Assembly (NCBI GenBank): GCA_031263095.1
Contig: JAISGI010000015.1
Coordinates: forward strand, 12,328-76,327
Direction of reading: 5' to 3'
Length of the DNA: 64,000 bases
From: Rickettsiales bacterium
Lineage (GTDB): Bacteria; Pseudomonadota; Alphaproteobacteria; Rs-D84; CACZYB01
Both the position numbers and the translations under genes were made by a program. Shown one piece after another: positions 1 through 64,000 of the stretch. Under the pieces are notes generated by a model that saw nothing but the letters and a program-made list of their open reading frames with translations, did no database searches and had not been told where the DNA came from. Every line of letters begins with the position of its first letter. Positions within the stretch are counted from its first letter, which is position 1.

Positions 1-284
1 TCGCAAAGCGCAAGGATGTGCTTGGCCTTTACATTGAAAAACCCGGTTCTTTTTATGATTTCAGACAGCCGCCGCTCACCCAAGGCAAGCATTTTTTGCG
101 GCGTGTCCGCATCCTTGAACAGCTCGGCCGTGGCGATGTTGACACCCTTGTCGGTCGATTGGGCGGACAGCAGCACCGCTATCGCGAAAGTGAACGGGGT
201 CGTGTATCTAAGCTCGGACTTCTTGTCCCCGATTTGGTCTTCGAAGAAGTGGAGTATCTTTTCAAGGTTTTTCGGCGTTATCAT
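1..284 (-). CDS. nth: endonuclease III (Nth), N-terminal part; gene runs off the left edge of the window
   Basis: Reverse-strand translation from the ATG at 284 gives MITPKNLEKILHFFEDQIGDKKSELRYTTPFTFAIAVLLSAQSTDKGVNIATAELF..., the typical HhH-GPD endonuclease III N-terminus. It lies downstream of dnaG on the same strand. No stop codon occurs before the window edge. Confidence 0.6.
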   Translation of the reverse strand, partial: MITPKNLEKILHFFEDQIGDKKSELRYTTPFTFAIAVLLSAQSTDKGVNIATAELFKDADTPQKMLALGERRLSEIIKRTGFFNVKAKHILALC

Positions 285-329
285 TTCATCTCCTGTTTTA
301 TTATTCCACAGTCTTTCATAAATGCAACA

Positions 330-2078
330 TCAAAACATATCCCCTATGATTTCATCCGTTTTGGCAAGCTCCTCCTGCAAAGCGGAAATCCGCGCGCGCA
401 GCCGCTCCACCTCCAGGTCGAGCGAGGCGGTAAGGAGCTTGGTGTTTAGCTCGCGTATCTCGGCCGCAAGGTTCTCGCGCGAAAGCCGGGCCGCTTTCTC
501 GCGCATTATGCCCTCTGCCGTATCGGGCGAAGCGGCAAGCGAGTCCATCTCGAATTTGAGCGCGCTTCGCGCGTCGAAACCCTTGGCGGACAAAAAGGCG
601 CAGATTGTATCGCGCGTATGCGGCTGGGTCGAGGTTTCCGCCGCTACCGCCTCGAATATCCGCTTGAACTTCGCGTTCGTAAGATTGACGCGGAGCCCGC
701 CCTCGACAAGCTTGGCAAACTTGTTCGGGTACGATATGGCAAAGGCGAGAATCATCCGCTCGTTCCCGTTCTCGGGGTTGGCTTTCGGTGCGACTGGTAT
801 TTTCGCGGTCGGGATTTTCGAGAACGAGGCTTTCTCCCGCCGGTTGAACTCCTCGGTATAGAAAGTGCGCACGGACTCGTCCGCAATGCGCCCGATTTCC
901 CGCGTGATGTCCGCTTTTAGGCCAGCGCGCTGCTCCGGCGTCCTGACCTGCCTCCCCTCGGTGAAATAGCTCCAAAGCACATCCGACAGCGGAAGCGATT
1001 TGTCAAGCAGCGCCTTGAACTTCTCCGCGCCGAACGCGTTCAGGAATTCGTCCGGGTCTTTCGCGTCCTTGATAAGGCAGAAGCGCAAGGATTTCCCTGG
1101 TTTCAAGATTGGCAAAGCTCGCAATGCCGCCCTCGCCGAGGCATTCCGCCCCGCGGTGTCGTTGTCGAAACACAATATCGGCTCGGCCGAGATTTTCCAG
1201 ATTATTTCAATCTGCTTCTCGGTCATGGCCGTGCCAAGCGGCGCGATAGCGGTGGTGAATCCGAACTTGTGCAAGGAGATTGTGTCCATATACCCCTCGC
1301 ACGCGATTATTGGGTGCTCCGTATCCGTGTTCGCGCGCGAAAGCGCAAGGGCGTATAGGTTCGCGCCCTTGACGAACATCATGTTCTCGGGCGAGTTGAG
1401 GTACTTGGGTTCGCTGTTGTCGAGCACGCGTCCGCCGAATGCTATTATGCGTCCGCGCGGATCGGTAATTGGGAACATCACACGCGAACGGAAATAGTCG
1501 TACGCCGAGCCGTCTTTGTCGCTTTTCCTGGCAAGCCCTGCGGCCATGATTTGCTTGGGCTCTATGCCCTTGTTGGTAAGGAAACGGACAAGCTTGTTCC
1601 CCGGCGGCGCAAAGCCAAGCTTGAAATTGGCGATAATCTCGTCCGTGAGTCCCCGGCGGCGGAGATATGCCAAGCCCTCCGCTCCCTCCGGCTCGTAAAG
1701 CTCGCGCGCGAAATATTCCGCCGCCATCAAAAGTATGTCATAGAGGTTCTTGGCCTCCTTGGCCTTGGCAGCCTCGGCGGGCGTGAATTTCGGCACCTCG
1801 AGCCCGGCCTCCATGGCAAGCTTCTCCACCGCCTCGGGAAAGCTCATGTGCTGGTGCTGCATGACGAAATCTATGACCCCGCCGTGCGCGCCGCAGCCGA
1901 AGCAGTGGAAGAATCCCTTGTCCTCGGATACCGAGAAAGAGGGCGTCTTCTCCTTGTGGAAAGGACAGCAGCCCCAGTATTGGCGGCCCTTTGCGCTCAA
2001 GGGCACGTATTTGCCTATGACCTCGGATATCGAAAGCCTGGATTTAAGAAGTTCTATGAATGTTCTGTCAAGCGCCAT
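330..2078 (-). CDS. dnaG: DNA primase
   Basis: 582-aa ORF with a CHC2 zinc finger (CCPFHKEKTPSFSV...FHCFGCGAHG), a Toprim region and a C-terminal helicase-binding region. Confidence 0.9.
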   Translation of the reverse strand: MALDRTFIELLKSRLSISEVIGKYVPLSAKGRQYWGCCPFHKEKTPSFSVSEDKGFFHCFGCGAHGGVIDFVMQHQHMSFPEAVEKLAMEAGLEVPKFTPAEAAKAKEAKNLYDILLMAAEYFARELYEPEGAEGLAYLRRRGLTDEIIANFKLGFAPPGNKLVRFLTNKGIEPKQIMAAGLARKSDKDGSAYDYFRSRVMFPITDPRGRIIAFGGRVLDNSEPKYLNSPENMMFVKGANLYALALSRANTDTEHPIIACEGYMDTISLHKFGFTTAIAPLGTAMTEKQIEIIWKISAEPILCFDNDTAGRNASARAALRALPILKPGKSLRFCLIKDAKDPDEFLNAFGAEKFKALLDKSLPLSDVLWSYFTEGRQVRTPEQRAGLKADITREIGRIADESVRTFYTEEFNRREKASFSKIPTAKIPVAPKANPENGNERMILAFAISYPNKFAKLVEGGLRVNLTNAKFKRIFEAVAAETSTQPHTRDTICAFLSAKGFDARSALKFEMDSLAASPDTAEGIMREKAARLSRENLAAEIRELNTKLLTASLDLEVERLRARISALQEELAKTDEIIGDMF

Positions 2079-2173
2079 GGTTCAAGCCTACCACTCTCAC
2101 GTCTTATATGTCAACTATCCGCTTTACAAATACACAGATTCAGTGTAAAATATTCTGGATACAGGAGAGTATT

Positions 2174-5014
2174 ATGAGAAAAGTACTTCTTTTCCTTGCC
2201 GCTTTTGTCATGGCGAATGGCGCCTTTGCGGCAAGGACTATAAACGGGATAACTTATTCCGAGGGACCCTACAGCTGCGCCGTCTGCGTGGCGGGCACCT
2301 ATTGCCCGCAGGGTTCGACAAGCTCCGTACCCTGCGTGCCCGGCGACTATTGCCCCGAGAATTCCGCGGCGAAGATAACCTGCCCGGGCGGGTCTTTCTG
2401 CACGACGCCGGCGACCAAGGACGACTGCGCCCTTGGCGAGTATTGCCCTGCCGGCACGACCGGAGCGACAATTCAGGATAGATTATGCGACGCAGGTTCG
2501 TTCTGCTCCACCACCACTTTGATAGCCAACTGCCTGCCCGGCGAATACTGCCCCGCCGGCACTTTCGCACCCGATAGGACAAGCAGGCTTTGTCCCGCAG
2601 GCTCGTGGTGCACGTCCGATACGCTTACCAAGAAGCCCTGCGGCTCTGGCGAGTATTGCCAGGCGGGTACTACCGAATCCGACCCGGAGAAAAGGAAATG
2701 TCCAGCGGGCAATTACTGTACCGATACTACCTCGCCTCCTTTGCCCTGCGACCTTGGCGAATACTGTCCGCTTGGAACTAGCGAGCAGAATTCCGCAAAC
2801 CGCCAGTGTCCCGCCGGCTGGTACTGCGCCGACACGACTGACAAGGTTGGGTGCGTATCGACCATGTATTGCCCGGAAGGCAGCACGACCCCGGATAGTT
2901 GCGCCGCGGGAAGCTATTGCTCCTCGGACGCCAAGACCCAGACGCCATGCGCAAGCGGCCAGTACTGCCCGGCCGGAAGCGTATTTACCCAGCCTTGCCC
3001 TGCTGGTTCCTACTGCGAGACCCCGGCGACGATAGCGCTCTGCCCGGCTGGCAAATATTGCGACGAGGGTTCGACCTTGCTCACGGACAGCACGCATGTC
3101 CACCCGTGCCCGGCCGGATATATCTGCGATGCCGGCACGACGCCCGCGACCAAGACGGCCACTTCCTGCTACGCCGGATTCGTATGCCCCGAGGGTACTT
3201 CGCCCGCGACTGCCAACAATACCAAGTGTCCCGCGGGCTACGTCTGCGGCTACGGCACCACTCCGGCCACGGCTCAGGATACGCAGTGTCCGGCTGGTTT
3301 GGTCTGCGGCGAGGGCGCGACCCCGAACGATGTTTCAAGCGTAAGCGGCAACGTCGGCTATTGCCCTGCCGGAAAAGTGTGCGACGTTGGCACTACCCCG
3401 GCGACCGCGAACAATACATGCTGCCCCGCCGGTTTTGCCTGCGGCGAGGGTACTTCGCCCGCGGACGTCGCAAACCCGAGCGGTTCGGACGGCCGTGTCG
3501 AGGTCTGCTCGTCCTGTCAGGCCTGCTCGGTGATAGTGCCCGATTCGACATCCTGCCCCGCCGGCCACTTCTGCTTCAACGGCATAAGGGGAACCTGCCA
3601 GGCGGGCGAATACTGCCCTGAGGGTGGAACCTACACCTCGGTCGAACGTAGCGACAGGCTCTGCGCCGGGGGCGATGTTTGCTCCGCCGACACCAAGACC
3701 ATAACCGATACATGCGACTCGGGCGAGTTCTGCCCTCCCGGCACCTACTATGGCCAAACCGTGGTATCCGCGGTAAGTGGACGGCAGGAATGCCCCGCAG
3801 GGTACTATTGCTCCACCGACACCAAGACTATAACCGAGTGCGAGACCGAGGGTTGGTACTGCTCCGCCGGCTCTACCACGTGGCAGTATTGCCCTGCTGG
3901 CTCGTACTGCTCCACTTCTAAGGTCATACAAGCATGCGTCGCTGGACAGTACTGTCCCGAGGCCTCGAGCGCCGCGGCAACCTGCCAGGCCGGTTATAAA
4001 TGCTCCAAAGAGGCGGACACAAGGTCCAAGTGTGACGAGGGCTGGCTCTGCTTAGCCGGAACATATGACACTCAGCCGATAGTCTCTGGCTCTTCCGGTG
4101 AGCAGCGTTGCCCCGCGGGACACGTGTGCGCCGCTGACGCGTCTTCCATTACGAAATGCACCGCAGGCGAGTATTGCAACGAGGGTACCTACGTCGGACA
4201 GCCTGTTGTCCCGGGCTCTACCGGACGCCAGACATGCCCGGCAGGCTATGAGTGTACTGACGACGCGGCCGCTATCGAGCCGTGCGAATCTGGACAGCTT
4301 TGTTTGGCGGGTTCAAACGTGGGCAAAATGGGCAGCTCCGGCACCGACATAGGCCGCCACCAATGTCCTGCGGGATACGAATGTTCGGCTGCCGCGTCAA
4401 GCTATACCGAGTGCGCCTCCGGCGAATACTGCCCTGCTGGCTCCTACGTGGGTCAGGCTGTGGTAGAGGCTTCCGCCGGCAGGCAAAGCTGTCCCGCCGG
4501 ACGCTACTGCCTGAATGCGGCAAGCATTTCCCAGTGCTCGCCCGGTTCGTACTGCCCGATAGGCATGACTACGGCGAATCCCGACTGTACGGCCGGTTCA
4601 TGGTGCACCACTGACGCCAAGACTATTACGGAATGTAGTGCTGGCGACTACTGCCCGGCGCGCACGTTCGCAGATAACGCCGCTGGAGTAAGTTGCCCGG
4701 TCGGATACGTATGTTCCAACGTGACGACCAAGAACAACTGCGGCGCTGGATATATCTGCCCTAATACCGGCATGCAGACTGCGATACCGTGCGCGCCTGG
4801 CTCGTACTCTGACGCGACGAACTCGACGGCGCTTGCCTGCATCGCTTGCCCAGCCAATGCCTGGAGCGACCCGGCCTCAAGCGCGCTTGAGGCCTGCGGC
4901 ACCTGCGACGCCGGCAAGTTCATCGAGGTCTGCCCGACCGGCGACTGCGACGCCGAGAAAAAGGCTCGCCCGAACTGCTCGTATAATTCGAACAATACAT
5001 ATACCTGCTCGTAA
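2174..5014 (+). CDS. large secreted cysteine-rich repeat protein (~40 tandem C-P-A-G-x-Y-C units; GCC2/GCC3- or ephrin-receptor-like pattern)
   Basis: An AGGAG Shine-Dalgarno site precedes the ATG at 2174. A signal peptide (MRKVLLFLAAFVMANGAFA) is followed by about 940 aa made of ~20–24-aa repeats of the form C(P/A)AG(S/T/Y)(Y/W/F)C...T(T/S)...C. A hairpin terminator follows at 5018-5048. The listed ORF start at 2060 reads through the upstream intergenic region and is unlikely to be the true start. Confidence 0.75.
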   Translation: MRKVLLFLAAFVMANGAFAARTINGITYSEGPYSCAVCVAGTYCPQGSTSSVPCVPGDYCPENSAAKITCPGGSFCTTPATKDDCALGEYCPAGTTGATIQDRLCDAGSFCSTTTLIANCLPGEYCPAGTFAPDRTSRLCPAGSWCTSDTLTKKPCGSGEYCQAGTTESDPEKRKCPAGNYCTDTTSPPLPCDLGEYCPLGTSEQNSANRQCPAGWYCADTTDKVGCVSTMYCPEGSTTPDSCAAGSYCSSDAKTQTPCASGQYCPAGSVFTQPCPAGSYCETPATIALCPAGKYCDEGSTLLTDSTHVHPCPAGYICDAGTTPATKTATSCYAGFVCPEGTSPATANNTKCPAGYVCGYGTTPATAQDTQCPAGLVCGEGATPNDVSSVSGNVGYCPAGKVCDVGTTPATANNTCCPAGFACGEGTSPADVANPSGSDGRVEVCSSCQACSVIVPDSTSCPAGHFCFNGIRGTCQAGEYCPEGGTYTSVERSDRLCAGGDVCSADTKTITDTCDSGEFCPPGTYYGQTVVSAVSGRQECPAGYYCSTDTKTITECETEGWYCSAGSTTWQYCPAGSYCSTSKVIQACVAGQYCPEASSAAATCQAGYKCSKEADTRSKCDEGWLCLAGTYDTQPIVSGSSGEQRCPAGHVCAADASSITKCTAGEYCNEGTYVGQPVVPGSTGRQTCPAGYECTDDAAAIEPCESGQLCLAGSNVGKMGSSGTDIGRHQCPAGYECSAAASSYTECASGEYCPAGSYVGQAVVEASAGRQSCPAGRYCLNAASISQCSPGSYCPIGMTTANPDCTAGSWCTTDAKTITECSAGDYCPARTFADNAAGVSCPVGYVCSNVTTKNNCGAGYICPNTGMQTAIPCAPGSYSDATNSTALACIACPANAWSDPASSALEACGTCDAGKFIEVCPTGDCDAEKKARPNCSYNSNNTYTCS

Positions 5015-5017
5015 GGA

Positions 5018-5048
5018 AAAAGGAGGCTCGCAAGCCTCCTTTTTTATA
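5018..5048. terminator. Rho-independent bidirectional terminator hairpin
   Basis: aaaaaGGAGGCTCGCAAGCCTCCttttttat: a GC-rich stem with A- and T-tracts on both sides, between convergent genes. Confidence 0.55.
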
Positions 5049-5281
5049 AACAAATAATTTTATTGTTATTCCACAGGCGAACTTATTTCCTTTCTACAGC
5101 TTTGGGCGCTTCTATCTTGACCGATTCGGTCTTGATTCGTATCGGCGCCTGCCAAAGCGAAAGGAAGACAAGCACGCTTGCGCTTATTGCGATTGTTATC
5201 CGCCGCCGCATCATCGAAACGTGCCGCCTAGGCGCGCTGCTCCCGCCAAGCCCGATTCCCATGCCTATCATAAAAACCTCC

Positions 5282-6052
5282 TCACTCCTCGACCAGCCTA
5301 TTGAATTCCCTCTCGACCGCCGCATGCGCCGCAGCCGCCATTTCCTTGCGATTCGCATATTTCGCCAGGTCGAGCGGCTCGCCTATCGAGATCTCGGCCG
5401 ACACGGGAAATTTGTCGCGTATTGCGCCGAAATGCTGGGCAAGAGTCTGCTCCGGCAGATACCAGGAATAAAGCTGCCTCTCGGCAAGCGTCATCCGCCT
5501 CCGCCCGCGCCGCGTATATGCAATCGCCATGGGCTGTACGATTATATCCGCCGCGCCGCCGCCCTCGAATATGGAAAACATCGAGCTTTTGAAGGACAAA
5601 ATGCTTGCCCCGTCGCCGCTGGTTCCCTCGGGAAAGATAAGCAAGGGTATGCGCCGGCCGTCAAACGCCTGCTCGATGACGCTCACTTCGCCCGCCGCCG
5701 CCATCCGCCTGCGCGAGATGAAGACCGTGTTCCCAAGCCGCGTGATAACGCCGAACAGCGGCCAGGTGGCCACATCCTCTTTCGCAACAAAGTTTATTTT
5801 GAGAAGCCGCCCTATGGCAAGGATGTCAAGATACGACATGTGGTTGCACAGCAGCAGGACTTTCTTGCCCCCGACAATCCGTCCATGCCTGACCCGCGAA
5901 TGCAGGCCAAGGAAAAGGCAATAGACTTTGAAGTAAAAACGATGGAACGACGGCGCCAGCCACCGCAGCCCCGGCACATACCTCACCGCCCACATTATCG
6001 GCATGGCGACAATCGCCCATATGAACATGAAGAAAAGCTTTATGTAAATCAT
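5282..6052 (-). CDS. plsC: 1-acyl-sn-glycerol-3-phosphate acyltransferase
   Basis: Contains the HxxxxD acyltransferase motif (LCNHMSYLDI) and the FPEGTSGDG motif, with an N-terminal transmembrane segment. Confidence 0.8.
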   Translation of the reverse strand: MIYIKLFFMFIWAIVAMPIMWAVRYVPGLRWLAPSFHRFYFKVYCLFLGLHSRVRHGRIVGGKKVLLLCNHMSYLDILAIGRLLKINFVAKEDVATWPLFGVITRLGNTVFISRRRMAAAGEVSVIEQAFDGRRIPLLIFPEGTSGDGASILSFKSSMFSIFEGGGAADIIVQPMAIAYTRRGRRRMTLAERQLYSWYLPEQTLAQHFGAIRDKFPVSAEISIGEPLDLAKYANRKEMAAAAHAAVEREFNRLVEE

Positions 6053-6074
6053 ACTTTCCCTTTTTATTATTATA

Positions 6075-6128
6075 ACCTGTGGGAATGCCGGAAATAACTT
6101 GAAAAGTTATTCTGGCTTTCCACAGGCC
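6075..6128. repeat. REP-like palindromic element (CCTGTGG...CCACAGG family)
   Basis: acCTGTGGgaatgccggaaataacttgaaaagttattctggctttCCACAGG: a ~22-bp imperfect inverted repeat around a GAAAA loop. It is preceded by the T-rich stretch ttttattattataa. Confidence 0.6.
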
Positions 6129-6146
6129 TTAAACTCCTCCAGCTTC

Positions 6147-6569
6147 CTATTTAAGCTCCACCTTGTCGAAGTTTATTGGGTTCAAGACAAAAGGCGAGAA
6201 TCCCGAATCCGCTGTAACACCTGCGATGACCGCGCGTATGAACGGGAACAGATGCGAGGGGATGGTCTTGGTAAGCAGACGCTTCAAGGCCTCCTCTTCG
6301 GTTATATGCACCGCGGCCATGGAACCGTAGGCAAGCTCGATTACGAACAGCGGCTTGTCGGCAAGCGTGTTGGTAATCTTCAGGTTCATGACGACCTCGT
6401 AAAGCTCATCTCCCATTTTGGCTGTCTTGACCTCAAGGTTCATGTCGATTTTTGGCTGGCCCTCAAGCTTCTCGAAGAATATGCGCGGACTGGACGGCGC
6501 CTCGAACGAAAGGTCTTTGATATACTGGTTCAGGATTTCGAATTCCGGCTTCGGCTGGACGTTTTCCAT
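6147..6569 (-). CDS. secB: protein-export chaperone SecB
   Basis: 140 aa with typical SecB sequence (EFEILNQYIKDLSFE...LFVIELAYGSMAAV...FPFIRAVIAGVTADSGFSPFVLNPINF). Confidence 0.85.
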   Translation of the reverse strand: MENVQPKPEFEILNQYIKDLSFEAPSSPRIFFEKLEGQPKIDMNLEVKTAKMGDELYEVVMNLKITNTLADKPLFVIELAYGSMAAVHITEEEALKRLLTKTIPSHLFPFIRAVIAGVTADSGFSPFVLNPINFDKVELK

Positions 6570-6651
6570 TTATTGCTCCTTGTTTGGCTTGCTTTTCTCT
6601 CATTATAGGATATAATGGCCGCTACGCAACAAGTTTTTTAAGGAGTGGATT

Positions 6652-7296
6652 ATGAGTGCTATAGACGTATGCATGCTTGGGTTCTTCGGGTTCGTCTGCT
6701 ATTGCGCTTGGCGCACGTTCAAGGGGGACAAACCCGAGCCGCTCGCCGCGGCGGGCAAAACCGCGGCCGAACCCATAAAGCCGCTTATAAGCCTTGCGCC
6801 CGCAAAGCCGGTTGAGAAAGCGGAGCCGGTAAAGCAGGAGGACAGCCTTGAGATGAAAGTCCTCTCTCTTGCCTCCCGCGACAAGGGGTTCGAGCCGCAG
6901 GCGTTCATGGAGTCCGCCCGCCAGGCGTTCGATATTATACTGAAGTCGTTCGAGGAGGGGGATGTCGAGGCAATCCGCCCGCTGGTCTCGGCCAAGGTTG
7001 CCAAATCGCTTGAAAAGCAGATGGCCGCGCTTGCCGCCAAGAAACACAAACTCTCGACCGAAATCGTAAGGTATAAAAAGGTCTATATGGAGGACATCGC
7101 CATTTCGGACAAGTCCGCGCGCATAGTTGTGCATATAATAACCGAGCAGACAGCGCTTCTTACCGACGCCAAGGGCAAGATTATAGAGGGGGACGAGAAC
7201 AGCATACGCGAGGTCAAGGACGCCTGGGCGTTCGAACGCAACTTCTCCTCCCGCGGCGGCTGGGTGCTGGTGGAAATGCTAAAGGCGGATAAGTAG
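6652..7296 (+). CDS. Tim44-like domain membrane protein
   Basis: N-terminal transmembrane segment, a low-complexity linker and a C-terminal Tim44/NTF2-like region (ARQAFDIILKSFEEGDVEAIRPLVSAKVAKSLEKQ...WVLVEM). Confidence 0.6.
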   Translation: MSAIDVCMLGFFGFVCYCAWRTFKGDKPEPLAAAGKTAAEPIKPLISLAPAKPVEKAEPVKQEDSLEMKVLSLASRDKGFEPQAFMESARQAFDIILKSFEEGDVEAIRPLVSAKVAKSLEKQMAALAAKKHKLSTEIVRYKKVYMEDIAISDKSARIVVHIITEQTALLTDAKGKIIEGDENSIREVKDAWAFERNFSSRGGWVLVEMLKADK

Positions 7297-7302
7297 CCGA
7301 CG

Positions 7303-7554
7303 CTATTTGCTGTCTTTTGTGGATTTATAGAGCGCCATGACGCCGATGATAAGGTTTATTATCACGGATAAAGCTGCCGCCACTATGAAAATAAATCCCA
7401 TAAGCTCGCTCGCATTCTTGAACAAGGCCGCGCCTATAAGCCCAAGCGGCATCGCAATCAGCCAGCCGAACAGTACTTTCCAAGTGAATATATTACGGTT
7501 TTTCAGCTTGTTGTTTATGCCCCTAAGCAAAGCTTCAATCCTATCTTCGTTCAT
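7303..7554 (-). CDS. small hypothetical membrane protein (83 aa, two TM segments)
   Basis: ORF with two hydrophobic helices; no motif recognised. Confidence 0.35.
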   Translation of the reverse strand: MNEDRIEALLRGINNKLKNRNIFTWKVLFGWLIAMPLGLIGAALFKNASELMGFIFIVAAALSVIINLIIGVMALYKSTKDSK

Positions 7555-7684
7555 ATCTAGCCTCCTTTTTTATCCGTAATAATATCAAATTTTATTATTA
7601 TTGTCAATCCTCGCTCTCCACAGTCTATCAAATTCTTTCTTGATTCTTGAGGTTCCATAATATATCCTCCCTTGAGAGGAAAAC

Positions 7685-9643
7685 ATGGCTCAAAGTTCAT
7701 ACAGCGCGAAAGACATCGAGGTTTTGGAGGGGCTCGAGCCCGTCCGCATGCGCCCCGGCATGTACATCGGCGGCGTGGACGCGAACGCTCTCCACCATCT
7801 GGCAAGCGAGATTCTTGATAACGCTATGGACGAGGTCGGCGCCGGCTTCGCGCGCGAAATTTCTATGGAAATCTTGGAGGACGGCCGCGTCCGCATATCC
7901 GACGACGGCCGCGGCATTCCCGTGGACGACCATCCCAAGTTTCCGGGCAAATCCGCGCTCGAGGTGATACTCACAACGCTCCACTCCGGCGGCAAGTTCA
8001 GCGACAAGGTGTACCAGACCTCCGGCGGCCTGCACGGCGTCGGCTCCTCGGTCGTGAACGCGCTTTCTGAGGAAATGACGGTCGAGGTCTCCCGCGGCGG
8101 CAACATCTACCGCCAGAAATATTCCCGCGGCCTGCCGACTTCGAAACTCGAAATCGTCGGCAAATCCAAGAAGACCGGCACCACGGTCGAGTTCAAGCCC
8201 GACGCCACGATTTTTGGCGAGGGAAACGTGTTCAAACCGCTGCGGCTCTTTCGCATGGCGCGTTCCAAGGCGTTCCTTTTCAAGGGCGTGGTAATACACT
8301 GGAAGTCGCAGATTCCCGTGGATGGCGTGCCGGCTGAGGCTACGCTCAATTTTCCAAACGGCATCGCCGACTTCTTGGCCGAAACAATAGAAACGCGTCC
8401 TAAGGTGATAGACGAGATTTTCTATACCGAAACCCCGCTTGCCGAGGACAAGGGCAGGGTGGAGGTAGCTCTGTCGTGGATAGATACCACGCGCGAGGAG
8501 GGCGCGACCGGCGGGTTCATAAGCTCTTACGCCAATACGATTCCGACACCCGACGGCGGCACGCACGAGGCCGGGTTCAAGTCGGCCATCACGAAAAGCC
8601 TCAAATCTTTCGCCGACATGGTTGGCAATAAGAAATTCGCCCAGGTCATATCCGAGGATATTTTCGACGATGCCGCGGTGGTGCTCTCGCTCTTTTACAA
8701 GAACCCGCAGTTCCAGGGTCAGACCAAGGAGAAGTTCAGCTCTGCCGAGGCGACCCGCCTAATCGACACGGCGCTCAAGAACTATTTCGACTACTTTTTG
8801 ACCCAAAACCCGGCTCAATCTAATCTTTTGCTTGGTTATATAATCGAAAAGGCCGAGGCAAGGCTTAAACTTAAAAAGCTCAAGGAAACGATTCGCAAGT
8901 CGCCTACGAAAAAACTCCGCCTGCCGGGAAAATTGGCCGACTGCTCCAACCGCGACCGCACGGGAACCGAGCTTTTTTTGGTCGAGGGCGACTCCGCGGG
9001 TGGCAGCGCGAAACAGGCTCGCAGCCGCGCGACTCAGGCGATTCTCCCGCTGCGGGGAAAAATTCTCAACGTCGCCTCCGCCTCAAGCGACAAGCTCTCC
9101 GCGAACAAGGAGATTGGCGATATTACCGAGGCCTTGGGCGCGGGCGCCGGACGCGATTATAACGAGGACAAGCTCCGCTACGACAAGGTAATAATCATGA
9201 CCGACGCCGACGTCGACGGCGCGCATATAGCAAGCCTTTTGATGACGTTCTTCTTCGAGCAGATGCCAGGGCTCATCGCCGACGGCCACCTGTATCTGGC
9301 GCTTCCGCCGCTGTTCAAGGTCTCCGACGGCCGCACGTCGTACTACGCCATGGACGAGCAGGAAAAGGACGCTATAATCGCCAGGCATTTCAAAGGAAAA
9401 AAGGTCGAAATCTCCCGCTTCAAGGGCCTTGGCGAAATGATGCCGGGACAGCTCAAGGAAACGACAATGGATCCGAAAACGCGCCAGCTGCTGCGCGTGG
9501 AAATTCCTCCGCATACCGAGGAGGGGCGCGAGGATTTCGCCGCCACGCGCGAGCTTGTCGCCAACCTCATGGGCAAGAATGCCGAGTTCCGCTTTCGCTT
9601 CATACAGGAGGGGGCGAAGTTCGGGGTCGAGCTGGATATATAA
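7685..9643 (+). CDS. parE: type IIA topoisomerase B subunit, short form (topoisomerase IV subunit B ParE-like)
   Basis: 652 aa with the GHKL ATPase region (LEGLEPVRMRPGMYIGG...HHLASEILDNAMDE), a Toprim domain ([34 protein letters not shown]) and the DADVDG motif. It lacks the ~170-aa insertion present in the 818-aa GyrB at 13450. Confidence 0.8.
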   Translation: MAQSSYSAKDIEVLEGLEPVRMRPGMYIGGVDANALHHLASEILDNAMDEVGAGFAREISMEILEDGRVRISDDGRGIPVDDHPKFPGKSALEVILTTLHSGGKFSDKVYQTSGGLHGVGSSVVNALSEEMTVEVSRGGNIYRQKYSRGLPTSKLEIVGKSKKTGTTVEFKPDATIFGEGNVFKPLRLFRMARSKAFLFKGVVIHWKSQIPVDGVPAEATLNFPNGIADFLAETIETRPKVIDEIFYTETPLAEDKGRVEVALSWIDTTREEGATGGFISSYANTIPTPDGGTHEAGFKSAITKSLKSFADMVGNKKFAQVISEDIFDDAAVVLSLFYKNPQFQGQTKEKFSSAEATRLIDTALKNYFDYFLTQNPAQSNLLLGYIIEKAEARLKLKKLKETIRKSPTKKLRLPGKLADCSNRDRTGTELFLVEGDSAGGSAKQARSRATQAILPLRGKILNVASASSDKLSANKEIGDITEALGAGAGRDYNEDKLRYDKVIIMTDADVDGAHIASLLMTFFFEQMPGLIADGHLYLALPPLFKVSDGRTSYYAMDEQEKDAIIARHFKGKKVEISRFKGLGEMMPGQLKETTMDPKTRQLLRVEIPPHTEEGREDFAATRELVANLMGKNAEFRFRFIQEGAKFGVELDI

Positions 9644-9666
9644 CAAGCAAACAAAAGGAGCCTATA

Positions 9667-10110
9667 ATGCCCAAAACCGATGTCGGCGCCGGATGCGCAG
9701 TAGTGGTCTTCAACGAGAAGAAACAGTTTCTCATGCTCCACCGCCGCAAGGATGTCAAGCACGCACCCGACACATGGTGCCTTCCCGGCGGCTGGATAGA
9801 GAAGTTCGAGGAGCTGGAAATCGCCGCCGCGCGCGAAACGCTCGAGGAAACCGGAGTCCTTGTCCGCAATGTCAAAGTAATGGGCGTCCAGAACAATATA
9901 AGGCGCAACGAAGACCACCATACGATTACGGTGATTATGGCGGCGGTTATGAGGGATGGCAGTCCCGCACCCACGAACGCCGAACCGGACAAGGCCGACG
10001 CCGTGCGCTGGATAGATGATTGGAATAATATGCCCGCCCCGACATTCTCCGCCTACTCCGCCGCCGTCTCCCGCGAAACGCTCGAAAAATATCTGTCTGA
10101 AAATCTATAA
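9667..10110 (+). CDS. NUDIX hydrolase
   Basis: Carries a Nudix box (GGWIEKFEELEIAAARETLEETGV). Confidence 0.75.
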   Translation: MPKTDVGAGCAVVVFNEKKQFLMLHRRKDVKHAPDTWCLPGGWIEKFEELEIAAARETLEETGVLVRNVKVMGVQNNIRRNEDHHTITVIMAAVMRDGSPAPTNAEPDKADAVRWIDDWNNMPAPTFSAYSAAVSRETLEKYLSENL

Positions 10111-10222
10111 TCTTTTTGTTATTATTGCCCCTGTGGAATCAGGAGATAACTTGAAAAGTTATCCTTGATTCCATAGGGCACTTGGGTTATAGTCATAAAT
10201 GTCAAACCAAAGGACAAGACCG

Positions 10223-10800
10223 ATGACAAGGAACTATAAACGTACGGGGGGGGGCAAAAGGCTAAATACCTAGCGTTTACGCTTCTCCTACTATCAGCCA
10301 ACAACTCTCAATCAGCCAATTATTATACCTGCACAGCTTGCGCCGTGCCCGGTGTCTGCCAAGCCGGAGCAAGCACAGATTTTAATAAGTACAACGCTCC
10401 GCTCACACTTGCCGAGGCTACCGCCGCCATAGGAACACCCGCAACGAACAGGTGGACGCTTGTGGACGAGCAGCCAACCGCATACCAAGTAAAATGCGGC
10501 ACTCTTCCAACCGGAATATACCGTCTTGACGCATACAACTCGGTGGAATCCTACAGCTCGCAGATAGCCGTGCTCGATAAGCCGACGGATTATACCCTTT
10601 GGCTGAACGATAGTCCTACTCCTGGATTGAATGTAAGGATTTATATGGGGACCAATTCTTGCGGCGCTTTCAATGGCTGTAACGGTGAGAACTGCAAATT
10701 TATGATACTTGCGTCCACGAATTCCAGATATACGCCCGGCATAACGCTTGACGACATGAAGCATGCCGCAAGGAATGTCGCCATATATCGGCTTCAATAG
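10223..10800 (+). CDS. phase-variable small secreted Cys-motif protein, family copy A; G9 tract at 10246-10254 leaves it out of frame (ON at 10 G)
   Basis: Leader GTCAAACCAAAGGACAAGACCG-ATG (Shine-Dalgarno plus ATG at 10223). ATG ACA AGG AAC TAT AAA CGT ACG-G9 then hits TAG at 10271 with 9 G. With 10 G it reads MTRNYKRTGGGQKAKYLAFTLLLLSANNSQSANYYTCTACAVPGVCQAGASTDFNKYNAPLTLAEATAAIGTPATNRW...AIYRLQ (the frame of ORF 10345-10800). Confidence 0.8.
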
Positions 10801-10807
10801 GAAAAGG

Positions 10808-10874
10808 GCGCAGGGAAGATTGGCGGCACGGGCTTTGGTTAGACGCAAATACCTCCCGCCAATCTTCCTTGCGC
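10808..10874 (+). ncRNA. conserved structured 3'UTR element of the family (19-bp stem, ~30-nt loop carrying an anti-leader sequence)
   Basis: Stem GCGCAGGGAAGATTGGCGG pairs with CCGCCAATCTTCCTTGCGC, the only mismatch being a G·U pair in the sense transcript. The loop contains GCTTTGGTTAGACGC, complementary to the GTCTAACCAAAG leader. The same element follows copies B and K and, on the minus strand, copy D. Confidence 0.55.
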
Positions 10875-10891
10875 CCGAAACCTCAGGAATC

Positions 10892-12499
10892 TTAAACGCT
10901 CTTCCTAATTTCCTTGACCGCGGCGATAAGCGCGGTGGTCGAGGAATCATGCGCCGCAATGTCCGCGCTTTTCAGGTCGGCAACCACGGCCGAGGCAAGC
11001 TTTTTGCCAAGCTCCACCCCGAACTGGTCGAAACTGTTTATGTCCCACATTACCCCCTCGGCGAACGTCTTGTGCTCGTACAGGGCGACAAGCATGCCGA
11101 GCGAGGCAGGAGTGATTTTCCGCACCAAAAAAGTATTGCTCGGCCGGTTGCCCTCAAACGTCTTGAACGGCGCCAATAAATCGCCCGCAAGCTCCGGCGA
11201 ATCCGCGGCTCGCCCGCGCATAAGCGCCTCGGCCTGGGCAATACCGTTCGCGACAAGCTTTATATGGTGCTCGCCAAGCTCGTTGTGTGACAGCGCAGGT
11301 ATGATAAAGTCGCACATCATGGGCTTCGTGCCCTGGTGGATAAGCTGATAGAAGCTGTGCTGCCCGTTCGTGCCCTCCTCGCCGAACAACACGGGCGAGG
11401 TCTGGTATTTGACCGGCATGCCGTCGCGACCCACGTATTTCCCGTTGCTCTCCATGACAAGCTGTTGCAGGTATGAAGGCAGATAGGCGAGATAGTGGTC
11501 GTACGGCAACACGGCAAGCGTGTCCATGCCCAAAAAATTCGCATTCCATATTTCCATAAGCGCCATGATGATCGGGATATTTTGGCGGAAATCCGTGGAG
11601 CGGAAGTGTCGATCGGCCTCCGCCGCGCCGGCAAGCATGGCCTTGAAGTTTGCCGTGCCGATAGCTATCATGATTGCAAGCCCGATTGGCCCCCACATGG
11701 AATAGCGGCCGCCCACATAGTCGCCGAAGGGGAATACCTGTGCGGTCGGAATACCGAACTCGTTGGCAAGGCGCGCGTTGGTGGAAATCGCCGCGAAATG
11801 GTGCGCGACCGCGCTTGCGCCAAGCTTCTCGATAATCCAATTCCGGCACGTCGCGGCATTGGTCATCGTCTCGTCCGTGGTGAAGGTTTTCGACGATACT
11901 ATGAACAGGGTCGACTCCGGCTCCAGCCGCCGCAAAACCTCAGCCGTGTCCGTCCCGTCGACGTTCGAGATGAAGTGGAAATTGACAAGCGGCGACTTGT
12001 ACGGAAGCAGGGCATGGATAGCCATTTTTGGCCCAAGGAACGATCCGCCGATTCCTATATTCACCACGTCGAGGATTCGCCCCTTCTTCGCACCAGTGAA
12101 ACGTCCGTCCCTTACCCGCTCCGCAAACTCGCTTGTCGCCGCGAAAGTCTCGCGTATGTCGAGGGACACATTGCGCCCGTCCACGGTAAAGTCTTCGTCC
12201 ATGTTGCGAAGCGCGGCATGCAAAACGGCGCGGTTCTCGGTGAAGTTGATTTTCTTGCCAGCGAACATCGCTTCGATTGCCGAGGCCAAACCCGCCTGCT
12301 CCGCCATTTTTACAAGGAACCCGAGGGCTTTTTTATCCACAAGATTCTTGGAAAAGTCGAACATTATGTCGCCCAAGGCAAGGCTCATTTCGCCCGCCCG
12401 CTCCGGCTCTTGGTCGAACAGGTCGGTGATTTTATAGTCGCTTAAATAGGCTTGGTGCTTTTTAAGCTGGCCATAGGCCGACGTTTCGGTGAAATTCAT
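10892..12499 (-). CDS. pgi: glucose-6-phosphate isomerase
   Basis: 535 aa with typical PGI sequence (DYSKN...GGRYSMWGPIGL...HQGTKP). Confidence 0.9.
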   Translation of the reverse strand: MNFTETSAYGQLKKHQAYLSDYKITDLFDQEPERAGEMSLALGDIMFDFSKNLVDKKALGFLVKMAEQAGLASAIEAMFAGKKINFTENRAVLHAALRNMDEDFTVDGRNVSLDIRETFAATSEFAERVRDGRFTGAKKGRILDVVNIGIGGSFLGPKMAIHALLPYKSPLVNFHFISNVDGTDTAEVLRRLEPESTLFIVSSKTFTTDETMTNAATCRNWIIEKLGASAVAHHFAAISTNARLANEFGIPTAQVFPFGDYVGGRYSMWGPIGLAIMIAIGTANFKAMLAGAAEADRHFRSTDFRQNIPIIMALMEIWNANFLGMDTLAVLPYDHYLAYLPSYLQQLVMESNGKYVGRDGMPVKYQTSPVLFGEEGTNGQHSFYQLIHQGTKPMMCDFIIPALSHNELGEHHIKLVANGIAQAEALMRGRAADSPELAGDLLAPFKTFEGNRPSNTFLVRKITPASLGMLVALYEHKTFAEGVMWDINSFDQFGVELGKKLASAVVADLKSADIAAHDSSTTALIAAVKEIRKSV

Positions 12500-12602
12500 T
12501 TGCGTCTCCTTTTTGACCGGAGAATTTTAACATAGTATTTTATTGTTGTAAAGCCCACCTGTTTCTGGTATAATGGTATAGTCAAACCAAAGGAGAAGAC
12601 CG

Positions 12603-13200
12603 ATGACAAGGAACTATAAACGTACGGGGGGGGGCAAATAAGTATATAGCTACTGCGCTTCTTCTGGTTTCAGCCAACAACTCTCAATCTGCCAATTATT
12701 ACACCTGTACCGCCTGCACCGTACCTGGAGCATGCCAACCCGGGGCGACAACGGACTGCAGCCGGTACAACGATGTATATGCGACGGGCAATCAAGGCAA
12801 CGCGGACATGGTGGCTGCATGCATAGGTTCGCCCGACAAAAGCAGGTGGCAGCTTGTCGCCAAATACTCGCTGGGCGATACTGCGGGCAATGTTTCCTCC
12901 GGCAGTCTGACGCCCGGAATCTACCGGTTCGACGGCTATTATTCGGACGACAAATACGGCTATGGCATAGTAATATTCGACCACGAGGTCAAGTATGCGT
13001 TCAAAGATTTCATCTCCAACAGCGAATCCTGCTGCAACCGCATAGTAGTCAATGTGAACAACGAAGATGCGCTGACGCATAACGCACCTGGTACGCAAAC
13101 GGCGGACGTAGGAAATTATCAGGTCAAGGCCGTGCCGAACATAACCCTTTCGGATATGATTCGTACTGGCAAAACAGGCGCAATATACAAACTGAACTAG
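12603..13200 (+). CDS. phase-variable family copy B; G9 at 12626-12634 (ON at 8 G)
   Basis: Same leader (GTCAAACCAAAGGAGAAGACCG-ATG). At 9 G translation stops (..GGC AAA TAA). At 8 G it reads MTRNYKRTGGANKYIATALLLVSANNSQSANYYTCTACTVPGACQPGATTDCSRYNDVYATGNQGNADMVAACIGSPDKSRWQLVAK...GAIYKLN, joining ORF 12808-13200. The promoter has an extended -10 (TGGTATAAT) at about 12569. Confidence 0.8.
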
Positions 13201-13208
13201 AGGGCAGG

Positions 13209-13276
13209 GTGCAGGGAAGATTGGCGGCACGGGCTTTGGTTAGACGCTAAGCGCCTCCCGCCAATCTTTCTTGCGC
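13209..13276 (+). ncRNA. family 3'UTR hairpin element (copy B)
   Basis: Stem GTGCAGGGAAGATTGGCGG pairs with CCGCCAATCTTTCTTGCGC. All three mismatches are G·U or U·G in the sense RNA. The loop is CACGGGCTTTGGTTAGACGCTAAGCGCCTC. Confidence 0.55.
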
Positions 13277-13419
13277 CCAACTCTAAATAGATAAATATTT
13301 CAACCTTTTTTATTGTTTTTATGCCTGTGGTATGCAAAGGCAACTCGCCAGAGTTGTCCTGCATTCCACAGGCGTTTAGGCATGCTTTTTTCCTTGCTTT
13401 TGGCGCTCCCTTTTGCTAG

Positions 13420-15879
<2,460 letters not shown>

Positions 15880-15900
15880 ATAACTGCAAAAGGCTATATA

Positions 15901-16473
15901 ATGGAAATCGAAACCAAACACCGCGTTCACGACCTCTCGAAGCTAAAGGAAGCCCTCGAAAAACAGGGCTTTAGGTACGAGAAGACCAAGCGTCAAATCG
16001 ACCGCTATTACATCCCGCGCGCCTACGACGACAGGGTCGAGACGGTATGGCCGATACTGCCGGATATGGTCGGCAATGTCCGCCTTCGGGAGACCGACGG
16101 CAAAACGCAAAGCCTCGACCTGAAGTATATAGGCGTTGACGTGGACGAGTCTGACGCCAGGAAAATTACCGAATTCGAGGTAGCCATAGCGGACGCTGGC
16201 TCGCTTGCGAACGCTACGAAAATCCTTGACCTGCTTGGCTTTGCCGAGATCTGCGTAATCGACAAGACCCGCGAAATCTGGCGGTTTGAGGAGGTCGAGG
16301 CCTGCCTCGACTCGGTCGCGAACCTAGGCGATTTTATCGAGCTGGAAATAATGTCCGACGACAAGGACTTGGCCGCCGCGCGCCTGGTAAGCCTCGGCGC
16401 CGCGCTTGGCCTGTCCGATTCAGACAAGCTTAAATGGGGCTATAACGAACTTTTGAAAGGACGCAAGAAATGA
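15901..16473 (+). CDS. CYTH-domain protein (class IV adenylate cyclase / triphosphatase family)
   Basis: N-terminal EIETKHRV pattern and acidic motifs typical of CYTH/CYaB; 190 aa. Confidence 0.55.
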   Translation: MEIETKHRVHDLSKLKEALEKQGFRYEKTKRQIDRYYIPRAYDDRVETVWPILPDMVGNVRLRETDGKTQSLDLKYIGVDVDESDARKITEFEVAIADAGSLANATKILDLLGFAEICVIDKTREIWRFEEVEACLDSVANLGDFIELEIMSDDKDLAAARLVSLGAALGLSDSDKLKWGYNELLKGRKK

Positions 16474-17372
16474 GCATTATGGTTTTTGGACACTCCGCGC
16501 CGGACACCGATTCGGTCGTATCGGCCATCGCCGCCGCATACCTGATAGGGGGCGAGCCGTACGTCCAAGGCGAGATTCAGCCCGAGGCGGAATTCGTGCT
16601 TGAAAAATTCGGTTTGGAAACGCCGAAACGGCTGGAATCCGTGGCTGGTGCGGATGTCGCGCTTGTCGATACGACCGAGCCCTCCCAACTGCCGGACGAT
16701 ATTGCCGAGGCGAACGTCAAGTACGTCTTCGACCACCATAACTTGGGCGGTTTGAAGACAAGAGGCGCGTTCGAGGGGTGGTTTATGCCCGTGGGCTGCT
16801 CGTCCACTGTTTTGCGCGACTATGCCGAGTGCGAGGGCAGGGAGCTCCCGGTAAATCTCGCCGGCGCCATGCTCTGCGCCATACTTTCGGATACGGTTCT
16901 GTTCAAGTCGCCGACCACGACCGATGCTGACAAAACTGCGGCCGAGAAGCTTGCCAAAATTGCCGGCATAGAGGACTATAATGCATTGGGCATGGAAATG
17001 CTCCGCGTCAAGTCCGCCATCGGGGACAAGACAGCCGACGACCTTATCGGCGGCGATTACAAGGAAATAGAGATAAACGGCAAGATGTTCGGCACCGGCC
17101 AGATTGAGCTTGTCGACGCATCCATGGCCGACCGCCTGGTTCCGGCGATTCGCGCACGGTTGGAGGAGCTGAAAAACAAGAAAGGCTACTTCGGCATGAT
17201 ATTCCTTATAACGGATATAATGAGGGAGGGCTCCCGCCTGTTCGTCTTCTCGGACGACGACGCGAAAGTCGCCGCCGCGCTCCACGCCGACCTGAACGAC
17301 CACGAGGCTTGGGTCGACGGCCTGATGAGCCGCAAGAAACAGATTGTCATCCCGCTTGGCGAGAAAATCTGA
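16470..17372 (+). CDS. ppaC: manganese-dependent inorganic pyrophosphatase (family II, DHH)
   Basis: MVFGHSAPDTDSV...DHHNLGG DHH motifs, followed by a DHHA2-like C-terminal half. Confidence 0.8.
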   Translation: MSIMVFGHSAPDTDSVVSAIAAAYLIGGEPYVQGEIQPEAEFVLEKFGLETPKRLESVAGADVALVDTTEPSQLPDDIAEANVKYVFDHHNLGGLKTRGAFEGWFMPVGCSSTVLRDYAECEGRELPVNLAGAMLCAILSDTVLFKSPTTTDADKTAAEKLAKIAGIEDYNALGMEMLRVKSAIGDKTADDLIGGDYKEIEINGKMFGTGQIELVDASMADRLVPAIRARLEELKNKKGYFGMIFLITDIMREGSRLFVFSDDDAKVAAALHADLNDHEAWVDGLMSRKKQIVIPLGEKI

Positions 17373-17395
17373 CCGCTAAACAAATTGAAGCTATG

Positions 17396-17425
17396 AAAAA
17401 CCCGCGGCATGTACGTGGGTTTTTC
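17396..17425. terminator. bidirectional terminator hairpin
   Basis: aaaaaCCCgcggcatgtacgtGGGttttt sits between the convergent ppaC gene and the lipoprotein gene. Confidence 0.5.
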
Positions 17426-17494
17426 ATTCAAATTTCCCAATTGAAAAAGACGACCCCGGGCTTTACCCGGGGGAAGTATTTTTCAATTGCCCGG

Positions 17495-18526
17495 CTACTG
17501 CCTTTTAGCACCAAACACACCATATACAGATAACGGCTGATTCGTCGCCGTGTTGTCAAGCCAGAAATTTCCCGCGGTTTCCGATATTATTCCACCCTCA
17601 CCGAAGAAAGAGTGGTTATAGCACTGCCCGCTGCTTGGGTTCCCGCACGTGGCGTTCTCTGCTTGGGACATGTAGTACTTGCTGTTGTTGCCCAGGATGC
17701 GTATTGTGCCGTCGGTCTTATAGGTTATGTTGTACCCCCACGTGTCCTTGAAATTCAGTTGGAGCTGCTCGTTTCCGTTCTGCTCGATGGTGAATATGGA
17801 TTGCCCGGTAAAGTCAGCCCAATCGTCCGTCCCGTCCTTGCCCACGACCGCATAGGCCTTGCCGAAGAAGTTTATTTTTCCAAGGTGCTGGTCTCTGGTC
17901 GCACTCGTGTCGAAAATCTGGCTCTCCGGCCGCGGCACGGTTATGAAGAGGTCATACTCCGGATGCGGCCCGGCGATAAGCTTGCCGTTCAGGAACACCT
18001 GCGACACGCTCTTCCAGTATCCGAAATCCGCATACTGCATGCCGAGCGACCCGCCGCCAAGCACGATCGAAGCGTCGATTCTCTGATTCATGGCGGTTAT
18101 CTTGCTTCTGTCGTATTGGATGCCTAATTGGTTCAGTTGGGAGATAAGCAACTCTGTGCTGCGCGCCTCGTATTTGTCTCCACTGGACGACGTGTATCCG
18201 AACAGCGGTAGGTTCATGGTCTTGTCCGCCTGATACGAGCCCGAGTTGTTCATATAGAAGTCGTTCACGGAGAATGCAACCTCGTCTTTAAGGTCGCTCG
18301 ACTGGTGCCATATATAGTTGATTTTGCCGTCTTCGTTGAAAAAATACTTTACCTGCCCGCCAGACGAGGGATTGACCGCATTATAGTTTATGCCGGTTAT
18401 GTCGTATGTTACAGGCTCGGCGGCAAGGGTGACAATTTTCTCGGCCGGAATATGCACCTCCTTGGGCGAAGACGTCCCGCACGCGCCAAGACAAAGCATG
18501 ATTGCTATAAGGGAAGTGTGTTTCAT
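17495..18526 (-). CDS. surface lipoprotein, TbpB/fHbp-like C-terminus (putative Slam-type SLP)
   Basis: A GAGGAG Shine-Dalgarno site precedes the ATG at 18526. It has a lipoprotein signal (MKHTSLIAIMLCLGAC-G) and a beta-rich body, and ends in ...YGVFGAKRQ. Confidence 0.55.
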   Translation of the reverse strand: MKHTSLIAIMLCLGACGTSSPKEVHIPAEKIVTLAAEPVTYDITGINYNAVNPSSGGQVKYFFNEDGKINYIWHQSSDLKDEVAFSVNDFYMNNSGSYQADKTMNLPLFGYTSSSGDKYEARSTELLISQLNQLGIQYDRSKITAMNQRIDASIVLGGGSLGMQYADFGYWKSVSQVFLNGKLIAGPHPEYDLFITVPRPESQIFDTSATRDQHLGKINFFGKAYAVVGKDGTDDWADFTGQSIFTIEQNGNEQLQLNFKDTWGYNITYKTDGTIRILGNNSKYYMSQAENATCGNPSSGQCYNHSFFGEGGIISETAGNFWLDNTATNQPLSVYGVFGAKRQ

Positions 18527-18602
18527 AATGCTCCTCTCTTTGCCAATATGATACCACAAAATCCCCTTTTCGTCAACAATATATGATTTCTATATAAAAG
18601 CG

Positions 18603-18636
18603 AAAAAATCCTTACGGCGTGTACGTGGGATTTTTT
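18603..18636. promoter_or_regulatory. hairpin element in a divergent promoter region, related to the one at 17396
   Basis: aaaaaaTCCttacggcgtgtacgtGGGAtttttt shares the GTGTACGTGGG core and flanks (…CAAT(T/C)GAAAAAGA) with 17396-17450. Confidence 0.4.
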
Positions 18637-18777
18637 CTCAAACAACCAATCGAAAAAGAGCGGAGCCGCTAGGCGAGCGCGACTTTTCGATTGCTAGTAT
18701 ATTTTTCATATTGCCAAGACGCCGAAAATGTGGTATAATAATCCCAGACATAAGGCAATACCTAGGAGGAGGAAGTC

Positions 18778-19890
18778 ATGCATAAACTCATGAAGTCGAT
18801 ATCGGTTCTGGCGATTCTTGCGCTTGCCGCGTGCGGAGGATCTGATAGCAATAGCCCGAGCGTTGACAATCCTGGCACGGGCTCGGGTACTGGTACCGGT
18901 ACAGGCTCAAAGAATCCGTCGTACAAGACAGATACCCCCACGAACGAGGATATGGTAACCCTTGCCTACGACCTCCCGCTTGGGCTGGTCCAGATTGAGG
19001 GCGATACCGAAATGTACGACATCCTCAAGTACGAGGCCAACACATACAACGAAAATATCGGCCTCTGGTACAGTACCATTCTGAACCTGGACGCTGCAGA
19101 TCCGGATGACGAGATAGAAGTCGAACGGTTCATCCCGGCCAAGCAGTTTATAAAGGACGGCAACGGCAACTGGACGGCCAAGACAACGTTCAATTTCACC
19201 TCCGGAGATTCTTACGCCAAGTTTGTCGATGGGTACATGACCACTTCGGAGGCTTCCGACGCTAATAATTTCGACCTTATCAAGCTTGACGTTGCACCGG
19301 TGCTGATGGGCGCGACTACGGACAAGACGGGCATGGCTTTCGTCGAGTACGGCTATTGGAAAAAGACCGCTTACCAAGGCGCTGTCGCCCAGTTCACTAC
19401 GTTCGAGCCGTTCGTCGGCGGCTTCGAGACGCACATGATTGACGACGCGTTGCTTCCCACGACCGGCGCTGCTATGACATTCTCGGGCCACGCTGGCGGC
19501 GGCATAAACGGCGTCGCTCCCGGCGCGACAAACACCGCCTTGAGCGGCGCGCAGCAGGAGCTTGTCGGCACCTCGTACCTTGTCCTTACTCCCGGCACTA
19601 CCTCGTCCGAAACGCTTAAATTGGCGTTCAACAACTTCTATACGTTCAACTTCACGAACGGCGGCTTCACGAGCATAGAGGGCGCGGCCACCGGAGACTA
19701 TGCCACCGCCTATGCTGGCAAACTTGCAACGTCCGGTGTCGATACGTCCAACAGCGGCTATACCCGCGACTTCTACGGCCGCAACTATACGCCCGAGGAG
19801 GTAGCCGGCATTGCCAACTTGACCATAACCGGAACGGATAGCAACATATACTATCTCAACGCCGCTTTCGGCGCCAAGAAAGCGAAATAG
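18778..19890 (+). CDS. surface lipoprotein paralog, TbpB/fHbp-like C-terminus
   Basis: GGAGGAGG Shine-Dalgarno site, a lipobox (LAILALAAC-G), a G/S/T-rich linker and the motifs FVEYGYWK and ...AAFGAKKAK at the C-terminus. It is transcribed divergently from 17495..18526. Confidence 0.55.
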   Translation: MHKLMKSISVLAILALAACGGSDSNSPSVDNPGTGSGTGTGTGSKNPSYKTDTPTNEDMVTLAYDLPLGLVQIEGDTEMYDILKYEANTYNENIGLWYSTILNLDAADPDDEIEVERFIPAKQFIKDGNGNWTAKTTFNFTSGDSYAKFVDGYMTTSEASDANNFDLIKLDVAPVLMGATTDKTGMAFVEYGYWKKTAYQGAVAQFTTFEPFVGGFETHMIDDALLPTTGAAMTFSGHAGGGINGVAPGATNTALSGAQQELVGTSYLVLTPGTTSSETLKLAFNNFYTFNFTNGGFTSIEGAATGDYATAYAGKLATSGVDTSNSGYTRDFYGRNYTPEEVAGIANLTITGTDSNIYYLNAAFGAKKAK

Positions 19891-19912
19891 TCTATACTGG
19901 CCAAAAGGCTTG

Positions 19913-19944
19913 GAAAAATCCCGGGGTTTCCCCGGGATTTTTTC
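19913..19944 (+). terminator. Rho-independent terminator
   Basis: gaaaaaTCCCGGGGtttCCCCGGGAtttttt. Confidence 0.7.
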
Positions 19945-20032
19945 TCATATCTCCTAATACACAAAAAACTTGTTTTTTGTATTGCTTGACCCCTAAAAAT
20001 ATGGTATAATAATAGCAAACGAGGAGAGAGAT

Positions 20033-20773
20033 ATGAAGCTCAATATCGCAAGTATCGCAGTTTTGGCCGCGCTTGGCCTTGCCGTGCCTGTGTCGGCGGA
20101 CGTGAATTCCAATCCTTGGGAGGATAGGGACAGGGAGGCGAAAATGCCCGGCCACTCGCCTGATTCCGTCGTGTACGAAATCTCCGACATCTGGGCCGGC
20201 CGCGACCGCGAGGAAAATATGAAGGGCGGCGGCCACATGGCCGAGAAGAAAGAGAGTGCTCCCAAGGCGCGCGCCTCAAGCCCTAAAAAGGAAAAGGAGA
20301 CGAAATACGTTTCCTACGAAAAGGAGCCGGAACCCAAATCCCGCCGCTACTCCGACAAGCCGGTCGAGCGCAAGATGTACGCGCCCGCGGCCTATGACGA
20401 CGATCTGACGCCGGATGAGCTTGCCTCCATCGAGCGGTGGCAGAATGGCATAAAGAACGTGTTCTGGGAGGACTATCGCGGAAACAACGTCCGCGTCGAG
20501 GTTCTCCGCACCAACCAGGATGTCAAGGAAATGCGCCTGAAGTTCGTCCAAAGCCAGGATATGAACTCCGATCCTGACGGCTCGGTTACCGCAATGCTCG
20601 ACAATGTGGCGGACGCGGTGATAAAGCGCACCTGCGGCAAGGCCAGCCGGCAGGCGATAATCCTCTACGAGCGCCCCTCGGTCGAGGTCACCAAACAGAC
20701 GACCTACGACGACTATCGCATAGTCGCCCGCGGCGCAAGCTTGCGCGAATACGGCTTCCGCTGTATATACTAG
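20033..20773 (+). CDS. secreted hypothetical protein with a charged K/E/P-rich linker
   Basis: Shine-Dalgarno site GAGGAGAGAG, a signal peptide (MKLNIASIAVLAALGLAVPVSA) and a terminator at 20793-20822. Confidence 0.5.
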   Translation: MKLNIASIAVLAALGLAVPVSADVNSNPWEDRDREAKMPGHSPDSVVYEISDIWAGRDREENMKGGGHMAEKKESAPKARASSPKKEKETKYVSYEKEPEPKSRRYSDKPVERKMYAPAAYDDDLTPDELASIERWQNGIKNVFWEDYRGNNVRVEVLRTNQDVKEMRLKFVQSQDMNSDPDGSVTAMLDNVADAVIKRTCGKASRQAIILYERPSVEVTKQTTYDDYRIVARGASLREYGFRCIY

Positions 20774-20792
20774 CCGACCACTCGCAAGAATG

Positions 20793-20822
20793 AAAAAAAA
20801 GCCGGTTTCGACCGGCTTTTTT
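20793..20822 (+). terminator. Rho-independent terminator
   Basis: aaaaaaaaGCCGGTttcgACCGGCtttttt. Confidence 0.7.
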
Positions 20823-20894
20823 GTAATAATCCCCGCTGCACTAGAAATATTACAATAACATTATTTGATTATTTTTTTTGTTGTTATTATTGTC

Positions 20895-20945
20895 CCTGTG
20901 GGCAAGCGGAGATAACTCGGGAGAGTTATCCTGCTTGTCCACAGG
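20895..20945. repeat. REP-like palindrome, preceded by the CTAGAAATATTACAAT motif (20843-20858) and a T-rich run
   Basis: CCTGTGGgcaagcggagataactcgggagagttatcctgcttgtCCACAGG, followed directly by the copy-C promoter (TTGACA, 17-nt spacer, TATTAT). Confidence 0.6.
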
Positions 20946-21006
20946 CTTGACATATATCCTTATTCATGCTATTATATATAGGTCTAACCAAAGGAGAAAG
21001 ACGGCA

Positions 21007-21547
21007 ATGACATATATGAACAAAAAGCGTACGGGGGGGGGCAAATAAGTATTTAGTTATTGCGCTTCTCCTGATTTCGACTAACTCTCAATCTTCAAAT
21101 TACTATACCTGTACTGCCTGCGCCATACCCGGAGCATGTCAGGCCGGGGCAAACGCAGACTTTGACAAGTACAACACTCCACTTACGCTTGCCGAAGCTA
21201 CCGCCGCAATCGGCACGCCCTCAAAATCGAGATGGAGCCTTATAGATGGTGGCCATTTCGTCAACAAGCGCGGTACTCTCTCGCCCGGAGCTTACATGAT
21301 AAGCGGCAATGCCAGCATGTCCGCCGGAGGCTGCACGTCCCAGGTGGCGGTGTTCGACAGGGAAGTTGGCTATAACCTGCTTGCCGACGGCATAACGATA
21401 GACACGAACAACCCCGTGTTCAGCGGCACTACCTGGGGAGTGTATAGTCCAGCGGACTGCTCGGCAGACACGCTTCAGACTCCTGGCTGGAGCAAGGAGG
21501 ACATAACCGCCCAGTCTTTCGGCAGCTATATATACAAACTCCAATAA
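21007..21547 (+). CDS. phase-variable family copy C; G9 at 21033-21041 (ON at 8 G)
   Basis: Leader GTCTAACCAAAGGAGAAAGACGGCA-ATG. At 9 G it stops (AAA TAA). At 8 G it reads MTYMNKKRTGGANKYLVIALLLISTNSQSSNYYTCTACAIPGACQAGANADFDKYNTPLTLAEATAAIGTPSKSRWSLIDGG...GSYIYKLQ. Confidence 0.8.
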
Positions 21548-21565
21548 ATTTCTGTTGCTGCCACC

Positions 21566-21612
21566 CCTGTGGAAAGTCGGCGACAACTTGTCAAGTTGTC
21601 CCGGCTTTCTAT
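21566..21612. repeat. REP-like palindrome with a degenerate right end
   Basis: CCTGTGGaaagtcggcgacaacttgtcaagttgtcccggctttCTATGG. Confidence 0.5.
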
Positions 21613-21642
21613 GGTCTCCTGAACCAAATATCTTATACCCGG

Positions 21643-21752
21643 GCGCAAGAAAGATTGGCGGAGGGCAAAGATTCCGTCTCCGGAATCCAAAAGCGTCTAA
21701 CCAAAGGGCAGAGAGAATCTGCCTATGCCGAACCCGCCAATCTCACTTGCGC
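21643..21752 (-). ncRNA. family 3'UTR hairpin element belonging to copy D, with an extended loop
   Basis: On the minus strand the stem GCGCAAGTGAGATTGGCGG pairs with CCGCCAATCTTTCTTGCGC. The loop carries CCCTTTGGTTAGACGC (anti-leader) plus a small internal hairpin (GGATTCCggagacGGAATC). Confidence 0.5.
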
Positions 21753-21772
21753 CAGGAAAGGAGCCGGCCAAG

Positions 21773-22358
21773 CTAGTTCAGCCGATAAATCGCGCTGCCA
21801 AGCCTTGTTCCGTAATGGTATATGTCGTCCTCGGCAAGTCCAGGTGTTCTTACGCCCTTGTCTAGGTATCCCGTGACGCGCGTGCTCTCCGTGGTATAGG
21901 TCGCATGGTCGAAGTCTATCATGGTGCACGATTGGTCGGAATATTGGTTGTACAGTTGATACGATATGTCCCTGTCCGCGACCACCACGCGCGAGTCGTA
22001 CATATTGCCACCGGTATAGTTGTCGAAGCGGTATATTCCCGGCGGCAGGGTTCCTCTAGGTTGAGAGTATTGTCCCTCGGCAAGCGCTTCGCCCGATACG
22101 ACCATAGTCCACCTGGCCTTGTCGGGCGTGCCGATGCATGCTGTCGCCTCCTCAAGCGAAAGAACTTTGCGCGGCGGACATTCGGCCGGAGGATTGGCGT
22201 ATTCGCTTACCGCGCCAGCAGAGCAAAATTTCGCGATTGTGCACGCGCTACAGGTGTAGTAATTAGCAGAGTTTGATTTGTTAGTAGATAATAAGAGAAG
22301 CGCAGTAGCTAAGAATAACTTATTTGCCCCCCCCCGTACGCATATCGTTCCTTGTCAT
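21773..22358 (-). CDS. phase-variable family copy D; C9 on the plus strand at 22327-22335 (ON at 8)
   Basis: The reverse strand reads GGTCAAACCAAAGGAGAAGACCG-ATG ACA AGG AAC GAT ATG CGT ACG-G9. At 8 G it gives MTRNDMRTGGANKLFLATALLLLSTNKSNSANYYTCSACTIAKFCSAGA...CIGTPDKARWTMVVSGE...AIYRLN. The promoter has an extended -10 (TGATATAAT). Confidence 0.8.
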
Positions 22359-22498
22359 CGGTCTTCTCCTTTGGTTTGACCTTTATATTATATCATACTT
22401 TACCCATATAATCAAGGACAATGATAACAAAAAATATTATTGTAATATTTCTAGCGCACCGGGAAATGCTGCAAAAAACCCGGCTGAAAACTGGCTTT

Positions 22499-23185
22499 TC
22501 ACTCTTTCAGGAATTCGCTTTCCATGCTTTCAAGCTGCTTGAGTTGCCGTTCCAGGTCGCGCACTTCGGAGGCTTTATAGCCATCCTCGTCCGCCGAGGT
22601 CGCATCCTCTAGGGGCGCCACATCCGGGCGGTTCAGGCTTTCGAATTTAAGCTCGGATTCCGAGATATTGCTGTGGACAAGCTCGTGCACCGGCTTGAAA
22701 GCCCCGTCGTCCGGAAGCAGCATGGCTACGAACAGCGCACTCGAGCGAAGCACCGGCTTTGATTTCGCCTGCTGAACCCAATCGGGACGCTCGGCCGGGT
22801 TGGGCATGAACCACAGTATCCCAATATACACCGCCGCCATAAGCAATATGCCCCTCATTATCCCGAACAGGAAGCCAAGGGACTTGTCTATGCCGTCGAA
22901 GCTCGTCTCGCGCAGGCGGGTACCGGACCAGTGGCCGATGAAGCTCAGAAGCATTATCACGATAACGAAGACCGATATATATGACGCTATGCTGACCAGC
23001 ATTGCGCTGTGCCCGAAGACTCCGGCGAACATCGGCTCGGCCATTGGAGAGAACGCCTTGGCAAGCAGGGCGGCGGCTATCCACGATACAACCGAAAGCA
23101 CGCCGGCGATGAAGCCTCCGCTATAGCCGAATACTGCGGACGCAGCCACCATCGCTATAAATATGAAGTCCATAAGCGTCAGCAT
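22499..23185 (-). CDS. cvpA: CvpA-family membrane protein (colicin V production protein homolog)
   Basis: Four TM helices at the N-terminus with a charged C-terminal tail; typical CvpA architecture. Confidence 0.65.
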   Translation of the reverse strand: MLTLMDFIFIAMVAASAVFGYSGGFIAGVLSVVSWIAAALLAKAFSPMAEPMFAGVFGHSAMLVSIASYISVFVIVIMLLSFIGHWSGTRLRETSFDGIDKSLGFLFGIMRGILLMAAVYIGILWFMPNPAERPDWVQQAKSKPVLRSSALFVAMLLPDDGAFKPVHELVHSNISESELKFESLNRPDVAPLEDATSADEDGYKASEVRDLERQLKQLESMESEFLKE

Positions 23186-23299
23186 AGTATCCTTAGTATA
23201 CCATACCAGGCAGGCAAAATCAAGGGATGGTTTATTTACTGATTGACTGGTTTAGGGATTTGTAGTATAATAGGAGTGTCAAACCAAAGGAGAAGACCG

Positions 23300-23895
23300 A
23301 TGACAAGGAACTATAAACGTACGGGGGGGGGCAAAAGGCTAAATACCTAGCATTCGCGCTTCTCTTACTATCTGCCAATAACTCTCAATCAGCAAACTAC
23401 TACACCTGCTCGGCATGTGCTGTGCCTGAACTATGCAAAGCAGGCGCAGGCACGGACTTTGACAAGTACAACGCCCCACTCACACTTGCCGAGGCTACCG
23501 CCGCCATAGGAACGCCCGCAAAATCCCGTTGGACGCTTGTCGATTCATTCGAGGAATATGGAAGCAAGCCTGGCACTCTGTCGCCGGGACTATATAGAGT
23601 CGACGCCTCGGGCATCACAAGCGTCGGCTGCCTAAGAATATCGCAAACCGTGGCCATGTCCAAGGATACCGGATACATTATGAGGAGCAGCTCGCTCCCC
23701 GCCGAGGGGAATTGCGCAGGCTGCGCCGGAGTTGTATTCGACAGCAACAATGCAACATACTCGAGCGTTTCATACACGGTAGTGGCTCAAAATAGTACGG
23801 CCTACTCGCAAAGCTACACTCCTGGTATAACCCAAGATGACTTCGCGCCAGCCGATTGCTCCACTCACAAAACGGCGATTTATAGATTAAATTAA
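23300..23895 (+). CDS. phase-variable family copy E; G9 at 23323-23331 (ON at 10 G)
   Basis: Leader GTCAAACCAAAGGAGAAGACCG-ATG. At 9 G it stops at TAG. At 10 G it reads MTRNYKRTGGGQKAKYLAFALLLLSANNSQSANYYTCSACAVPELCKAGAGTDFDKYNAPLTLAEATAAIGTPAKSRWTLVD...TAIYRLN. The promoter has TGTAGTATAAT. Confidence 0.8.
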
Positions 23896-23917
23896 AATAT
23901 TTTTTGTTATTATTATA

Positions 23918-23967
23918 CCTGTGGTAAGCGGGAGATAACTTGAAAAGTTATCCTCGCTTTCCACAGG
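23918..23967. repeat. REP-like palindrome
   Basis: CCTGTGGtaagcgggagataacttgaaaagttatcctcgctttCCACAGG. Confidence 0.6.
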
Positions 23968-23970
23968 CCT

Positions 23971-24675
23971 CTAACGCAACTGTAACTTCTCCGCCATGAA
24001 ATCCATAAGGCTATAACTCTTGCCGTCAAGCGACACCTGCTTAGCCTCCGCATAGCGGCTGATTGCGACGAAGTACAATATTTCGGCTTTCTTGAACCGG
24101 TACGCCTGCACGGTTTTAAGGTCGGCCCGACCCTTTGCACGCGCGAGGAAATCCTCGATTGCGCCGCATGGCGCCACAAGGAAAGCCCTTTTCTCCGCTA
24201 CTTCAACCATGGCCTCATCGACGCGCGCCACACCCGCCGCACCCGCGTCAAGCGGTAGTTTTACGCCAATAAGCGCAAGCGGCCGCATTGTCTTGGCAAG
24301 CGCGAAAGCCATCTCGTCCGGACTCGCCGCCTTGCGCCGTGCGCCCTCGACCGCTATGCACAAAAAGTCGCGACCCGCCGGCACGGGGATAAAGTCAAGC
24401 CGGTCAAGGACTTTCTCGTCGAACGTCGCGCCAAAGAATATATCCACGTTCGTATTCCCTTTCGGGTCGTATATCATCGCGGACTGCAACGCGCTGTTGT
24501 ATGAATCCGCAGGCACCGAACGAACGCTTGCGTCCGTCCCGTCGAAGATTTTCTCCATAGCCGACTTGGCCACAGCCGCCAAATACGGCGGGGCGACATA
24601 ACGCAAAGTCTCGCCCGCGAACACAGGCAAACCGGCAAGCAGCAGAAATATAAATAACTTTCTCAAACCCCTCAA
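23971..24675 (-). CDS. periplasmic hypothetical protein (possibly a substrate-binding-like fold)
   Basis: Signal peptide MRGLRKLFIFLLLAGLPVFAGE. No firm motif. Confidence 0.35.
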   Translation of the reverse strand: MRGLRKLFIFLLLAGLPVFAGETLRYVAPPYLAAVAKSAMEKIFDGTDASVRSVPADSYNSALQSAMIYDPKGNTNVDIFFGATFDEKVLDRLDFIPVPAGRDFLCIAVEGARRKAASPDEMAFALAKTMRPLALIGVKLPLDAGAAGVARVDEAMVEVAEKRAFLVAPCGAIEDFLARAKGRADLKTVQAYRFKKAEILYFVAISRYAEAKQVSLDGKSYSLMDFMAEKLQLR

Positions 24676-24682
24676 ACCTCCA

Positions 24683-25783
24683 TTATCCGTCCTCGCGGTA
24701 CAAAAACACCGTCGCGCACGTAAGTATCACGGTAATCGGGACAAGCAGGCTCGAGCCAAGCAGAGGCAGCCGCCCCGCCGCACCCATCGCGCGTACAATC
24801 TGGTCGAGGAAGAATGCCCCAAACCCAATCATCACCCCGGCCGAAAGCTTGAGGACAAGGTTCTTCTGGTCTCGCGACGGCGAAATCGAGAACAACGCCG
24901 ATATGAACAACATCGCCGAGAGTATAAGCGGCATGAATAAAAGGGTATAGAAGTAAAGCCTGTGATTCTTGGCCGAAAACCCCGACGCTTCGAAGAACTT
25001 GATGAACCCCGGCAGCTCCCAGAACGAGAACGCATCCGGCTCGGACGAGTTTTCCTCGATTTTCTCGCCCGATAACGATGTCGGATACTCGTACGTGGCA
25101 AAGCTCTCCTCGCGCAGCTGCGGATCTATCATCTTCACGTCCGTCATTTGCAGGCTGTGGTTTTCAAGCGTGGCCGAGCGCGCCTCTATCCGACGCAGGA
25201 AGTTGCTCTCAAGGTCGGTCGTGAATATGCTGACATTCTCGGCTTTAAGGGTCTGCCCCTCCTTGACCACGCGCCCTGCGTAAAGGAAACTTTGCGTCAG
25301 GTCGGTCTTTTCTTTAAGCCAAAGTCCGTTTTGCGAGAACAACATCGGATTCCTGCGCGAGAGCGAGTGGCGGTACTTGAGCTTGTTTATCCGCGTGTCC
25401 ATGGCCGCGTTGATAGGACTCAAGATTGTCATGTCCAAAATGCCGATAAGTACGCATGCACCTATCATTGGGGCTAAAAACCCCCACACGGACACGCCCG
25501 CTCCACGGATGACCGTAAGCTCGCTCGACCGCGACAGCCGCCAGAACGCCAAGCTCCCGGCCAAAAGGACAGAAAGCGGCAAAGTGGTCGTAAGCGTACG
25601 CAGTATCTCGAGGAACGCAAGCTGCGCCACAACCCTGAACGGCACCTGCGCGCCGGTCGCGGCCATCGACTTGATTATCGAGAATAAAAGGATTATCCCC
25701 GCTATGCAGAAGAATACAAGGCCGAACGCGCGAAAGAAATGCGCGGCCAGGAATCTGTCGAGTATTCTGTGCTTCAGCCTCAT
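24683..25783 (-). CDS. LptF/LptG-family LPS export permease
   Basis: YjgP/YjgQ architecture (N-terminal TM helices, a periplasmic beta-jellyroll, C-terminal TM helices), beginning MRLKHRILDRFLAAHFFRAF. Confidence 0.7.
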   Translation of the reverse strand: MRLKHRILDRFLAAHFFRAFGLVFFCIAGIILLFSIIKSMAATGAQVPFRVVAQLAFLEILRTLTTTLPLSVLLAGSLAFWRLSRSSELTVIRGAGVSVWGFLAPMIGACVLIGILDMTILSPINAAMDTRINKLKYRHSLSRRNPMLFSQNGLWLKEKTDLTQSFLYAGRVVKEGQTLKAENVSIFTTDLESNFLRRIEARSATLENHSLQMTDVKMIDPQLREESFATYEYPTSLSGEKIEENSSEPDAFSFWELPGFIKFFEASGFSAKNHRLYFYTLLFMPLILSAMLFISALFSISPSRDQKNLVLKLSAGVMIGFGAFFLDQIVRAMGAAGRLPLLGSSLLVPITVILTCATVFLYREDG

Positions 25784-25886
25784 GGATGGTATTATAATCG
25801 AACGCGCAACTCTTTCAACTCTTTTGTTGTTTTCTCTGTTGAGTCATGATATTATGATATAGTCTAAACAAAAGGAGAAGACAACG

Positions 25887-26446
25887 ATGAATATGAACGA
25901 AAAGCGTACGGGGGGGGGCGGAAGGCTAAGTATATAGCGACAGCGCTTCTCCTGATAGCCACTAACAACTCTCAATCTGCTAATTATTACACCTGCACCG
26001 CTTGCCCGGTACCGGGAACTTGCCCCGCCGGAAGCGTCAGGGATTGTCCCCTGAACCGCCACACATCTGCCGAAGAAGGCCTTGCCTGCGTCGGCGCGAA
26101 TCCGACATGGACGCTTGTCGATTCCATAAGCGGGTGCGGGCAGTCCGCTCAAAGCAAAAGTGTGCCCCTCCAACCGGGAGTATATAGGATAGAGGCTTGG
26201 CGTGCCGAGGGCTGGGGTTCTACCTTGGTTGCAATCGACCACACCCAAGACGCATTCCTGCAGTCCGACGGTGGAGGGCAGAAGTGGACTCTTGCTAACT
26301 TGGGCGACGCGAACGTATATCATGGAGGCGACGGCGGAGTAGGTTTCAATAGGTGGTTCTGGCATGACGGCCAATTCGCACCCGGCGCGCCTGCATCAAA
26401 CCAAATCCAAACCCCTTGCTCCGCAAGCGTGTATAAGCTGCAATAA
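25887..26446 (+). CDS. phase-variable family copy F; G9 at 25910-25918 (ON at 10 G)
   Basis: Leader GTCTAAACAAAAGGAGAAGACAACG-ATG AAT ATG AAC GAA AAG CGT ACG-G9-CGGAAGGCTAAG. At 10 G it reads MNMNEKRTGGGRKAKYIATALLLIATNNSQSANYYTCTACPVPGTCPAGSVRDCPLNRHTSAEEGLACVGANPTWTLVDS...SVYKLQ. Confidence 0.8.
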
Positions 26447-26477
26447 TATTTAATATTTTCTTTTTTATTATTGTTTT

Positions 26478-26527
26478 CCTGTGGTAAGCGGGAGATAACT
26501 TGAAAAGTTATCCTCGCTTTCCACAGG
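26478..26527. repeat. REP-like palindrome
   Basis: CCTGTGGtaagcgggagataacttgaaaagttatcctcgctttCCACAGG, identical in core to 23918 and 41501. Confidence 0.6.
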
Positions 26528-26544
26528 CTACTGAAACAAGCTGC

Positions 26545-26997
26545 TTACTTGTAAATCTTTTCCCGATTCTCGTGCTCTTCCTGCGCCTCGACGGAAAGCT
26601 TGGCCACCGGCCGCGCCTCAAGCCTCGCAAGGCCGATAGGCTCGCCAGTAATCTCGCAGTAGCCGAAAGTCCCGTCCTGTATGCGCAGCAGGGCGGCGTC
26701 GATTTGAGCGATAAGCTTGCGCTCCCGGTCGCGCGCGCGAAGCTCGAGCTGCTTTATGGCCTCGTCGTTCGCGCGGTCTACGTCATCCCCGGCCGAGCCG
26801 TACGTGTCCGCCGTCTCCTCGACTATTTCCTTGAGCGTGTCCTCCGACTCTTTCATCAGGTCGGCTTTCCAAGCGAGGAGCTTGCGCCGGAAATACTCCA
26901 GCTGCATGGGGTTCATATACTCCTCTTTTTTAGAGGGTTTGTATCCTTTCGGCAGGTCTATTTCAGGAAGTGCTTTCCCGTGCGCTCCGGTCATCAT
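26545..26997 (-). CDS. dksA: RNA polymerase-binding transcription factor DksA
   Basis: Coiled-coil with acidic tip residues and a C4 zinc finger (CEITGEPIGLARLEARPVAKLSVEAQE). Confidence 0.85.
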   Translation of the reverse strand: MMTGAHGKALPEIDLPKGYKPSKKEEYMNPMQLEYFRRKLLAWKADLMKESEDTLKEIVEETADTYGSAGDDVDRANDEAIKQLELRARDRERKLIAQIDAALLRIQDGTFGYCEITGEPIGLARLEARPVAKLSVEAQEEHENREKIYK

Positions 26998-27012
26998 CGT
27001 TTTCTCCTATGC

Positions 27013-27357
27013 TTATATGTGCTTCTTTATGAACTCGATGAGCGAGGTTTTGCCCATGGCGCCGCTGTGCCGGGCCAGGATCTCGCCATTCTTGAATAGT
27101 ATGGCGGTCGGAATTCCGGTTATGCCGAAACGGGCGGGAAGATCCGGCTCCTCGTCGACATTGACCTTGAAGAAGTCGCAGGAATCGCCCATTTCGCCCG
27201 ATACTTCCTCGACGATAGGCAGGAATTGGCGGCAAGGCCCGCACCACTGGGCCCAAAAATCCACGAACACCGGCTTCTCGCCTTGAATGGTTTTGTCGAA
27301 GTTTTCTTGGGTCAAGCTAGTGAATGCCATATTTTTTCTCCTTGTCAAATCCAGCAC
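27013..27357 (-). CDS. trxA: thioredoxin
   Basis: WCGPC active site; 114 aa. Confidence 0.85.
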   Translation of the reverse strand: MLDLTRRKNMAFTSLTQENFDKTIQGEKPVFVDFWAQWCGPCRQFLPIVEEVSGEMGDSCDFFKVNVDEEPDLPARFGITGIPTAILFKNGEILARHSGAMGKTSLIEFIKKHI

Positions 27358-27388
27358 TACAATATAGTATTAAAAGCAGGAAAAAGCA

Positions 27389-28570
27389 ATGAAAAATAAA
27401 CTAAAGGATTCTTTCCCGATTTTCGCCGCCAATGCGGATCTGGTCTATCTTGACAGCGGGGCAAGTGCGCACAAGCCCGCCTCCATGATAGATGGGATGA
27501 TGGATTTCCTCGCGCGCGATTACGCCAACATCCACCGCGGCCTGTACCCGCTTGCCGAAAGGGCGACCGCCGCCTACGATTCGGCCCGCGCCAAGGTCGC
27601 AAGGTTCCTGAACGCAGATGTCGGCGAAGTTGTCTTTACCCGCAGCACTACCGACGGCATAAATCTTCTGGCCACGGTTTTCGGCCGTTCCTTGACATCG
27701 GAGGACGAGGTTTTCATATCCGCATCCGAACACCATTCCAACCTGCTTCCATGGCAAAACACGCCTGCCAAGCTAAGAATAATCCCTGTGCTGCCTGATT
27801 GTTCGCTCGACTTGGACTGGCTGGCGGCAAATATAGGTCCGCACGCGAAAATCGTCTCCATAACCGGACAAAGCAACGTGCTTGGATTGCAGACGGATAT
27901 AGGCGCGGCTGCGGCTATAGTTCACTCCGTCGGCGCAAAAATCATCATCGACGCAGCCCAGCTTGCCGTACATGCGAGTATTGACGTCAAGGCCCTGGAC
28001 ATCGACTTTCTGGCTTTCTCCGGGCACAAGGTTTATGGCCCGACCGGCATAGGCGTTCTGTATGGTAAAAGGGCATTGTTGGAGGCTCTTCCGCCATACC
28101 AGTATGGCGGCGATATGGTCGAATCCTGTACGCTTGAAAGGGCAAGATTCATGCCACCACCGCAAAGGTTCGAGGCCGGAACACCCCCGCTTGCCGAGGC
28201 TGTCGGCCTTGGTTTGGCAATCGACTTTATGGAAAGTGTAGGGCTCGAAAATATCGCCCGCGAATCTCTGAACTTGACCCATTATGCAATCAAAAAATTG
28301 GCCGAAATCCATGGTTGCAGGTTGATAAGCTCGCCAATCGCGAACGGTACCGTTTCATTCTCCATAGAGGGCGTCTCGCCGTTCGACGTGGCCGCGATTC
28401 TGGGCAAAAAAAATATCTGCGTTCGCGCCGGATTCCACTGCGCCGAGCCATTGCACAAGGCGCTCGGACTGCCCGGCTCGCTCCGCGTCTCGCTCGGGGT
28501 CTATAACGATTCGGACGACATCGATAAATTCATCGAAGCGCTTAAAAAGGTGGTAAAAATCCTTAAATGA
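27389..28570 (+). CDS. sufS: cysteine desulfurase (SufS/CsdA-type class V aminotransferase)
   Basis: PLP-lysine region (FLAFSGHKVYGPTGIGVLY) and a C-terminal active-site cysteine (RAGFHCAEP). Confidence 0.8.
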   Translation: MKNKLKDSFPIFAANADLVYLDSGASAHKPASMIDGMMDFLARDYANIHRGLYPLAERATAAYDSARAKVARFLNADVGEVVFTRSTTDGINLLATVFGRSLTSEDEVFISASEHHSNLLPWQNTPAKLRIIPVLPDCSLDLDWLAANIGPHAKIVSITGQSNVLGLQTDIGAAAAIVHSVGAKIIIDAAQLAVHASIDVKALDIDFLAFSGHKVYGPTGIGVLYGKRALLEALPPYQYGGDMVESCTLERARFMPPPQRFEAGTPPLAEAVGLGLAIDFMESVGLENIARESLNLTHYAIKKLAEIHGCRLISSPIANGTVSFSIEGVSPFDVAAILGKKNICVRAGFHCAEPLHKALGLPGSLRVSLGVYNDSDDIDKFIEALKKVVKILK

Positions 28571-28977
28571 TCACCGATAAAATAATTTTGGACGGCGACA
28601 TAGTCGAACTTCCCGACATCACGGCGACCGCGGGAAATCCTCTGTCCGCAGGGCAAAAACCGCTCAGGGACAAGGAAACCATAATCGAAGCGATAAAGCT
28701 TGTCCTCGACCCTGACGTGCATATCGACGTCTATAACCTCGGGCTTATTTATAGCATAGACTTGCTTGACAACGGCGATGTCATGATAGACATGACGCTT
28801 ACCTCGCCGACCTGTCCGATGGCCGAGGAGATGCCGCAAATGGTAGCCGATTCGGTCGCCCGTCTTGGTGGGGTGGGGCGCGTGGAGGCAAGGCTTGTCT
28901 GGAGTCCTGCATGGACGCTCTCCATGCTCTCGGACGAGGCGAAATACCAACTTGAAATAGGAGATTTAGAACTATGA
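28567..28977 (+). CDS. SUF-system Fe-S assembly protein (DUF59/MIP18 family)
   Basis: Conserved ...VYNLGLIYSIDL...TLTSPTCP motif. It overlaps the sufS stop. Confidence 0.7.
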   Translation: MITDKIILDGDIVELPDITATAGNPLSAGQKPLRDKETIIEAIKLVLDPDVHIDVYNLGLIYSIDLLDNGDVMIDMTLTSPTCPMAEEMPQMVADSVARLGGVGRVEARLVWSPAWTLSMLSDEAKYQLEIGDLEL

Positions 28978-29876
28978 AATACTACATCGACATAGGCTCG
29001 TCCACGGTCAAGACATACCGGTACGATGACGGCAAGCTTGATTTGGTGGATGAAAACTCGCTTCATATGAAGCTCGGCTTCACGCCCGGCACCGGTCTGT
29101 CGGACGATCGTCTAGCCTCGCTTTTCAGCCATTTCGAAAGGATAAAGGCTGAATTCGGCCTCTCCCGAGATAATACAAGCACATACGCCACCGGCGTCTT
29201 TCGCGATATTCCAGAAGAACAAAAGGTCTGGATACAGCAGAAATTCGTGGACGAACTTGGCTTGGACTTCAATATAATAAGCCACGAGCAGGAGGGATAT
29301 TACCTCAAGAAAGCGACCGAGCTTGACTACGGCGCCAAGAAGGTCATGATTGTGAACATGGGCGGCAAGACTACCGAAATAGTGACCGTCGCCCGCGACA
29401 GCTCTACGCAAACACAGCTTATAAACCTCGGTGCCGCGGACTTGACCGCCGCTTTCCTGCCCAGGGTGAACGAACCATACTCCGGCGCAAGCATAGAGGA
29501 AATGGAGGCTTTCGTCGCGAACGCGATAAGGGAGGTCGAATTCGACAGGGACTATGACTTCGCGCTTTTTACGGGCGAGCTTAGGGCCGAACGACTGGTC
29601 GGCTACCCGATGGAAAAGAACACGATGTTTGCCGACGCCAACCACCCGTTTCAGGAGAGTTTGGAGGATTTCATCGAGGGCACCCGCCGCATGTTTTTCG
29701 ACATGAAGTACGAGGAGCTTGAGCAACTGACTCCGCACAATCCGAAATGGTGGGTCGGCGGCCGCGCCGGTGCAGTTCTGCCGCTTGCGATTTTCAGGAA
29801 AGCGGATATAAAGGTCATCGTGCCAAGCGACCTGAACCTCATAAACGGCGTCATCAACGACGAAAATAATAAATAA
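28974..29876 (+). CDS. hypothetical protein with an ASKHA/actin-like ATPase N-terminus (Ppx/GppA-like?)
   Basis: MKYYIDIGSSTVKTY phosphate-1 motif. Its stop codon TAA is the first 3 nt of the TAAAATTATTACAAT motif. Confidence 0.35.
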   Translation: MKYYIDIGSSTVKTYRYDDGKLDLVDENSLHMKLGFTPGTGLSDDRLASLFSHFERIKAEFGLSRDNTSTYATGVFRDIPEEQKVWIQQKFVDELGLDFNIISHEQEGYYLKKATELDYGAKKVMIVNMGGKTTEIVTVARDSSTQTQLINLGAADLTAAFLPRVNEPYSGASIEEMEAFVANAIREVEFDRDYDFALFTGELRAERLVGYPMEKNTMFADANHPFQESLEDFIEGTRRMFFDMKYEELEQLTPHNPKWWVGGRAGAVLPLAIFRKADIKVIVPSDLNLINGVINDENNK

Positions 29877-29902
29877 AATTATTACAATCTTTTGTTATTA
29901 TC

Positions 29903-29954
29903 CCTGTGGAATCCGGAAATTATTTGCTGCGCAAATTATTCTGGATTCCACAGG
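29903..29954. repeat. REP-like palindrome (variant core)
   Basis: CCTGTGGaatccggaaattatttgctgcgcaaattattctggattCCACAGG. The centre differs from other copies but is still self-complementary. Confidence 0.6.
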
Positions 29955-30000
29955 GCACATGTGATATAATCATAAAGTCTAACCAAAGGAGAAGACGACA

Positions 30001-30551
30001 ATGAATAAGAACGTATTACGTACGGGGGGGGGCAAAAGGCTAAATACATAGCATTCGCACTTCTCTTACTATCTGCCAACAACTCTCAATCTTCAAATTA
30101 TTACACTTGTACCGCATGCGCCTTACCAGGGGCTTGTCAGGCCGGAGCCACGCAAGACTGCAAATACAATGCAACCTTGAGCCTAGCAGAAGCGACCGCT
30201 TGCATAAGCGTTCCCGTTCAAGCCGACTGGGAGCTTGTCCGCTCGCAAGGCGATACACAGGAAACTTTCCAGCTCGCCGCGGGAGTATATAGGATAGACG
30301 CGAGAAGAGACGTCGAGACATGCCAATACGGGTACACTCCGACAAGTTATGTATTCGTCCTGGCCGAGCCGATGTACGTTTCAAGCGCCAATGTATGTAC
30401 GAATGGAGCCATAAGGTTTTACAAGTCGGCGCCGCCGGCCACTGAAGTATTCGCCATACACGCTTATTCAACCATATCGACTCCGGGCATAACCGCGGCG
30501 GATTTGTCATACCTTGAAAACGCTTCGCGCAAGTTTTATAAGTTGAAGTAG
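30001..30551 (+). CDS. phase-variable family copy G; G9 at 30024-30032 (ON at 10 G)
   Basis: Leader GTCTAACCAAAGGAGAAGACGACA-ATG. At 10 G it reads MNKNVLRTGGGQKAKYIAFALLLLSANNSQSSNYYTCTACALPGACQAGATQDCKYNATLSLAEATACISVP...KFYKLK. The promoter has TGTGATATAAT. Confidence 0.8.
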
Positions 30552-30562
30552 CATTCGGGAGT

Positions 30563-30608
30563 CCTGTGGAAAGGTGTGCAATCTAAAAGTTGTGCACGGT
30601 TCCACAGG
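30563..30608. repeat. REP-like palindrome (variant core)
   Basis: CCTGTGGaaaggtgtgcaatctaaaagttgtgcacggttCCACAGG. Confidence 0.6.
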
Positions 30609-30613
30609 TTTCT

Positions 30614-31483
30614 CTAATGCTTCATTTTCCCAAGCGGATGTCCGGCCTCGACCGCCTCGCGCAGATGTTCGGGCAGTATGTGGGTATAGATCTGCGTGGT
30701 CGAAATGTCGCTGTGCCCAAGCATGGCTTGCACTGCGCGCAGATCGCTTCCGCCCGCAAGCACATGCGATGCGAACGAGTGTCGAAACACGTGCGGCGAC
30801 ACCCGCGCGGGGTCAAGGCCGGCCGAAACGGCCGTGTCTTTCAACTCCTTGAGAAACGCGTTCCGCGTCAGGTGTCTGCTTGCGCCCTTGCCGGGAAAGA
30901 GGAACTTCGACCCCTCCGGCTTCCTGAATACCATCCATTTGCCAAGCTTTTCCATAATGCGACGGTTCAGGGGGACAAGCCGCTCTTTGCTGCCTTTGCC
31001 CATTACGCTAAGCGTCTCGCCCTTTATAATAGATGCAAGCGGCAGGCTGACAAGCTCGGACACCCGGAGCCCGGTTCCGTATAGAAGCTCAAGCATGAAG
31101 TCAAGCCTGACGCCTATCGCTGCTCCACGCTTTTCCGCCGATTCGATAAGCTTGTCCACCTCCGAGGGAGATAGGTATTTCGGAAGCGGACGTCCCGCCT
31201 TCGGCGGATACACGCCATCCGCTGGATTGGCCACAATCGCCCGCGACTCGAGCAGGAACTTGAAATAGCCTTTAAGCGCGGAAAGCTTCCTCGCCTGCGA
31301 CCGCGCCGCAATGCCCCGACCGGCAAGCATGCCAAGCCACGCTTTCACATCCTCGGTCGTCGCGGCCGTTGCGCCTCCAGCCACGGTTTTCTCGAATTCC
31401 TCAAGGTCGCGCCCGTACGCCGCGCATGTGGCAAGCGAAGCGCCCCTCTCCGCCATCATCATTTCAAGGAACTGCTTTATCAT
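30614..31483 (-). CDS. xerD: tyrosine recombinase XerD/XerC
   Basis: R...HxxR...Y catalytic pattern (VFRHSFASHVLAGGSDLRAVQAMLGHSDISTTQIYTHI). Confidence 0.8.
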   Translation of the reverse strand: MIKQFLEMMMAERGASLATCAAYGRDLEEFEKTVAGGATAATTEDVKAWLGMLAGRGIAARSQARKLSALKGYFKFLLESRAIVANPADGVYPPKAGRPLPKYLSPSEVDKLIESAEKRGAAIGVRLDFMLELLYGTGLRVSELVSLPLASIIKGETLSVMGKGSKERLVPLNRRIMEKLGKWMVFRKPEGSKFLFPGKGASRHLTRNAFLKELKDTAVSAGLDPARVSPHVFRHSFASHVLAGGSDLRAVQAMLGHSDISTTQIYTHILPEHLREAVEAGHPLGKMKH

Positions 31484-31522
31484 GGTTGCATTATACCATA
31501 TTTCCTGTATAATTGAAAGGTT

Positions 31523-32056
31523 ATGTACGAGAAATCGAAATCACCAAAATGCGACTTTCCCGGGTGCAAGGAGGAGGGGCTCCACCGCGCGCCCAAGGAC
31601 AGGAACTTGAAGGAGTATTATAGCTTCTGCCAAAAGCACGCGGCCGAATATAACAAGTCGTGGAACTATTGCGACGGCATGTCCGCGGACGAGATAGAGT
31701 GCGAAATAAGGGCGGACGAAATCTGGCGCTCGCAGACTTTCCGCTTCGGCCTGAACCTGGGGCAAATGCTAAAGGACGGGCATATCGACGACCCGCTGGG
31801 CTTGTTCGAGGGCTTGATGGGCCATGCCGCTCCAGCCGCGGGAAAACCTGCTCTTGCGCCCGCGTTGACCCCGGCACAAAGAGAGGCGTTGAAGACCTTG
31901 TGTCTAGAGTATCCTTTTACCGCCTCGACGCTGAAATCGGCATATAAGAAACAGGTAAAAATCCACCACCCGGATCTGAACGCCGGCTCCAAGGAGTCCG
32001 AGGAGCGCTTCAAATCCGCCGTCGCAGCATATAATTTGTTGAAACAGTCATTGTAG
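31523..32056 (+). CDS. J-domain (DnaJ-like) protein
   Basis: C-terminal J domain with an HPD motif (YKKQVKIHHPDLNAG) and an N-terminal CxxC/H-rich region. Confidence 0.55.
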   Translation: MYEKSKSPKCDFPGCKEEGLHRAPKDRNLKEYYSFCQKHAAEYNKSWNYCDGMSADEIECEIRADEIWRSQTFRFGLNLGQMLKDGHIDDPLGLFEGLMGHAAPAAGKPALAPALTPAQREALKTLCLEYPFTASTLKSAYKKQVKIHHPDLNAGSKESEERFKSAVAAYNLLKQSL

Positions 32057-32103
32057 CATTTCCCGTCGTGCTAGAAATATTACATATATTTTCTGTTATT
32101 ATC

Positions 32104-32154
32104 CCTGTGGAATCCGGAAATTATTTGCGAAGCAAATTATTCTGGATTCACAGG
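32104..32154. repeat. REP-like palindrome, preceded by CTAGAAATATTACAT (32068-32082)
   Basis: CCTGTGGaatccggaaattatttgcgaagcaaattattctggattCACAGG. Confidence 0.6.
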
Positions 32155-32201
32155 ACACATGTGATATAATCATAAAGTCTAACCAAAGGAGAAAGACGAC
32201 A

Positions 32202-32808
32202 ATGACATATATGAACAAAAAGTGTACGGGGGGGGGCAGGTAAGTATATAGCTTTAGCGCTTCTCCTAATATCGACTCAATCACAATCTTCAAACTACTA
32301 TACTTGCACAGCTTGCGCATTGCCCGGTGCCTGCCAAGCGGGTGCGGCGCAAGACTGCAAATATAATGCAACCTTGAGCCTAGCCGAAGCGACCGCTTGC
32401 ATAGGAGTCCCGGAATTGAACAGATGGAAAGTCTATACCGGCGGCCACGTCTTGACGCCGGGCATATATAGGCACGACATAGAGAAGAACGCGGTTTCGC
32501 ACAGCTTGGGCCTTGAGGATGGAAGCGCGGTGTTCACCGTGGTGCAGAATTCCTATTTAGCCTGCTTCATCGGCAACGGCACATACGAAGGCACTAGCGG
32601 AATATCGAACTGCGGGTGCCAGGCCCGAACCGATGGCTCGAACGAGCCTTTTAACTATCAGCAGGCAGGCATACCGAAGTTCGCGGCGGGCGCGGCGCTT
32701 AGGACGGCGATACTCACTCCCGGCCTGACAAGCGAAACCCTGACCAAAGGAGAGACTTTGCCCACGTGGTGCAGATATACCCTGTACAAGCTTGACAGCG
32801 ATAGCTAG
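32202..32808 (+). CDS. phase-variable family copy H; G9 at 32228-32236 (ON at 8 G)
   Basis: Leader GTCTAACCAAAGGAGAAAGACGACA-ATG ACA TAT ATG AAC AAA AAG TGT ACG-G9. At 8 G it reads MTYMNKKCTGGAGKYIALALLLISTQSQSSNYYTCTACALPGACQAGAAQDCKYNATLSLAEATACIGVPELNRW...YTLYKLDSDS. Confidence 0.8.
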
Positions 32809-32828
32809 AACGCTTTTAGCATATTGTC

Positions 32829-32879
32829 CCTGTGGGATTAGTGTGCAACTCTAACGGAGTTGTGCACGGATTCCACAGG
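32829..32879. repeat. REP-like palindrome (variant core)
   Basis: CCTGTGGgattagtgtgcaactctaacggagttgtgcacggattCCACAGG. Confidence 0.6.
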
Positions 32880-32885
32880 GTAAAG

Positions 32886-33422
32886 TTATAACCGGTTCAT
32901 AACTTTGTTCACGAAATCTATCCATTGCGTTCGTGGATGCATTACGCCGCTCTTCATCATGTTCAAAAGCTCGGTATAGTCGGCCCATTTTACTTCGTCA
33001 ACCTCGGCGTCGTTGAAGCTGATGTTGTCGAGCGCAAGGTTCTTGCGTATCACGAACAGGTTATAGAACTGGTTTTCCTTGAACTCACCGATAGTCCTGC
33101 GGTCGCGGAAAGTCTTGGTGAACAGGAAGTCGGACACGCGGATGTCCCGGGGCAGTTGGAGCCCGATCTCCTCGTTGTTTTCCCGCATTATGGTGGAGAG
33201 CGCATCTTCGCCCGCGCTTATGTGCGAGGCAAGCGATATATCCCACAGTCCCGGATACTTTTCCTTCGTCATCGAACGTTTCTGCAAAAGCACATGGTTC
33301 TTCTGGTTTATGATGGCGACGATTGCGGCCTCGTGCCAGTCGCCGTCCCTGTGCACTTCGTCCCGGGTCTTTATTTTTCCGGTCGGAATGCCGTCTTCGT
33401 CCAATATGCTTATGTATTCCAT
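32886..33422 (-). CDS. NUDIX hydrolase (IDI-like)
   Basis: The true start is MEYISILDEDG... at 33422. Its ATG shares the A of the fabG TGA stop. The ORF-track start at 33704 would overlap fabG. It carries a Nudix box (GEDALSTIMRENNEEIG). Confidence 0.7.
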   Translation of the reverse strand: MEYISILDEDGIPTGKIKTRDEVHRDGDWHEAAIVAIINQKNHVLLQKRSMTKEKYPGLWDISLASHISAGEDALSTIMRENNEEIGLQLPRDIRVSDFLFTKTFRDRRTIGEFKENQFYNLFVIRKNLALDNISFNDAEVDEVKWADYTELLNMMKSGVMHPRTQWIDFVNKVMNRL

Positions 33423-34159
33423 CAAACCCTCAACATCCCACCGTTCACGTGTAAAGTCTGCCCAGTGATGTACGAGGCTTCGTCGCTTGCCAAATAAGCA
33501 GCGGCCGAGGCGACATCCGAGGGAGTGCCGAAGCGTTTCAAGGGAATCTGCGCCATCATGGAGGTCTTGACATCTTCGGAGAGCACGTCCGTCATAGCGG
33601 TCTCGATGAACCCGGGCGCAATGCAGTTCGCGGTTATTCCGCGGCTTGCGACCTCGGCCGCCAAGGCCTTGGTAAGCGAGGTCAGCCCACCCTTCGAGGC
33701 GCAATAGTTCGCTTGGCCCGGGTTGCCCATAAACCCGACAATCGAGGTTATGTTGATTATCCGCCCGAACCGCTGCTTCATCATGGGGCCGACAGCCTCG
33801 CGCATAAGCCGGAACGAGGCGGTCAGGTTCACGTCGATTACGCGCAAAAAGTCTTCGTCTTTCATCCGCATCATAAGCGTGTCTGCGGTCAAGCCCGCAT
33901 TGTTGACAAGGATGTCAAGCCGCCCGGCTTTTTCAATCGACTCCTTGATAAGACGCGCCGGCTCGTCGGCAATGGAAAGGTCGGCCGGTATCGCGAACAC
34001 CCGCCCGCCAAGCTCGCCCGCAAGCTTCTCAAGCACATCCGCCTTGCGCCCGGTTATAACTACCGCCGCGCCAAGTGAATGGAGCGTCCGGGCAATCGCC
34101 TCGCCAATCCCGCCGGTGGCGCCGGTAATCAGGGCAGTTTTTCCGCTTAAATCGAACAT
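33422..34159 (-). CDS. fabG: 3-oxoacyl-[ACP] reductase
   Basis: SDR with TGATGGIG and YCASK motifs; 245 aa. Confidence 0.85.
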   Translation of the reverse strand: MFDLSGKTALITGATGGIGEAIARTLHSLGAAVVITGRKADVLEKLAGELGGRVFAIPADLSIADEPARLIKESIEKAGRLDILVNNAGLTADTLMMRMKDEDFLRVIDVNLTASFRLMREAVGPMMKQRFGRIINITSIVGFMGNPGQANYCASKGGLTSLTKALAAEVASRGITANCIAPGFIETAMTDVLSEDVKTSMMAQIPLKRFGTPSDVASAAAYLASDEASYITGQTLHVNGGMLRV

Positions 34160-34186
34160 TTTTGCCTCTTGTTTTGTAAAGGTTTC

Positions 34187-34471
34187 CTACTTGTCCTTGG
34201 GAAAGTATAGGCCGAGGACGAACGGCAGACAGTATGACAATACCCACAGGACGGCTTTTATCAAAGTATCGGGCGAATTCCAGTTCAAATAAATGGCCAG
34301 CCCTACTATTATAAGTATAAAGACCGAGCCACCTATTACCAGCATGGGTATGACGAAGCTGCAAATTACGTCCGTGAACGCTTCCCTTACCTTCTTTGTG
34401 GTCTCGAATTTAAGGTTCTGATACCTGTCGTTCAAATCTTCGTTCGGCACCAGAGGGTTTTCGACTGTCAT
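34187..34471 (-). CDS. small hypothetical membrane protein (94 aa)
   Basis: Two TM helices. It sits between fabG and fabD, where acpP would normally be expected. Confidence 0.35.
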   Translation of the reverse strand: MTVENPLVPNEDLNDRYQNLKFETTKKVREAFTDVICSFVIPMLVIGGSVFILIIVGLAIYLNWNSPDTLIKAVLWVLSYCLPFVLGLYFPKDK

Positions 34472-34692
34472 TTCAAAAGCTCTTTTTGCGGGCTCATGAA
34501 CTCGACCGAGTCATCAGCCTTTACAATGCCCACGGCATTGCGGTTCGTGGCCGCAAGTATGGCTATCATATAGTCCATGATGGATTCATAGTCCTTGAAC
34601 CCGAACCTGTCCTTGATTATTTCAAGCTTGCCGACCTCGCCGTTGTCGACGGTGTAGATTATTTTGTCGTCTTCTTTTTTTGCCAAAATCAT
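34468..34692 (-). CDS. small hypothetical protein (74 aa)
   Basis: The ORF overlaps the next gene by 4 nt. It has no ACP DSL motif. Confidence 0.35.
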   Translation of the reverse strand: MILAKKEDDKIIYTVDNGEVGKLEIIKDRFGFKDYESIMDYMIAILAATNRNAVGIVKADDSVEFMSPQKELLK

Positions 34693-34735
34693 GTCGTACC
34701 TCTAAACGGGAACATACACCGGATTTGCGAAAAAG

Positions 34736-35638
34736 TCAAGTATTTTTCAGGGTTTCGACCCCTGCCTTGTCCTCGACGGAAGCACAGCTTGCCGCATCCG
34801 TACAACGCTTGACAAGGCCGCCTAGCACGGCTCCACTGCCAAGCTCGAAGAATTCGGAAACTCCCGCACCCACCATGAACCCGACGCATTCCGTGAATCG
34901 CACGCCGCTGGTCATCTGCTGGGTAAGAAGAGCCTTTATGTCCGAGGCTTTCGCAACCGCCGCGGTTCGGTTCGAGACGAAAGGTATCGAGGGTTCGCCT
35001 ACATCGACCGAAGACAGGAGAACTTCCATTTTTTCGCGCGCGGGCTGCATAAGCGGACAGTGCGCAGGCACGGACACGGGCAGTATAACACACTTTTTCG
35101 CCCCTGCGTCTTTAAGCATGGCTTCCGCCGCTACGACCGACTCCTTGACGCCCGAGATTACGATTTGTCCCGGACAGTTGTCGTTCGCGACCCATACCTT
35201 GTCGAGCTTCGAGCATACGTCCGCCACCACATTCGCGCCAAGGCCGATTACCGCCATCATACCGCCAAGTCCTGCCGGAACCGCCGCTGCCATCGCCTCG
35301 CCACGCGCGCGCAGAAGGCGGGCGCCGTCCGCAAGAGTTATCGCGCCAGCGGCGACCAGCGCCGAATATTCGCCAAGCGAATGCCCGCATACATAGTCGG
35401 CCATAGGCGAACCTGCCGCACGATATGCCGCCACGCTCGCCGCCAATAACGCGGGTTGAGTGTTCTGCGTCTGGTTCAGCGCCTCCATATCCTCGCCCCA
35501 AATAACGGCAGACAAGGAAAATCCCAAAGCTTCGTCGACCTCCTCGAATACCGCCCGCGCTTCGGGAAATTCGGACACAAGCTCTCGCCCCATACCAAGC
35601 TTTTGCGAACCCTGTCCGGGAAATAGGAATGCTCTCAT
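34736..35638 (-). CDS. fabD: malonyl-CoA-ACP transacylase
   Basis: An AAGAGG Shine-Dalgarno site precedes the ATG at 35638 (MRAFLFPGQGSQ...GHSLGEYSAL). Confidence 0.85.
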   Translation of the reverse strand: MRAFLFPGQGSQKLGMGRELVSEFPEARAVFEEVDEALGFSLSAVIWGEDMEALNQTQNTQPALLAASVAAYRAAGSPMADYVCGHSLGEYSALVAAGAITLADGARLLRARGEAMAAAVPAGLGGMMAVIGLGANVVADVCSKLDKVWVANDNCPGQIVISGVKESVVAAEAMLKDAGAKKCVILPVSVPAHCPLMQPAREKMEVLLSSVDVGEPSIPFVSNRTAAVAKASDIKALLTQQMTSGVRFTECVGFMVGAGVSEFFELGSGAVLGGLVKRCTDAASCASVEDKAGVETLKNT

Positions 35639-35651
35639 TATACAACCTCTT

Positions 35652-36917
35652 TTATAGATATTCATTATTGTTCATATAAGGCCTGATTTTCTCCGGCAGT
35701 CGTACGCGCCCATCCTCGGTCTGATGGTTCTCGATGAACTGCGCCAATATGCGCGGCGTAGCAATGCCGGTATTATTCAAAGTAAAGCAGTGCCGCACCT
35801 TGTTCGTCCCGTTCTCGCGATAGCGAAGATTCGCCCGCCTCGCCTGCCACTCGGTAAGATTCGAGCAGGAATGCGTCTCGCGATAGCGGTTCTCCGACGG
35901 CATCCAGGTCTCGAGATCGTTCATCTTGTACTTGCCCGCGCCCATGTCCCCGGTACAGCACTCGACCACTTGGTAAGGAAGCTCGAGGTCTGCCAAAACC
36001 TCCTCCGCGCACGACAGCAGCACGCCGTACCACTTCTTTGATTCCTCAAGGTCGTTCTTGCAGATTACGTACTGCTCGACCTTCATAAACTGGTGCACAC
36101 GGAACAGTCCGCGCACGTCCTTTCCGGCCGAGCCCGCCTCGCGCCTGAAACAAGGAGAATATCCGGCATACAGCAGGGGCAGTTGTGCCTCCTCGAGTAT
36201 CTCGCTCGAATGTAGCGAGGTCAGCACGACTTCGGCCGTACCGGAAAGGTAAGTATCGTCCTTTTCCAGATAATATACCTCCTCGCGCCCCGTGGGAAAG
36301 TGCCCGGTGCCGTACAACGCGGTTTCACGCACCATAGAGGGCACGGTTATCATGGTGAAGCCCTTGGCGGTCAGCTTGTCCATCATGTACGCATGCAGGG
36401 CTATCTCAAGCCGAGATAACGCGCCCTTTAACGCGACCGAACGACTCCCACACACATTCGGAATCCGCTTGAAGTCGGCCCAGTTGTTCATTTCGGCAAG
36501 CTCCCAGTGGGCTTTCGGCGCAAAGCCGAATTCCCGTGGTTTGCCTACTTGCCGTACGACCACGTTTTCCGAGTCGTCCTTTCCAACCGGCACATCCGGC
36601 GCAGGAATATTGGGAACAAGCCACATAAGCTGCTCGAATTCGGCGCCGCTTGCCTTGCTGTTAGACTCAAGCTTGGATATTTCCTCGCCAAGCTCTTTGG
36701 ATTTGGCCACGGCCGCGGTTTTCTCGCCAGCGCCAAGCTTGGGGATAGACTCGGAAATCGCGTTCTTCTCCGCGCGTAGGTTCTGAAGCCTGGTGTCAGC
36801 CTCGCGAAGCTCGGCGTCCAGCTGTAAAAGCCGGTCTAGGTTCAAATCGACCCGCTTGTCCGCGATGGCTTTTTTGACGGCATCGGGATTTTCCCGAATG
36901 AATTTTATGTCAAGCAT
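35652..36917 (-). CDS. serS: seryl-tRNA synthetase
   Basis: N-terminal coiled-coil plus class II motifs (FRREAGSAG, GTGLAxxR-like). Confidence 0.9.
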   Translation of the reverse strand: MLDIKFIRENPDAVKKAIADKRVDLNLDRLLQLDAELREADTRLQNLRAEKNAISESIPKLGAGEKTAAVAKSKELGEEISKLESNSKASGAEFEQLMWLVPNIPAPDVPVGKDDSENVVVRQVGKPREFGFAPKAHWELAEMNNWADFKRIPNVCGSRSVALKGALSRLEIALHAYMMDKLTAKGFTMITVPSMVRETALYGTGHFPTGREEVYYLEKDDTYLSGTAEVVLTSLHSSEILEEAQLPLLYAGYSPCFRREAGSAGKDVRGLFRVHQFMKVEQYVICKNDLEESKKWYGVLLSCAEEVLADLELPYQVVECCTGDMGAGKYKMNDLETWMPSENRYRETHSCSNLTEWQARRANLRYRENGTNKVRHCFTLNNTGIATPRILAQFIENHQTEDGRVRLPEKIRPYMNNNEYL

Positions 36918-37101
36918 TTCTTGCTCCTGTTTGTGGATACTTTAGCGATTTTGCATGGGAAAGCAAGAAATTTCTATCCAACACCAGTTCGTATTTTATT
37001 GTTATTGACAAAAGCCTTTCGCCTGAATATAATTCTTTTCAGCGGTTTAAGAGAGCCGCAAAATCAACCGACTTCAGCAATATAATCTTAGGAAAAATCA
37101 A

Positions 37102-38364
37102 ATGCACATAAGAGACGTCCGCCAGATAAAGCCGGCAGAGCTTATCGTAATGGCCGAGGCAAAAGGCATAGAAAACCCCGGCAGCTTCGATATACAGACG
37201 CTGCGCTTCAACTTCCTCAAAAAAATGGCCGCCGAGGAGACGCTTACCGGCGAGGGCGTGCTCGAGCTGATGAGCGACGGCTACGGCTTCCTTCGTTCGC
37301 CGGACGCAAGCTATACTGCCGGGCCGGACGACATCTATGTCAGCCCCATGCTGGTCAAGAAATTCGGCCTAAAGGCCGGCGACACCATTGAGGGCGAACT
37401 GCGCGCACCCAAGTCGAACGAGAAATACTTCGCGCTTGACAACGTGAACCGCATAAACTTCGACGCAGACCTTAGCAGATCCAAACACAGGGTGCATTTC
37501 GACGACCTTGTGCCCCTGTACCCGCAGGACAAGCTTGACCTTGACGTCCAGATGGGCGACGGGAAGAAGCCGAACTTCACCACGCGGATAATCGACCTGG
37601 TAGCTCCGCAGGGCAAGGGCCAGCGCGCCCTCATTGTCGCTCCGCCCAAGGCCGGAAAGACCATGATGCTCCAGAACATCGCGCACGCGATTACCGAGCG
37701 GCACCCCGAGGTTTATCTTATAGTCCTCCTCATCGACGAGCGGCCGGAGGAGGTCACGGACATGGAGCGCTCTATAAAGGGCGAGGTCGTGTCCTCGACT
37801 TTCGACGAGCCCGCGGCCCGCCACGTCCAGGTAACCGAAATGGTCATCGAGAAGGCCAAACGCCTTGTTGAGTACAAGCGGGACGTCGTTATCCTTATGG
37901 ATTCTATTACCCGTCTTGGGCGCGCATACAACGCGGTAGTCCCCTCCTCGGGCAAAGTGCTGACCGGCGGCGTGGACGCGAACGCGCTCCAGCGGCCCAA
38001 ACGCGTCATAGGCGCGGCCAGGAACATCGAGGACGGCGGGTCTTTGTCGATTATAGCGACCGCGCTTATCGAAACCGGCTCTAAGATGGACGAGGTTATC
38101 TTCGAGGAATTCAAGGGCACTGGCAACTCGGAAATCGTGCTCGACCGCAAGCTTTCGGACAAGCGTACTTTCCCAGCAATCGACGTTACCCGGTCTGGCA
38201 CGCGCAAGGAAGAGCTGCTCGTCTCGCCCGAGACTTTGCAGAAAATGTGGCTTTTGCGCCGGATTTTGGTCAGCATGGGCTCCTCGGACGCCATGGACTT
38301 CCTGCTAGAAAAGATACGGCACACCAAGACCAATGCAGAATTTTTCGAGACAATGAACCAGTAA
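37102..38364 (+). CDS. rho: transcription termination factor Rho
   Basis: N-terminal RNA-binding domain and Walker A (APPKAGKT); 420 aa. Confidence 0.9.
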
Positions 38365-38371
38365 ATCAACT

Positions 38372-38445
38372 AAAAAATCCCTGCGGGCTTTTTTAGTTGG
38401 AAGTTTGAGAAAAAAGGCCGGGGAAACCCTGGCCTTTTTTCGATT
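38372..38445. terminator. two terminator hairpins (rho 3' end and the 3' end of 38460..39020)
   Basis: aaaaaATCCCTGCGGGCTtttttag and gaaaaaaGGCCGGGGaaaCCCTGGCCttttttcg. Confidence 0.6.
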
Positions 38446-38459
38446 TTATCCAAGATTGT

Positions 38460-39020
38460 TTAATTCAGCTTGTACAAATACACCATGCCGGAAGTCCTGT
38501 CCATATCGGAAAGTGTGAGGCCGGGTGTGGCCATCCTTCCGCCGTTGGGGTTATTTGCGTACATTTGTGCTCCGTAAACCAAAACATTCTCTGCAGATCC
38601 CATATAAGGCGATTTGAAGAATACAAGGTCGGTGCAAGCATTGTTCAAACACCCTCCGGCATTCAACAGCGAATATATACGCACAGAGGCAGGCTGGTTC
38701 AATACCACTATGTTGGACGAGTAACTATTCCCGGCTACGTAGGCGTCTATGCGATAGACTCCAGGTGCGTAAAGGTTATCCGCTGAAGCGCTTATGCCAT
38801 TGCCGGGCGAAGAAGTTTGGGCGACGACCTGCCACCTCGATTTTTCCGGCGTTCCTATTGCTGCTGTCGCTTCTTCAAGCGTCAATACAGCATTGTACCT
38901 GCAATCTTGGGTGGCGCCGGATTGGCAGGCACCGGGCACGGCGCACGCCGAACAGGAATAATAGTTCGCCGCACCGGCTGGCATTGCCATAAGCATCACC
39001 ATTGCTAGTAGTTTTTTCAT
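38460..39020 (-). CDS. family copy I with no homopolymer tract: constitutive-type member with a standard signal peptide
   Basis: MKKLLAMVMLMAMPAGA-ANYYSCSACAVPGACQSGATQDCRYNAVLTLEEATAAIGTPEKSRWQVV...PGVYRIDAY...PGLTLSDMDRTSGMVYLYKLN. Shine-Dalgarno site AAGGAGG-ACTGA-ATG. It has all the family motifs but a different, uninterrupted leader. Confidence 0.85.
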   Translation of the reverse strand: MKKLLAMVMLMAMPAGAANYYSCSACAVPGACQSGATQDCRYNAVLTLEEATAAIGTPEKSRWQVVAQTSSPGNGISASADNLYAPGVYRIDAYVAGNSYSSNIVVLNQPASVRIYSLLNAGGCLNNACTDLVFFKSPYMGSAENVLVYGAQMYANNPNGGRMATPGLTLSDMDRTSGMVYLYKLN

Positions 39021-39210
39021 TCAGTCCTCCTTTGGTTGTGGCTGAAAGTCGCACCCTCCACGGGGCTATGTGCAATTGCTCGCAAAAGGCGCGAACCTTG
39101 CCGGCGAATCTCTTCGTCGGCGGAAGTATTATAGCACAAAATCGGGACGCGGACAACCGGAAAAGAATTTCTTGCAATTTTCGGCCGTGCGCCTTATATT
39201 GGCCTGCAAC

Positions 39211-39299
39211 GGAAGGTTGGCAGAGCGGTAATGCAGCGGATTGCTAATCCGTGACGGGGTTAAATCCGTCCAGAGGTTCGAGTCCTCTACCTTCCGCCA
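39211..39299 (+). tRNA. tRNA-Ser (anticodon GCU), type II with a long variable arm
   Basis: Acceptor GGAAGGT/ACCTTCC, anticodon loop TTGCTAA, variable arm GACGGggttaaatCCGTC, T-loop GGTTCGAGTCC, and discriminator G followed by an encoded CCA. Confidence 0.85.
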
Positions 39300-39348
39300 T
39301 TCTATTGTAGTTCCCCGGCTTGACCAAGGAATCCAGTCAGCCATAATC

Positions 39349-40014
39349 CTATTTTATTTTTGCAGCCCTGCGCAGCACCCATCCGGATTCTCTCTTCCAT
39401 ATTACGCCTCGTCGGATGACGGACGCCGGGTTTCCCGCAATCGCGGTGTGTTTTTCCGAAAAGCTCTTTGTGACCACTGCACCGGCGCCGACTATGGTGC
39501 CGTCGGGTATGGAAGCATTTTTCGTGAATATTGCGGCTTGCCCTATCCAGCAGTGCTCTCCTATACGCAGCGGATTCCGCGGATTGCTTATTATTTCACC
39601 GGACGCCGCCTCTATTATTGCGTGTCCTTCCGACGGGCGCAGGGTTGCGCTGTTTATCATACAGTCTTTCCCAATCTCGCACCGACATTCCTCCGACATT
39701 CGGATGAACATCGGGCCCGAGCTCAATCCCTCGTCGATGGTCAATGTCTGCTTCTCTCCGTCCGACATAAGAATGCGGAGCTCGTTTATGTGGAGTGGAC
39801 TGCGGATTTCGATTTTGCAGTCATCGGCAAGGCATTCGATACTGCAATTTTTCGCATTCGTCGGAAAGAAAAACTTCACAAGATTGTTTTTCCCGCCAAG
39901 GGTTATGGCAAAGCCCGGGACTTTTTCTCCATGGGCAAGCTCTCGCTCGTTGCCATTCTCGACTACGATTATCTTGTTATCGGTTCCCGTATCTGACACA
40001 GACGATTCTGCCAC
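39349..40014 (-). CDS. hexapeptide-repeat (LbH) acetyltransferase. A C9 contingency tract (plus-strand G9 at 40042-40050) lies upstream; at 10 C an N-terminal extension from the ATG at 40151 joins in frame
   Basis: The core ORF begins at the GTG at 40014 and contains LbH repeats (IGEHCWIGQAAIFTKNASIPDGTIVGAGAVV). From the ATG at 40151 the reading frame (MEIRKALVNLICIFVPNRGLRHRIRTICAKSAIYPPP...) runs through the C-tract. With 9 C it terminates at 39969 (60 aa). With 10 C it continues as ...PPPTFPDKSNTDVAESSVS... into the acetyltransferase. Confidence 0.7.
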   Translation of the reverse strand: MAESSVSDTGTDNKIIVVENGNERELAHGEKVPGFAITLGGKNNLVKFFFPTNAKNCSIECLADDCKIEIRSPLHINELRILMSDGEKQTLTIDEGLSSGPMFIRMSEECRCEIGKDCMINSATLRPSEGHAIIEAASGEIISNPRNPLRIGEHCWIGQAAIFTKNASIPDGTIVGAGAVVTKSFSEKHTAIAGNPASVIRRGVIWKRESGWVLRRAAKIK

Positions 40015-40152
40015 ATCCGTATTGGATTTATCAGGAAACGTGGGGGGGGGTAAATCGCTGATTTTGCACAGATTGTCCGTATTCTATGGCGCAAGCCTCT
40101 GTTTGGGACGAAAATGCATATAAGATTGACGAGAGCCTTGCGGATTTCCATT

Positions 40153-40857
40153 TTACATATCCGCCCGGGTCTTCACCACCTTGTCAATCAAGCCAAAGCC
40201 TTGGGCTTCCTCGGCGCTCATGAAGTTGTCCCGCTCGACCGCTGCGGCGACCTCGGCAATCGGCCGCCCGGTGTGGAATGCATAAAGCGAATTGAGCTTC
40301 TCCCTGGTCTTCAAAATCTCCCGCGCGTGAATCTCGATGTCCGTGGCCTGACCTTGGTACCCGCCAAGCGGCTGGTGTATCATTATGCGCGAGTTGGTAA
40401 GCGCGAATCGCTTGCCCTTCGCACCGCCGGCGAGCAGAAACGAGCCCATCGAGCACGCCTGGCCAAGACAAAGCGTGGCCACATCCGGCTTGACGTACTG
40501 CATGGTGTCGTATATTGCAAGACCCGATGTCACTACACCGCCTGGCGAGTTTATGTACATGAATATGTCCTTGTCCGGGTTCTCCGACTCGAGAAACACA
40601 AGCTGCGCCACGACGAGCGAGGCCGAGGCATCGTTTATCTCACCGTTGATGAAGATTATACGCTCCTTGAGTAGGCGCGAGAATATGTCGAAACTCCGCT
40701 CGCCGCGGGCCGTCTGCTCGATTACATAGGGTATGAAATTCATTGAATCATCCATTTGAGGCTCCTTTTTTAAGAAGAGTCTAACATACTTTTTAGCCGT
40801 TGTAAAGCCTGTGGAAAGCCAAACGGTTATCCTCGCTTTCCACAGGAAAAATAACAA
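40153..40857 (-). CDS. clpP: ATP-dependent Clp protease proteolytic subunit
   Basis: Ser-His-Asp triad context ([14 protein letters not shown]...MIHQP). Confidence 0.9.
40808..40846. repeat. REP-like palindrome plus GGACTAGAATTATTACAAT motif (40861-40879, minus orientation)
   Basis: CCTGTGGaaagccaaacggttatcctcgctttCCACAGG. The motif's TAG is the stop codon of copy J. Confidence 0.55.
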
Positions 40858-40878
40858 AATTCAATTATTGTAATAATT

Positions 40879-41439
40879 CTAGTCCAGCTTATATATTGCT
40901 GCTTTGCCTTCCGAGCCTATGTCGTCACTTGTTATCCCTGGAGTAGTGATTACAACCGACGGTGCGTTATCTCTGACAGCCTGCTGTATATACCAATTAG
41001 GGTCATTGGGCTTGCGCGTCCATATCCACCCGCATAATAAACCGTCGCATTCAATTGTATGTTCCAAGTATCCTGTACGATTGTCGGGAATAACAGCCAC
41101 TCCGGAGCGTTTGTTGTTTGCAGCGCGTATGACGTCGAACCTATACACCCCTGGCACAAGCTCGACCGACTGATGATCTCCGGCAAATGCACTTTGCTTC
41201 ACAAGACTCCACCTTGATTTCTCGGGAGTACCTATGCAGCGTGTTGCCTCCTCAAACGAAAGTATGTTTTCTGTATAGGCGCAATCCTTTGTCATTCCTG
41301 CCTGACAAGCCCCTGGTACAGAACAATTGGTACAGGTATAGTAGTTTGATGATTGAGAGTTGTTGGCTGAAATCAGGAGAAGCGCAATAGCTAAATACTT
41401 ATTTGCCCCCCCCCGTACGCTTTTTGTTCATAATACTCA
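40879..41439 (-). CDS. phase-variable family copy J; C9 at 41405-41413 (ON at 8)
   Basis: The reverse strand reads GTCTAACCAAAGGATAAAGACATTA-ATG AGT ATT ATG AAC AAA AAG CGT ACG-G9. At 8 it gives MSIMNKKRTGGANKYLAIALLLISANNSQSSNYYTCTNCSVPGACQAGMTKDCAYTENILSFEEATRCIGTPEKSRWSLV...AAIYKLD. The promoter is TTGACA, 18-nt spacer, TATAGT. Confidence 0.8.
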
Positions 41440-41500
41440 TTAATGTCTTTATCCTTTGGTTAGACAATTATACTATATCATCATTTATTATTGTTGTCAA

Positions 41501-41550
41501 CCTGTGGTAAGCGGGAGATAACTTGAAAAGTTATCCTCGCTTTCCACAGG
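41501..41550. repeat. REP-like palindrome
   Basis: CCTGTGGtaagcgggagataacttgaaaagttatcctcgctttCCACAGG. Confidence 0.6.
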
Positions 41551-41567
41551 CGCTCTATACAACTATC

Positions 41568-42470
41568 TTACATCTTTTTAACATTCGCTCCGCGGCGCAG
41601 ACGGTCGAAGTACTTGTTCGAATAAACCTCGAGCTTGCCGCCAAGCAGGCTCCATTTTAGCCGCGCCTTGTCCTCGTCCGTGGCTGTGATGTCCTTTTTC
41701 TGCTTGTCGCACACGAAGAAGATTGTAAGCGTATCCTCGAACGCAAGCGGAGCAAGAGTGTCGCCGACGCTGGCACCCTGCGCAAGAGCTTTGAGCTCCG
41801 GTTGCATCTGAACCTCCATTATGACGATTTTCTCGCCCGAGATCCCGGTTCCGCCCTCGCGCGCGACGGCCGCGAATTCTTCGCACGATTTCGCTCCAGC
41901 CACGGATTTCTGGGCATTCTCGATGTCGGGTTTGGCCACCAAGTAGGGCACGAGCGAGTACTCGAACGAGCTTGTCCCGTTCTGCTCGGCAAACACGCCG
42001 TCAACCTCCCTGTCCGAGGCGTTCACATATGCGCGCAGGACTTGGAAAGTAAGCTTGGACCACAGGACGTCGGCCTTGGCTTGGGATTTAAGCGTGTCCT
42101 CGGCAATCCCCTCCTTGGCCATAAGGGCTTTTAGGCCCTCCGCGGTGGTATTGTAGAATTTCGCGAACTTTTCTATGGATTCGGATGTTTCTTTCTCGTC
42201 CGCGGTAATCTTGTACTTTGCCGCCTCTTGCACACGAACAATGTCGTCTATCATGTTGTCGAGCATGTGGGTATAAAGCGCATCCTCCGGCGGCAGCTTG
42301 GCCTCGATAAGCGGGGCCAAGGCCTTGATAAGCCTGACCCGCGCAGAGACTTCGGCCGAGGTGATAATCTCGCCGTTCACGACCGCCGCGATTTTGACTT
42401 CCGCGGCAATGGCGGAAAACCCGAATAGTAATAACATCAAAATTATTATTTTATTTTTTGCCTTGTTCAT
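41568..42470 (-). CDS. surA: periplasmic chaperone, SurA N-terminal-domain family
   Basis: Signal peptide plus a SurA-N-like helical chaperone region, immediately downstream of lptD as in the lptD-surA operon. No clear parvulin domain. Confidence 0.55.
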   Translation of the reverse strand: MNKAKNKIIILMLLLFGFSAIAAEVKIAAVVNGEIITSAEVSARVRLIKALAPLIEAKLPPEDALYTHMLDNMIDDIVRVQEAAKYKITADEKETSESIEKFAKFYNTTAEGLKALMAKEGIAEDTLKSQAKADVLWSKLTFQVLRAYVNASDREVDGVFAEQNGTSSFEYSLVPYLVAKPDIENAQKSVAGAKSCEEFAAVAREGGTGISGEKIVIMEVQMQPELKALAQGASVGDTLAPLAFEDTLTIFFVCDKQKKDITATDEDKARLKWSLLGGKLEVYSNKYFDRLRRGANVKKM

Positions 42471-42481
42471 TTTCTCCTCCT

Positions 42482-44629
42482 TTATTTATACATTCCGACG
42501 CCGGATATGCCGTTGGTCTCCGAAAGGCTTGAACCATACCCGATTGTGCCGAGCGTGTTGTACGTGACGGTCAAGTATATCGACTTGTTCCCTTCATAGT
42601 CGCGGTCGCGCATATAGTCGTTGGCAAGGTTCAGTGCCGCGCGGAAGCAGTTGTTCTCGAACGCGACGCCGCCCACTATCTGAAGCGTCTTGTTCGCGTT
42701 GAAGTCATACTTGTTCGCAGCAAACACGCTCCAAGTGCGGGTAAGCTGGCTCGAGATTCTGGTGTTGAGCTCGTCTTTCCTCTGGTTGTCGCCGTCCTCG
42801 GTGAATATGCTGCGCAGATAGACGTAGTTGGCAGTGAAGTTCAAAGCCCTTGGGCCTATCTGGAACCGGAGGTCCTGCCGGTTCATTGAGAAATTCTCGT
42901 GGTTCATGCGGAACTTGTACCCAAGATAGAGGAACCCCGACGGGCGATAGCTTATGTCCGATACGACGTCCGAGAATCCGTCTCCGCTTGCAAGGCCCGA
43001 GCCGTCAAGGTAAAGCTCCTCCGGCGTGTCGATGTTATAGTTCTGGCCAAGGAATACCGAAGTCCGCCCGCCGAATGTATAGCGAAGCCCATAATTGGCG
43101 CGCGTACCGGACTCGAAAAGGTCATAACCTGCGAACCTGTCCTCCTGGAACAGGTTGTCCGAATCAAGCTCCATGTACTTCGAGTCCATGTTCGGTATTG
43201 AATCCGGACGGTTGGCTTTCGGCGAGGCTATTATCTGCGCCGTAGGCTCGAGTATCTCCTTGCCTCTGACTAAAGGATAGCGCCACATCGCACTCGCTTG
43301 GGTCGAGGCGATTGCCTCGCTCCCGCTGAAATGCTCGCCGTTTTGCTGCATTATGTCCGAAAGAGAATACACATCCGCCCGCGCGGAAAGCCCGAAGTCG
43401 AACAAATGCCCGCCGTCCGTGCGCGCCGGCTGCAGATACTTGGTCTGTGCGGACGTGCGGAAATAGCTCTCGTCAGGAGTGTTTGTCTTGGTATATTCGC
43501 GAAGTATCCGGGCCGAGTTCAGGTTCGTATCCCACTGCCCTCCGGCCGAGTTGGTCTCGCTTATCCTGCGATAGTTGACAATGGGGAGCACTTTTGGGCT
43601 GAACCCGTCCGGCACCTGGCGCAGGTCTTGGTAGGTATAGGTATCGAGCGTAAGATAGCTTTTTCCTCGCACCCCTTCCAAATGCGCGCGCGAGGTAAGC
43701 CACGGATCGGTATTCAGCTCGTAAAGGCGAAGATAGGTATCATCCGACGTGCGGCTGAAGTCGATTTTCGCCCGCCAGGTATTGTCGAACTCCATATAGT
43801 CGTATATGTTGTAGTACCAGCGGGCGTTCTCGCTCTCGTTTTCGCCCCTCTTGTAATTTCCGAACAGCCGGGCGGTCATGAAGTCCTGGTTGGTGCGGTA
43901 TTCTCCCTCATAGATAAGGCCGCGCTTTGTCGTGAATATGGGAGTGAAGGTCAGGTCGTTGTATCTGTTTATATTCAGGTACGCCGGCTGACGATATACG
44001 GTGCCAAGGACGTTGGACATTCCGATTGCCGGGGTAAGAAATCCGGTCTTGTTCTTGACGTTCGGGCCATAGTTTGTAAAGAACGGAAGCCAGAATATCG
44101 GCACGTCCCACATGTACACGACCGCATTTTTATATAAAAGCTGCCCCGATTCTTGGTAATGGGTCACTCTCGAGGCGCCGATTTTCCAAGTAGGGGTCTC
44201 CCCGCAGTCGAGAAGCTCTTTCTTGCATGCCGAGTATTCGACGTTCTGCATGACTATGGTGTCGTCGCCCCGCACCTCCATCCCGTCGGATTTAAGGGCG
44301 GCCGCAGTGCCAAGCTCGACTTTGGCTTCGCCAAGCGTCCCGGTCGCGGTATCGGTGTTGTACAAAAGGTCGCGCGTGGTTATCGTGGCCTCTTTGGTTT
44401 TCATGTCGATTTTTCCGTCGACCTCGATTTCGTTTTTCTGGGCGTCGAACTCGATGGCATTGGCTCTCATGTCGCGCCCGCCCTCCGAAAGCGTTATTCC
44501 GCCTATGGCCGTGAATTTGTCCGAGGTTTTGTCATAAACTACCGCCTGGCCGGTAAAATCGACCTCTCCAGCAAGCGCGGACGAACCGAAAAACAACAAA
44601 AATAATCCCAACCGCCGCCCGACTTTCAT
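42482..44629 (-). CDS. lptD: LPS assembly outer-membrane protein LptD
   Basis: 715 aa with a signal peptide, an N-terminal OstA-like domain and a large C-terminal beta-barrel. It overlaps the upstream permease gene by 4 nt. Confidence 0.85.
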   Translation of the reverse strand: MKVGRRLGLFLLFFGSSALAGEVDFTGQAVVYDKTSDKFTAIGGITLSEGGRDMRANAIEFDAQKNEIEVDGKIDMKTKEATITTRDLLYNTDTATGTLGEAKVELGTAAALKSDGMEVRGDDTIVMQNVEYSACKKELLDCGETPTWKIGASRVTHYQESGQLLYKNAVVYMWDVPIFWLPFFTNYGPNVKNKTGFLTPAIGMSNVLGTVYRQPAYLNINRYNDLTFTPIFTTKRGLIYEGEYRTNQDFMTARLFGNYKRGENESENARWYYNIYDYMEFDNTWRAKIDFSRTSDDTYLRLYELNTDPWLTSRAHLEGVRGKSYLTLDTYTYQDLRQVPDGFSPKVLPIVNYRRISETNSAGGQWDTNLNSARILREYTKTNTPDESYFRTSAQTKYLQPARTDGGHLFDFGLSARADVYSLSDIMQQNGEHFSGSEAIASTQASAMWRYPLVRGKEILEPTAQIIASPKANRPDSIPNMDSKYMELDSDNLFQEDRFAGYDLFESGTRANYGLRYTFGGRTSVFLGQNYNIDTPEELYLDGSGLASGDGFSDVVSDISYRPSGFLYLGYKFRMNHENFSMNRQDLRFQIGPRALNFTANYVYLRSIFTEDGDNQRKDELNTRISSQLTRTWSVFAANKYDFNANKTLQIVGGVAFENNCFRAALNLANDYMRDRDYEGNKSIYLTVTYNTLGTIGYGSSLSETNGISGVGMYK

Positions 44630-45717
44630 TTAAGCCGCCTTGCAAGGAATATTATTCCGCCGATTGCGGATATATAGACAACCGGCCATATATAGCGGTT
44701 GATTGCCATCGCGTCATAGGACGAGATAAGACCAATCTGCGCTCCGACCATAACCGCCGCGGCGATAATGCTGTGCCTGCTTGCCGAGCGGGAGATTAAA
44801 GGGCTCGAGAATATTGCCGCAAGCGCGATAAGCGCGAACAATACGTTCATAAGCGGGGACAAGAGCCGCCGGTGCAGCTCGACCATAATCCTCAAATAGT
44901 GATTATCGCTATGCGCAAGCCCGCGCTCGCGCGCGAACAAAAGGTCTAAGGCCGAGAATTCATCCAAATTCGGGCTTCTCTCCTCCTGCTGGGATACAAG
45001 GCCAAGGTCGGCCGTATAGTGTTCGAACGTGCCGAAAGTGTATTTGTCGCCGTTCTTCTCCTGTATGCTGCCGTTCTCTAGGATAAGTATGGCCGAGTCT
45101 TTGCTCGGGCGTATAATACCTTTTTGGGCGATTATGGTGCGCGCCATGCCGGAGCGCCGACTGTCGTTGACAAATATGTCGCTCATGGTGTTGTTGAAGG
45201 CGCTTTTGACATAGATTGTGACGCCTTGGGTAAGTTGGTTGAACTCGCCCTCTTTGATAAGCAGGGCCGATAGGTCGTTTTTGGACGAGGAAATCATGTT
45301 GCGGTATGCGCGCGAACCTGCCGGCGCGACGAACATGGTACACGCATAGGCGACTATCATGCCGGCAGCCGCGACGATAAGAGCCGGTCGTGCAAGCCGC
45401 TTGGGCGGCAGGCCCGCGGCCTCCATTATGACAAGCTCCCTGTCCGCGATAAGACGGTTATATACGAACAGTATTACGGAAAATATCGCGATAGGCATGA
45501 TTATGACAATCAGGTCTGGAAGCAAAAGGGACGTCATCTTTATGAACGTCCAGAAAGAAAGCGAGTTGTTCACAAGATAGGACAGCAGGCGGATAATCTG
45601 GGAAAACCAGGCAATGCCAAGCAGAATCGCGCCGACTATGGCGGCGCCTGCGACAATCTGCCCCGCTATGTACCTGTCAAGGGTGCTTGGTTTTCGAAAC
45701 ATACGCCGATGATACAC
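44626..45717 (-). CDS. LptF/LptG-family LPS export permease
   Basis: YjgP/YjgQ architecture, translationally coupled to lptD. Confidence 0.75.
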   Translation of the reverse strand: MYHRRMFRKPSTLDRYIAGQIVAGAAIVGAILLGIAWFSQIIRLLSYLVNNSLSFWTFIKMTSLLLPDLIVIIMPIAIFSVILFVYNRLIADRELVIMEAAGLPPKRLARPALIVAAAGMIVAYACTMFVAPAGSRAYRNMISSSKNDLSALLIKEGEFNQLTQGVTIYVKSAFNNTMSDIFVNDSRRSGMARTIIAQKGIIRPSKDSAILILENGSIQEKNGDKYTFGTFEHYTADLGLVSQQEERSPNLDEFSALDLLFARERGLAHSDNHYLRIMVELHRRLLSPLMNVLFALIALAAIFSSPLISRSASRHSIIAAAVMVGAQIGLISSYDAMAINRYIWPVVYISAIGGIIFLARRLK

Positions 45718-45814
45718 CGTGCCATTGCCTAACTCAATAAATTTTTTCTGTTATTCTTGACACCAACCGCGACTTATGGTATATTCTAAAAGTCAACCAA
45801 AGGAGAAGACAATA

Positions 45815-46416
45815 ATGACATATATGAACAAAGTACGTACGGGGGGGGGCAAAAGGCTAAATACATAGCATTCGCACTTCTCTTACTATCTGCCAATAAC
45901 TCTCAATCATCCAATTATTATACCTGTACCGCATGCACAATTCCTGGCGCATGCCAGGCTGGAGCGACGCAAGAGTGCACATACAACGTAATGCTTACTA
46001 AGGCAAGCGCGATAGGTTGTTTCGGCTCGCCCTCCAAGGAAAGTTGGACGCTTGTGGACAAGGTAACAAGCGGCAACAGGTCCGGCACCTTGCAAAAGGG
46101 AATATATAGGTTCGAGGCTATAATCCCCGGTCATCCCGGCCATGCAAGCACAGCCGCAGTGGTCTTCGACCACCCGGTCGGCTATATAATGTACAGGCAA
46201 GCCTCAACCGGAACGCCGGGTTGGCCTAACATCACATGCGACGCATGCCCTGGAATCCTTGTGGATTTGAACAGTCAGACATACTCCGGTGCGTCGCTGT
46301 TCTTCGTGGCAAACGGCGCTGGTATCGGGACAGGCTCGAATGTTCCAAATATAACAACCGAAGCCGACATGGATTCCGCTTCAGGAGTGCACGCGGCTAT
46401 ATACAAGCTGAACTAG
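45815..46416 (+). CDS. phase-variable family copy K; G9 at 45841-45849 (ON at 10 G)
   Basis: Leader GTCAACCAAAGGAGAAGACAATA-ATG ACA TAT ATG AAC AAA GTA CGT ACG-G9. At 10 G it reads MTYMNKVRTGGGQKAKYIAFALLLLSANNSQSSNYYTCTACTIPGACQAGATQECTYNVMLTKASAIGCFGSPSKESWTLVD...AAIYKLN. The promoter has TGGTATATT. Confidence 0.8.
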
Positions 46417-46424
46417 AGGGCAGG

Positions 46425-46492
46425 GCGCAGGGAAGATTGGCGGCACGGACTTTGGTTAGACGCTAAGCACCTCCCGCCAATCTTCTCTGCGC
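46425..46492 (+). ncRNA. family 3'UTR hairpin element (copy K)
   Basis: Stem GCGCAGGGAAGATTGGCGG pairs with CCGCCAATCTTCTCTGCGC, the single mismatch being G·U. The loop is CACGGACTTTGGTTAGACGCTAAGCACCTC. Confidence 0.55.
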
Positions 46493-46516
46493 CCGAGCCA
46501 AAAAATAAATATCCCT

Positions 46517-47242
46517 CTACCATCTAAGAGTCAACTTTTCGAACATTGCGCGGAGCTTGGCCTCGAATTCGGTATCGGTAAAGAACTGCATTATGTCCGC
46601 GGACGAGGGCACGCCATCGGCATTCTTATCGACGGGGCGGTACCGCTGCACCGCATAGTTCCGCACACCGAGCCGCGACAGGAGCGAGGCCAGCTCGAGT
46701 ATTGCCTCCTTGTCCAATACGCGCGGATCTGCGGTAGTGCGCACTTCGAACGGCAGACAGCTTTTAAGAAGCAGGTCGAGAGACCTGAACGCCGCCTCGG
46801 CCGACCCGGGCACGCACGTTATATCCTCGTAAAGCCGAGCCGGCGCCTTGATGTCAAGCCCAACCCAATCGACAAGGGGCAGTAGGTCCTCCACCGCGTC
46901 CGGCAGGCACCCGTTCGTATGCAACCCTATTTTGAAGTCCGGAGATATGAAATGTATGTCCGCGATAGCGTTCGCAACCTCCTTTGACTGCATTGTAGCC
47001 TCTCCGCCCGAGAACACTACAGCGTCGATGACCTTTGTGCGTCTCGACAACATGTCCAAGACATACTGCCAGTTTTCGATGTCTTGCTCGGCCGCCTGCC
47101 TCGCCTCGAACAGGTGGGGGTTCGAGCAATACACGCACCTCCAAGGACAGCCCTGAAGGAATACGACCATCGCGACCTTTCCCGGATAGTCGATTGTGGT
47201 AAAGGGGACAAGCCCGCCGACGATGATTTTAGAACTCGCCAT
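46517..47242 (-). CDS. nrdG: anaerobic ribonucleoside-triphosphate reductase activating protein (radical SAM)
   Basis: CxxxCxxC-type cluster motif (GCPWRCVYCSNP). Confidence 0.8.
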   Translation of the reverse strand: MASSKIIVGGLVPFTTIDYPGKVAMVVFLQGCPWRCVYCSNPHLFEARQAAEQDIENWQYVLDMLSRRTKVIDAVVFSGGEATMQSKEVANAIADIHFISPDFKIGLHTNGCLPDAVEDLLPLVDWVGLDIKAPARLYEDITCVPGSAEAAFRSLDLLLKSCLPFEVRTTADPRVLDKEAILELASLLSRLGVRNYAVQRYRPVDKNADGVPSSADIMQFFTDTEFEAKLRAMFEKLTLRW

Positions 47243-47918
47243 TTAAGTATCCCTCAAGGTATTCTAGCCACTCCGCGGCATCTATTTCAAGGAAATATTG
47301 CCTTAGGAATTCGACCATTATCGCCTTGCGTTTTTCTGCTTCCGCCTTGCCCGGCTCGGTCAGCATAAAGCTGCTCAGGCGCAAAAGCTTCTCGAAAAAG
47401 TGGTTGATTGCTGTGTTCGCCGGCCGGTCAAGGTGCTTGTAATCCTCAATGGAAAGGTCAAGCTCGGGGAACAGGTCGCGCCTGAACGTCCCGCCGCCCC
47501 ATTTTGTATGGGAGATTATGTTCCGCGCTATGCCGTGGGCGCCTATGGCGTCGCACATGTCCGCATCCGACACGATTTTCGCCTCTATGCTGGATGGCAC
47601 GACGCCGGACAAACGCTTGGAGTATCCAATGGTCTTGATAAGGAAAAGGATTTCTTTCTGCGCCTCGCCCGGCACCTGCGCCGCGTCCATAACTACGCGC
47701 GCATTGGCAAGCCCGCCTGCGACCCCAGCTCCGACTAGCTTATAGTCGTCAACATCGTGCAGCCACGCTCCAGCCACGGCAATCTCGCGATTCGCCTTTG
47801 GCGTGAAAAGACAGAACCGCTCGGTCAAAGCAACGGTGTTCAGTATATGCTCCGCCCCGTGTCCGGTCTTGTCGTCCCGTACTATTTTAAGCACCGAAGT
47901 TTTTATTTTCTCAAGCAT
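47229..47918 (-). CDS. HD-domain phosphohydrolase
   Basis: H..HD motif (AGAWLHDVDDYK). Confidence 0.55.
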   Translation of the reverse strand: MLEKIKTSVLKIVRDDKTGHGAEHILNTVALTERFCLFTPKANREIAVAGAWLHDVDDYKLVGAGVAGGLANARVVMDAAQVPGEAQKEILFLIKTIGYSKRLSGVVPSSIEAKIVSDADMCDAIGAHGIARNIISHTKWGGGTFRRDLFPELDLSIEDYKHLDRPANTAINHFFEKLLRLSSFMLTEPGKAEAEKRKAIMVEFLRQYFLEIDAAEWLEYLEGYLNGEF

Positions 47919-47919
47919 T

Positions 47920-48501
47920 CTAGGCCCTTTCGTTCGAATATATGTACAGCGGTCCGCTGGCGAAGTTGACGAATTTGTCCGTATTTACAAGACGCATTCC
48001 GGCAAGCTTGAACTTGTTCGATATTATGAGCGTTTTTGAGGGTAGCTCGCGCTTCAACTTGCCCGTAATCTTTGCGTTCGCGGCCCTGCTAAGGTAAAGA
48101 TATACCGCGTCCGGCCGAACGGCTCCGATGTCCGCCTTGAATATGTCCGCTGAAATGGCCGAAGCGTTTTTAAGACCAAGAATCCGCCGCTTTATATTGA
48201 ACAAAAGCCTGATGTACGGATTATGCTCTATGCCTATTGAGCGGGCAAGGGGAAAGCGCTGCGCGACAAAAAGGACGATTCGCCCGCTGCCGCAGCCAAG
48301 GTCTAGGAATGTGAATTTACGCCCGGAAAAACGCTTGATAAGTAGTGGCTCAAGCCTGTTGCACGCTATCCGGGTCGAGGGTAGCGGCACAGCCGATCCG
48401 CTCCTGAACGACATGAACGCGAACAAGATGAAATAATGCACCGCCACAAGCGTTAGCGCTATGTTGGCAAGTATAAGTACGATGTCTTTGATTTCGCTCA
48501 T
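47920..48501 (-). CDS. class I SAM-dependent methyltransferase
   Basis: Motif I LDLGCGSGRIVLF. A TM helix may be present at the N-terminus. Confidence 0.55.
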   Translation of the reverse strand: MSEIKDIVLILANIALTLVAVHYFILFAFMSFRSGSAVPLPSTRIACNRLEPLLIKRFSGRKFTFLDLGCGSGRIVLFVAQRFPLARSIGIEHNPYIRLLFNIKRRILGLKNASAISADIFKADIGAVRPDAVYLYLSRAANAKITGKLKRELPSKTLIISNKFKLAGMRLVNTDKFVNFASGPLYIYSNERA

Positions 48502-48592
48502 GTCTTTTCTCTAAAAAACTGCTGGAATCCGGCGGTTTGTACGACGAATTCCAGCACATATTTCTAAAACGGATTTATTACATAAATTCGCT

Positions 48593-48796
48593 TTAAGCAG
48601 CTTTCCGCTCGCACAGGCAGAATCCTTCCATCGAGGCAAGCGTGGCCGGCTCGGTGAAGAAACGGCGCTCCTTGAACTCGGACTTTTTGCCCTTGTTGAA
48701 GTTCTGCACCGGGCGACAGTATCCCATGGCGCGGGTCCAAACCTCGCACTTGGTGCGAAGCTTCATATCTATGTTGTCGAAAGTCATCATTGCCAT
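48593..48796 (-). CDS. stand-alone glycyl-radical domain of class III RNR (NrdD C-terminal-like small protein)
   Basis: An AAGGAGG Shine-Dalgarno site precedes the ATG at 48796. MAMMTFDNIDMKLRTKCEVWTRAMGYCRPVQNFNKGKKSEFKERRFF carries the R-x-x-G-Y-x-R-P...N-x-G-K...E glycyl-radical signature that is missing from the NrdD ORF upstream. Confidence 0.5.
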   Translation of the reverse strand: MAMMTFDNIDMKLRTKCEVWTRAMGYCRPVQNFNKGKKSEFKERRFFTEPATLASMEGFCLCERKAA

Positions 48797-48864
48797 TTCA
48801 AGTCCTCCTTTTGTTGTTTCTTTTTTAACCACTCTACACAAATCATCGTCTCTACATATAATTT

Positions 48865-50895
48865 CTAAGCAACTTTGCGTTGGGTAAGCTCCTCGTCGCA
48901 GATAGGGCAATACTCGTGCTCCCCCGCGATATACCCATGTTTCGGACAGATCGAGAATGTCGGCGTAATCGTTATGTACGGCACGCGGTAGTTCTCGAAT
49001 ACCTTGCGGATTATGTCGCGGCACACCTGGCTGTCGGAAATCCGCTCTGCCATATAGAGGTGCAACACTGTGCCGCCGGTGTAAAGCGTCTGAAGCTTGT
49101 CCTGCAGATCGAGCGCCTCGAACGGATCGTCGGTATATCCGGCATGCACCTGCGAGGAATTGGTGTAATAAGGAGCCTCTTTCGTCCCGGCCTGGATTAT
49201 ATCGGAATAGGCTTTTGCATCCTCCTTGGCGAAACGGTAGGTAGTACCTTCGGCAGGAGTGGCCTCGAGGTTGTACATATGCCCGGTCTCCTCCTGGAAC
49301 TCCACCATCTTGGTGCGTATGTGCTCAAGGAATTCAACCGCCATCTTTTGCCCGCGCGGGTCGGTAATATCGTACTCGTCCTCGGTAAAGTTGCGTATCA
49401 TCTCGTTGATGCCGTTGACACCAATGGTCGAGAAATGGTTCTTCAAAGTTCCCAAGTACCTTTTCGTGAACGGATAAAGCCCGCCGTCCATAAGCTTCTG
49501 TATGGTCTTGCGCTTTATCTCGAGCGAGGTTTTCGCAAGGTTCATAAGCTGGTCAAGGCGATAGTACAGCCCCTCCATGTTGCCCTTGTGGTTATAGCCA
49601 AGCCTGGCGCAGTTGATTGTCACAACGCCGACCGACCCGGTCTGCTCTGCGCTGCCGAACAAGCCGTTCCCACGTTTCAAGAGCTCGCGCACGTCCAGCC
49701 TCAACCTACAACACATCGAACGAACGTCCGTGGGCTTCAGGTCGGAATTTATGAAGTTCTGGAAATACGGTAGTCCGTACTTGGCTGTCATCTCGAACAG
49801 AAGATCCGCCGTCTCTCCCTCCCACTTGAAGTCCTTGGTAACATTATATGTGGGTATGGGGAAAGTGAACGGCCGTCCCTTTGCATCTCCCGAAGTCATG
49901 ACTTCGATATATGCCTTGTTTATCATGTCCATCTCGGTTTGCAGGTCGCCATAGGTAAAGTCCACCTCTCGCCCGCCGATTTTCGGATGCACGTCCTTCA
50001 GGTCGGCCGGACACACGCCGTCGAAAGTAAAGTTGGTGAACGGCGTCTGTGTGCCCCACCGGGACGGAACGTTCAGGTTGTAGATAAGCTCCTGCATCTT
50101 CTGCTTCACCTCGCGATAGGTCATGCCGTCAAGCTTGATGTACGGGGCAAGGTAAGTATCGACCGAGGAAAACGCCTGCGCGCCCGCCCATTCGTTCTGC
50201 AAGGTGCCCATGAAGTTGACCATCTGGCCGACTGCCGCGGACAAATGCTTGGGCGCGACCGATTCGACATGCCCCGGCACGCCGTTGAAGCCTTCCTCCA
50301 AGAGGGTGCGCAAAGACCAGCCCGCGCAATATCCCGAAAGCATGGAAAGGTCGTGTATGTGATAGTCGCCATTCCTATGTGCCTCGCCTACCTCCTTGGG
50401 ATATATGTGGGAGAGCCAATAGTTGGCTATCACCTTGCCGGAAATGGAGAGAATCATTCCGCCAAGGGAATAGCCCTGATTGGCATTTTCGTTCACGCGC
50501 CAGTCAAGCTGGTCTATGTATTCGTTGACTGTGGAATCGACGTCAACCTTGATTTTCTCGGATTCGCGGTTGCTTGCGCGCTTCTCACGGTATATTATAT
50601 AGGCCTTGGCAGTTTCGAAATGCCCGGCGTTGATAAGCGCCTGCTCGATAATATCCTGTATTTTCTCCAAAAATACGGCCTGCTCGGCGGAATATTTGTG
50701 GTTTATGACATCGACGACGCTGTTCGTGATGGATATAAGCTCGTCCGCGGTAAAGGGTCTGACCGCATCTCCGGCCATCTTTATTGCTGCCGAGATTTTT
50801 CCGATGTCGAAAGGCACGATTTCGCCGTTCCTTTTGACCACGCTTTTCGGCACTACCTTTTTGGTTGGCGCAAGCTCGATAACATTGTCCACCAC
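48865..50895 (-). CDS. nrdD: anaerobic ribonucleoside-triphosphate reductase, large subunit
   Basis: 676 aa with an ATP-cone-like N-terminus, a conserved catalytic core (CCRLRLD, NxGxxxxS) and a C-terminal zinc ribbon (CPKHGY...CPICDE). It ends before the glycyl-radical motif. Confidence 0.9.
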   Translation of the reverse strand: MVDNVIELAPTKKVVPKSVVKRNGEIVPFDIGKISAAIKMAGDAVRPFTADELISITNSVVDVINHKYSAEQAVFLEKIQDIIEQALINAGHFETAKAYIIYREKRASNRESEKIKVDVDSTVNEYIDQLDWRVNENANQGYSLGGMILSISGKVIANYWLSHIYPKEVGEAHRNGDYHIHDLSMLSGYCAGWSLRTLLEEGFNGVPGHVESVAPKHLSAAVGQMVNFMGTLQNEWAGAQAFSSVDTYLAPYIKLDGMTYREVKQKMQELIYNLNVPSRWGTQTPFTNFTFDGVCPADLKDVHPKIGGREVDFTYGDLQTEMDMINKAYIEVMTSGDAKGRPFTFPIPTYNVTKDFKWEGETADLLFEMTAKYGLPYFQNFINSDLKPTDVRSMCCRLRLDVRELLKRGNGLFGSAEQTGSVGVVTINCARLGYNHKGNMEGLYYRLDQLMNLAKTSLEIKRKTIQKLMDGGLYPFTKRYLGTLKNHFSTIGVNGINEMIRNFTEDEYDITDPRGQKMAVEFLEHIRTKMVEFQEETGHMYNLEATPAEGTTYRFAKEDAKAYSDIIQAGTKEAPYYTNSSQVHAGYTDDPFEALDLQDKLQTLYTGGTVLHLYMAERISDSQVCRDIIRKVFENYRVPYITITPTFSICPKHGYIAGEHEYCPICDEELTQRKVA

Positions 50896-50935
50896 TTTTG
50901 TTTTCTCCCTGTAAGAAGTTTTCCTTATGTCTCTT

Positions 50936-50985
50936 GAAACACAATATATAGTGTTTTTCGCCGATTCACAACCAATATTTTGTGT
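50936..50985. promoter_or_regulatory. probable NrdR boxes upstream of nrdD
   Basis: Near-palindrome ACACAATATATAGTGT, with a weaker second box (ACAACCAATATTTTGTGT) about 30 bp away, in the nrdD 5' region. Confidence 0.4.
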
Positions 50986-51315
50986 TTTTTAACAATTTTT
51001 TTGCTTGACTGGAAAAAAGTTGGGGAAAATAGGGAGGTTAGAAAAAAAAGAAAAATATAAACTTTTTAAGGGACAAAAACGGCTGTGCGAAATGTCGATT
51101 TTGCGTCCAAAAATCTGGTCGTTTTTTGGCAAATTAGAGGTGTTTTGGCAAAGTTTTTGGTATAGCGCGATTCGTGGCCGATTCGTTCCGATTCTCGCGA
51201 CTTTATAGGGCTTCTGAAACACTTCCCGGCACACTAGAATTATTACAATCTTTTGTTGTTGCCATACCTGTGAAATCATGCTATTATATATGGGTCTAAC
51301 CAAAGGAGAAAGACG

Positions 51316-51883
51316 ATGAATAAGAACATACTGCGTACGGGGGGGGGCAAATAAGTATATAGCTACTGCGCTTCTCCTAATATCGGCTCAAACTCAATCT
51401 TCAAATTATTACACCTGCACAGCTTGCCCGCCTTTGCGCGACGCACCTGCCGGCTCGACCAGCTGCAAGCCGACCGGCGCGACTTGCCCAAAAAACCGCT
51501 TCCTGACCCTGGCCGAAGTTGAAAGTTGCCTCGGCGACATAGCGCTTGCCGAATGGGGCGAGGCGATCTTCACCGCGAGTATGAATAATCCGTCGCAAAC
51601 TCCGACAACTGTACAGCCGGGAATCTATAGGGCCGATACGTTCTACAATAATACATCGCTGGATGCCTCCGCGATATTCGTCGCGGACAAGCCCTTGGGT
51701 CTAAGCTTCCAGCATTCCTCGGACAATTTCTCCGTCCGCATAGATGCGGATAACGCGACGTATGCAAACCCTACCTCAAGCCTTGGCAACTGTAGCGTTT
51801 GCTCGCAAAACAGAACCGTAGAAACGCCGAACGTCGTGAACTATCCATCCGGCGCCAACAAAGGCTATCTGTACAGGCTCTAG
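51316..51883 (+). CDS. phase-variable family copy L; G9 at 51339-51347 (ON at 8 G)
   Basis: Leader GTCTAACCAAAGGAGAAAGACG-ATG AAT AAG AAC ATA CTG CGT ACG-G9. At 8 G it reads MNKNILRTGGANKYIATALLLISAQTQSSNYYTCTACPPLRDAPAGSTSCKPTGATCPKNRFLTLAEVESCLG...GYLYRL. It is preceded by ACTAGAATTATTACAAT (51233-51249) and a promoter with TATTATAT. Its stop overlaps the 3' end of the lipoprotein gene on the opposite strand. Confidence 0.8.
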
Positions 51884-52611
51884 CGCTTGACGCCCCATAC
51901 GCCTTCAAGCCGGGAGAGACCCGAGGATACAGACACTCTCCCGGCCGCCTCGGTCGGGTTTCCACTGTCAATGCCGTAAAGCTGGCCGGAGAGGTTCCCG
52001 ACGGTTTCTCCAGATGAAAACGTTATACCGGATATATTCTCCCCGGTTCTGATGACGGCTACCGGACCGTTATAGGAGATTGCACCGCCTTCGGACGTTA
52101 TATTCGCGAACGAGAATTTATAGAAGTCCGCGAATTCAAGGTCGAGCTTTTGCACAGAAAAGTCAAGCTTGGCCACGCCGGATACTATCATGGCCACGTC
52201 CGACCCGTTAGAGGCGACTGCCACGGTCGAACCGGTGAAGATTCCGCCGGACGGAGCCGTTGTCGCCCACCTAGCCTCGTCTTCGGCAATCTCGATTTTA
52301 TACGCGGCCCAAGGCATTGTTTCATAGTGTGGGCTCGGAGCGAACTCTCCGACAGAGGCCCAAAGGCCAAGCGATACATGCTCAAGCTCGAACTTTGTCC
52401 AATCTCCCCGCACGCCGCCAAGATAGTCGTTGTTTTCCGCCTGCCTGCCAGAGGAAGATTCTCCGCCGGGATTTCCCGCCCCCGGTTGGTTTTCCAAGGG
52501 CGGAGGAACGCTCCCTTCTTTCTGACTATTGGAAGTGAATTCCGGTGCGCCGGCCCTATAACATCCCGCAAGCATTACTAGAACAAGCAGACGTAATTCC
52601 CGCAAATGCAT
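51880..52611 (-). CDS. lipoprotein with a TbpB/fHbp-like C-terminal barrel-type motif
   Basis: Signal-peptide lipobox (LVMLAGC-Y) and a C-terminus ...LSRLEGVWGVKR, related to the ends of 17495..18526 and 18778..19890. Confidence 0.5.
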   Translation of the reverse strand: MHLRELRLLVLVMLAGCYRAGAPEFTSNSQKEGSVPPPLENQPGAGNPGGESSSGRQAENNDYLGGVRGDWTKFELEHVSLGLWASVGEFAPSPHYETMPWAAYKIEIAEDEARWATTAPSGGIFTGSTVAVASNGSDVAMIVSGVAKLDFSVQKLDLEFADFYKFSFANITSEGGAISYNGPVAVIRTGENISGITFSSGETVGNLSGQLYGIDSGNPTEAAGRVSVSSGLSRLEGVWGVKR

Positions 52612-52709
52612 ATATTTTCCCCTCTACTGGGAGGATAATCCTGCGAGATGAAAATGCAAGCATTTTTTGAATAAATTCCAAATGTTTTTTATTTTTGCAG
52701 CATGATATA

Positions 52710-53984
52710 TTAAACAATTTTGCCCCTAAGGTTGGCATAGCTTGCCGATTCGACCTTGACTTTGGCGATGCGTCCGACAAGCTCCGCGCCTCCGGGCGCG
52801 ATGACAAGCTGCTGATACTCGTTCCGTCCAATTGCGCTGTCGCCGTCGATTTCAGTGAACAGAGCTTCCGTCTCGCCGCCTATGAAAGTTTTGTTGAACT
52901 CGTCCTGCTGGGCGCGCAGTAGCCATTGGATTTCCGCGATTCGCCGCGATTTCACCGGCAGGGGAATCTGGTCGTCCATCTTGGCCGCGACTGTTCCCGG
53001 CCGCGGAGAATAGCGGAACGAAAAACTCTGCACAAACCCGATTTCGCGTATGGCCGAAAGCGTGTCCTGAAAGTCCTCCTCGCTCTCGCCGGGAAACCCG
53101 ACGATAAAGTCGCTCGAAAGTTTCACGCGCGGCGCAACCTGGCGGATATGCGTGGCTAGGGCTATATATTGCTCGCGCGTATATTTGCGATTCATAAGCT
53201 TCAAAATCCTGTCCGACCCCGACTGCATAGGTAGGTATAAAAGGGGCATAAGCTTATCTTCCTCCGCGAACAACTGCACAAGCTCCTCGGTCATCTTCGA
53301 CGGGTACGAGGTTGTGAAACGGATACGCCTCACACCGCCGATTTTTGCGATTTCTCGGATAAGACCCGCAAGGTCGGGATAGCTGTTCACATTCTGCCCG
53401 ACAAGGTTGAGCTCGACCGCACCCAAGTCAGCCAACCGCTCCGCCTCGGCAATGACATCCGCCACCGGACGGCACACCTCGCGCCCGCGTGTGAACGGGA
53501 CACAGCAATAGGTGCAGTATTGGTCGCACCCCTCCTGTATTTGCAAATACTCGACCGCCACTGCGCGTGAAACCGGCGGCAGACAGCCGAACTTCTCGAG
53601 CCCCGAAAGCCCGAGGTCAAGCGAACGCTCGCCGGCAATCGCCGCCGCAAGCATATCCGGAAGCAGGTGGTACTTCTGGCTCGACAGCACGACTTTGACG
53701 AACGGCGCGCGCTTGAACACGTTATCGCCCTCGGCCTTGGCCATACAGCCGACAATCGCGAACACCGGCGAGAGGCGCAGGGCTTTTTTAAGCCGCCCAA
53801 GCTCGGAAAACACTTTCTCCCCGGCTTTCTCGCGGATATAGCATGTATTGAAAATTATGGCCTCCGCTTCCTCGGGTTTGTCTGTCTCGACATAACCCGA
53901 GGAGGTCAAAAGGCCGGCAATGCGCCGGGTGTCATAGACGTTCATCTGGCACCCGAACGCGCGTATATAGAATTTGTGCGACAT
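52710..53984 (-). CDS. miaB: tRNA methylthiotransferase (MiaB family)
   Basis: UPF0004 N-terminal domain (FYIRAFGCQMNVYDTRRIAG), a radical SAM CxxxCxxC cluster (CDQYCTYCCVP) and a C-terminal TRAM domain. Confidence 0.8.
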   Translation of the reverse strand: MSHKFYIRAFGCQMNVYDTRRIAGLLTSSGYVETDKPEEAEAIIFNTCYIREKAGEKVFSELGRLKKALRLSPVFAIVGCMAKAEGDNVFKRAPFVKVVLSSQKYHLLPDMLAAAIAGERSLDLGLSGLEKFGCLPPVSRAVAVEYLQIQEGCDQYCTYCCVPFTRGREVCRPVADVIAEAERLADLGAVELNLVGQNVNSYPDLAGLIREIAKIGGVRRIRFTTSYPSKMTEELVQLFAEEDKLMPLLYLPMQSGSDRILKLMNRKYTREQYIALATHIRQVAPRVKLSSDFIVGFPGESEEDFQDTLSAIREIGFVQSFSFRYSPRPGTVAAKMDDQIPLPVKSRRIAEIQWLLRAQQDEFNKTFIGGETEALFTEIDGDSAIGRNEYQQLVIAPGGAELVGRIAKVKVESASYANLRGKIV

Positions 53985-54026
53985 GGGGCAAGCTTATACC
54001 GCCCGCCCCGCCATTGCAACTTTATT

Positions 54027-54561
54027 TCAGTTCAGACGATATATGGCGCCATACATTCCCGCGGCCTGGTCGGACAGATTGGGAGTGTGCATATTGAAGT
54101 CATACATGAGATAAGTCTTGCCGTCGGTGGCGTCGTTCGTTATCCTGGCAGTAGGGTTGACTCCTGCCGTAGGGTCGGAATCTCCCACAAAATATTCGGA
54201 CGCGCGGTCGACTATCACTATGCCAGACGACCTTGTGTTGTTCGCAACCGCGTCTAGCCTATAGATTCCCGCCTGTACTTGGCCGGTTTTCTGTTCGGCT
54301 CCATTAGCTCTGTCTATAAGAGTCCACGCAGACTCGGCTGGGGAACCGACGCACCGCGCGACCTCGCCCGGATAGCCCCAATTGGTAAGCAGCCTGTTAT
54401 AGGTACAGTCGGATACGGCCCCGGCTTGGCACGCCCCCGGTACAGCACAAGCTGTACAAGTATAATAATTTGATGATTGAGAGTTGTTGGTAGATAATAG
54501 GAGAAGCGCTAAAGCTAAATACTTATTTGCCCCCCCCCGTACGTTTATAGTTCCTTGTCAT
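54027..54561 (-). CDS. phase-variable family copy M; C9 at 54530-54538 (ON at 8)
   Basis: The reverse strand reads GTCTAACCAAAGGAGAAGACAG-ATG ACA AGG AAC TAT AAA CGT ACG-G9. At 8 it gives MTRNYKRTGGANKYLALALLLLSTNNSQSSNYYTCTACAVPGACQAGAVSDCTYNRLLTNWGYPGEVARCVGSPAESAWTLID...GAIYRLN. The promoter is TTGACA, 17-nt spacer, TATTAT. Confidence 0.8.
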
Positions 54562-54619
54562 CTGTCTTCTCCTTTGGTTAGACAATCCGTATAATACTCT
54601 ATTTTATTATTATTGTCAA

Positions 54620-54669
54620 CCTGTGGAAAGCCAGAATAACTCGGGAGAGTTATTCTGGCTTTCCACAGG
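54620..54669. repeat. REP-like palindrome
   Basis: CCTGTGGaaagccagaataactcgggagagttattctggctttCCACAGG. Confidence 0.6.
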
Positions 54670-54739
54670 CGGCCTAACTAAACAATTCTCCTTGATTTCA
54701 TAATCGCCGCCTCTTATACTTCCGCTCAAGGAGACCCAG

Positions 54740-55393
54740 ATGAAGAAAATTTCCGCCACGCGTATCAAGACCATAAAGAGCGCGCCCAAGGCTATCAAAA
54801 GGAACCTTGCCTTGGCGCTTCCGAACCTGCTGACCTACGCTCGAATCCTGGTGATTCCAATAGTGTGCTACATGCTGTATATGAATAGCGAGATGTATTC
54901 CCGCTACGTTGCCTGCCTGCTGTTCTTTTTGGCAAGCATTACGGACTATTTCGACGGCTATCTTTCGAGGAAGATGAAGATAACCTCGGAAATAGGCCGC
55001 TTCCTCGACCCGATTGCGGACAAGCTTCTGGTCGGCGCGGTGCTTATTTCCATGGCCCAGACCAAGTTCGTGACCGGGTTCGAGACCATGCTCGCCGCCA
55101 TAATCATCAGCCGCGAGATTTTCATCTCCGGCCTGCGCGAGTACTTGGGCGGCAAAAGCGTCAAGGTGCCGGTTTCGCGCCTTGCCAAATGGAAGACCGC
55201 GGCGCAGCTTTTCGCCATAGGCTTCCTGATATTCGGCCGGAATTACAGGTACCGGTTCTATAACTCCTGGTGGGACGGACTTTTGTTCGATATATATGTT
55301 GCGGGAGTTGTGTTGCTGCTTGTTGCGTGCGCGCTGACCATAATCACGGGTTGGAAATATATGCGCGCCGCGTTCAAGTATATGAAGGAATAG
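54740..55393 (+). CDS. pgsA: CDP-diacylglycerol--glycerol-3-phosphate 3-phosphatidyltransferase
   Basis: CDP-alcohol phosphatidyltransferase motif (DGYLSRKMKITSEIGRFLDPIADK). Confidence 0.85.
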   Translation: MKKISATRIKTIKSAPKAIKRNLALALPNLLTYARILVIPIVCYMLYMNSEMYSRYVACLLFFLASITDYFDGYLSRKMKITSEIGRFLDPIADKLLVGAVLISMAQTKFVTGFETMLAAIIISREIFISGLREYLGGKSVKVPVSRLAKWKTAAQLFAIGFLIFGRNYRYRFYNSWWDGLLFDIYVAGVVLLLVACALTIITGWKYMRAAFKYMKE

Positions 55394-55394
55394 C

Positions 55395-55988
55395 GTGATA
55401 TACAAGCTCACCGGCATAGTCGACGAGATTTCCGACAATCACTTGGTCTTGGACGTGGGCGGAGTGGGCTACGGCATATTCGCGCCGATTGGTACGCTTG
55501 CGCACCTTGCGCCCAAATCTCCCGCGAACCTGTATATAGAGATGGTGGTGAAAGAGGACGGCGTATCATTATACGGTTTTTCCGCCGCGGCCGAGAAAGC
55601 CTTTTTCAACCTACTGACCACAGTCCAGGGCGTAGGGCCCAAGGCCGCGATGGCGATATTGTCCGCCCTACCGCTCGAGCAGGCGGTATCGGCGATACTT
55701 GCTGGCGATTCGGCATCTCTTGCAAAGGCTAACGGGATAGGGGCCAAGACCGCCGTGCGCATAGCCTCGGAACTGAAGGACAAGGTAGCCAAGCTTGGCC
55801 TCGACCTGGCCGTTGCCGACGTTTCTAAAACAATCACAAACTCGGACGCTGGGGATGCGATTTCCGCGCTTACTAACCTAGGCTATTCGAGGACGGAGGC
55901 CGCCGCAGCCGTGGCCAAGACGCTCGAGGCAGAGCAGGGCCTTACCGTCGGCGATATAATCCGCAAGGCCCTGGCCAGGTTTTCCTAA
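55395..55988 (+). CDS. ruvA: Holliday junction DNA helicase RuvA
   Basis: GTG start. N-terminal OB domain, two HhH motifs and a C-terminal RuvB-interaction domain. Confidence 0.85.
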   Translation: MIYKLTGIVDEISDNHLVLDVGGVGYGIFAPIGTLAHLAPKSPANLYIEMVVKEDGVSLYGFSAAAEKAFFNLLTTVQGVGPKAAMAILSALPLEQAVSAILAGDSASLAKANGIGAKTAVRIASELKDKVAKLGLDLAVADVSKTITNSDAGDAISALTNLGYSRTEAAAAVAKTLEAEQGLTVGDIIRKALARFS

Positions 55989-55991
55989 GGT

Positions 55992-56586
55992 TTAGTCAAG
56001 CTTGTATATTGCGACAGTAGGGTCTATCGTGTATATCATGTCCGAGACAGTTATACCGGGGACATATGATACAGTGCTTGGCTTTTGGGTACTACTATTC
56101 GCATTGATCGTGTGGTACCTGCCACCACAGTTGTTGAAGCGTTGCACTGTTGTCCAGTCTTCGGACGAGTTATCTATGCATACATGTGCTCCGCTGTCTA
56201 CGAATTTACCGCTCCAGGTGCCATAGTCGGTGTCTTGGGCAAGCACTACAATCCGTGATGTCCAGCTTGCCTCGGTATGCCACAAATCTACGCGATAGAT
56301 TCCGGGCGAAAGCATGCCAAGCTTTTGCGGCCCCCGAGGACCCTCTTCTTTTTTAACAAGCGTCCATCTGGATTTAGCGGGCGTACCTATACAGCGGACA
56401 GCTTCTTCCAAAGACAAAGTTTTGTCATAAGTGCAATCCTTGGTCGCACCAACTTGACACGCACCCGGCACTGCACAGGTCGAGCATGTGTAATAATTTG
56501 CTGAATAGGATTGGTTAGCTGATATTAGGAGAAGCGCAACAGCTATATACTTATTTGCCCCCCCCCATACGTATATTATTCCTCAT
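55992..56586 (-). CDS. phase-variable family copy N; C9 at 56558-56566 (ON at 8)
   Basis: The reverse strand reads GTCAAACAAAAGGAGAAGACCGATA-ATG AGG AAT AAT ATA CGT ATG-G9. At 8 it gives MRNNIRMGGANKYIAVALLLISANQSYSANYYTCSTCAVPGACQVGATKDCTYDKTLSLEEAVRCIGTPAKSRWTLV...VAIYKLD. The promoter is TTGACG, 17-nt spacer, TATAGT. Confidence 0.8.
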
Positions 56587-56648
56587 TATCGGTCTTCTCC
56601 TTTTGTTTGACTTAAATACTATACCGCAAATCCCTAAATCCGTCAATC

Positions 56649-57410
56649 TTAAATCTTAAATTTCATGCCAAGGTAAAAGGCATTCGCCTCGACATCGACT
56701 ATGGCCGTGGTCGCGATGGTGTTTATGCCTGTGTCGATAAGCATGCCGCCGCTCAGCTCGCCATAGCTTATGTGGCGCCAGCCGAACTCGACCGCAATAC
56801 GCTCGCTCACGTCCGCATTCGCGCCAAGCATGACTTGCCACCCGAACCCAGCTTCTCTGATGCTTGCGCCCGAAAGGATGGTCGGCCCGCCGCGGCCCCA
56901 AAGGTCGAACTCGGCCGACAGCAGGGTAATGCCAAACCCTATTCCGACATAAGGGGTTATGACGCTGGTATTGCCAAAGTCGTAATAGCCGTTCAACATA
57001 AGGGCCGATGCTTTGAAATTGTCCGTCTCTCTAATCGCCTCGACTTTGACGCCCCCGGCGATAATAAGCTCGCCCTCGGTTCGTAATTCTCCGCTTTTGC
57101 TTCCATAGGCAAGAGTAAGGCCGCCGGGCTTTGCCGTCGCGTCAAGCGCGAACGCCCCGCCAAGGCTTACATCCACATCCATGTTGCGGTAGGCCAAAAG
57201 CCGCGCGGCTATGTACCCGCCGTCTTTGCCCATAGAGGTCATAGGGACGGGTGCCGGCTCGACAACAACCGCCTCGGGTGGCGGCATTGCGATAGAGGCA
57301 GGTTTCGGCGTTCCGAATTTGGCCTGGAATTCCGCCTCGCGCTCCTCAAGACTCTGCGCCCGCACGCCAAAGGCAGACAATGTAGCTATTATGAATGCAA
57401 ATTTTCTCAT
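56649..57410 (-). CDS. outer-membrane beta-barrel porin-family protein (Omp25/RopB-like)
   Basis: Signal peptide (MRKFAFIIATLSAFGVRAQS), alternating beta-strand pattern and a C-terminal ...FYLGMKFKI. Confidence 0.6.
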   Translation of the reverse strand: MRKFAFIIATLSAFGVRAQSLEEREAEFQAKFGTPKPASIAMPPPEAVVVEPAPVPMTSMGKDGGYIAARLLAYRNMDVDVSLGGAFALDATAKPGGLTLAYGSKSGELRTEGELIIAGGVKVEAIRETDNFKASALMLNGYYDFGNTSVITPYVGIGFGITLLSAEFDLWGRGGPTILSGASIREAGFGWQVMLGANADVSERIAVEFGWRHISYGELSGGMLIDTGINTIATTAIVDVEANAFYLGMKFKI

Positions 57411-57535
57411 TTCTTACTCCTTGCTCAAAGGATACAACCATAAATATATAACTCAATAATTTTTTTCTGTTATCCTTGATTCCGCTGATAAAGTATGCTA
57501 TCCTATAAAAGTCTAATTGAAAGGAGAAGACGAAA

Positions 57536-58119
57536 ATGATTATTATGAACAAAAAGCGCACGGGGGGGGGCGGCGGCGGAATGCTAAGTATAGAGCAACT
57601 GCGCGTCTCTTACTATCAGCTAACAACTCTCAATCATCAAATTATTATACCTGTACAAACTGCGCTGTACCCGGCGCTTGCCAAGCTGGCGCCACGGCGG
57701 ACTGTACTTATGGCCAATTCCTATCCCTTGAGGGAGCGGCGCGTTGTTTAGGAACTCCAGCGAAAACCAGATGGACGGAAGTCTATAGGTGTACAAACAA
57801 CTGCTCTTCTTCTGCAGGAGGTTTTCCAAAAGGAGTCTACAGGTTCGATCTCAAGAACTCGAAAACCGTATATTCACGCGTCTTTATATCGTTATATGAT
57901 ACGAAGCTATACAGCTTCCAGCGCGCCTGCAACGGGGTTGAAGACCGAGCGTGCGTGGGAATGCTGTGCGGCCCATCACAGACGTTCGACGAATGCAACC
58001 GATGGGCAGGAATGAACGAAAATTCAACAGCGCCGCAGATATTCACTCCGGGCATAACGGCCGATGACATAACGAACCCAAGTGCCGGGTCAATTGTGGT
58101 GTATAGGCTCGAGGGATAG
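57536..58119 (+). CDS. phase-variable family copy O; G9 at 57562-57570 followed by (CGG)3 (ON at 10 G)
   Basis: Leader GTCTAATTGAAAGGAGAAGACGAAA-ATG ATT ATT ATG AAC AAA AAG CGC ACG-G9-CGGCGGCGG. At 9 G it yields a 71-aa out-of-frame product (ORF 57536-57751). At 10 G it reads MIIMNKKRTGGGRRRNAKYRATARLLLSANNSQSSNYYTCTNCAVPGACQAGATADCTYGQFLSLEGAARCLGTPAKTRWTEV...IVVYRLEG. Confidence 0.8.
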
Positions 58120-58132
58120 AGGAACTCGGGCC

Positions 58133-58163
58133 CCTGTGGAAATCTGCCCGGGATTTCCACAGG
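58133..58163. repeat. short REP-like palindrome
   Basis: CCTGTGGaaatctgcccgggatttCCACAGG. Confidence 0.55.
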
Positions 58164-58226
58164 TTTCATAAATTGTCTTGCATTCCACCCGCGGTCAATA
58201 TATCTTTGAGCCGTGGGAGGAACAAG

Positions 58227-58397
58227 ATGAAGAAAGCCATCATCGCCGTGCTGCTTGCCTCGTGCGGCTCGATTTATGAAACCGACCCGGTCGGAGTCGG
58301 ATACGACGCGAACGAGCTCAAGCTTTCGCCGTGCGCCTGCATCCAGGTTGAAACCCTGCCGGGGCTGCCCGAATGGTTCGCAAGCGCGATAGCGTAA
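58227..58397 (+). CDS. small lipoprotein (56 aa; VirB7-like?)
   Basis: A GGAGG Shine-Dalgarno site precedes the ATG at 58227. Lipobox MKKAIIAVLLASC-GS. Confidence 0.4.
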   Translation: MKKAIIAVLLASCGSIYETDPVGVGYDANELKLSPCACIQVETLPGLPEWFASAIA

Positions 58398-59149
58398 ATC
58401 CCGCGCAGGAGGACGCGCCGGTATATCCCTTTTCTGTCGATGCCGGAGCAGACCTTTCGCGCAAATATCTTGCCGCCACGTATTCGCTGGCGCGGTTTTC
58501 CTATGCCGTGCTCGGCCTTTGTATAGTCGTCGTCCTGCTTGGTGTGCTTGGCGCCGGAAATATGAAGAGCGCGCCTTATTTCGTCAAGTGGGACGAGGCA
58601 GAGCGGCGGTTCGTCGCAATAGGCTCCGGCACCGACGCGCCCGAAACCCTGCCCGAGGGACAGTATTTCGAGGAATACTTCGCGCGCGAGTATATACGAC
58701 GTATGTTCGGGATTTCGGGCGTCTTGGCCGAGAACGACGACAACTGGTGCCAGTGCGAGAATTCATCCAAGCCCGGACTGTTCGACACGCAAGCGCGGTG
58801 CTGGCTTTGCAATTTCTCTGCCACTCCGGTATATTCCAACTTCGCAAGCAACGCCAAGCCCGCGTTCGAACTTGCCGCCAAGCGGGGCGAGAGCCGCCGG
58901 GTCAAAATCCTCGATTCCCATTATCTCTCCGGGTTCGCTGATCCCGCGCCGTTGGGCCTTTCCGCCTATCTGCCAATAAAAAAGCCAACGCGGTTCAGGC
59001 ATTCGGAGTATCGAATCGACTTTATAACCGGAGGCGAGCATTTGACCGCCAACATCGCTATTTCAAGCCCTATCACGAACCCAAGGTACCAATACCGGGT
59101 TGAATCCGCCTCGTTCTCGTTCACTCCAAGGGCAAGGTGGCGCGAATGA
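58373..59149 (+). CDS. bitopic membrane protein with a VirB8-like (NTF2-fold) periplasmic domain, low confidence
   Basis: One TM helix (FSYAVLGLCIVVVLLGVLGAG), then ...EEYFAREYIRRMFG..., resembling the VirB8 core. Start uncertain. Confidence 0.35.
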   Translation: MVRKRDSVNPAQEDAPVYPFSVDAGADLSRKYLAATYSLARFSYAVLGLCIVVVLLGVLGAGNMKSAPYFVKWDEAERRFVAIGSGTDAPETLPEGQYFEEYFAREYIRRMFGISGVLAENDDNWCQCENSSKPGLFDTQARCWLCNFSATPVYSNFASNAKPAFELAAKRGESRRVKILDSHYLSGFADPAPLGLSAYLPIKKPTRFRHSEYRIDFITGGEHLTANIAISSPITNPRYQYRVESASFSFTPRARWRE

Positions 59150-59844
59150 GAAAGTCCGGGGTAATCCTTGTCATTTCGAGCTTTTTGTGCCTTGCCGCAG
59201 CGGTGCTTTGCATCTATGCGGCGCTTGGATTTTCGGACAGCCTCGAACGCGACCGCCTGCGTGTGCTTGTAGTTGTGAAAGAGGACGGCCGCGGACTCGA
59301 CTTTTCCGCGACCCCGCTCAAAATGCCGGCCCTTTCGGCTGCGCGGCGCGAGGAGCTTCTTAAAAAGCTTATAGTGGAGTATATAGTCGCGCGCTATACG
59401 TGGACGGGAAGCGCAACCGAGTCGCGGCGCATATTCGGCGGATGGGGCAAGGATATGGCCTCGGGCTCGCTGTTCAAGCTTGCCTCGCTCGCCACGTTCG
59501 ATCCGGAAAGGCCGGACGCGCCGCCGTACCTTGCGCCCTATTACGACTTTATGAAAGAGAAAGAGGAAATCCGCAGGCTTTCCGAATCTGGCACCACGCG
59601 CACGGTCGAAATTACCGTGCCTCCACGGCGGTACAAGGACGATATGTGGATAGCCGAGGTCGAGTTCGTCTATAAGGGCCCGGCCGTATGGAATCTCGCC
59701 CAGGCCAACCGAGAGAAGTACGAGCTCCAGATGACAATCGAGCCCATTACCGATCTTCGTACACCTACGGCCGCAATGCTCCTGAATCTGCCGTCCGCTG
59801 TGTTCGAATGGCGCATTGTCTGGTTCAAGCGCGTGGTGAAGTAG
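59137..59844 (+). CDS. second VirB8-like bitopic membrane protein, low confidence
   Basis: TM helix (VILVISSFLCLAAAVLCIYAAL) then ...LIVEYIVARYTW...; paralogous in architecture to the preceding gene. Confidence 0.35.
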   Translation: MARMRKSGVILVISSFLCLAAAVLCIYAALGFSDSLERDRLRVLVVVKEDGRGLDFSATPLKMPALSAARREELLKKLIVEYIVARYTWTGSATESRRIFGGWGKDMASGSLFKLASLATFDPERPDAPPYLAPYYDFMKEKEEIRRLSESGTTRTVEITVPPRRYKDDMWIAEVEFVYKGPAVWNLAQANREKYELQMTIEPITDLRTPTAAMLLNLPSAVFEWRIVWFKRVVK

Positions 59845-59860
59845 GACATTGGGGATATAA

Positions 59861-59895
59861 AAAAAGGCCGGTAAAACCTTGGCCTTTTTTCGGTT
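59861..59895. terminator. bidirectional terminator
   Basis: aaaaaaGGCCggtaaaaccttGGCCttttttcgg. Confidence 0.6.
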
Positions 59896-59909
59896 TTATT
59901 TTAGATTGC

Positions 59910-60477
59910 TCAGTTTAGTTTATACAGGGCAGCGACTGTATCCTCGCTATATGCCGCGATTGCGGTTTGCAGGGTTATGCCCGGCGTCCATATTCCTTGA
60001 TTGGCCGAGGAAACAACACGGTCATTACCTGGACCGGGCGCTCCGCCAGTATATCCTGCGTTCGGAAGCGCGATGGCTCCGCTTCCAGCCCAATACTGTA
60101 CATTTGAAGTCTTGTCCAAGACTATGACGCCGGAAGAAAACCGAGGATTTCCACCATTTTTCAGGAATCCGTCAAGCCTATAGACGCCCGGGCCGACGGA
60201 TGTTCCCCCGCCGTCGCCAGAGGTGTATTTCTGGACTAGGTTCCAGCGGCCGGCGGCCGGAGTACCTATGCATGCCGTCGCCTCCTCGAGGCTTGACATC
60301 TTGTTCATTGTGCATACAGGTTTGACTGCTGTACCAGCAGGGCAAGTTTCGGAAATATCGCACGCACTACAAGTGTAATAATTTGAAGATTGAGAGTTGT
60401 TAGCAGATAATAGGAGAAGCGCAATAGCTAAATACTTATTTGCCCCCCCCCGTACGTACTGTGTTCATAACAGTCAT
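59910..60477 (-). CDS. phase-variable family copy P; C9 at 60443-60451 (ON at 8)
   Basis: The reverse strand reads GTCTAACCAAAGGAGAAGACATA-ATG ACT GTT ATG AAC ACA GTA CGT ACG-G9. At 8 it gives MTVMNTVRTGGANKYLAIALLLLSANNSQSSNYYTCSACDISETCPAGTAVKPVCTMNKMSSLEEATACIGTPAAGRWNLV...AALYKLN. The promoter is TTGACT, 17-nt spacer, TATATAAT. Confidence 0.8.
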
Positions 60478-60720
60478 TATGTCTTCTCCTTTGGTTAGAC
60501 TATACCATTATATACCAAGTCCGTAAATCAGTCAATCCTAAATCCATAAATAGTTATCCCGGCTTTCCACAGGCACCTAAACCGACTGCTTTTTGTCCCC
60601 TTCTCGTCTTATTCTGCAAAACCTTGACAAAACCGCAAAAAATCTAGCCTATAGCGATGTTTTTTGTTGAAAGTCTTGACGCCTGATGTTAGACTTGACC
60701 AAATTAAAAAAGAGGTTGAT

Positions 60721-61782
60721 ATGATAAGAAAACTAAAGGCGCGGTATATGAACTCGCGCTTGGGGCAAAAACATCCCAAGGTTCAGGCGGTCGTGTTTTT
60801 CATGGCGGCTCTCGTCCTATGGTTCGCGCTTGGCATGCTTACCAAGTCGGCGCCCAAGTTGACGCCGCGCGAGGACAAGCTGATGAAGGTCGGTGTCAGG
60901 GTGCTTCATTCCGAAAGTGCGACCGCGGACATCCTTGTCTTCGGCCATACCTTGGCCGAGGAGCGGGTCGAGCTTAAAACCCGCACCGCCGGCACTATAG
61001 AGAAGATTCTCAAGCCCAAGGGCTCGCGCGTGAAGAAAGGCGAGACCATACTAAGGCTAGGTATGGAAGACCGTCAGGCCCGCCTTGTCGCCGCCAAGAC
61101 CGAGGTCGAATGGCAGACCGCCCAAGAGTTGATGAAGAAAGGCCTGATTTCCAAGGTCGAGTATATCGCCGCCGAAGCCGCGTACAAGCAGGCATCTCTC
61201 GATGTCGAATACGCCAATATAAAGGCTCCGTTCGACGGCGTGGTCGGCTCTCTCGATTACGAGGAGGGCGCCTACATCCCCGCCAACACGCACATAGGGC
61301 TGTTCCTGAACCTCGCGACTATGAAGATAGTGGCCGAGCTGCCCGAGAAGTACGTTTCCCGTGCGCGTATCGGTTCGGTTGCGGCCGCAAAGATAGCGGA
61401 CGGCTCGAAAATCGACGCCGCGCTTATGTACATAGCGCCTGCCGCGAACTCCTCCACCCGCACGTTCTCGCTCGAGTTCATAGCAAGGAATAATGGAAGG
61501 ATTTCCGAGGGTATGACCGCCGAGGTAAGATTGCCTCTGGACGCTGTGATGGCCTCGCGCCTGCCGTCAAGCTCGTGCCTGACGTTCGGCGACGACGGCC
61601 GCATAGGGGTCAAGGCCTTGGACGACGGCGACAAGGTGGAATTCTATCCCGTGGAGCTGGTCAAGGATGAGGACGTCGGCCTGTGGGTATCTGGCCTGCC
61701 GGACAAGGCGTCCGTTATAGTATCCGGGCAGGAGTTCGTCCGCACCGGCGAAAAGGTCGAGCCCAAGTATCAGGAGGACTAG
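60721..61782 (+). CDS. RND efflux membrane fusion protein (HlyD/AcrA family)
   Basis: An AAAGAGG Shine-Dalgarno site precedes the ATG at 60721. TM anchor, coiled-coil/lipoyl-like region and beta-barrel domains. Its stop is 4 nt before the pump start. Confidence 0.8.
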   Translation: MIRKLKARYMNSRLGQKHPKVQAVVFFMAALVLWFALGMLTKSAPKLTPREDKLMKVGVRVLHSESATADILVFGHTLAEERVELKTRTAGTIEKILKPKGSRVKKGETILRLGMEDRQARLVAAKTEVEWQTAQELMKKGLISKVEYIAAEAAYKQASLDVEYANIKAPFDGVVGSLDYEEGAYIPANTHIGLFLNLATMKIVAELPEKYVSRARIGSVAAAKIADGSKIDAALMYIAPAANSSTRTFSLEFIARNNGRISEGMTAEVRLPLDAVMASRLPSSSCLTFGDDGRIGVKALDDGDKVEFYPVELVKDEDVGLWVSGLPDKASVIVSGQEFVRTGEKVEPKYQED

Positions 61783-61785
61783 AAC

Positions 61786-64000
61786 ATGTCCATAATAAAC
61801 TGGGCGCTCGCGCGCAAAAGGCTGTTTTTCTTTACCCTCTTCATGCTGGTGATAGTGGGTGTGCAAAGCTATCAAAAGATGCCCAAGGAGGCATTCCCCG
61901 ACATCAACATCCCGTTCATGATAGCGACCGTGACCCAGACGGGCATCTCGCCCGAGGATGGCGAGCGACTGATTGCCAAGCCGCTCGAGAAGGAGTTCAA
62001 GACCATCGAGGGCATGAAGAGCATGAATACCAAGTGCTACGAGGGCTACTGCAACGTTGTGCTCGAGTTCTTCGTCGGCCTCGATCCGGAACGCTCGCTG
62101 CGCCAGACCAAGGACGCGGTTGACAAGGCCAAGCCGTACCTGCCGATAGACGCGGACGAGCCTGTGATAACCGAGATAAACACCTCCGAATTCCCGATTG
62201 CGATAGTCAACGTCTATGGCGCCGCGCCGGAAAAGACGCTTGCCCGCGTCGCCGACCGGCTTCAGGATATATTCGAGGCTCTGCCGGGTGTCTTGGAGGC
62301 CGAGGTAGGTGGAAAACGCGAAGAGCAGGTCGAGATAGTTATACACCCGGGCCTGCTTGACAGCTATCGCCTATCGGTCTCCGGCATTTCGCAGTTCTTG
62401 GCCCAGACGAATATCCTTGTCCCCGCCGGCAATATCGAGACCCCGCGCGGCAGCTTTCCGATAAAGGTTCCGGGGCTGATAGAATCGGTCGAGGATGTCC
62501 TTACCTTGCCTATAAAATCCTCGGGCGATTCCGTGGTCAAGCTCTCCGACATAGCGGACGTAAGACGCAACTACAAGGACGCTGACGGGTACGTCAGGAT
62601 GAACGAGCGTCCCTCCCTATCTCTCGAGGTGAAGAAGCGCGTCGGCGCCAACACGATTGACACGGTCGAGGCCGTAAGGTACGTGATAAAACGCGCAGCT
62701 TCGATAATCCCCGACAACGTGGTCGTGACGCTTACGAACGACACTTCGAAAAGGATAAAGGACAACCTGATGGATCTGGGCAACAGCGTCATCTTCGCTA
62801 TGGTGCTGGTCATATTGTGCGTAGTCCTTATGCTTGGCGTTCGCGAGGGACTGCTGGTGGGCTTTTCGATACCACTGTCGTTCATATTGGGTATATGGAT
62901 ACTCTCGTTCGTTATAACAAGCATAAATATGATGGTTTTGTTCGGGCTTATACTCTCTGTTGGGCTACTTGTGGACGGAGCCATAGTCGTAACCGAATAC
63001 GCCGACCAAAAGCTTGCCGAGGGCGAGAATAGGGTCAATGCCTATTCCGAGGCAAGCCGCCGTATGGCGCTTGTCGTGATACTTTCGACTGTCACTACGC
63101 TTATGGCGTTCGCGCCGCTGATGTTTTGGCCCGGCACTATGGGCGAATTTATGCGCTTCCTGCCTATAACAGTCTCCTGCATCCTTGCCGCAAGCCTTCT
63201 GGTGGCGCTTGTCTTTCTGCCCATACTGGGCGCCATGTTCGGCTCGAAAAAGTCGGCAGAAGGGCCGGAGAAAGAGCAGATTTTGGCCGCCTCGTCCGGC
63301 GAGTACGGCAAGCTTACCGGCTATATGAAGGTGTATCACAACATACTTGATTGGGCCTTGAAGCGCCCCGGTAAAGTATTCGCCGGCGTTTGCGCCATGC
63401 TTGTGCTTTCGATTTTCCTATACGGCAGGCTTGGCGTGGGGGTCGAGCTTTTCCCCTCGACCGACCCCGATTTCATAAACATAAACGTTCGCGCGCGCGG
63501 CAACCTGTCGGTCGAGGAAAAGACCCGCTATGTAATCGACGTTGAAAAACGCGTCATAGACATGCCGTACTTCAAGAACGTGTATTCAAGAAGCGGCGCC
63601 CGCTCTCAGGACGCGGCCGAGGATGTGGTTGGATACGTCCAGGTCGAGCTTGACGATTGGGATGTGCGCCCCAAGGCCGATACCGTGGTAGCCGAGATGG
63701 AGCGTCGCCTCGACGACATCGAAGGTGTGCAGATAGAGGTTGTCAAGGAACGCAAGGGCCCGTCAAGCGGCAAGCCGATAGATATACAGATTTCCGCCCT
63801 CGGCGACGACCAGAAGCTCATAGATGATGGATACCGCTATATCATGGCCGCTATCGGCAAAATCGGCGGCTTCGCCAACGTCGAGGATACGACCAGCCTG
63901 CCGGGGATTCAGTGGGAGATGAGGATAAACAAGGCCCAGGCGGCCAAGCTTGGAGTCTCCATCGGCTCGATAGGCGGCATAGTCCAGATGATGACCCACG
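61786..64000 (+). CDS. RND efflux transporter permease (AcrB/CusA family), partial; runs off the right edge
   Basis: MSIINWALARKRLFFFTLFMLVIVGVQSYQKMPKEAFPDINIPFMIATVTQ... is a typical RND N-terminus. The frame stays open to the window end. Confidence 0.85.
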   Translation, partial: MSIINWALARKRLFFFTLFMLVIVGVQSYQKMPKEAFPDINIPFMIATVTQTGISPEDGERLIAKPLEKEFKTIEGMKSMNTKCYEGYCNVVLEFFVGLDPERSLRQTKDAVDKAKPYLPIDADEPVITEINTSEFPIAIVNVYGAAPEKTLARVADRLQDIFEALPGVLEAEVGGKREEQVEIVIHPGLLDSYRLSVSGISQFLAQTNILVPAGNIETPRGSFPIKVPGLIESVEDVLTLPIKSSGDSVVKLSDIADVRRNYKDADGYVRMNERPSLSLEVKKRVGANTIDTVEAVRYVIKRAASIIPDNVVVTLTNDTSKRIKDNLMDLGNSVIFAMVLVILCVVLMLGVREGLLVGFSIPLSFILGIWILSFVITSINMMVLFGLILSVGLLVDGAIVVTEYADQKLAEGENRVNAYSEASRRMALVVILSTVTTLMAFAPLMFWPGTMGEFMRFLPITVSCILAASLLVALVFLPILGAMFGSKKSAEGPEKEQILAASSGEYGKLTGYMKVYHNILDWALKRPGKVFAGVCAMLVLSIFLYGRLGVGVELFPSTDPDFININVRARGNLSVEEKTRYVIDVEKRVIDMPYFKNVYSRSGARSQDAAEDVVGYVQVELDDWDVRPKADTVVAEMERRLDDIEGVQIEVVKERKGPSSGKPIDIQISALGDDQKLIDDGYRYIMAAIGKIGGFANVEDTTSLPGIQWEMRINKAQAAKLGVSIGSIGGIVQMMTH

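What the first reader, a model, noticed from the sequence alone, without database searches (positions are those of the whole stretch)
39349..40151. Seventeenth contingency tract: a C9 run that fuses or unfuses a 45-aa N-terminal extension onto a hexapeptide acetyltransferase
Plus-strand G9 at 40042-40050 lies 28 nt upstream of the acetyltransferase GTG at 40014. An ATG at 40151 opens a frame (MEIRKALVNLICIFVPNRGLRHRIRTICAKSAIYPPP) that reads through the tract. With 9 C it runs out of frame and stops at 39969. With 10 C (or 7) it continues into the LbH acetyltransferase and gives a 266-aa protein.

Phase-variable O-acetyltransferases of surface glycans are classic contingency genes elsewhere. 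Here this one would co-vary with the protein family by the same mechanism and the same tract length.
Basis: seen in the sequence. Interest (0 to 1): 0.75.

Follow-up and report, generated by a model that had tools for sequence, protein, structure and literature searches.

The report
Poly-C switch inside a sugar O-acetyltransferase gene
A run of nine C's splits a capsule-type O-acetyltransferase gene from its own conserved start, so one more C would restore the full enzyme; this is a familiar kind of on/off switch, found here in an uncultured alphaproteobacterium where every such run is exactly nine long and 'off'.

Summary
A C9 run (minus strand 40050-40042) separates an ATG-40151 reading frame from the hexapeptide-repeat acetyltransferase frame. 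C10, C7 or C13 fuse them into proteins of 267, 266 or 268 aa.

The upstream piece is the enzyme's native N-terminus, not an optional extension. Its motif LVNLICIFVPNRGLRHRIR matches the first residues of full-length homologues (E 1e-9 to 4e-6). It starts 1 nt after the clpP stop. The annotated GTG has no ribosome-binding site, and three pipelines chose three different starts.

The closest solved structures are the capsule O-acetyltransferases OatWY and NeuO. Five of their six shared active-site residues are kept.

The tract encodes PPP in a predicted disordered linker. Distant homologues in other genomes carry G8-G10 runs in their coding sequences, one at the same linker position.

Most likely this is a slipped-strand on/off switch, read as OFF in the assembled consensus. 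Tract-length variation was not observed: the three available records, which are not independent, all show C9.

In 81 kb of this genome, all 18 G/C runs of six or more are exactly 9 and all are out of frame.

Verdict: new member of a known kind.

The parts
40051..40151 (-). 5' part of the acetyltransferase coding sequence. The ATG at 40151 is followed by the N-terminal module (aa 1-34, two predicted helices, motif LVNLICIFVPNRGLRHRIR).
   Evidence: ORF listing and translation. Motif aligned with the N-termini of P0002, P0003, P0007 and P0010. Pairwise BLASTP E 1e-9, 3e-8 and 4e-6. AF2 predicts helices 2-13 and 18-29.
40042..40050 (-). C9 homopolymer (G9 on the + strand). It encodes Pro-Pro-Pro in the inter-domain linker. 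It is the frame-setting element: C7/C10/C13 are in frame, C9 and C8/C11 are out of frame.
   Evidence: It lies within the predicted disordered segment 30-47.
39349..40041 (-). Rest of the acetyltransferase coding sequence in the frame reached at C10. It holds the linker and the LbH catalytic core (M165, H177, W202, W252, R254 in fused numbering) and ends at stop 39351-39349.
   Evidence: Pfam Hexapep 31.4 bits against a cut-off of 27. PDB phmmer: OatWY 5e-18, NeuO 1e-16, with alignment. Active-site residues taken from PMC3046976.
40012..40014 (-). GTG used as the start in the NCBI annotation (221 aa). It is a weak candidate start. Other pipelines used GTG 39999 (216 aa) and ATG 39768 (139 aa).
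   Evidence: Anti-SD duplex is -3.3 kcal/mol, against -8.7 to -12.1 for the strongest Shine-Dalgarno sites among the genes compared.
39969..39971 (-). TAA that ends the ATG-40151 frame at C9 (60-aa product). It lies 43 nt past the GTG.
40031..40033 (-). TGA that ends the ATG-40151 frame at C8 or C11 (39 or 40 aa). It lies 16 nt before GTG 40014, so termination-reinitiation is conceivable in that state (inference).
40153..40755 (-). clpP. Its TAA stop (40155-40153) is 1 nt from the acetyltransferase ATG, which suggests co-transcription and translational coupling.
   Evidence: Sequence. ORF. The start at 40755 is inferred from the ClpP-like N-terminus.
40778..40806 (-). Sigma-70-like promoter match upstream of clpP. 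The scan found no promoter-like match between 40151 and 40014.
   Evidence: consensus scan only.
39211..39299 (+). tRNA-Ser(GCT), convergent with the acetyltransferase. It marks the downstream border of the gene.

Best explanation
This is one gene for a NeuO/OatWY-like polysaccharide O-acetyltransferase of about 267 aa. The protein has an N-terminal helical, probably membrane-associating, module, a disordered Pro-containing linker, and an LbH catalytic core. A poly-C tract sits in the linker codons.

The gene is most likely co-transcribed with clpP and translated from ATG 40151 by coupling to the clpP stop.

Slipped-strand mispairing during replication would change the tract by one C at a time:
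- C10 (or C7, C13) gives the full enzyme (ON).
- C9, the length in the assembly, ends translation after 60 aa (OFF or very low).
- C8 or C11 ends it after 39-40 aa, 16 nt before an internal GTG. That might allow some core enzyme lacking the N-terminal module.

The result would be reversible, stochastic acetylation of a surface glycan in a fraction of cells. It would run on the same mechanism as the genome's 17 G9-gated secreted-protein genes found so far, but independently of them.

Shown: the tract, the frames, the homology of both halves, and the intact active site. Inferred: that the tract length actually varies, the coupling to clpP, the membrane role of the N-terminus, and the glycan substrate.
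For: - Tract edits: C7/C10/C13 give 266/267/268 aa. C9 gives 60 aa. C8/C11 give 39/40 aa.
- The upstream 37 aa match the extreme N-termini of full-length homologues. A related intact homologue in another Rickettsiales MAG is followed by a capsule-type glycosyltransferase.
- The closest PDB sequences are OatWY (5e-18) and NeuO (1e-16). Met, His, Trp, Trp and Arg of their shared active site are conserved. Foldseek agrees.
- There are no other stops or frameshifts, and the tract sits in a disordered linker that tolerates a variable number of Pro.
- GTG 40014 has no SD sequence in a genome where many genes carry a clear AGGAG-type one. The ATG is 1 nt after the clpP stop. Three pipelines picked three different starts.
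- G/C runs of 6-8 are absent, while 16 runs of 9 occur against 0.74 expected.
- Distant homologues carry G8-G10 tracts inside their coding sequences: L004, L005, and L029 at the same linker position.
- In C. jejuni, poly-G/C contingency tracts have a modal length of 9. Measured rates (PMC3401435) give a steady state with 49% G9. A population consensus of 9 is therefore compatible with active switching.
Against: - No tract-length variation was seen. The NCBI and JGI calls come from the same contig, and a Logan re-assembly also shows C9. These records may all derive from one sample.
- No ON-length product of this gene, or of the 8 family genes looked up, exists among about 15 billion proteins.
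- The consensus state is OFF.
- All 18 tracts seen are exactly 9. That is more uniform than in cultured phase-variable species.
- A mutL gene is present, so mismatch repair may limit slippage.
- No glycan-synthesis genes lie in the window, so the substrate is unknown.
Confidence: 0.6

Rival explanations
1. The DNA tract is fixed at 9. The full enzyme is made at a low, constant level by RNA polymerase slippage, or by -1 ribosomal slippage on C CCC CCC at a poly-Pro stall. This would be expression tuning, not heritable switching.
For: All 18 G/C tracts seen are exactly 9, the length of the RNA:DNA hybrid in the elongation complex (hybrid length from PMC5574713). All are out of frame at the DNA level, and both +1 and -1 corrections are needed. 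Polymerase slippage can supply both. No DNA length variant was found.
Against: In E. coli and Buchnera transcriptomes, all slippage insertions in homopolymers were at A/T runs and none at G/C runs (PMC5574713). Ribosomal frameshifting cannot explain both directions across the gene set. G/C9 tracts within reading frames are the standard DNA-level contingency element in C. jejuni (PMC3401435).
Confidence: 0.13
2. The gene is a pseudogene, killed by a one-base deletion in a slippery run. There is no adaptive switching.
For: The consensus is out of frame in every available record. The gene is an orphan between clpP and a tRNA, with no glycan genes nearby. Its GC3 is atypical: 0.59 and 0.49, against 0.69-0.77 for housekeeping genes.
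Against: Both halves are otherwise intact. The N-terminal motif and 5 of 6 active-site residues are conserved, and there is no second lesion. The only defect lies exactly in a 9-nt run, in a genome that otherwise lacks G/C runs longer than 5. The other 17 tracts seen show the same arrangement, which is not how random decay looks.
Confidence: 0.1
3. The enzyme is translated from GTG 40014 (or 39999) as annotated. The tract lies in a leader or short upstream ORF and is irrelevant, or only modulates translation.
For: The 221-aa product contains the whole catalytic core, and OatWY itself is 215 aa. NCBI annotates it this way.
Against: The upstream ORF is homologous to the N-terminus of full-length relatives. 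The GTG has no SD. The scan found no promoter-like site between the ATG and the GTG. Three pipelines disagree on the start.
Confidence: 0.09
4. The true tract is C10 and the assembly under-called it, so the gene is simply intact.
For: Homopolymers are error-prone in sequencing. A single extra C restores the frame.
Against: An independent assembler (Logan) gives C9 over a 1,261-bp contig that is 100% identical. A systematic under-call cannot explain the 10 of 18 tracts that need one base fewer.
Confidence: 0.05

Closest known systems
NeuO, the phase-variable polysialic-acid O-acetyltransferase of E. coli K1 (CUS-3 prophage)
   Same: It is an LbH O-acetyltransferase and the second-best solved homologue (E 1e-16). 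The catalytic His and Trp and three further shared active-site residues are conserved. A simple-sequence repeat in the 5' coding region decides whether the full-length protein is translated (PMC13001214). The repeat encodes a flexible N-terminal segment that is disordered in the structure (PMC3046976).
   Different: NeuO uses a heptanucleotide repeat (AAGACTC, 3-53 copies), not a mononucleotide run. Its repeats are themselves the N-terminal extension and tune activity. Here the tract encodes only 2-4 Pro between a conserved helical N-terminal module and the core. The gene sits on the chromosome beside clpP, with no prophage seen in the window. The substrate is unknown.
OatWY, the capsule O-acetyltransferase of Neisseria meningitidis serogroups W and Y
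   Same: It is the best solved homologue (E 5e-18). Met108, His121, Trp145, Trp195 and Arg197 are all matched. It is also the top Foldseek hit.
   Different: Arg148 is Gln here. OatWY has no N-terminal helical module. I know of no repeat-based switching for it (from memory, not checked).
Poly-G/C contingency genes of Campylobacter jejuni (capsule, LOS and flagellin-glycan modification genes)
   Same: They have mononucleotide G/C tracts inside reading frames, with a modal length of nine. They switch by single-unit slippage (PMC3401435).
   Different: In C. jejuni the lengths spread over G8-G11 and many genes are ON. Here all 18 tracts are exactly 9 and all are OFF. The organism is an uncultured alphaproteobacterium (labelled 'Rickettsiales bacterium').
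Homologous acetyltransferase genes with G tracts found here (L004 Gastranaerophilales, L005 Lachnospiraceae, L029 IMG/VR contig)
   Same: They belong to the same enzyme clade (29-36% identity) and carry a G8-G10 run inside the coding sequence. In L029 the run is at the same linker position. In L005 it is at the junction between the N-terminal domain and the LbH domain.
   Different: The tract positions differ: in L004 it lies near the C-terminal AGNPA motif. The N-terminal domains differ, and the states differ: L029 is in frame at G8, while L004 and L005 are out of frame at G10. They come from unrelated taxa, so these are probably independent acquisitions.

Membership tests
Hexapeptide-repeat (LbH) acyltransferase superfamily | Hexapeptide repeats detectable by the Pfam Hexapep model above its gathering score | tested here: met
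   PF00132 scores 31.4 bits against a cut-off of 27, at residues 196-229.
Hexapeptide-repeat (LbH) acyltransferase superfamily | Left-handed beta-helix fold | tested here: inconclusive
   The AF2 model has a mean pLDDT of 69 and the mid-region is poorly modelled. The top Foldseek hits are all LbH enzymes, but TM-scores are only 0.4-0.5.
NeuO/OatWY-type polysaccharide (sialate) O-acetyltransferases | Catalytic His and Trp (OatWY H121/W145; NeuO H147/W171) | tested here: met
   H177 and W202 align to them (residues from PMC3046976). Both are invariant in alignment A1.
NeuO/OatWY-type polysaccharide (sialate) O-acetyltransferases | The other four active-site residues shared by NeuO and OatWY (Met108, Arg148, Trp195, Arg197 in OatWY) | tested here: inconclusive
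   Three of four are kept: M165, W252 and R254. Arg148 is replaced by Gln205.
NeuO/OatWY-type polysaccharide (sialate) O-acetyltransferases | Acetylates sialic-acid-containing capsule polymer | not testable with these tools
   No nonulosonic-acid or capsule genes lie in the window. A homologue in L029 sits next to a NeuB-like gene, which is only suggestive.
Named NCBIfam equivalogs (WbbJ, maltose O-acetyltransferase, NeuD/PglB/VioB, WcaF) | Score at or above the curated cut-off | tested here: not met
   The best hits are 47.4 against 243 (WbbJ), 44.8 against 314 (Maa) and 41.3 against 160.8 (NeuD). The protein is not a member of any of these.
Simple-sequence-repeat contingency (phase-variable) locus | Mutable repeat of a length known to slip, inside the coding sequence or promoter | tested here: met
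   C9 lies 101 nt into the coding sequence. Nine is the modal length of C. jejuni phase-variable tracts.
Simple-sequence-repeat contingency (phase-variable) locus | Single-unit changes toggle synthesis of the full product | tested here: met
   In-silico lengths 7-13 were tested. Homology shows the fused product is the real protein.
Simple-sequence-repeat contingency (phase-variable) locus | Repeat number varies within or between populations | tested here: inconclusive
   Only three records exist, and all read C9. They may come from the same sample. No ON-length proteins are on record. No close relatives were found in the genome or metagenome collections. Read-level data could not be accessed.
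Simple-sequence-repeat contingency (phase-variable) locus | Reversible phenotypic switching | not testable with these tools
   The organism is uncultured.
Programmed transcriptional slippage | Homopolymer about as long as the RNA:DNA hybrid (9 or more), usually A or T | tested here: inconclusive
   The length criterion is met (9). The composition criterion is not: the run is C/G, for which no slippage insertions were seen in E. coli or Buchnera.

The most novel reading that the evidence does not exclude
The acetyltransferase tract would be one element of a genome-wide, length-uniform 'default-OFF' switchboard.

- Every G/C run of six or more found so far (18 of 18 in 81 kb) is exactly 9.
- If the mutational spectrum resembles that of C. 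jejuni, 9 is the mutational mode.
- Every gated gene is placed one step away from that mode: 8 genes need +1 and 10 need -1.
- A population consensus would then read all-OFF, while each cell expresses a random minority of its surface proteins and, independently, an acetylated or non-acetylated glycan.

For the acetyltransferase the three frames could give three states: the enzyme with its N-terminal module (C10), a core-only enzyme made by termination-reinitiation (C8/C11), and none (C9).
Probability: 0.3. Interest if true: 0.7.

Novelty: new member of a known kind. Interest (0 to 1): 0.42.

Why it matters
Phase-variable O-acetylation of surface glycans changes recognition by phages, antibodies and host receptors in pathogens such as E. 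coli K1. Finding the same design in an uncultured alphaproteobacterium suggests that contingency-locus strategies extend well beyond the classic pathogens.

The design here has three parts:
- a NeuO/OatWY-like enzyme gated by a repeat in its 5' coding region;
- at least 17 identically gated secreted-protein genes;
- no accidental G/C runs elsewhere in the sequence examined.

There is also a practical point. All three annotation pipelines mis-start this gene because they cannot read through the tract. Repeat-aware annotation would recover the true protein.

The uniform all-9, all-OFF pattern makes a directly testable prediction about read-level tract-length distributions.

Tried and rejected
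- Close relatives for tract-length comparison. Protein-guided scans of genome contigs and metagenome contigs found only distant homologues (29-37% identity) and not the source genome.
- Exact look-up of ON-length products of the acetyltransferase (C10, C7) and of 8 family genes. None is in the collection.
- Homologue search with an ON-version family protein. It returned only four proteins, all from the same MAG, so it gave no outside view of tract states.
- The Logan contig L001 is identical, including C9. It may come from the same reads, and its assembler pops bubbles, so it neither proves nor disproves heterogeneity.
- The Rfam scan of 36-44 kb found only the tRNA. There is no known RNA element at the tract.
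- The promoter scan found nothing between ATG 40151 and GTG 40014. This is weak evidence only.
- Ribosomal frameshifting as a general mechanism was rejected, because the gene set needs both +1 and -1 corrections.
- A systematic homopolymer under-call was rejected for the same reason.
- Pfam on the family proteins gave no significant hit.
- A literature search for the source lineage gave nothing specific. I make no claim about habitat.

Full report
**The observation**

The + strand carries G9 at 40042-40050, which is C9 on the minus, coding strand. On the minus strand, an ATG at 40151 opens MEIRKALVNLICIFVPNRGLRHRIRTICAKSAIYPPP. This frame runs into the tract and, at C9, ends after 60 aa at TAA 39971-39969. 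A second frame runs from GTG 40014 to the stop at 39349 and encodes a 221-aa hexapeptide-repeat protein.

Editing the tract in silico gives the following:

| Tract length | Product |
|---|---|
| C7 | 266 aa, fused |
| C8 | 39 aa, stop at TGA 40033-40031 |
| C9 | 60 aa |
| C10 | 267 aa, fused |
| C11 | 40 aa, stop at TGA 40033-40031 |
| C13 | 268 aa, fused |

C10 gives 267 aa, not 266. I count 16 G/C9 runs in the window, not 17.

The tracts are far from chance. There are 16 matches against 0.74 expected from shuffles. No G/C run of 6, 7, 8 or 10 or more exists in the window.

**Source of the sequence**

The 221-aa product is MDR1008960.1, locus tag LBL52_01765, from a MAG labelled 'Rickettsiales bacterium', on a 105,376-bp contig. 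The same contig is in JGI/IMG. A Logan re-assembly of SRR14710921 yields a 1,261-bp contig that is 100% identical, including C9.

**Is the upstream ORF real protein?**

Yes. A search with the fused protein returns full-length homologues of 234-248 aa that cover 93-97% of the query. In the alignment their extreme N-termini carry the same motif:
- P0010: KGFLNFLCIFIPSRKLRHRIR
- P0002: KKLFVNILCAFVPKKEWRHRLR
- P0003: MAKILCIFAPTRVIRHRIR
- P0007: LKRFLCLFIPVAKVRHKILR

Pairwise BLASTP of the 37 upstream residues against these proteins gives E = 1e-9, 3e-8 and 4e-6. Each match falls at the start of the subject, beginning at residue 2, 12 and 1 respectively. An out-of-frame leader would not show this.

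Several other points support ATG 40151 as the true start:
- It lies 1 nt after the clpP stop (…ATG TAA A ATG…), an arrangement that favours translational coupling.
- Many genes in this genome carry a clear AGGAG-type Shine-Dalgarno site, but GTG 40014 has none: -3.3 kcal/mol, against -8.7 to -12.1 for the strongest sites.
- Three annotation pipelines chose three different starts downstream of the tract: GTG 40014 (221 aa), GTG 39999 (216 aa) and ATG 39768 (139 aa).
- The promoter scan found no sigma-70-like site between 40151 and 40014. The nearest plausible one is upstream of clpP at 40806-40778.

**What the enzyme is**

Pfam Hexapep passes its cut-off. No NCBIfam equivalog comes near its cut-off.

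Against all PDB sequences the two best hits are the capsule O-acetyltransferases OatWY (2wlc, E 5e-18) and NeuO (3jqy, E 1e-16). Maltose and galactoside acetyltransferases follow far behind.

I mapped the HMMER alignment onto the six active-site residues that Schulz et al. report as shared by NeuO and OatWY (PMC3046976). Five are conserved:
- Met108 corresponds to M165.
- His121 corresponds to H177.
- Trp145 corresponds to W202.
- Trp195 corresponds to W252.
- Arg197 corresponds to R254.

Arg148 is replaced by Gln205.

An AlphaFold model (mean pLDDT 69) has two N-terminal helices (2-13 and 18-29), a disordered segment at 30-47 that contains the tract-encoded PPP, and then beta structure. Foldseek again ranks OatWY and NeuO first.

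The catalytic core is complete in the 221-aa frame. The N-terminal helices form a separate module joined to it by a flexible linker. That linker is longer here than in the homologues. It is the kind of place where a variable number of Pro residues is tolerated.

**Genomic context**

The gene lies between clpP and a convergent tRNA-Ser(GCT). The neighbourhood is otherwise housekeeping: rho, surA-like, lptD. No glycan-synthesis genes are in the window.

Its GC3 is 0.59 for the core and 0.49 for the N-terminal part. This resembles the paralogous secreted-protein family (0.48-0.56) rather than the housekeeping genes (0.69-0.77). It therefore looks like accessory DNA.

In another Rickettsiales MAG (L009), an intact homologue without a tract overlaps a Caps_synth/Gly_transf_sug glycosyltransferase. 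In a gut alphaproteobacterial MAG (L002), an intact 263-aa homologue sits in a glycan cluster. Its neighbour there carries the same kind of N-terminal motif. Both contexts support a role in glycan modification.

**The tract set as a whole**

The other 15 tracts in the window each lie 20-26 nt after the SD-preceded ATG of a family gene. A further in-frame ATG lies upstream in two of them. The family encodes proteins of about 180-210 aa, in which the tract separates the start from the signal peptide.

At length 9 all 16 genes are out of frame. Seven, including the acetyltransferase, need 10 (or 7). Nine need 8 (or 11).

A second contig of the same bin (L012) adds two more family genes. Both tracts are again exactly 9 and out of frame; one needs 10 and the other 8. 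That makes 18 of 18, with (2/3)^18 = 7e-4 if frames were random.

Because corrections in both directions are needed, two explanations fail as general accounts: a systematic sequencing under-call, and a single direction of ribosomal frameshifting.

**Why might all tracts be 9?**

Bayliss et al. found a modal length of nine for C. jejuni poly-G/C tracts. They also saw an insertion bias at G8/G9 and a deletion bias at G10/G11 (PMC3401435).

I put their measured single-step rates into a detailed-balance calculation. The steady state for G7 to G11 is 6%, 15%, 49%, 28% and 3%.

If this organism has a similar mutational spectrum, a population near mutational equilibrium would show 9 at every tract in a consensus assembly. 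Each gene would still be ON in roughly 17-34% of cells. This is an analogy, not a measurement.

That none of the 18 genes is in frame at the mode would then reflect selection for a default-OFF layout.

The main rival is expression by RNA polymerase slippage on a fixed 9-nt tract, nine being the length of the RNA:DNA hybrid. However, in E. coli and Buchnera all homopolymer slippage insertions were at A/T runs and none at G/C runs (PMC5574713).

**Parallels in relatives**

Several distant homologues fetched here carry G tracts inside the gene.

| Locus | Source | Tract | Position and state |
|---|---|---|---|
| L004 | Gastranaerophilales MAG | G10 | Just before the AGNPA motif. Out of frame at 10, in frame at 9. 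A second G10 splits the neighbouring gene, which looks like a DegT-type aminotransferase. |
| L005 | Lachnospiraceae MAG | G10 | Exactly between an N-terminal domain ORF and the LbH ORF. |
| L029 | IMG/VR contig | G8 | In frame, at the same linker position as here. The next gene looks NeuB-like by eye. |

Many relatives lie on viral or prophage contigs, as NeuO does.

NeuO itself is switched by a heptanucleotide repeat in its 5' coding region. Full-length translation occurs only when the repeat number is divisible by three (PMC13001214). Repeat-gated expression thus recurs in this enzyme clade.

**What could not be shown**

I found no record with a different tract length. The source genome and any close relatives are absent from the searchable genome and metagenome collections. 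ON-length products are not in the protein collection. The only re-assembly agrees with C9.

A mutL gene is present, so the tracts may be less mutable than in C. jejuni.

Variation in tract length is the defining property of a contingency locus, and it remains untested. Read-level profiling would settle it.

**Verdict**

The C tract does gate fusion of a real, conserved N-terminal module to a NeuO/OatWY-like O-acetyltransferase.

The most likely mechanism is slipped-strand ON/OFF switching, with the assembled state OFF (confidence about 0.6). The 'extension' is the native N-terminus rather than an option. 'Co-variation' with the family is not expected. Length variation is unproven.

As a kind of system this is a new member of a known class. 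The uniform all-9, all-OFF pattern across the genome is the unusual part.

Noticed in passing
window 10246, 12626, 21033, 22327, 23323, 25910, 30024, 32228, 41406, 45841, 51339, 54530, 56558, 57562, 60443 (tract starts); L012 3281-3289 and 9906-9914: Seventeen paralogous genes encode secreted proteins of about 180-210 aa. They share a conserved N-terminus (…NNSQSSNYYTC(T/S)ACAVPGACQAGA…), a variable middle and a C-terminal (I/L)Y(K/R)L(N/D/Q). Each has a G9 tract between an SD-preceded ATG and the signal peptide. All are out of frame at 9. There are two classes: …RTGGGQKAKY… needs 10 and …RTGGANKY… needs 8. There is no Pfam match, and homologues were found only in this MAG.
   Followed up: partly
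window 38460-39020 (-); P0047 on L011 275-793: Two members of the same family have an ordinary signal peptide (MKKLLAMVML…, MKKNFCIITML…) and no tract. They look like constitutive paralogues alongside the gated ones.
   Followed up: no
window 6106, 23947, 26507, 40826, 41530, 54620(-), 54649, 60553: A 21-nt motif, GTTATCCTCGCTTTCCACAGG, occurs 8 times with up to 2 mismatches, against 0 expected. Most copies lie at the borders of family genes. Two perfect direct copies 704 bp apart (40826 and 41530) bracket the family gene next to clpP together with its promoter. This may be a cassette boundary or a recombination site.
   Followed up: partly
whole window; L012: G/C homopolymers are strongly truncated. 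There are 25 runs of 5, none of 6-8, and then 16 of exactly 9. L012 shows the same pattern (14 runs of 5, then 2 of 9). This suggests selection against accidental slippery runs.
   Followed up: partly
window 40042-40055 and 41401-41414: The acetyltransferase tract and the tract of the neighbouring family gene form a 14-nt inverted repeat (GGGGGGGGGTAAAT / ATTTGCCCCCCCCC, 93% complementary) that flanks clpP. On the + strand the acetyltransferase tract also shares AAACGT…G9…(T/C)AAAT with the family context. This could be coincidence or a trace of shared origin.
   Followed up: no
L004 6277-6286 and 7226-7235: A Gastranaerophilales MAG (rabbit gut) has two G10 tracts. One splits a gene that looks like a DegT-type aminotransferase by eye (ORFs 5453-6310 and 6303-6605). 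The other frameshifts the homologous acetyltransferase just before its AGNPA motif; it would be in frame at G9.
   Followed up: partly
L005 9556-9565: A Lachnospiraceae MAG (water deer colon) has a G10 tract exactly between an N-terminal domain ORF (9169-9579) and the LbH acetyltransferase ORF (9554-10411). G9 would fuse them.
   Followed up: partly
L029 2966-2973: On an IMG/VR contig from a human metagenome, the homologous acetyltransferase (2839-3534) has an in-frame G8 (…VNRGGIY…). It lies at the same position between the N-terminal helix and the LbH domain. The next gene (3498-4430) looks NeuB-like by eye.
   Followed up: partly
L002 8614-9867, 9851-10642, 11334-11342: In a gut alphaproteobacterial MAG the intact homologue and the 417-aa protein upstream both begin with the hydrophobic-then-basic motif (…LFCALIPVKTLRRKCR…). 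This suggests a shared N-terminal module among glycan enzymes. A G9 lies in frame in the next ORF (10646-11473).
   Followed up: no
L012 3418-5121 and 5165-7276: The same bin encodes MutL (mismatch repair) and a TraG/VirD4-type coupling protein (T4SS-DNA_transf, TrwB). MutL is relevant to how mutable the tracts can be.
   Followed up: no
window 39349-40151 compared with neighbours: The acetyltransferase (GC3 0.59 and 0.49) and the family genes (0.48-0.56) are compositionally distinct from the housekeeping genes (0.69-0.77). This hints at acquired or differently constrained DNA.
   Followed up: partly
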